From the NCBI GenBank assembly GCA_012862495.1, contig BLSG01000062.1, positions 7,875-41,435 of the forward strand: a stretch of DNA of 33,561 bases, written 5' to 3'. The DNA is from Thraustochytrium aureum (Eukaryota). Positions 1 through 33,561 of this stretch are shown here, piece after piece. Under the pieces are notes generated by a model. That model did no database searches, was not told the DNA's origin, and saw nothing but the letters and a program-made list of their open reading frames with translations. The position numbers and the translations under genes are program-made. Numbering within the stretch: position 1 is the first letter of the stretch; every line of letters starts with the position of its first letter.

Positions 1-38
1 GACAGTCACCAAGCACTGCCATCCATGTCACGACCTAC

Positions 39-596
39 AATAGCTCATTCAGCGTCGAGTTGATCTCGAGCGCATTGGCCAACGCGCCAGCCCCTGCATC
101 GCCGATGCCGTTGCCCCCAAGACTGTTGTTGTCGTCGTTGTTGTCGGTCGATGTTGGCGACAGTCGCACGAGTGGGTCAGCCACCGCCGAGAAACACAGC
201 GCGGTGCGGCCGCGCCACCAGCCCCTCAACAGCCACGAGCGCACTCGACAGCTACCAGCGCACTCGACAGCCACCAGCGCACTGCCATCCCTGCCACGAC
301 TTACATCAACGACTCAGCGTCGAGTTGGTCTCAGCGCCTTGGCCAGCGCGCCAGCCCCGTCAGCGCCGATGCTGTTGAGCCCAATACTGTCGTCGTCGTC
401 GTTTGATGACGGCGATGGTCGCGCGAGTTGGTCAGCCACCGCCGAGAAAAACAGCGCGACGCGGCCGCGCAAGCAGGCTCTGTCTTTTTGCATGCAGGCA
501 CGAGGCAGGCACGAGCGCACTCGACACACAGCCATAAACTCACTCGATCTCCGTCTCCCCGCGGCTCATCGCCTCCACTGCCCCCTCGGCGGCCAT
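39..596 (-). CDS. Second paralogous multi-exon LRR gene (5' part only; runs off the window start)
   Basis: Leader exon 544-596 (MAAEGAVEAMSRGETEI, donor GTGAGT) is homologous to exon 1 of the neighbouring gene. LRR exon 305-386 is only 82 nt and frameshifted. LRR exon 39-122 is an intact 84 nt (LGGNGIGDAGAGALANALEINSTLNEL). The same intron motifs are present. Confidence 0.8.
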
Positions 597-2091
597 CTCG
601 CCTGGGCCTTCAAATAGCTCGCACACACCTCCTGCGCAGGATCCGCGACCCTGGGCCTCGCCTGAAGCGCGCGCAACTCGTGCCTTGCCGGGTCCGCCTC
701 CCCTCGCCGCCCACGCACGCGACGCAGCGCCCTGTGCCGTGCCGCGCCTGCTCAGCCCCGTCAGCCAGCCTGTGCTCTGTCCGCGTTGCGTGACTGCTCT
801 GTTTTGTTGCGGGCCGCGCCGCCGTCGAAAGACCAAGGGTGGCGAGTGCCCGCGAAAGTGCGGTCGGCCGACACGGCCAGGGCCTGGTCGCTGGGCAGCG
901 CCTCCAGCTGCGGGCCCTGCCTGGTTCGCCCAACCAACCTGGACCCTTTTGAAGGTCGGGACTCGGGACCGACTTGTCCGCGCGGTGGTTTACGTCGCTC
1001 TCAGTCCTGTGCAGGCCGTACGCCCAGCGCTAGCTAGACAGGCAGGCACTCGCGAGCAGTCAGGTCAGGGCTATGGGTGCTCGGCCAAGTTTGTGGCGTA
1101 ATTCCCGCGGAAAGGGGATCACAGACGAGTGCGAACCGAAGAAAGCGCCGTAGGCCTTCCGGCGGCCCTGCGACGGCGACTCTGGGTACGTCAAGGACGC
1201 CGAGTGCAGCGTTTTTCACATGCATGGCCCAAAGGACTCGACAAATTTGGACGGCTCAGCCATGGCTCTTCTGCTGGCGGCGCGAGAGAAACGAAAGAGA
1301 CAATGAACTTGTCAGACGAAAAACCCAACAACACCTACAGACGGTGGTCGACAATGGGCACAACCGAGATCGAGACCGAGCCGCGCACAGAGCAGGACGA
1401 GGCCGGCCGGCCGCCGCGCCAATCAAAAGTCCAGGTACTCGGCGCTGATTTTCGGACTCGCAGTCGCCTGTCTCGTCATCTGGGTTTCTACAACACAAGC
1501 ATACGGGGGCAATGGCCCCTCGGCGGCGAGAGTGCCCCCAACCACGCCGGTGTCGTGCCCGAGAAGGCGCGCTGAAACCAGCAGATGGCGGCTAGACCGT
1601 CACTTTTCTTTATGCGTCGGACACCTGGGCCAGGTACAGAAAAGCGTAGGAACCTCCTTAGGCCGCCAGTGACGGGACATCACTGCGCGCGACGAAGGCC
1701 GCGTTCTCCATGTGGTTGGGTGTTGTTACTCTGCGCGCCCTCAAAAGAAAGGGAAAGAAACAGCGCTGCCAAACCTTTAAAGCTCAGGCAGCACCTACAA
1801 GGACGCCTTGCCACGCCCGGAGCGATGCTCAAACGTCTGGAACTCGCTCTGCGAGCAGGTCGAGGTCCCCGACGTCGCGCCACGGTCGTGCCTGTTATCG
1901 GCAGCCGCCGCCTCTGGTTCCGTGGTCTTCGAGGCGCACGACGACCTGCAGCGACTGCGGCATCGACCTCAAGAAGGAGGACCGTGCGGCCTGCAAGCGG
2001 AGGAGAGCGAGGCGAAGCGCCGCAGGGCCGAGGCTGTGTCTTTGGATTTCGAGCTGCTGCAAGAGCTAGTCGTCGCCTAACTTTCAGACCT

Positions 2092-5000
2092 TTACCATTG
2101 AATCTCAACGGTTCTGCCCAGGAACGCCTCAATCCGGGCGACTATCACTAACGGCAGTCCACTTCCCTGACCAAACATATGCATCGTACGTCGTCTCCTT
2201 TGAACCTGGGACGCCACCACCGCGGCCAGCTCGCCAGGCCCAGTATTGCCGATGTTGTTGTTCCGAAGACTGCCGTTGTTGTGCGCGATTGGTCAGCCAC
2301 CACCGAGAAATACAGAGCGCTGCGGCCAAGCAAACTGTTTGCGTACGCATGGCCCGAGCGCACTCGGCAGCCACGAGCGCACTGCCATCCCAGTCACAAC
2401 TTACTCCAGCGAAGTCAGCGTCAAGTTGGTCTCGAGCGCCTTGGCTAGCGCGCCGGCTCCGGTAGCGCCGATCCTATTCTTCTCCAGACTGTCGTTGTGG
2501 TTCGATGACGACAACAGTCGAGCTAGTTGGTCAGCCACCACGGAGAATCGCACAGTGGCGAAAGCTGGCTCTGCTGTTGTATGCACGCTGGCAGGCTCGA
2601 GCGCACGCGACAGCCACCAGCACACTGCCATCCCTGCCACGACTTACCCAAGCACGGCCAGCGTCGAGTTTATCTCGAGCGCCTTGGCCAGCGAGGCGCC
2701 TGCGAGATTGACCGGGTTGAGGTCGAGAGATCGACTGAAAAGAATTGCGGTAATCCGCTGCGAAAAAAAATTCATCCCGCCCACCACCCCAACGGTGGCA
2801 CCAGCCCCAGCATCGCCGATTTCGTTCTCTCCAAGACTGTCGTTGATGTCGTTCGATGATGACGATGCTCGCACCGCGAGTTGGTCAGCCGCCAGCGAGA
2901 ACACATGGTGGCGCAAGCAGGCTCTGTTTTAATGCACCGAGGCAACAGACAGGCACGAGCGCACTCAAGAGCCACCAGCGTACTGCCATTCCTGCCACGA
3001 CTTACCCGAGCGATGTCAGCGTCGAGTTGGCCTCGAGCGCCTTGGCCAAAGCGCCAGCCCCTGCATCGCCGATGCCGTTGCTCTGAAGACTGTTGTTGTT
3101 GTTGTTGTTGTGGTTCGATGGTGACGATGGTCGCGCGAGTAGGTCAGCCTCCACCGAGAAACACAGGGCGGTGCGCTGCGTGGGCGGGCCCTGTCTGTAC
3201 TTGCATACAGCCACAAGGCAGACAAGATCGCACTCGACATCGACTAGCGCCCTGCCACCCCTGCAACGACTTACTCCAGCTTAGCCAGCGTCGAGTTGGA
3301 CTCGAGCGCCTTGGCCAGCGCGCCAGCACCTGCAGCGTTGATGACATTCCAGCCAAGACTGTAATTGTTGTTGTCGTGTTCGATGATGACATGGTCGCGC
3401 GAGTCGGTCAGCCACCACCGAGAAAAACACAGCGCGTGTGGCCGCGCAAGCAGGCTCCGCAAGAATGCAAGGCAGGCACGAGCGCACTGAACTGCCATCT
3501 GCGCACAGCCATCCCTGCCACGCTTACAAGAGCTCCGTCAGCGTCGAGTTGGTCTCGAGTGCCTTGGCCAAAGCACCAGCCCCTCCAGCCCCAATGCAGC
3601 TCCAGGAAAGGCTGTTGTTGTCGTTGTGTTCGATGATGGCGTGGTCGCACCGCGAGTTGGTCAGCCGCCACCGAGAATCACATAGTGGCGCACGCAGGCT
3701 CTGTTTTATGCACGCAGGCAAGAGCGAAGCGCTCGCGCGCTCGACCGCCACCAGCGTGCTGCCATCCCTGCCACGACTCACTCCAGTGAAGCCAGCATCG
3801 AGTTGGTCTCGAGCGCCTTGGCTAGCGCGCCTGCGCCTGCATTGCTGATTCCGTTGCGGAAAATACTGTTAACGTTGTCGTTCGATGATGAAGATGGTCG
3901 CTCGAGTTAGTGCGGCCGCGCAAGCCGGCTCTGCCTCTGTGCATACAGGCACGAAGCAGGCACGTGCGCACTCGACTGCCAGCCACCCCTGCAACGACTT
4001 ACTCCAGCTTAGTCAGCGCCGAGTTGGTCTCGAGCGCCTTTGCCAGCGCGGCAGCCCCTGCAGCGCCGATGCTATTCCCCCGAAGACTATTATTGGTGTC
4101 GCTCGATGATGATGATGATGATGATGTTCGCACCGCGAGTTGGTCAGCCGCCACCGTGAACACATAGTGGCGCAAGCAGGCTCTGTCTGAACGCATGCAG
4201 GCACGAGCCAGGCACGAGCGCACTCGACAGCCACAAGCGCACTCGACAGCCACGAGCGCACTCGACAGCCACGAGCGCACTGCAATCCCTGCAACGACTT
4301 ACTTAAGCGAAGCCAGCGTCGAGTTGGTCTCGAGCGCCTTGGCCAGCGCGCCAGCCCCGTCAGCACCAAATATGTTCCTCCTAAGACTGTTGTTGATGAT
4401 GCCGTTCGATGATGACGATGGTCGCGCGAGTTGGTCAGCCAATACCGGAACAAAGAGAGCGGTGCGGTCGCGCAAGCAGGCTCTGTCTGAACGCATGCAA
4501 GCACGGTGCACGTACGAGCGCGCTCGACAGCCACCAGCGCACTGCCATCCCTGCCACGACTTACGAGAGCTCAGTCAGCGTTGAGTTGGTCTCGAGTGCC
4601 TTGGCCAAAGCGCCAGCTCCTGCAGCGTCGATCCTGTTGCCTTCAAGACTGGTTTTGTTGTCGTTCAATGATGACGATGGCCGCGCGAGGTGGTCAGCCA
4701 CTACCGAGAAATAAAGAGCGGTGCGGCCGCGCAAGTAGGCCCTGTCTGTGTGCATGAGGCACGAGCGCACTCGACACCCAGCAGCGCACTCGACATCCAC
4801 GAGCGCACTTCCATCCCTGCCACGACTTACTTCATACAGGTCAGCGTCGAGTTGGTCTCGAGCGCGTTGGCCAGCGCGCCAACCCCTGCATCACCGATGC
4901 CGTTACTCTCAAGACTGTTTTGTTTTGTTTTTTGGTTCTCGCGAGTTGGTCAGCCAGTCCCGCGCGAAACACAGAGCGGTGCGGCCGCGCAAGCAGGCTC

Positions 5001-5397
5001 TGTATATACGCGTGCAAGCACGATGCACGTTCGAGCGCACTCGACAGCAACCTGCGCACTGTCACCCCTGCAGCGACTTACTCCAGCAAAGTCAGCGTCG
5101 AGTTGGTTTCGAGCGCCTTGGCCAGCGTGCCAGCCCCTGCATCGCCGATATAGCTGTCCAGAAGACTGTCGTTGTTTTCGTCGTTCGATGAAGACGACGG
5201 TCGCGCGAGTTGGTCAGCCAGCACCGAGAAACAGAGAGCGGCCGCGCAAGCTGGCTCTGCATGTAGGCACGAGGCAGGCGNNNNNNNNNNNNNNNNNNNN
5301 CGAGCGCACTCGACAGCTAGCCATAAACTCACTCGATCGCCGTCTCCCCGCGCTCCGTCGCGGCCGCTGCCTCCTCGGCGTTTTCGCAGTAGACCAT
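2092..5397 (-). CDS. Multi-exon RNI/NLRC3-like LRR protein (~423 aa, 13 exons, one LRR per exon)
   Basis: Spliced by hand. Exon 1 is 5333-5397 (MVYCENAEEAAAATERGETAI, donor GTGAGT). 84-nt exons lie at 5082-5165, 4831-4914, 4565-4648, 4303-4386, 4003-4086, 3782-3865, 3528-3611, 3275-3358, 3006-3089 and 2405-2488. A 189-nt exon at 2648-2836 is 84 nt plus an in-frame 105-nt insert. The terminal exon 2092-2269 ends in TAA. All introns are GT(A/G)AG...YAG and phase 2, with no stop at any junction. Repeat consensus LxxNxIGxAGAGALAKALETNSTLxxL. A 20-N gap in intron 1 could hide further units. Confidence 0.9.
2693..2797. other. 105-bp in-frame insertion of unrelated sequence inside an LRR exon
   Basis: Interrupts GAGA|LAKALE and adds TVGVVGGMNFFSQRITAILFSRSLDLNPVNLAGAS. 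It contains an A8 run, and I see no similarity to the cassette. Confidence 0.85.
4213..4280. repeat. 19-bp intronic minisatellite (GAGCGCACTCGACAGCCAC), ~3.5 copies
   Basis: Direct tandem copies. The other LRR introns carry fewer, often degenerate, copies. Confidence 0.85.
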
Positions 5398-8315
5398 CTT
5401 GCCTGTCTGCCAGCCCGCCAATAGAGCTCGCAAAGCACCTGTAGAGCTCGCCTCAAGCGCGGGCCACTGGTGTCGCCCTTTGACGCCTCCCTTTGACGCC
5501 GCTGGCGCACGCTCGTACGGAGTACTCTGTGCCCGGTGCCGCGTCGGCCTTTGCTCGCTCCGCGGTAACCGTCACCTCCATCATGTGCCTTGCAAGAAAG
5601 CGGAGTTCGCTCCTACTCGAGCAACAGCGAGTGGCCGAATGCGGTCGTCCTTAGTTCCCTCTTGCAGCCGGCCCGCGGACGCTTGTCGGCTCGCTGCACT
5701 GGCAGAGCCAGTGCTCTTACCGTACAGGCTCTTGCTTGTCCGAGTTGGACACGGCGCTGCGATCGGTGAGGATCGCGAGGTTGGACGAGGAAAAACCAAC
5801 CTCGTGTCGAGCAAGCCCTCTTGGCATCTTGACGAGGGCCGTCGCGAAGCACACGTACTCTAGCTAGTACTACTTTAGAAAGTTTAGATTGATAGAGCAC
5901 TTCGAAGGCACGCTGTGGCAAGCGATGTCTGCCTACCGCGCTCCCTCCCGATCGAGTTGTCGAAGAGGACGACCATTTCAAGCCGATGCGCCGGGGGCGA
6001 TGCGCGTGCGTGAGGTTACCTACGCACGAGACGCAGATGGAGGTTTCCGCTGAGATCGGCTTTGTTGCCCAGCTGAAGTGTCTGTGATGCGCCGCGGTGC
6101 TCAAGATCGATGGGCTCAAGAGGGACGGCGGCGGCTCGGCGAACGACGTATACGACTTCGCCTCCCGACAGGCGCACGACCACACGGCTCTGTTCAGGAG
6201 CGACGACTGTTTCGGAGAAGATAGCGGGTGCGATACGAGCGCACGTTATCTCAGTGTTACTGGAAGCGGGCCAGTGCGACAAGGAAAGGCGCAAACACAT
6301 CTCGGTGGCACGCCAGCGATACATCAAGTATAAGTTACAATGCTAGAGCGGCCTCGACCTTGATCGGCTTGAGCTACGGTCTGTGTCGATCCACAACGGC
6401 CTGTTTACAACAGGTGGGCAGACGGCGTCATGGTCCGCTGCGACGACTCGAGCAAGTGCACGCCGAAGGGAGCTGCAGCGCCGCCGAGAGGAGAGAGCGA
6501 CAAAATACTGCAGTGTGCTCGAGTGCGCGTTTCATGCCGGATGGTGCAAAAATTAAAGGCCCCTTCTTCTTCAACTCCCTTCGTCCCTTGGTTGTCTCGC
6601 TGTTCCCCCGGCTCGCGCCCTCGCTCCAACCCGACATGGAGCTCACCGTCACCAGGTTCTGGGTCGCAGGACGTCAAGGAGCGCGCCGCAGGTATGACCA
6701 GGCGTCCAAAAGATCCTCTCTGAGCTCCAACTCGATCCTCGACGACGACGCGATCCGCAGGTCGAGCCCAATGGCGCCAGCCGCGTTGCCCTCCAGCGGG
6801 CCCAACGCGGAGCGAATCTATGCCCAAGGAGGGCTCGAGGGCAACAGGAATCACTCGAGCACCTCAAAACTCCTCAACCTGAACCAGGCACAGCGGCGAG
6901 GCGGCGACTCGTCGCTCAAGGAGTCCGCTGCGCCGCCGTCGCCTCCCCGGCTCTCGAGCCCCGCCGGCACGGCGAGCAGGACATTCTGGCAATCGAGCGC
7001 ACCACACTTGCCGCCGTTGTTCGGCACACCCAGCGACAAAGCCAGCGAAGCAGCAGGCTGGCAGACGGTCTTCAAGTTGTCTTTCCAGCAACGAACGAAA
7101 GACTGGCTGCCCACAGCGATCACCGAACATCGACTTGTCGCATCGTCAAGATCTGCGCAGACTTGTTTGTCCAGCAGCGAATGGAGATGTTCGCTGGGCT
7201 TGGTCGGGACTTGGGCTTGCTGTGCGGTCCTGCTGGAAAGGCTCCAGCCTGAGGCTGGCTGGCTGGCTGGCCCGCCTCGAGCTCCTCAGGCTCCCACGTA
7301 AAATGCTCGGCCTACGGGCGCGGAGGAGTCCAAAGGGGTCATGGGGATGCAAGCAGCGGCGAAGGCCTCCTTGCTCCCTCCTCGTCCCGCCCGCGCGCCA
7401 GGAACATTGTTCTGGTCTCGCCTGTTCGTTGTCGCCGGGCTGACGAAATGGATGGAACTACCTGCAACAGCATGGGCCTGCTGCAGCCGCGGCCGGCTCG
7501 CGCGCGCGTGGTGATGGAGAAACGAGTTGCGCCGTGTAAGTGGAGAGCGCGACAATNNNNNNNNNNNNNNNNNNNNNNNNNNNNNNNNNNNNNNNNNNNN
7601 NNNNNNNNNNNNNNNNNNNNNNNNNNNNNNNNNNNNNNNNNNNNNNNNNNNNNNNNNNNNNNNNNNNNNNNNNNNNNNNNNNNNNNNNNNNNNNNNNNNN
7701 NNNNNNNNNNNNNNNNNNNNNNNNNNNNNNNNNNNNNNNNNNNNNNNNNNNNNNNNNNNNNNNNNNNNNNNNNNNNNNNNNNNNNNNNNNAAGGAGGAGC
7801 GCAGCCCATCTCATGAAGGCTCTCTCTCTCTCTCCTTCGGCGCAGGAGCCGCGGCAGCGCTTGCCGTGTGGCTCCGCGGCGCGGGCGACGCGAGGTGACG
7901 ATCGTCCCGCTAACGAACACCGTGCTGCCACGGCGGGCCGCAGGGGGCCAAGACGTGGCGAGCTGAGCTGAGCGGGCGTTGAGCGTCCGTTTCTTTTTCC
8001 CGCGTGCATTTTGGTTGAGTAGAGAAGTATACGCCGCCATGGATCAGTGACCACCAATGTGTCCAGGATGGATCTCCCTTGAGAGATGGCACTTTCGCCC
8101 TTGCTCGGTGCCGCGGCTTTCTGTGAGTTTACAACCAATAAACACACAATCCGAAGGCTGCCCTCCGGCGTCTCGGCCTTCCGCCACCTTTCGGCACCGT
8201 AGCACGAGCTGCGTCGAGTCGAGCGCGACTGCGACCGCTTGGCAGACCCGGAACGACCAAGACATCGAACAGCACCTACAAAACAAGTAATTGATCGCAA
8301 CCAGCATCAGTCGAG

Positions 8316-10152
8316 ATGGACCGCGCGAGCACCGCGTTCAAGCTCGCCGTGTGCGCAGCCGCCGCGCATTACAGCAGGGCCGCCACAACGACGGTAGACA
8401 AGGTGGCCGGCGCGCGAGCAACCCAGGAGATGATGCTTTGCGGCGCCAGCGGAGCCTCCACAGCTGCTGCGTTCCAGCCGAGGTGCGCCACGACCTCGCA
8501 GACGTTTGGCACGATCGAGTGGGAGGCGTGCTGCGCGTTCGAGGAGAGCCCGCTCCAGTCCGGCCTGTGCCGCGGCTTTGAGACCTCGGGTATGTACTGC
8601 GACCCCAGCTTCGAGGACTGCAATGACGTGCTCAGCGAGAAGGACACGATGACGCTCAACCTACAGTTCAACACCCTGCCTGAAGACCAGAGCTGCTGCA
8701 AGACCTGCGTGTGCTACGGGGACCCCGAGTGCGTCTCGTTCAACAACGTGGAGGATCTGTGGATCCCCTGCGACGCGCGCAAAGAGGGCGACTGCCGTAT
8801 GTTTAAGGACATTTGCGAAAACCTGACCGACCCGAATGGCAACGAGTGCCAATGGAACTCGAAAAGCGATAACAGCCGAGGCTACAACATCGGCATGAAC
8901 GGTAGCCCTTGCACCCCCGTCATGGACGCAGACAACGAGATCAGCATGAACATGTTTACGTCCGGCAACAAGGAATTCAAGCTCGACCTGATCCTCGGCG
9001 AGCGCGGCGTCATCATGGAGACGCGCTTCACGATTCGCGGCGAGACCTTCAACCTCAACGCGCAGACCTGCTTTGACCAAAGTGGCACCGACGCCTGGTC
9101 GACGTCTGAGGCCGTCCCCGACAGCTGGCACGTCGTCCGCGCGGACGGGGAGGAGGTTCTCTGGGAGATCTTTGACGCGCAGACGCACATTGCCGCCACG
9201 CTCCTGTGCGTTCGCGCTGTCAGCGGAGGGACTGCGGGCCTTCCGCGAATCAACGTCCAGGCTCTTTCTGCACAGCCCTCTGTCGCTGACGCGAGCAGCG
9301 GGTTCTGCTCGAGCGACCAGATTAGAGACAAAGTCGGCGACTACGACGCGAGCAACAAGCTTCACTTTGACTGCGTGCAGAGCGAGGCCAGCCCGCTCCA
9401 GGCCTGCAAGCACCTCGTCAGCATGGGGCTCGTCGACAACCAGCTCCCCGAGTGCGCGACCCAGTTCTGCGCCAAGGGCAACGTGGACACGGCGAGCTGC
9501 ATCAGGAGCCTCGGCAACGGCAACAACAACAACCGCTGGGCGAGCTGGTTTTGCGAGGCTGTCAAGAACAACGGCTTGATTACCAACACGCGCACTTGCG
9601 AGCGCGAGGTCCGCGCTCAGGGGTGGCCCTGGGCGGTCGAGACGTATGGCACTGGCCTGCGTGACGTCCTCTCCGCGAGCGGGTGCGGCTCCAGCCTCGA
9701 CGAGTACGACGTTGCCGAACAAGCAGGACTGCGATGACGGCATCAGCGTGGAGGTCCAGAACACGGATGGAAGTTGGGAGGCCGTCTTGTTCATCCCCAT
9801 CAACCACCCGCTCTGCGACAACAAGCTCACGGTCAACGCCAAGCAGTACCCGGCGCTATTTACACACCCGATCCGAGTGCGCCAGTGCGATGTGCGATCG
9901 GACGCCAAGTGCGACGCCGTGGGCACCTGCAGCAGCACCGTGGGCGCCTCGTTTTCCGTCACCTACGCAAGCTCGAGCCAAACACTGAACGACCTTCTCG
10001 AGTCTGGCGTCCTCCGCTGCGTGCCGCACCCAGAGACCGGCTCGACCACCTATTGCCTCCCTGGGGCCAGCGACTCGAGCGAGATCCCGGAGCTCTGCCC
10101 GTGCCCTCCGCAGGACGAGCGCCGCCAGCTCGAGCGGTCGCTTCGGACGTAG
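8316..10152 (+). CDS. Cysteine-rich, probably secreted protein with a VWD-like motif; one frameshift near 9715
   Basis: ORF 8316-9737 continues in the +1 frame (KQDCDDGISVEVQ...) to 10152. Ala-rich N-terminus, many Cys, and CVCYGDPECVSFN resembling the C-x-x-x-GDPH-x-x-TFD start of von Willebrand D domains. Confidence 0.7.
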
Positions 10153-10421
10153 GCATGCGCGTAAGTAAAACACAAACCACAATACTCTCTACCGCGTCTC
10201 ATCTTGACCGATCGCTCTTGCCGCGCGCGCTGGGGCTCGCGCGGCCTTGCAGGAAGACGGGCAGGCAGGCAGGGCAGGCTGGCCCATTTGCCGCGAGGAT
10301 GGCGGGTTGGCCAGGTGTGCGCTCTTGCTCGGCTTGAAGCAGTTCAGCCCGAGCTGGCCGCGCCGCACTGCTGCTGCAGAGGAGTACTGGCAATGCGCTG
10401 CGGATGAGCTCAGCATGCCTG

Positions 10422-10470
10422 TTGATTGATTGATTGATTGATTGATCCGAGGATGCTTGCTTGCTTGCTT
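10422..10470. repeat. (GATT)n followed by (GCTT)n microsatellites
   Basis: ttgattgattgattgattgattgat, then gcttgcttgcttgctt. Confidence 0.85.
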
Positions 10471-10860
10471 CTCCCAGCGTCAGGAGGAGAAAACCGGACT
10501 CGCCACGCGCCTTCGGGTTGGTCCCGCAGCCTCACAAGCACCTACCTCCTCGGCCAAACGCGGCAATTCGACGGCGCTTCGCCGCAAGAGGGACCTGCGC
10601 CGAGCGCGCCGTGGGCGAGCCGAAACGTGTCGCCGTACGCCCTCCGAGGCAGAGCACGGAGCGGTCAGCCTGGATGTGTCACCTGATGAAGGGCATGCGT
10701 GACGTGATGCAATCAGAAGATCAGTCCAGCCCGATCAATTCAGCACCGCGTCAATTCAGCATCATCGCGCAGAGCGCAACAGACTCGCATCTGTTCTGGC
10801 TCGAGGACGCTCGCGAAGAGCAATTAACCACGCCAAGCACGGGCTGCTGCAACGTGCGAG

Positions 10861-12760
10861 ATGAAGACCTGGAACGTGCCCGACGGTGCCAGCCAGGTGT
10901 ACGACTTTGTCGTCGTCGGCGGCGGCAGCGCCGGGGCCGCTGTCGCAGCGAGGCTCGCGGAGGACGAGCACGTCAGCGTCGCGCTGGTTGAAGCCGGCGG
11001 CGAGGCCGATGACATCAACGCCAAGGTGCCGCTGGCGTGCGGGAAAATGCAGCGGAGCGAGCACGACTGGCAGTTTTACGCGCAGGCCGACCCGGGCGTC
11101 TCGTGCCTCGGCATGGTCGACGGTCGGTCCTACTGGCCGCGAGGCAAGTGCCTCGGGGGCTCCTCTATCCTCAACTACATGGCATACGTGCGCGGCGACA
11201 AGAAGGACTTTGACAGCTGGGCCGGGGCAGGGGCCAAGGGCTGGTCCTACGACGACGTCCTTCCCATGTTCATGAGGGCAGAGGACCTGGCAAAGCCCTG
11301 CAATCCGGGCGACGCCCCCATCGAGCCACAGGTCCACGGCATTGGCGGCCCCGTCGGCGTGAGTGTGCACGGCCCCACCGACCCGATCGCAAACTCGTTC
11401 ATCCGCGGCGCCGAGCAGCTCGGGTTTGTGCGCGGCGACTACAATGCCGGGCACATGAACGGGGTCGTGAGCCTCTTCCAGCAGACCATCCGCCGCGGCG
11501 CTCGCAGCGACACTGGAACGGCCTACTTGAACGCGCCCCAAACCAAGCCCAACCTCACAATTGTCACGTTCGGCCACGCCACGCGGCTTATTCTTCAGCA
11601 CGACCAAACGACGGGGTCCATGCGCGTCGCAGGTGTCTCCGTCGCGGACACGCGCAAGGGGGTGGCTTCTGCGGGGCACACCTTCAACTTTTGGGCGCGT
11701 AAAGAGGTCGTGGTGTCCTGCGGCGCGATTGGGTCGCCCCAACTGTTCCTGCTCAGCGGCCTCGGGCCCAAGGAGGAGCTCGAGGCGGTTGGCGTGCCCT
11801 GCCTGCGCGACATGCCGCAAGTGGGCAAAAACCTGGAGGACCACCTCGCGTGCTTGATCAGCTACAAAGCGAGCAAAGCCGACATCGGCGCGTACAACAA
11901 CAAAAAGGCCGAGGGCATGCCCGGCGGGCTGTGGCAACTGTTCAACTGGGCAGTGTTTGGGTCCGGCTTGCTCAGCACGAGCGCCTACAACGCAACCTTG
12001 TTCTACACCTCGGACGAGGCACGCAGTGCTTCGCCTTACCAGGGCCCAGACTGCCAGATCGGCCTGTTTTGCTCTCCCGGCAACGCCGTTGTTTTCGAGA
12101 ACAACCTGCAGTTCAAGCCCGAGCTCAACTACCTCAAAGGCCACTACGAGGACGCCGACGAGGGCTTCATGCTCGTCCCGACGCTCTTGCACCCGCACGC
12201 GCGCGGGTCGGTGTCGCTGGAATCTGCGGACCCGTTCGCGCACCCAAAGCTCATCGCCAACTACCTCGTTGACGACCGCGACGTGCGCGCCATCGTCAAG
12301 CTGCTTCGCCGCAGCCTGGAGCTAGGCGAAACGCCCGCCATGAAAGAGGTGGCTGGTGAGCCCATTCTGCCCAAAGACCTCCTTGACCAGTTCGGAGGCG
12401 ACTACAAGTCGGATGGCTTCCTGGAGGCCTTTGCGCGGCGCTACGCGTCAACGCTCTACCACCCGACCTCGACCATGAAGATCGGCCTTGTCGTGGACGA
12501 GCGCCTGCGGGTCCCCGGCCTGCCTGGCGTGCGCGTCGCAGACGCCTCCGTCATGCCGTGCATCGTTAGCGGCAACACGAACGCGGCCTCAATCATGGTT
12601 GGAGAAAAAGTGCGCCGATATTCTCAAGGCGGATTACAAGCTTGAGACGCACCACGTGACGTCAGCGCCTGCTCCGCGGCCGCCCATTCTCGCGCCAGCC
12701 GTGGTCGTTGCCGGCATTGCCGTCACTTGCGGGTTCTTTGCCGTGCGGCCGCGCCTCTGA
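10861..12760 (+). CDS. GMC (glucose-methanol-choline) oxidoreductase with a C-terminal hydrophobic tail; frameshift in the A-run at 12605-12609
   Basis: YDFVVVGGGSAG FAD motif, PRGKCLGGSSILNYMAYVRG, GAIGSPQLFLLSGLG, VGKNLEDH, YHPTST and RVADASVMPCIVSGNTNAASIMVGEK. The frame-corrected end reads CADILKADY...AVVVAGIAVTCGFFAVRPRL*. Confidence 0.93.
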
Positions 12761-12817
12761 GCTCGTTGCCGGCATTCTTGCGGGTTCTTTGCCGTGCGGC
12801 CGCGCCTCTGAGCTCGT
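12705..12817 (+). repeat. ~50-58 bp tandem duplication spanning the GMC stop codon
   Basis: tcgttgccggcatt(gccgtca)cttgcgggttctttgccgtgcggccgcgcctctgagctcgt occurs twice; the second copy lacks 7 nt. Confidence 0.9.
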
Positions 12818-12993
12818 CCCAACGTCGTCGTCTTGATTGACAGAATAGAAACCAACAGACGCGCTCAAGTCGGCTGGCGAAACCAAACAAAGATAAAAAT
12901 GGAAAGGATCAGGTTCAATTGAGGCAAAAGCGCAGCTTGGCTCTGAGGCCGCACTTCCTTTCTCTCAAGATTAGCGCATGCGCGACTGGACGG

Positions 12994-15270
12994 CTACTTG
13001 TCAGCCGACGCCGACTCGTCTTCGTCCGCTACGCTGATGCCCAGTGAGGCAGCGAGGGACTGGCGCAAGTTTGCCGAGCGACCAAACGACATTTCAGCGC
13101 GGCGCAGGTCCGCCTCGTCGATGTTGAGGTCCTCGTTCGTGTAGCAACAGATGGCGTCCATGAGCTCTGCGAAGAGGACCGTTTTCTTGAACCGCTCAAA
13201 GTTGTCCCGCTTCATGAGGTTAAACGTCTCCATGTGGCACTGGTCGAAACACGTTGGCGACTCCTCGCCATCCAGCACGGCCTGCGACATGTTGGCAGAC
13301 ACGTTGATCGGCGTCTTCGAGTTGGGCCCGATGAATCGGCTCACTATTGAACGGTACGATTCCTGCCCCAGGCGAAAGTTGTTCACAGCCTCCCAAAAGT
13401 CCAGGTGCTCCACAGTAAACTCGTTCTCCAGATGCTGCCTGAACAGCTCGCGGCCGAGCGTGTGCTTGAGAACGTGCTTGAGCATGATCTCCTTCTCCCC
13501 GAGCACACGCATCTCAAACTCCGCAAGCAGCTCTGCAGAACCCTTGAAAAAGGTGTCAAACGCCTCCTTGGTCACCGCCAAAAGTACGACATCAGAGTGA
13601 GCCGCCACGGTGGCGAGGTGCGGACGCCCCGTGATCATCGAGATTTCTCCAAAGTATGCCCCTTGCGCAAGCCGCACTATGGCCTTGCCGTTCTTGATCA
13701 CGTTGACCAAGCCACCAATCACAATGTAAAACGTCTCGCACCACCCGCCCTCCTCCATGAGAACCGTGCCGGCGCCGTGCTGCTGCAGCTCGCAAAGGTT
13801 GGCGAGCTCCAGAAGCTTGTCCTTGGCGATTCCCGCGAAGAACGGGAGGCGAAAGGCGTAGAGCTTGCGGACCATGCGCTGGCGGGCCTCGAAATCGATG
13901 CTCTCTTGCACGGCAGGACTGAGCTTGAGAAAGTTTGCGAATTCGCTGCCCTTCATCTTGGCCAGCAGACATCGTTCGGTGGCGGTGACCGTGGCCGTCC
14001 GCGGCATGTTGACCATCATGCCCATTTCGCCAAAGTAGGAACCGTCTTCTATGGTGGCCAGATTGAGCATGTTGACGCTTTCGTTGACGAGGCTACTGCT
14101 TTTGCGAAGGAGGCGCATGCTCGGCTGCGGCCGCAGCACGGGTACATCGCGCTGCTTTTTCAGCATCGCATAGTCCCCTCCGACAATCAGCGAGCGCTTC
14201 GGCTCGTCCGCTGTGCGCTTCGCTTGACTGTTTGGCAAATCGTTCACCCCATCCGCTGCTTCGGCTTCTTCGCCTGAGCTGCCACTCTCGCCCTTGGCGC
14301 CCGCATCCACGTCTTTGGGTGCCGTGTTTGCAGCTTGGTCTGACTCGCTGTCGCCAGCCTCACTCGACTCACGCTCGCCTTCGNNNNNNNNNNNNNNNNN
14401 NNNNNNNNNNNNNNNNNNNNNNNNNNNNNNNNNNNNNNNNNNNNNNNNNNNNNNNNNNNNNNNNNNNNNNNNNNNNNNNNNNNNNNNNNNNNTGCGCGTC
14501 ACGGAGCGGGTCGCGGCGTGCGTTGCTTGTTTGTCCGGCGAGATTCGCGCTGTTACGTCGAGCTTGCCGCTGAGAACCAGGTAGAACGAGTCGTCCAATG
14601 CGCCCTCTTGCAGCACCACAGAGCCCGCTTCGTGTGTCTCGTACGTGAAAAGCTCCGCGAGCGAGCTCAGGCGCTGCTTGTCAAGGTTGCCGAGAAACGG
14701 GATCGGTTTCAGCATTTGCTTGATGTCGGTGTTCAGGACGCGCTGGATGGCGCTCGCGTCCTTTGCATTTTTCTCCAGGTACTTGCGCTTGCCATTGTCA
14801 TCGAGCTTGAGGATGATCGTGTCTCGCAGCGCGCGCACCGTCGTAAAGTCGAACGCGTTCACCACCTTTTGCGCGCTGCCCGCCACCCGTGGCTTTTTCA
14901 AAAACTGGCTCCCGCCAGTGCTCGTCGCCAGCTCGCGCCCAGCGCGCGTGAAAAAGTCGCCCGTCTTCTTCACAGCCAGCAGCTCGCTGACGTGACCATT
15001 CGGGTTTGTCTTGCTCTTGCCCGCTACCGACGCGGAGCTCTTGCGCGCAGACTGGCCGCGGGGGACCAGCGTGGACAGCGCGAGTTCGCCGTCGACGACA
15101 ACAACAAACGCGGCGGCCTGCAGAAAGTCCCCATCGCGGATGTGCTCGAGCTTGAAATACCCGGCCAGCTCCCTCAGCGCATTCTCGTCCTCCATGCTCG
15201 TAAAGAACGGCGTGCCTTTGAGCAGCCTCACCTTCTCCTCCAACTGCGACTTACTCGCACCGCCGCCCAT
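12994..15270 (-). CDS. Cyclic-nucleotide-binding domain + C-terminal RGS domain protein, putatively N-myristoylated
   Basis: MGGGASK N-terminus. cNMP motifs GSYFGEMGMMVNMPRTATVTA and GAYFGEISMITGRPHLATVAA, plus a degenerate N-terminal one. RGS motifs GRELFRQHLENEFTVEHLDFWEAV, FIGPNSKTPINV and MKRDNFERF. Contains an N gap. Confidence 0.88.
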   Translation of the reverse strand: MGGGASKSQLEEKVRLLKGTPFFTSMEDENALRELAGYFKLEHIRDGDFLQAAAFVVVVDGELALSTLVPRGQSARKSSASVAGKSKTNPNGHVSELLAVKKTGDFFTRAGRELATSTGGSQFLKKPRVAGSAQKVVNAFDFTTVRALRDTIILKLDDNGKRKYLEKNAKDASAIQRVLNTDIKQMLKPIPFLGNLDKQRLSSLAELFTYETHEAGSVVLQEGALDDSFYLVLSGKLDVTARISPDKQATHAATRSVTRXXXXXXXXXXXXXXXXXXXXXXXXXXXXXXXXXXXXXEGERESSEAGDSESDQAANTAPKDVDAGAKGESGSSGEEAEAADGVNDLPNSQAKRTADEPKRSLIVGGDYAMLKKQRDVPVLRPQPSMRLLRKSSSLVNESVNMLNLATIEDGSYFGEMGMMVNMPRTATVTATERCLLAKMKGSEFANFLKLSPAVQESIDFEARQRMVRKLYAFRLPFFAGIAKDKLLELANLCELQQHGAGTVLMEEGGWCETFYIVIGGLVNVIKNGKAIVRLAQGAYFGEISMITGRPHLATVAAHSDVVLLAVTKEAFDTFFKGSAELLAEFEMRVLGEKEIMLKHVLKHTLGRELFRQHLENEFTVEHLDFWEAVNNFRLGQESYRSIVSRFIGPNSKTPINVSANMSQAVLDGEESPTCFDQCHMETFNLMKRDNFERFKKTVLFAELMDAICCYTNEDLNIDEADLRRAEMSFGRSANLRQSLAASLGISVADEDESASADK

Positions 15271-15390
15271 CTTTCCAGCCGCGGCGTCCCGGAGCCGCGC
15301 CCGACGTCAGCGAGCACTGCCGCAGCGCTTTGGCCTTTCACGACCTGGAGCCACGCCTGCCTGCAGCAACTCAATCAATCAAACAATCCA

Positions 15391-15412
15391 ATCGATCGAT
15401 CGATCGATCGAT
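15391..15412. repeat. (ATCG)n self-complementary microsatellite
   Basis: atcgatcgatcgatcgatcgat, preceded by (TCAA)3. Confidence 0.85.
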
Positions 15413-16144
15413 TTCAGCTTCTCGCGGCCGCAATCCTCCTGCACGCCCGCCCGCACGCCCGCACGCACGCATGCACGCACGGCCCTCGCGCGCACGGCCC
15501 TCGCCTGCCGACCAATCGAGCCTTGCCAGACGAGACAACAAGGCACATATCGCAGAGTACCGTTGCGGGCGCGAGCAGAACAGACAACCCACGCGCGCAA
15601 AAACCACAGAATTCAGTTCAGGTAGAAGCCGCACCAGAGCAGAACAACCCAACGACCCTCGTGGACAGTGCGAGATTCGCCGGACCGCGGCGCTGCATGC
15701 TGCCTGCCCGCCGCCTCGAGCCGCCTCGAGCTTGCCCGCGCCACCGTTTTGTCTTTGTGCCCGCTGCGATGTGATGGATTTGTCCGTTGATCACCTGCAA
15801 GGGTTGCGGGAATTGCGGCGAAAGATTAGAAAGGGATGGCCGTCCTTTGGGCGTCGAGTTGGGGACCAGAGTCGCAGAGTGCACCTGCGGTACGCCCCCC
15901 AGCGAGAGATGCGTTGCGGATGCGGCGAGAAGCGGCGGCGACGGATTGGAAGTTGAGTGCGATGGAGCGGCGAGAGCGAGTCCTTCGCTTCGTTGCTTGG
16001 TTGGATTGGCAACCAATCTGCGGACCTGATGGCAATAAAAAATAAGTTGGTGGATCCGGATTCCTTTCTGCCTGCTTGCAAGCGCTCGCTCTCTGCGTGG
16101 AGCGCGCCGCGGCTCCCGGACTACGCTCTCCTATCTCTATAGCG

Positions 16145-19142
16145 CTAGACGCTCACTCCGAGCGGCCCTCGCGCTATCTGAAAGTGGACCGCCCCAGTCG
16201 CGAACGCCAGCACCTGGCGAGTTCCGATCACGGCCCCCGAAACACGATCGATCACCGCCCTAGTCACAGCCTCTGCGCCGGCGTCGCGATCGCAGGCCAC
16301 GTCCGCAACCGCGCTCGAGACGCCAAAGCCCACGGAAACAACAGGGACAAAGGGGTGGCCCAAAACCTGCCGCCGCTTGCCGGACCAAACCACAATGCAC
16401 AACGCGCCACTTGCCGCAAGTGCAGCGATGCGCTCACTCACATCTCGCGTCGCAGACTCCATGATGTAGAGCCCACCCCCCTTAGAGCGCAAGAGCGGCT
16501 CGCCGAAGCGAAGCGAGGGGCGCTGCGCTCCTGGCTGGCGCCCCGGCAGAGCGACAAGCCCGTCCTCCATCGCAATCGCGTCGCCGCCAGCTTGGAGAAC
16601 AGCGCGGGCCACCTGGCTCGCAGACTGCATGCTCGCCTCGAGCTGCGAAGGGCTCAGGCCCTCCGCCTCTATGTGCAGAGCGACCCGAAGGCGCCCCTCC
16701 ACGCAGCGCGTCGCTTGGCCGGCCGCCGCTGCTTGAACAAGGGCGACGCACTTGAGCAAAACCGCATCCACCCCGCCGTCCTGCTGAACGCTCGCGCGCA
16801 GAATGTGGTCAGCAGGAGCCGCCGAAGCGCTGATGACAGCCGCCATGCGGTCGTTGTGGTTGATCTCGCACCCGTGCTCAAGCAGCAAAGCCCGCGCGAC
16901 GAGCGGGTGCGCGATGTGCCCGATCAAAAGCCTGTCCAACATGGGGGCGCCCGCGTGCTCAGGGAGCTGCTCGCGATGGCCAAATTTGGGATCGCCGTAG
17001 TTTGACCCACAGCCCTCGGTGTGAGGGACAGCCACGAACGGCAAGGACCCTGCCGCACAGAGGCGCGCCGCCGCCAGTTTCGCTACTTGGCTCGAGCACA
17101 GGCTGGTTGGAAGGACGATGCCTACGCGCGGCTCGCCGCGCTCCGCAAACCGGGCCGCCTGCTCGAGCGACGCTGCGCCCGCCGCGGCTTCCCTCTCGCC
17201 TTCGTTTCCGTCGAGGCGGTACGGGCCCGCAAGCATGCCGCGCGCTGAAGAGCAGTACCCGTCCAGCGCTTCATAGCTCGTTTGGTGCCAGTCGCGCCAA
17301 ATCGACACCTGCGAGTGCCCGGCAGCCTCGCCAACGGTTTGCTGCCCAGAGGCCACCTTGACCGCAAGGCGAAAGAGCTCGTCGACGAGCTCGTCCATCG
17401 CGCAGCCAGCAGACACAAGCCGGCCCGCGTCAAAGTCCATGTCTGGCACACCTCGTCGCAAGCCGCACGTCAGACAGCCAGAAGCATGGAATGGGCAAAC
17501 GCAACCCCCAATGCAGCAGCGAGCTCCGCCCCACACCTCCCCCAAAACAGGCCACATACATACAGCACAAACCTACCTTTGCTCAAAAGCCGGAACCGCT
17601 CTGTGGTCGTGACGACCTTGACGGTCGGCACGAACGGAAAGTTGGTCACTGAACCGTTCCCAGTCGTGAAGAAGATTACGTTGCTCCCAGACGCCACCTG
17701 GCCTGCCACAGACTCCAGGTCGTTGCCCGGCGAATGCATAAACTTGTAGCCCCTCTGCTCCCGACCTGCTGCTGTACTTGCCAGCACGTCACCTGGCCAG
17801 GGCTCTCCGTAGTCGAGAACTTGGTCGAGCTGGACGTCCGCCGGTTTCTTGGTCGCTGCTCCAAGCGACTTAATCGCGATGTTGTACAGCCCGCGGTAGA
17901 GGTTGCCCCCAGACGGGTTGCCTTCTGCGGACACTGCGTGCCAAGCGAGCAATTCGGCAATGCGCCTCGTCATCTCCAAAAAGTCTCGCGCCACGCGCTC
18001 ATCGCGCACCCTGGCCAGGACGTAGGCCTCGGCCCCGATCAGCTCGTCGGTTTCTGCCAGGATCGCGGACCCGCCGCGGCGAACGAGCTCGCCAGCACTC
18101 GACCGACTAGCGGGTTGGCTGTAATCCCCGAAAACGCGTCGCTGCCGCCGCACTGCAGGGCGATACAAAGCTCGGCGACAGGCTGCGGCGTCCGCGCGCA
18201 GTTTTCCTCGGCGCACGCCGACGGCAGCAGCGCTTTGACGCACTTCTCGACCGCGAAGGCGACAGAGTCCGAAAAACTGCCCGCTTCGAGCTCGAGAAAC
18301 AAGTGCGGCGTCGCCGCAAGCCGTTCTCGCATAGCGTAATGCTTTGCGCCGAGGCCATTCCTCATGTAGTCTTCGAGCTCAAAGGCTCCAAGTGGGTCTC
18401 CAGGATGGGACAGCACGATCGCGCCGCCGACGTTTGGGTGCACGACGAATCCAGCCAGGGTCCGCGCGACGAGCGCCGCGTTGTTGCCGCCGCCCGTTTC
18501 GGTGTGCGCCACAGGGCAGACGACGTCAAAGCACTCTGCCTGAGGCATGCGCGCCAAGGTTTCGGCCACTGCCTCGGCTATGGCGGCGCAAGAGCTCGCG
18601 GTCCCGAGTACCACAAGGGCGTTGCGCGAGCCGACGCCTCGGTTGCCGCGGCGCATGTACCCGCCAAAAAAGCCTGGGAGATTTGGTTCAGGGCGGTCGC
18701 GAGGCGCGTGGCCCATGCCCAGCAGCATGCGCGACTCTCCCAAGCGGAACGTCTCGGAAAAGTCGGCAAAGTTGGGCTCGCTCGGAATGCCGAGCACCCC
18801 TCGTGCAAGCAGGGCAGAGCAGGTCTTTGCATTGCAGACGTACTCGCCCGGTGCGATTGCGCGCAGCGCCTTGCCGAAAGGCTGCTTCCAGCTCAAGAGT
18901 GCGTCGCCTCGCGCGATGTGGCGCACAGCAAACCTGTGGCCTTCCATGACGCGCCCAACCACGCGCACAGGCGGCTCGCCTGCTTCGCCTAACTTCACGA
19001 GCGCGCCGTGCAGCACGTCGCGCGTCGCAATCGCAACATTATCATCAGGGTGCGCCTTCAGTGCGACCTGGCCAAGCTCCACAGCCAGCCCAGCCTCGAG
19101 CCACTTATCCACCTCGTCGCCGCCGCTCTCCGCCCTGCCCAT
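16145..19142 (-). CDS. uxaA: UxaA/GarD family altronate/galactarate dehydratase, long form; one intron (17443-17576) and one frameshift (~18090)
   Basis: SAF domain HPDDNVAIA...[13 protein letters not shown], then [51 protein letters not shown] and [15 protein letters not shown]. Intron GTAGGT...CTGAC...CAG joins LLSK-D-MDFDAG. The start codon is uncertain because a gap lies upstream. Confidence 0.85.
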
Positions 19143-20082
19143 CCTCGCGCCCCGCGCGCACCAACCCTTGCGCAGTGCCAACCTNNNNNNNNNNNNNNNN
19201 NNNNNNNNNNNNNNNNNNNNNNNNNNNNNNNNNNNNNNNNNNNNNNNNNNNNNNNNNNNNNNNNNNNNNNNNNNNNNNNNNNNNNNNNNNNNNNNNNNNN
19301 NNNNNNNNNNCGAGCTTGCGCGCCACGAAGGCCACGCCCAGAGCCGCACAGGGCTGACGAGCAGCCTGGCCGTCGAAGCAGCGCCCGAGCGCTGGGAAGC
19401 GCGTCTCCGCTCGGCTGCTTCGGGCTCTGCCGCGCCGTTCACCACCGCCTTCGCGCACGACATGTTGCACGACAGCAAATCCGGCCGACTCGTCGAAACG
19501 CGCGCGCACCACGCACCACCGATCAACGCATGCTTCGTGGCGGGGCCAACAGCAACTCGACTTCGCTCAGCGCGTGGCCGGACTGTCGCGGACGTCTCGT
19601 GTGAACACCGCAGGGATGTCTGTCATCCGCCAGGGTTGCGCGTCAGTTATCTGGGCAAGGGCCTTTGCGGAGTAGATTTGGTTCGCATGTGGCTTCGGGG
19701 CCTCGTCAGGCTGGCAGGCGTACTCTCCAGCGAGCCGCCTCCGTGGCGTCCTTGATGGTGAAGCCTAAGCTCGGCAGGTTTTGGCAGCACCGTTTCGCTC
19801 ACCTTTTCGAGGTCGCGCCTCGCGTCTCTTGCGGCGCAGCGTTGCAGAGTACTCACTCAAAAACCACCCAACCACCCGAACCACATCGAGCACTTCAACG
19901 GATCTCTCTCGCGGGTCCGCGCGACGACATCGGTTCACAGGGTCGCGGCGCTGGCGGCACAGTGCCAGATCGTGCGCGACGAAAAAGGTCATTTGGCAGG
20001 GCTAATTCGTGATTTGTGCTGCCCAAATTGGACGCAAGCCGGTGGCGCGGTTGGTGCTGCAGCGCGAGAAAGGTTGGGGACG

Positions 20083-22234
20083 ATGGGTGCCACCGTCAGC
20101 GTCCGCGAGAATTTGCCCGGGTGCAACGGCGCGAGCGAAGAGCTCAGGTCGCGCGATCAGGATCGACTGCATTTTGAGTTTGAGCAGCAGCTGGCCAAGT
20201 CTGTGGTTGCGCGGGATGGGTGCGGCCTGCTCGATGCGAGGGAGGAAATCGCGCGACTTCGGTTTCTGCTGAGCTGCTCAAATGCGCACTTTCACTCTGC
20301 CAGGGAAGTCAACACGGTGCAAGGCAAAGGCGAGATCGAGCAGCAGGAGATCCTCGTCCCCCTTGCCAAGCGCGCCGCTCCAGGCCCGCGCGAGGACAAG
20401 ACGATCGCAACGCCCAAGGCACTCCAGATGCTCGGTGCGAGCTTTGGCGACTTCCTCAAGGAGATCGAGTCGAGTGGCAAGGCATACAAGGACAGCGATT
20501 TCCCGCCGTCACGCGAGTCCCTAGCGAGCGACTGGACCGCGCTGGCTCCTGAACAGCAGCAAGCCTGGGCCAAGTTTGAGTGGAAGCGCATGGAGGAGAT
20601 TTGGCCCGATCGCTCGCCCGCGCTCTTCGAACACGGAATCTCCCCCAAAGACGTGCACCAGGGTGGGCTCGGGGACTGCTACCTCTTGTCTGCACTGGCT
20701 GTCCTTGCGGAGCACCCCAACCGCATAAAAAAGCTGTTCTTGCAGAGCGAGACGAGCAAGAGCGGGGCGTACGGCGTTCAGCTCTGCTACAACGGAGCCT
20801 GGAAGACGATCACGGTGGACGACTACGTTCCGTTCAACCCAGAGGAGGGCGGCCCGGCTTTCGCTCGCCCCAACGTCGGCGCCGAAAAGTGGGTCTGCCT
20901 TCTCGAAAAGGCGTGGGCAAAAGTGAATGGAAGCTACCAGGCAATCGAAGGCGGGATCACCAGCCGCGTTCTGCGCCAGCTCACGGGATGCCGCACCGAG
21001 GTCTTTGACATGGAAGACCCCAAGCTGGCCTGGGACGCGATGGTGCGCGCCGAAAGCAAGCAGTATGTCGTGACCGCCGAGGTGGGCGACGTCCCAGGCG
21101 ACCTCGAGGCTTTGACTGGCATAGTCGAGCGCCACGCGTACGCGATCCTTGGCGTCTACACCATCCCAACGCCTGGCAACCCGCGTCGGCAAACGCGCCT
21201 GCTCCAGATCCGAAACCCGTGGGGAAGAGTGGAGTGGACCGGGGACTGGAGCGACTCGTCCAAGCTCTGGACGAGTGAGACCAAGGCCTTGGTGGGCTGG
21301 AGCGACGCGGACGACGGCATTTTCCACATGTCGCTGTTGGATTTCGCCAAAGTGTTTGAGAATGTGGTGATCTGCCATGTGCAAGACGACCTGGCGTTCA
21401 GCAATTCGGAGATGGCCCTCTTCTGTGACAACGGCCCTGCGAGCGGTCCGGCGTTGCCGATGGGCGTGCTCAGCCCGTACCGCCGCGCCTGCGTCAAGCT
21501 CACCGTGCACAAGGAGGGCTCCTACACGCTGGGCCTCCACCAGCCGGACAAGCGCGCCGAGGAGCGCAACGAGGACGTCGATCCGGAGATGGCCCCCTCG
21601 TATGACGCGATCAAGTTCTGGATCACAAAGCTTCCTGCCGAGAACAGCCTAGGCTACAATTCGGTCGGCTCGTCGGAGTGGGCACCCGCGCGTGATGTAT
21701 ACGTCGCCGAAAAGACGCTGACGCCGGGCGAATACCTGTGCTTTGCCACGTCGCCGGATCTCGTCGAGGGCGACAAGCGCACTTTTGTGATGAGCGCCGT
21801 TGGCCCCTGCCACAGTGGAGATGAGCGTCGTCCACGCTGGTGCGCGCCAAAATTTGGCGCTGCAGCCGGACTCGGAGTGGCGCGCGGTCTCCTCGCGGCT
21901 CTTCGAGGCCTACGAGGGCTGGTGCGAAGCTGCCGGAAAGGCAAGCACTTATGCTGCGGCCGGCCACCCAGGGATCGTCAAGCACTCTTGGACAACGCAG
22001 CAAGAGGGCGTCGTCGTTTTGTCCTTCAAGAACGGGTCGAAGAAAACGCTCCACGAGTCGATCAAGTTTTCCCTCACCAATCTCGCGTTGGTCCAGCTCG
22101 TCAATGCCACAGTGGAGGGCGATGCTGTCGAGGTCGAGGTCAAGCCCGGCGAGACCGCATTGATTGTGCTTGAACAGATTCGAGCCGACGACGGCTTTAG
22201 CTACAGCTACGGCTCGACGTACTCTGTCCGGTGA
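20083..22234 (+). CDS. Calpain-family cysteine protease (CysPc + domain III), putatively N-myristoylated; frameshift in the C-run at 21804-21807
   Basis: Catalytic triad motifs QGGLGDCYLLSAL, HAYAIL and IRNPWG, plus LLEKAWAKVNGSY and DDGIFHM. Starts MGATVS at 20083. The C-terminus continues in ORF 21800-22234. Confidence 0.92.
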
Positions 22235-22440
22235 TGCGCCAGCTCGTCCACGGGCAGCAATTCAGCCGCAAAATGAATCAAAGCGCACGATACTTGCACA
22301 AATGCCGCCCAGCTCCCGCCCTCAATTGGACCGTCGTGCCCAACCACTAGAGTTCTTAGCAGTAGAGTGTCGATACCGTTGTCCTGGATTTGATCAGCAA
22401 AATCGCGTTCCCTGTGCCATAGCCCGCTCATAGCACCGTT

Positions 22441-22590
22441 GCCGGCGTGGGCTCGTCGAGACAAGTCCCAAGGAGGTTCCTTCAGTTGCGTCTCGACGGG
22501 CTCCTTCACAACGTTGTTGGCCACGGTGCCGGTGCGGGCTCGTCGAGACAAAACAAGTCCCTTCAGCCGCGTCTCGACGGGCTCCTTCGC
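22441..22590. repeat. Two tandem units, each an inverted repeat (gggctcgtcgagac ... gtctcgacgggctc)
   Basis: Arms at 22449-22462/22490-22503 and 22536-22549/22571-22584. Confidence 0.85.
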
Positions 22591-22908
22591 AGGGCTTGCA
22601 TCCGCAGTCCAGTCTGCTCGTCCTTGACGCGTTGCCTTCGTTCCTCACCTGAAATGAACACCAAGATGCCCGAGCCACAGCCTGCCTGAGCCCGAGCACG
22701 CACGCCGCGAACGCCGCGAGACTTGACTCCAGAGATTGATTTTGACAAGACTCGCGAGAAGCGCCTGGAGAGGAAGGAGCCTTGACGGTTGTTGCAAGAG
22801 CACTGAATGCCAAGACCAGACCCAAGACAACAACATCGACTCTGCTGGTGCGTTCGAGCGTGTCGTGGCGGTGCACCAGTGGCGAGTTGAGGCCTGGCCC
22901 TTCCGAGG

Positions 22909-24009
22909 ATGGCGTTGTGGCGCCCTTGCTTTGCGCTATCCGGCCTGTTCGTGCTGGCAATTCTCGTGGTTGCCTTGAACTTGTATTCTGTGGGGAGCCT
23001 CGAGAGCGCTTTGGAGAACGAACCCGACAATGCCGTCGTCCTGGGCACCCACGACGCGGAGGCTCGCGTCTGGGACGCCGCGGATGCCGCGGATGCCGCG
23101 GACGTCGTGGACGTCGTGGACGAAGGGGCCTGCGAAGCGCCAAGGTTTGACCTTGCCACGCAAGGCGGGTTTGACGAGCGCGGCAGGTTTGCGTTTGAAG
23201 GCCCCTGCGCCAAGGCCGGCGTTGCGATGTGGCGCACAGATCCCGAAGAAATCTGCGAGGAGTTGAGCCAGGTGCATCTCACGATCATCGGACAGAGTAC
23301 CGAGCGAAGGCTAGTGTACGCGCTGCTCGAGATGTTGTCAGGCTCGAGCGCGGCGTTCGAGAACGGGCCAAGCGGGGCCAACAAACTCTTCGACAGCCGT
23401 GACCTCAACATTCACGATGTTGTCAAGAAACGCGGCGCTCCTGCGAAAATGCGCAGCTGCCTGGCGCTAAAGTTTTCTTTCAACAAGTGGTCATCAAGCA
23501 TCATTCGCGACGTGCGAGAGACGGTCCTCAAGGCTCCGAAGCGACAACCCGCCGGGCGGCGACGCGTGCTGCTGTTCCAGTTTGGCCTGTATAGCTTGGC
23601 CGACGGAAGGTTGCGCACCGACGACGCAGTTGCTCTCGAGGCCGAAGAAATGAAGAAACTTTTGCAGGATGGCAAGGTTGCGGCAGCGGCCAAGGCGAAA
23701 GGGATCCGCCTGATGTGGCGCCCTCCGCTTCCGGTCAACGCAACACATCGTCGGTTTCCAGGTTACAAGGGGAGAACGAACAGGCAACTAAAGCTCCTTC
23801 GCCAACTCACTGTGCCCACCGCGCTCGCCGCGGGGATGTGCATTTGGGACGCCTTTGATGCGATCCTGGACGGGGCACGCGCTGGGCACCTCCAGTTCGA
23901 GAGCGGGCAAGAGTGGTCGCCACCTCAAGCGGGCGGAATCCATCTAACGGACGGGGGGCGGCGGGTTGTCGCTCAGACGTTCTTGGCGGCGCTGCAGCTC
24001 TGCAAGTAG
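22909..24009 (+). CDS. Signal-anchored SGNH/PC-esterase-like protein
   Basis: 366-aa ORF with an N-terminal hydrophobic helix, IIGQSTER (GDS-like block) and GGIHLTDGG (His block). A paralog lies downstream. The fold assignment is an inference from motif spacing. Confidence 0.7.
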   Translation: MALWRPCFALSGLFVLAILVVALNLYSVGSLESALENEPDNAVVLGTHDAEARVWDAADAADAADVVDVVDEGACEAPRFDLATQGGFDERGRFAFEGPCAKAGVAMWRTDPEEICEELSQVHLTIIGQSTERRLVYALLEMLSGSSAAFENGPSGANKLFDSRDLNIHDVVKKRGAPAKMRSCLALKFSFNKWSSSIIRDVRETVLKAPKRQPAGRRRVLLFQFGLYSLADGRLRTDDAVALEAEEMKKLLQDGKVAAAAKAKGIRLMWRPPLPVNATHRRFPGYKGRTNRQLKLLRQLTVPTALAAGMCIWDAFDAILDGARAGHLQFESGQEWSPPQAGGIHLTDGGRRVVAQTFLAALQLCK

Positions 24010-24045
24010 GAGCAACTGCTCGGCTAGCGATCGTGCGGTACCTAG

Positions 24046-24128
24046 CACGTGCAAACACGTGCCGTGGAGGAGACGTGCAAACACGTGCCGTGGGGGAGAC
24101 GCGCAAAACCCGTGCCGTGGAGGAGACG
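24046..24128. repeat. 26-bp tandem repeat x3 containing CACGTG motifs
   Basis: Unit acgtgcaaacacgtgccgtggaggag; the third copy is degenerate. Confidence 0.85.
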
Positions 24129-25844
24129 GCTGCCGTTCAAATTCACGAGGCTGCCACATGCGCTGGGCATTTCGAAGGAGGCCGTGGTCGGCTTCGGCCA
24201 GAGGTAGCGGGGCGTCCGTTTGGCACGGCAGATTATCTTGATGTAGCACGTCTGGAGGCAGACTGGGCCCAATCCGCGCCAAAGCTGGAGGGGAACTGCA
24301 GCGCCCATAGGGGGCTTGGGAGAGCTTGTCACCCGTGATGGTCCAACACTATGTTGTGCCGCGCAGCATGCTGAATGGCGCTGGGGTATGAATGATTGCG
24401 TCTCAACACGCAACATACTCTGCGCGCTCTAGAAGCTTCTGGACCGCGCAGGAATGGCACGAGAGAAGAAGAATGGGCGTGTGCGAAATCCGCGCGCTGC
24501 CGAGGCTGCAGTTCTCAAGTAAAACTACTACTAATTTAAACTTTGTGGTTGTCGCAGACCGTGAAACCGGGCCTGGCCACCCGCGCCCCCAACCGTCGCG
24601 AGTCGAGCGTTCGCACGGACCAGACACCAGCGCGTGAGCGGGGTTGCAAGGCCCTCCTAGTGATGCCATTGGCCGGTGATCCCTGGATCTCGGGCGGCCT
24701 CAGCTCGTCGTCCGAGTTCACGAGCGACCGGCGGGCTCACCGCGTGCCATACCCGGCGTCCTCGATTCAAAGCCGCTGCCAGAAAACCAACCCTGCTGGC
24801 AACACAAGATCTCGTCAAGAGAGGAACTACGAACGCTCACGCGGACAACCTTCGAGTACCTCGAGGTCCCAACACCCCCCAGCACCGGTGAACCGCGCGC
24901 TCCGAGCGCCACGATCGCGCCAGATCGCGACCGGTAATCGTGGGGGCGTCGCCGCGGAGCCTGTTCGTAAGTGAGTTTACAAGTACTCACTTAGACGCAC
25001 CTCGCAGCGAATGATGCCTCGGAAGTGCTAACTTCGTGGGGACCAAAGGAGGCTGGCCACCAAAACCGGCTCCGCCACGCAATCCAAGCGGCAGCGAAAC
25101 GATCTCTCCAGAGCGAGCCAGAGAGCGGCGCGCGCTGCGAGAGGCTCGAAGCGGCCAGCCCGCACAAGCCGCCCCATCTCTCTGTCCCTCGCGGCGGCGG
25201 CGGGCGGGCGGGCGGGCGCGCGGGCGGCGGCGCGAGCTTTGGAGATCCAGCTAGAGGTCGCGAGCGCGNNNNNNNNNNNNNNNNNNNNNNNNNNNNNNNN
25301 NNNNNNNNNNNNNNNNNNNNNNNNNNNNNNNNNNNNNNNNNNNNNNNNNNNNNNNNNNNNNNNNNNNNNNNNNNNNNNNNNNNNNNNNNNNNNNNNNNNN
25401 NNNNNNNNNNNNNNNNNNNNNNNNNNNNNNNNNNNNNNNNNNNNNNNNNNNNNNNNNNNNNNNNNNNNNNNNNNNNNNNNNNNNNNNNNNNNNNNNNNNN
25501 NNNNNNNNNNNNNNNNNNNNNNNNNNNNNNNNNNNNNNNNNNNNNNNNNNNNNNNNNNNNNNNNNNNNNNNNNNNNNNNNNNNNNNNNNNNNNNNNNNNN
25601 NNNNNNNNNNNNNNNNNNNNNNNNNNNNNNNNNNNNNNNNNNNNNNNNNNNNNNNNNNNNNNNNNNNNNNNNNNNNNNNNNNNNNNNNNNNNNNNNNNNN
25701 NNNNNNNNNNNNNNNNNNNNNNNNNNNNNNNNNNNNNNNNNNNNNNNNNNNNNNNNNNNNNNNNNNNNNNNNNNNNNNNNNNNNNNNNNNNNNNNNNNNN
25801 NNNNNNNNNNNNNNNNNNNNNNNNNNNNNNNNNNNNNNNNNNNC

Positions 25845-26162
25845 AACGTGATCCTGATCTGGCGGCCGCCAGTCCCGGTGCAGAACGACCACAAGCGCTT
25901 CCGGCGGTACAAGTCGGCGAACGGAGCGCTGGACCAGTGGCGACTCGCTTCCAACCAGGTCGCCAAGGCGAACGGGGTATGCATCTTGGACACCTTTGAT
26001 GCCCTCCTTGACGGCGTGGACAAGGGCGTGGTCAAGTTTGAGACCGGCCTGGAGTGGAAGCCGCCGCAGTTTGGAGGCATCCACCTCAAAGACAATGGCC
26101 GCAAGCTGGTCTGCCAGCTGACGCTCAACGTGCTCGACTACTGCGCCAACAACCCGTACTGA
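25845..26162 (+). CDS. C-terminal part of a paralog of the 22909-24009 protein (5' part in the gap)
   Basis: LIWRPPVPV...HKRF...GVCILDTFDALLDG...FETGLEWKPPQFGGIHLKDNGR aligns by eye with LMWRPPLPV...HRRF...GMCIWDAFDAILDG...FESGQEWSPPQAGGIHLTDGGR. Confidence 0.85.
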   Translation, partial: NVILIWRPPVPVQNDHKRFRRYKSANGALDQWRLASNQVAKANGVCILDTFDALLDGVDKGVVKFETGLEWKPPQFGGIHLKDNGRKLVCQLTLNVLDYCANNPY

Positions 26163-26359
26163 CGGCGGCGCGCACTATTTCCGAAACGGAAACGCTGTGT
26201 AGAAACTTTAGTCATTGCTTGTGTGTTGAACTGCCACCAGGCCAACTTGGACCTCGCGAGCGCTGCGCGCGTCGACCACGTCATTCAGACCGCGTGCGAG
26301 GTCTTTCGAGCGCAGCCAACGCCGCGGTTGGTGGCGACGCGGGAGGGCGCGAGCGAGCT

Positions 26360-27826
26360 TTAGGCGCGGTCAATGCTCTTGATCGAAACTTTGTGCACCT
26401 CATCCGACTCGATCCCCATGTCGTCAAGCAGCTTGGCGAGCTTGACCTTGCCATTCATGCTCTCCAGCAAGTCTTGGCACGTGTTCGTGACCGCCGCCTT
26501 GCGGTCTCGCCAGGCAGCGCGGAAGAACTTTAGCTCTGCCTGGGAGTGCCTCCAGACCCTTGCTGGCCCGTTCGGCGACGTTGTTGGCGACCGCGCCAAT
26601 GTTCTCCTTCTCTGTCGACTTGGCGGCCTTGATCTGCGCGTTGGCGGACGCCAGTTCTCGTTCAAGTTCTGCGACGCGCCCCGCCAGCGCGTTGTCTTCG
26701 GGCTGACGCTCGAGCTCAGCCACCTCGTTGCGGAGCGCGTCGAGCTGCTCGCGCGGGCCCTCGAGGGCAGCCTTGGCCTTGGCGAGCCGGTCTTTGGCTC
26801 CTGCGGCTGCCGCTTCGACGGAGTGGCCGAACACTGACTGGTCGAGCCAGAAGACCTTCTTGTCGTTTCGCTGCACGAGCTCCTTCTCTGCAAGCACGTC
26901 GAGAGACTTTGTAATCTGCAGCTTGGTGAGTTGGTCCATGCCGCGCGCGAGGTCCGCGAGGCCCCAGGGCCTGTTGGTTCGCTTCATATAATCGTAAACG
27001 AGCTTGCTGGTGCGATCCAGGCGCTTGACGGCATCGGGTTCCTCCGCAAGGGCGGCGGCCTCCTTGGCGCCGTGCCCTTCGGTATCGGCGTCTTCTTCTT
27101 CTTCTTCTTCTTCTTCACCTTCCTCACCCCCCTCGCCACGGCCGCTGGACTTGGTCTCGGGCTCGTCCGCTTCAGCGCCGTCCGAGGCGGCGGCAGCCTC
27201 GTCGTCCTCCCCGTCGCCAGCCGCAGTCGGCGCGGCGCCGGCGCCGGCTGCGACCGAGCGCTCTTCATCGTCGCTCAGCTGCGTCGCTGGCACGATCTGC
27301 GTAGGCGTGAAGTCGTCTTCTTCGGCGCTCTCCGCCGGGTTGGCTTGCTCGCTCGCCTTGGCCTTCTTGGAGCGAGCCTTGGACTTTGGCTGCGGCGGCG
27401 CTTCCCCCTGTCGCTTGTCGCCCGGCCTCGACGCGGCGAGCGCCGCTTCGGGGCAGGCGAGGCCTCCGAGGCGCTGTCGTTCTCAAGTGACGCCCGTCCG
27501 CGCTTGGTGGGAGGCGCTGGCGAGGCTGGCGACACCGGGCTGGCCTCGGCCTTGCTCGCTCGCCCACGGCGGCGCTTCGAGGGCGACGGCGTCTCCATCT
27601 GGACCGAGTCGTTGCCCGATCGCCCGCGCTTGTTGCGGTCTGCGGCATTGCTCGCCTCTGGCTTTTCGCGCGGAGCCGGACCGCCCTTTGTTCGCGGGCC
27701 GTTGCGCATGGGCCTGGAGAAGTCGTCGTCGTCGGAAGAATCGTCGCCCTCCTCGTCGTCCTCAGGGCCCTCGTCGACTTGAAAGTCGCCGTCCTCGTCC
27801 TCCTTTTCGTCATCTATGCCGGTGTC
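26360..27826 (-). CDS. HOP2: Hop2/TBPIP (PSMC3IP) homolog with a long acidic/basic low-complexity N-terminus; frameshifts near 26543 and ~27420; 5' end in the gap
   Basis: Winged-helix VYDYMKRTNRPWG...ITKSLDVLAEKELV...KKVFWLDQ, then a coiled coil, then C-terminal AWRDRKAAV...LLDDMGIESDE matching the Hop2 W-x-x-RK...GIETDE pattern. Confidence 0.8.
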
Positions 27827-28365
27827 NNNNNNNNNNNNNNNNNNNNNNNNNNNNNNNNNNNNNNNNNNNNNNNNNNNNNNNNNNNNNNNNNNNNNNNNNN
27901 NNNNNNNNNNNNNNNNNNNNNNNNNNNNNNNNNNNNNNNNNNNNNNNNNNNNNNNNNNNNNNNNNNNNNNNNNNNNNNNNNNNNNNNNNNNNNNNNNNNN
28001 NNNNNNNNNNNNNNNNNNNNNNNNNNNNNNNNNNNNNNNNNNNNNNNNNNNNNNNNNNNNNNNNNNNNNNNNNNNNNNNNNNNNNNNNNNNNNNNNNNNN
28101 NNNNNNNNNNNNNNNNNNNNNNNNNNNNNNNNNNNNNNNNNNNNNNNNNNNNNNNNNNNNNNNNNNNNNNNNNNNNNNNNNNNNNNNNNNNNNNNNNNNN
28201 NNNNNNNNNNNNNNNNNNNNNNNNNNNNNNNNNNNNNNNNNNNNNNNNNNNNNNNNNNNNNNNNNNNNNNNNNNNNNNNNNNNNNNNNNNNNNNNNGAAC
28301 CCCGAGCGCGCCGAGCCTTTACGCAAACCGCACGCAAACCCTCTACGCACGCACACCCTCTACTG

Positions 28366-28366
<1 letters not shown>

Positions 28367-28423
<57 letters not shown>
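28367..28423. repeat. (GCT)19 trinucleotide microsatellite
   Basis: Perfect run in the region between the Hop2-like and HID1 genes. Confidence 0.95.
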
Positions 28424-28424
<1 letters not shown>

Positions 28425-29133
28425 GTTGCTCTGCCCCGTTGGGTGTCTGCCGCACTCCGCGTTCTGGTTCTGCTCTCGCGTTGCGTCCCACCCTAACCAC
28501 TAGGTCACCATTCGCCTGCGCAAGGTTGCACCCTAGCGCCGTCCAGTCCGTTAACATCTGCGCGGACAAGTACACACCACCTACGCGCGCTGACGTGTAC
28601 GGCACAGTACCGGACACCGTCGCGGAGCCCGCCCGCTGTTTTTGAACGCCGAGTATTGCGGGGCTGGGCAAGGTGTTAGTTACGCCGGAGCGGACAAGGA
28701 GGTTATTAACGGGGTTAGGTACGGTGGAGTTGTCGACCGGAGGCGGGGGACAGCCAGGCGGGGAGTGGTAAGTAACGCGCGACGGGAGCCGAACGCGGCT
28801 CCAGGCAGGCGAGGGCGCGGCAGAGCGTCGCGGGCGGGGCGCCGCGAGCGGAGTGGCGCGGGCGCAGGCGGCTGGCGCGCTTCCGTCTGCTACTGGAGCT
28901 CTGCTGCGGCTCTGCTTCGGTTTGGTGTTGGTCTGGTCCGGATCGGTTCCCTGGCGGGTCGGCGCTCGGCAAATTTGTTCTTGGCTTCGTGCACGACGAG
29001 GACGACGCTGCCCCGCGGCCGCCTGCCCACGACGCGAGACGCGCACAGGCGCTCGGAGGATTGCACTGCGTGGCGCACGGCCCGCCGGCCGGAGAGGTGC
29101 GCATCGGCGCCGAAGCTGCTTGGCCAGCGCGGA

Positions 29134-31421
29134 ATGGGCAACTCGGATAGCAGGGCAGTGTTTCGCGGGCTCGTGCAAGCGCTGCTGGAGGATGATATTG
29201 CGCCGGAGAGCCCGCTGTGGGAAAAGTTCTGGGACCTCCCCAAATGCGCGGATGACGTCTTTGAGCTGATCCAGCCAGGCGACGTCCGCATGCTGCTGAG
29301 GGAAAACCCCGCCAAGCTGCAGACGCTGCTGCTCAAAGCAGCTCGCAAGATGGAGGGGCCTCTAGTGGCCTCCGGGCCGCTGGACGCGGCGACGGCTCTC
29401 CACGCGCTAAACGCAGTGCGCGTCCTGACGCGGGTCCTCCCGTTTGTCCTCGAGCGGCAGGACGAGGCCTTTGTCGACGCGATGCTGTGGGACCCCGCTA
29501 GCTTTGACGGGACGAGCTCTGTGGCCGAGACGCTGATTTGGCGCCTCGGCCGCCTGCTCTTCTTGCCCGGGTTTACGCTCTCCCCGCGCGTGGCGCGCCC
29601 AGCTCCCCGCGAAGCCGGCCAATCGGGGCGCAAAGTCATGCGGCCCATGTCGACGAGCGGCATGACCGAGGATAACGACACTGACACAGGCGAAAGGGAG
29701 GACGGCGAGGGCGAGGGCGAAGATTCGAACGAGGAGGCCGCCTCGCAGCTCGTACTGAACACCGCCATTCTGTGGAGCGAAGGTGTGGGCACCGCGTCAG
29801 CGACGGCCAAGCCAATCGTCGACGACTCGCTCAACATGACCCGCTACGAGCTGCTCAAGTTGCTGCTGGTCTTCCAGTCGGGCGTGCTCTACTCTGCGCC
29901 GAGCGGCTGCAAGCCGGAGACCAACCGGTGGATCGCAGCGATCTCGCTGCACGAGCTAGAAACGGGCGGGATTTGCTTTGGGCGCGAGCTGTTCTTCTCC
30001 CTGCTCAACCAGGTGTGCCGGTACGACCCCGTGGGCTGGGGCGTTCCCTTTGCGAGTGCGATCCGCTCCGGCAAGTCGGACGACCTTTTCACGGACGCGT
30101 GCCTGCAAAACCTGCTGGTCCTGCTTGAGGTGAACTCTTGGTCAAACGTGTTCCGGCGCCTTCTGAGCGACATCCAGGCTCCCGAGGAGCTTGAGCTGCT
30201 GTACTCGAGCATCGCTCGGCTGCTGCGAAACGTCCCCGAGGCCACGAACGCGCTTCTGCCGGGCTCGACCAAGCCCGTGGAGTGCTACCAAGAGCTGCTT
30301 GTCCTGTTTTGGAAGCTTCTGGACAGCAACAAGGCCTTCATGCGTACGCCCTCCAGAGCTGCGACATCCAGTTCGTCGTGGCGCCGGTCTGCTTCTTCAT
30401 GTGGAATGGGCGCAAGGACCCGGCCAAGGTTGGCTTGCTGCACATGTGCACGTTCGTCCTCTTGCTGCTGAGCGGGGAGCGCAACTTTGGCGTCAACCTG
30501 AACGACGCGTTCGACCTGGGTCGGCTGGCCCTCAACGGGGCGCCAAAGGTGTCGCAAGGCAACCTTGCGGACGTCCTGGTCGTCGTGTTCCACAAGCTCA
30601 TCGTGGACGGGACAAAGCGGCTCTCGACGCTCTACAACTGCTTTCTGACAGTGCTCAGCAACATATCGCCGTACATCAAGGGGTTTAGCCAGGCCTCCAG
30701 TATGCGGCTCTTGCAGCTGTTCGAGCACTTTTCAGGGAGGCGCTTCCTGCTGGGCGGCGAGAACAACCACCAGTACATCACGTTCCTGCTCGACGTTTTC
30801 AACAACGTGATTCAGTACCAGTACGAGGGCAACGCGCAGCTTGTCTACGCGTTGTGCCTCAAGCAAGAAACGCTGCGGCGCTTGGCCACCCTTGAGCTGG
30901 TGCAGGAGGCCGGGGGCGCCACGCCGCGCGAGGGGCGCCCTGGCTCTGCGCAGCGCAAGAACGGCACAGCGACGGAATACAGCGACCCTGGGGAGCCAAT
31001 CAACGGCCCTGCAGAGGGCACCGCTTTGCAACTGCAGCAAGCGGCTCGGCAGCAGCAGGCCCTGCACGGCGCATTCGTGCCGACACAGGACTGGTTCTCG
31101 TCGTGGAAGAGCAAGCTGCCCCTCTCCGCGCTGCTGCGCATGCTCGACATTCTCGTGCCCAAGGTGGAGGCGATGTGCCGGCGTGAAGACGGGACGACGC
31201 CGAGGGATGGCGAGATCTTGCACTTTTTGCGCAACTCGACGATGGTAGGGCTCCTGCCCGTCCCGCACCCGATCGTGATTCGCCGGTACCAGCCGAATCA
31301 GTACACCACCTTGTGGTTCACCACGTACACCTGGAGCGTGATCTACCTCCGAAACCAGGACAAGCCTCTGTGGGACGGAAAGCTTATCCGCCTCTTCACG
31401 ATCAACTTGGTGAGCAAGTAG
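29134..31421 (+). CDS. HID1: HID1 (dymeclin/HID1 family) Golgi protein; frameshift ~30342
   Basis: MGNSDSRAVFR myristoylation-type start, ALNAVRVLTRVLPF, YDPVGWGVP, GLLHMCTFVLLLLSGERNFGVNLN, NNVIQYQYEGNAQLVY and VGLLPVPHPIVIRRYQPN...IRLF. Confidence 0.92.
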
Positions 31422-32127
31422 AACAAGTAGTAGTTTCGATGGATGTGTGAAAAGGCTCTGGCTCGCGCGCAGCTAGCTGCCTTTCCACGGCTCGAGGCCT
31501 GCGCGCTCGCAAGTCTCGGCAGGCGCGGGGCGGGCAAGAGCCAGCCGAGCCGCCAGCCGGGCCCCGGCGTCTACAGATGTCTACANNNNNNNNNNNNNNN
31601 NNNNNNNNNNNNNNNNNNNNNNNNNNNNNNNNNNNNNNNNNNNNNNNNNNNNNNNNNNNNNNNNNNNNNNNNNNNNNNNNNNNNNNNNNNNNNNNNNNNN
31701 NNNNNNNNNNNNNNNNNNNNNNNNNNNNNNNNNNNNNNNNNNNNNNNNNNNNNNNNNNNNNNNNNNNNNNNNNNNNNNNNNNNNNNNNNNNNNNNNNNNN
31801 NNNNNNNNNNNNNNNNNNNNNNNNNNNNNNNNNNNNNNNNNNNNNNNNNNNNNNNNNNNNNNNNNNNNNNNNNNNNNNNNNNNNNNNNNNNNNNNNNNNN
31901 NNNNNNNNNNNNNNNNNNNNNNNNNNNNNNNNNNNNNNNNNNNNNNNNNNNNNNNNNNNNNNNNNNNNNNNNNNNNNNNNNNNNNNNNNNNNNNNNNNNN
32001 NNNNNNNNNNNNNNNNNNNNNNNNNNNNNNNNNNNNNNNNNNNNNNNNNNNNNNNNNNNNNNNNNNNNNNNNNNNNNNNNNNNNNNNNNNNNNNNNNNNN
32101 NNNNNNNNNNNNNNNNNNNNNNNNNNN

Positions 32128-33561
32128 AAATCGGCGTTGTTCTCCTCCCCGGCCTCCTGCTCGTCGTGGTGGATCTCCGTCACAAGCAAGTTGCTCGCCT
32201 TGTACAAGGCCTTGAGCCGGACCGGGTCGATCGGCTCGGCGGCCGGCAGCGCAAAGTGCGGGTCGTTACTCACGCTGCTGATGTTCAGGGGGACGCCGCG
32301 GGGCGCGCCTTCGTCCGTTCGCGTGAACAGCACCAGTGGATCTTCCCCTTGCTGCGGCTTCTGCGGCCCGCAAACAGCCTCGCAAACAAGCGCCCGCAGC
32401 CGCGCCTCGGGCGATTCGCCGGCCGCAGCGGGGGCGGCGGCGGCAGCAGCCTTGCCAGACGCCCCGTGCAACGGACCTTTGCCAGCGGCGCGCGCGAGGT
32501 GGTCCTGTGAAGCCGCTGTCAACGACGAGAGCGAGAGGACAGCGGTGGCCCCCCCACTCGAGCTTGACGCACATCATCCCGTTCGGCCGCAAAGCCAGCA
32601 GCACGCCAGCGCCAAAGCAGGTCTGCACACAGCGCAGCTCGAAAACCAGGTCGCTAACGCTATGCGCCCCGCCGCCTGCGCCCTCAGCGGCCGCGCTCTC
32701 GGCCGCGGTCGCCGCGAGAACCCGCTTGCGCCGTGACCGTGGACTTGGGGGCTGCTGGGCCTCCATGTCGGCGTCGCCGTCACCGTCGCTCGCCCCGTTC
32801 TTGCCCTGGGTGGCCGCTGCGAGCTGCTCGCGCAGCTTGTCGTTCTCCAACGCGAGCAGGGCACTCCTTTCGCTGAAATAGGACAGCCCATAGAGAATCT
32901 TGTGCAGGAGCGTCTTCGAGTCGTCTAGGGCCATCTGTGTCGCGGTTGCCGAGCGCAGGCTCGCGTCGTACTCCTCGTGGATGATTTCAAGCGCGCGCTG
33001 CTGCTGCTCGCGCTTGATCCGGAGCGTTTCTATCTTGTCCACGAACGCGTGGCGCACTGAGTTGAACGTCTGCTGGTTGACAAAGTCGACGTAGTCGCGC
33101 AGCTCCTCCCACTCTTTGAGCTTTTTATACGGGTAGTAAAAGTTGTGCGAGCCCAGGTAGCTCGTTCCCGTGTAGGCGTTTGACTGGCTGTTGAAGTTGA
33201 CGCGCCCGGTGCTCACGCCGCCTGCAGGCGGGTACGACCCGCGCAAGGACCCGTCGGCGCCCTCTCTTCGCTCGCCCTTCTCGATCAGACTGCGCGCGTA
33301 GTCCTCTTCCGACTCGAAAAGGACCGTGTTGTCTTCCAGCATGCCCGTCTCGAGCGTGTCGCGAATCGCGCGCAGGTCGGACTTTATTGTGGTTTTGCTC
33401 AGGCCCTTGATTGAGCTCTGCGCGAGTTCTGGCAGCTTCTCGACCTTCCAGTGCTTGTAGAACTGGCCGATTTCGGCGCCGCCTTCTTTCTTCTTCTCGG
33501 GCTTGCCATCTTTGCCGCGCCGCCGCAGGCTGTACTCTGAGGCCTCCTCCTCTGCGGTCGT
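32128..33561 (-). CDS. Partial hypothetical coiled-coil protein (open at the window end; 3' end in the gap); frameshift at the C-run 32549-32555
   Basis: Long, protein-like open frame from the window end through ORF 32266-33342, continuing in ORF 31581-32522. No family recognised. Confidence 0.7.

Follow-up and report, generated by a model that had tools for sequence, protein, structure and literature searches.

The stretch of DNA analysed here (the window, 33,561 nucleotides; its host, a marine protist, clusters with the thraustochytrid Hondaea) carries two tandem genes, A and B, which probably belong to a spliced, multi-copy labyrinthulomycete family encoding proteins made of leucine-rich repeats (LRRs) only. 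In this favoured explanation, a cassette of one exon plus one intron has been duplicated and unequally recombined, and the products are intracellular binders whose concave face varies against proteins of viruses or parasites. Intracellular binding is likely for these LRR proteins, and virus or parasite proteins are the most likely targets driving the variation of the concave face.

Gene A runs on the minus strand from 5397 to 2092, has 11 internal LRR exons between exon 1 and the last exon, and encodes a spliced product of 423 amino acids. Gene B, its tandem paralogue on the same strand, is truncated: it starts at an ATG at 596 and runs off the window. The contigs named below come from sequencing runs X1–X5. 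The features are as follows:

5398–5562, minus strand: gene A 5′ leader and promoter-side DNA, homologous to the gene B counterpart
5333–5397, minus strand: gene A exon 1 (coding part), 65 nt, ATG at 5397, acidic N-terminal cap, phase-2 donor
5281–5300, no strand: assembly gap of 20 N within gene A intron 1
5082–5165, minus strand: gene A LRR exon 2, 84 nt; an X4 contig is identical over 5090–5165
4831–4914, minus strand: gene A LRR exon 3, 84 nt
4565–4648, minus strand: gene A LRR exon 4, 84 nt
4303–4386, minus strand: gene A LRR exon 5, 84 nt; joint 4303/4086
4003–4086, minus strand: gene A LRR exon 6, 84 nt; joint 4303/4086
3782–3865, minus strand: gene A LRR exon 7, 84 nt
3528–3611, minus strand: gene A LRR exon 8, 84 nt
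3275–3358, minus strand: gene A LRR exon 9, 84 nt
3006–3089, minus strand: gene A LRR exon 10, 84 nt; Pfam LRR_6 at E 0.0016, under the curated cut-off
2648–2836, minus strand: gene A LRR exon 11, 189 nt: an 84-nt LRR exon extended by 105 nt, inserted in frame at about 2693–2797
2405–2488, minus strand: gene A LRR exon 12, 84 nt; one X3 contig bridges both sides
2092–2269, minus strand: gene A last exon, with the final LRR strand, a long capping helix, a basic patch, a short amphipathic C-terminal helix and the stop
544–596, minus strand: gene B exon 1 (coding part), a homologue of gene A exon 1, phase-2 donor
305–386, minus strand: gene B LRR exon 2, 82 nt, broken by two 1-nt deletions and a stop
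39–122, minus strand: gene B LRR exon 3, 84 nt; an X3 contig is identical over 39–104
123–5332, minus strand: fourteen phase-2 introns, twelve of them in gene A and two in gene B, 135–216 nt, mutually homologous

The initial annotation had described 13 internal LRR exons across the two genes, all of phase 2-2 and nominally 84 nt long; the phase holds throughout (14 of 14 introns), as does the one-repeat length in 11 of the 13 exons, the exceptions being the 189-nt exon of gene A, whose 105-nt insert is also present in an X1 DNA contig covering 2621–2942 (1 difference), and the broken 82-nt exon of gene B. All 14 introns have GT[AG]AG donors, [CT]AG acceptors and a CT[AG]AC branch motif 22–56 nt upstream of the AG, and their 3′ ends are rich in A and C, not T. 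Their mutual homology, claimed at the outset, is borne out by pairwise identities of 64–85% among the 13 gap-free introns (78 pairs); some also contain copies of a 19-nt minisatellite. As to the other genes of the window, which had been credited with at most one intron each, a spot check agrees, to the extent that it covers long unbroken open reading frames (ORFs) and HID1, collinear with its homologues except for one frameshift. Since these neighbours have few introns and the array apparently arose by a single intron gain followed by amplification, its layout is not a by-product of intron richness. The gain would have placed one phase-2 intron within the codons for the β-strand of a 28-residue repeat; amplification of the intron-bearing unit would have followed.

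At the 5′ side, RNA-like contigs span 5333–5500 and end at the exon 1 donor of gene A. Aligned over 259 columns, exon 1 included, the leaders of the two genes share 68% identity, and the alignment gaps break the reading frame. The flanks of the 20-N gap match adjacent bases in gene B intron 1. Upstream of the gene A ATG, a stop follows at 57 codons with no ATG between, and the cap before the first repeat has 21 residues only. Exon 2 of gene B is either a dead cassette or an assembly error, and gene B may be a pseudogene. Its exon 3 is spliced to a further LRR exon outside the window: at one end, the X3 contig at this place has 30 unaligned letters, which can be read as the following LRR exon.

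Spliced transcripts, proposed initially as a check on the gene model, are present, with junctions at predicted GT-AG ends for 4 of the 12 gene A introns in RNA-like contigs (5333/5165 and 4303/4086 in X4, 2648/2488 in X3 and X4, and 2405/2269). Runs X2–X4 are not on record as RNA and were taken as cDNA on the grounds that introns are skipped at exact GT-AG ends; unlike in these runs, no bridged introns occur in the DNA runs. The RNA-like contigs leave the 105-nt insert and several exons of gene A uncovered, holes which carry no evidential weight, and one X4 contig stops at 2693, the border of the insert.

Recombination and alternative splicing had been offered jointly as sources of a repertoire; the former gains from the mosaic cassettes described below, while splicing does not, with no exact exon skip among 7 joint rows in RNA-like contigs, which lose rare forms. 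That alternative splicing is the main source, many isoforms arising by skipping from a few long arrays, is unlikely in our view. A single exon phase and the lack of any junction stop among 144 donor–acceptor combinations in gene A would permit it, the broken exon of gene B must be skipped if the exon downstream of it is to be translated, and the available parts of two papers provide precedents in NLRP3 (PMC6642158) and brown algal ROCO genes (PMC11378527). However, all four exact-boundary joints connect adjacent exons, one X3 contig holds three exons in order, and the exon end and last exon of a short X4 transcript (see below) are not producible by skipping within gene A. Under the favoured explanation of a recombining family, the variation would lie in the genome and be inherited, and splicing would proceed plainly exon after exon.

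The gene A protein consists solely of RI/NLRC3-type 28-residue LRRs (LxxLxLxxNx(I/L) plus helix) and short caps, so that the description of an LRR-only system lacking GTPase and NB-ARC domains stands for the 423-residue frame. The term “receptor” does not: no signal peptide was found in gene A, nor any membrane helix or signalling domain, its N-terminus is acidic, and 19-residue hydropathy, read without a dedicated predictor, peaks at 1.33. Neither is there a NACHT or NB-ARC domain before the LRRs, as in NLRs (an exon upstream of 5500 being possible), nor a ROC GTPase plus COR after them, as in ROCO proteins, the short last exon being spliced on in RNA-like contigs. Pfam returned no family in the last exon or in the ORF at 1585–2151, and Rfam no RNA family within 1–6000. 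The 28-residue repeat class is common, because 6,836 representatives score at E up to 0.001 with the exon profile. The matches include coral NLRC3-like, Mortierellaceae and unnamed LRR proteins, LRR_6 proteins and RI-like PDB chains, among them the NOD2-length chains 5irm/5irl, which we take to be NOD2; no labyrinthulomycete-named protein is among the 104 matches listed.

The last exon reaches its stop 58 codons past its start, and a low-confidence structure model places helices at its residues 11–27 and 40–49. The second of these bears the motif LPxxIVxxIxxFL, which resembles the F-box helix 1 consensus, and several short LRR-only matches finish, by eye, in similar LP-led helices. From this likeness, the predicted helix and the similar ends follows the proposal that the proteins are substrate subunits of cullin ubiquitin ligases, the LRRs picking the target and a truncated, F-box-like motif docking Skp1 or Elongin C. 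We consider it quite unlikely, as the tail matched no Pfam family at E values of up to 10, had no homologue in a set of 65 candidates, gave no significant phmmer match in 243 LRR proteins (lowest E 0.13) and, with a model of pTM 0.30, no fold match; a literature search likewise gave no useful precedent for C-terminal F-box or LRR-only proteins. For the binders favoured here, the effect may be direct blocking of the target or hand-over via the short C-terminal helix. Ribonuclease inhibitor is an LRR protein that blocks its target directly.

The variation of the cassettes is sharply confined. The exposed strand (18 nt, six binding-face positions) is 45% identical between exons, against 84% for the remaining 66 exon nt and 75% over 175 columns for the introns (exposed strand versus introns, p 1.6e-7). 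Likewise, dN is 1.1–1.5 at exposed-strand positions versus 0.09–0.12 in framework and helix. If the variable codons are given a free substitution rate, omega drops to 1.5–1.6, and omega = 1 with a 3.4–4.2-fold rate fits equally well (log-likelihood difference 0.3–0.5); positive selection at the strand positions is thus unproven. Selection and a locally raised substitution rate fit this divergence alike and could not be told apart by such omega tests, which recombination biases. Variation at the strand positions involves all four bases, and adenine-only mutation of the DGR type was rejected by eye.

A neutral or housekeeping expansion, in which slippage and gene conversion multiplied the exon-intron unit of a scaffold LRR protein whose exposed residues are unconstrained, would accord with omega = 1 not being rejected under a free rate, with one broken and one insert-bearing exon among the 13, and with the mostly purifying selection on Tetrahymena genes described in the available part of PMC6564038. 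Relaxed constraint alone, however, predicts intron-like speed and not faster change, against the 45% and 75% identities seen, and a model with one omega throughout, in which only the rate differs, has a poorer fit (twice the log-likelihood difference, 6.8–9.0). Such an expansion therefore seems to us an improbable account.

Several observations point to exchange among cassettes. A PHI-type test on 10 cassettes gave p 0.001–0.006 (0.0008–0.02 with variable sites removed), and the 5′ and 3′ halves of the introns are uncorrelated (Mantel r -0.11, p 0.71). On the other side, the window cassettes are only 64–85% identical, so that most duplications are old. Introns also become less alike the further apart they lie in the array (rho -0.37, p 0.005), as local tandem duplication would have it, and the X1 and X5 DNA pieces described below hold to the exon order of the window. 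In X2–X4, five spliced strand patches (translated by hand) and two last exons are missing from the window, and window and contigs together hold three or more kinds of last exon. The suggestion of more than the two window loci is supported by these extra spliced paralogues, and that of a different exon order by one X4 transcript: a contig of 299 nt, whose table entries sum to its length, matches exon 2 without a difference (76 of 76 nt) and then continues into a different exon end and a different last exon. This transcript (one contig, one run) may represent an old paralogue rather than a recent exchange. Taken together, the mosaic cassettes, the additional spliced paralogues and the joining of exon 2 to another last exon make it likely that exon cassettes are reshuffled by DNA recombination.

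The window could itself mislead, the long array of gene A being in part an assembly chimera of shorter paralogues. The assembly does contain N gaps and frameshift errors, and X4 contigs finish exon 2-like and exon 6-like cassettes differently, leading into other last exons. Yet the window exon order is kept in the listed X1 DNA pieces, which track it over 2425–2942, 3052–4011 (overlapping pieces) and 4632–5103 with 0–4 differences each, and in one piece of X5, a separate study, which matches 3850–4016 with 2 differences; a chimera is therefore very unlikely, with the X1 contigs assembled independently, even if X1 is possibly the source of the window. Summed X1 contig depth reaches 783 on cassettes versus about 3–12 on unique stretches, which is not a copy number. 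Scans with exact DNA patterns turned up no stretch in either metagenome or viral contigs.

The family would thus have been built through repeated duplication and unequal recombination of an exon-plus-intron cassette. Each strand is split by an intron, with three exposed residues in the upstream exon and three in the downstream one; exchange within an intron would therefore join half-strands in new pairs. A crossover in the conserved helix segment of the exon would instead shift entire strands and alter the repeat number. A more far-reaching version, an actively diversifying defence repertoire in an intron-poor stramenopile—cassettes moving between genes so rapidly that strains, or even cells of one clone, differ, the strand patch around each intron mutating or being patch-converted several times faster than the remainder of the cassette, and a C-terminal helix handing captured proteins of viruses or parasites to a ubiquitin ligase—is speculative, and we would not expect it to be correct in full.

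Related thraustochytrids are hosts of large DNA viruses, according to the available part of a preprint (bioRxiv 10.1101/2023.06.15.545109), and thraustochytrid relatives are culturable. With small LRR-only proteins and a variation sharply limited to the predicted binding face, this makes for a compact test system for defence repertoires, one which could separate selection, conversion and local hypermutation as sources of variation.

In our literature search, from which subscription journals mostly fell outside, no labyrinthulomycete report of one-repeat-per-exon LRR arrays was found; the layout as such is already known from ciliates, brown algae and animals, and the comparisons below draw on the available parts of the papers cited. 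As an exon-shuffling LRR array—a layout, not a clade—gene A combines equal exons of a single phase with alike, recombining units.

The LRR domains of animal NOD/NLRC proteins (Hoss et al. 2019, PMC6642158) share the RI-type repeats and an exon border at a fixed spot inside the β-sheet. Coral NLRC3-like proteins are the best protein matches of the gene A repeats, with 50–57% identity over 350–400 residues to the five best-scoring NLRC3-like LRR regions. Unlike the animal genes, gene A has no NACHT or effector domain, its introns are mutually homologous and its repeats are far more uniform; the coral identity may therefore reflect a shared consensus, not descent.

Brown algal ROCO-LRR and NB-ARC-TPR genes (Zambounis et al. 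2012, PMC3341825; Teng et al. 2024, PMC11378527) have in common with the present genes one-repeat exons, shuffling, variable concave-face residues, inactivated exons, a stramenopile host and a proposed immune role. The ROCO genes differ in their 72-nt plant-type LRR exons, ROC-COR GTPase, intron-rich genome and reported alternative splicing, compared with RI-type repeats, no GTPase, intron-poor surroundings and no skipping found in contigs here. A closer parallel than the Ectocarpus ROCO genes cited in the initial annotation exists in a ciliate.

The group III LRR genes of Tetrahymena (Xiong et al. 2019, PMC6564038) are arrays of 90-bp exons, compared with 84 nt or 28 residues in this stramenopile, and share with gene A one-repeat exons, phase-2 introns and mostly no membrane domain. 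In both, exon-plus-intron units are alike at the DNA level (about 347 bp in Tetrahymena, about 255 here), and the variable exon number of the ciliate genes was ascribed to unequal crossing over; this precedent lowers the novelty of the gene A layout. Tetrahymena has about 50,000 such exons and an associated LINE-like element; no non-LTR or LINE-like retrotransposon was seen among the ORFs or repeats of the window, which contains N gaps, by self-comparison and ORF reading. Finally, the ciliate genes are mostly under purifying selection, whereas variation in the present array is focused on the strand positions.

Region 1-5397 of the minus strand holds two LRR genes in tandem, gene A and gene B, whose main features are the following:

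5397, minus strand: start ATG of gene A; first exon of 65 nt, followed by 11 internal LRR exons
2836-2648, minus strand: LRR exon 11 of gene A, 189 nt (84 nt plus an in-frame insert of 105 nt)
2269-2092, minus strand: last exon of gene A, coding for 58 residues
596, minus strand: start ATG of gene B; first exon of 53 nt, followed by two LRR exons up to the window end
386-305, minus strand: LRR exon of gene B, 82 nt, containing a stop

After splicing, gene A codes for 423 residues in a frame that is open throughout. The initial annotation had described 13 internal phase-2 exons of nominally 84 nt; the phase stands for all 14 introns of both genes, while the length is exactly 84 nt in 11 of the 13 exons, the exceptions being those of 189 and 82 nt. 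The insert of exon 11 (2693-2797), which is also present in a DNA sequencing run that may be the window's own source (X1), has no likeness to the rest of the window and may be a newly gained intron; read by eye, a GT at 2801 together with a CAG that ends at 2700 would permit removal of 102 nt, leaving an in-frame exon of 87 nt.

All 14 introns start with GT[AG]AG, end with [CT]AG, and carry a CT[AG]AC motif, which lies 22-56 nt upstream of the AG. Their proposed mutual homology is evident from the 13 N-free introns, with a pairwise identity of 64-85% (mean 74%; 78 pairs, ungapped columns). A polypyrimidine tract is absent (introns within 123-5332; T fraction 0-0.24 in the final 25 nt), and the stretch from the branch motif to the AG is rich in CAT/CAA/GAC.

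The repeats of both genes are RI/NLRC3-type LRRs of 28 residues each. With E no higher than 0.001, the exon profile retrieved 6,836 representatives; searches with it also matched coral NLRC3-like proteins, Mortierellaceae proteins and, among solved structures, RI-like chains. The first repeat of gene A is preceded by just 21 residues, and no NACHT, NB-ARC, ROC or kinase parts were found in this gene; its make-up of cap, repeats and 58-residue last exon agrees with the LRR-only architecture initially described, free of GTPase and NB-ARC domains. The leaders of the two genes are homologous, with alignment gaps that break the frame. Since the gene A protein has no signal-like N-terminus and a top 19-residue hydropathy of 1.33, it is likely cytosolic. 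Its tail ends in a predicted helix with the pattern LPxxIVxxIxxFL, which resembles F-box helix 1 and would suit a ubiquitin-ligase adaptor; Pfam, homologue, LRR-protein and fold searches gave no support to this likeness, and such a role of gene A-type proteins is quite unlikely.

Splicing was assessed in five of nine sequencing runs, none of the nine recorded as RNA, of which X2-X4 were taken as RNA by guess. The five were compared in the form of contigs, at 90% likeness for X1-X4 and at 97% for X1, X3, X4 and X5 (a DNA run of another study). Four of the seven joint rows at 97% are exact removals of predicted gene A introns (5333/5165, 4303/4086, 2648/2488 and 2405/2269), all in X3 or X4; joint 5333/5165 crosses an N gap and has a short side of 30 letters. 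The remaining rows are one X3 paralogue patch and two X1 DNA mosaics. A single 268-nt X3 contig joins exons 11, 12 and 13 in order, and another X3 contig matches the gene B exon 122-39 over 66 nt with 0 differences before entering a further LRR exon; thus, transcription takes place from gene B or from a paralogue identical to it. The exon-skipping isoforms anticipated initially did not appear, exact skips numbering 0 of 7 joint rows in a table that is weak for rare isoforms because contigs omit rare forms; alternative splicing is unlikely to be the main source of variety.

The HID1 protein of a neighbouring gene has its top matches at 52-53% identity, Hondaea fermentalgiana among them. A 29-row tree, made from the window and 28 hand-chosen of 119 matches, places it on a long branch in a six-row group with Hondaea (support 100/97); on this placement, the window DNA is labyrinthulomycete, of a lineage that is likely not close to Hondaea. 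In line with the intron-poor surroundings noted initially, the rest of the window's genes are long ORFs without breaks, HID1 being collinear with its homologues save for one frameshift (30342-30345, tblastn). A second frameshift is likely at the GMC oxidoreductase end (about 12607, alternative frame). Both point to assembly indel errors, which is relevant to the broken exon of gene B, and the whole fits an intron-poor genome in an assembly with some such errors. Between genes A and B, 1113-1268 is matched by diverged contigs of DNA and RNA-like runs and is, by these matches, an element repeated elsewhere in the genome. Upstream of gene A, 5559-5592 has a short match to another transcript in X2 and to X1 DNA, with long loose ends, possibly the remnant of another gene. 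An inverted match (75 nt, 74% identity) links 1733-1807 with 19745-19818. Judged by eye, the protein at 12994-15270 (minus strand) presumably combines cyclic-nucleotide-binding regions with an RGS-like domain at its C-terminus. A cysteine-rich protein of 473 aa is encoded at 8316-9737 (plus strand); its N-terminus is signal-like, and it matched no Pfam family up to E 0.1.

The intron interrupts the LxxLxLxxNxI strand: the upstream exon supplies x2, x3 and most of x5, the downstream one x7, x8 and x10. Among the 11 intact 84-nt exons, x7/x8/x10 show 7/6/7 distinct residues, and 8 of 27 positions are invariant. Exon-to-exon identity is 45% at the six exposed positions forming the strand patch (18 nucleotides), against 75% in introns (175 columns; p 1.6e-7); the other 66 exon nucleotides are 84% identical. 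When both classes of a two-class codon model shared one synonymous rate, omega was 3.7-4.6 for the exposed class of five codons and 0.24-0.29 for all others (p < 1e-6 versus omega = 1). Given a rate of their own, the exposed codons reach omega 1.5-1.6, a fit equalled by omega = 1 at a 3.4-4.2-fold rate; neutral expansion of a scaffold protein may be considered here, if as an improbable account. The patch thus changes at three to four times the pace of the remaining cassette (one LRR exon plus one intron), owing to what may be selection, patch-sparing conversion or local hypermutation.

Across 10 intron-plus-exon cassettes, near sites are more compatible than far ones in a PHI-type test (p 0.001-0.006; 0.0008-0.02 minus variable sites), and the distance patterns of the 5' and 3' intron halves are unrelated (Mantel r -0.11, p 0.71). 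Introns of gene B match those of gene A at 73% identity, about the same as the 75% within gene A. The farther apart two introns lie in the array, the lower their identity (rho -0.37, p 0.005); hence, local duplication also contributed. RNA-like contigs carry spliced strand patches foreign to the window (e.g., SLDLCGNS, SLLLGRNT, SLNIAWNG, ELILEWNKI and WLNLSRNDIR, translated by hand from contig tables), as well as last exons of two additional kinds. One 299-nt contig of X4, whose structure was deduced from four alignment pieces summing to its length, equals the first LRR exon of gene A over 76/76 nt, including the variable x7-x10 patch, and continues with another exon end and then directly a different last exon. 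This single contig of one run may represent an allele or a paralogue; in either case, one cassette occurs in two exon orders. Of the recombination and/or alternative splicing put forward in the initial annotation, mosaic cassettes and the reordered contig favour the former; the joint rows, from contigs that omit rare forms, contain no exact skip that would show the latter. The X1 pieces listed differ from the window by 0-4 positions each across the array, and X5 shares the exon 6-exon 7 link; this agreement, X1 possibly being the window's source, counts against fast change, and an assembly chimera is a very unlikely origin of the gene A array.

Most likely, a single phase-2 intron would have been gained within one repeat, after which unequal recombination, both inside genes and from one gene to another, would have multiplied and exchanged the exon-plus-intron unit (~255 nt). 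Crossovers inside the intron would create new half-strand pairings, and those in the conserved helix part of the exon would alter repeat number and order. Where visible, transcripts are spliced exon after exon. The encoded proteins are probably binders that act inside the cell and vary on their concave face; conflict with viruses or parasites would be the likeliest driver, by analogy and from the divergence pattern.

No report of such arrays in labyrinthulomycetes was found in the literature searched, a collection with few subscription papers. Tetrahymena group III LRR genes follow the same logic, having 90-bp exons of one repeat each, phase-2 introns, exon-plus-intron units alike at the DNA level, variable exon numbers, and proteins mostly without a membrane domain (PMC6564038). 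Their layout is that of genes A and B, as is that of brown algal ROCO genes, in which 72-nt LRR exons are shuffled and the concave face carries the selected sites (PMC3341825, PMC11378527). Animal NLRs likewise have an exon border fixed within the beta-sheet (PMC6642158), but genes A and B themselves are neither NLRs nor ROCOs. They are real, spliced and diversifying genes of an already known layout, with a precedent in Tetrahymena (PMC6564038); beyond a static one-repeat-per-exon gene, they offer a sharp variable patch, mosaic cassettes and a reordered transcript.
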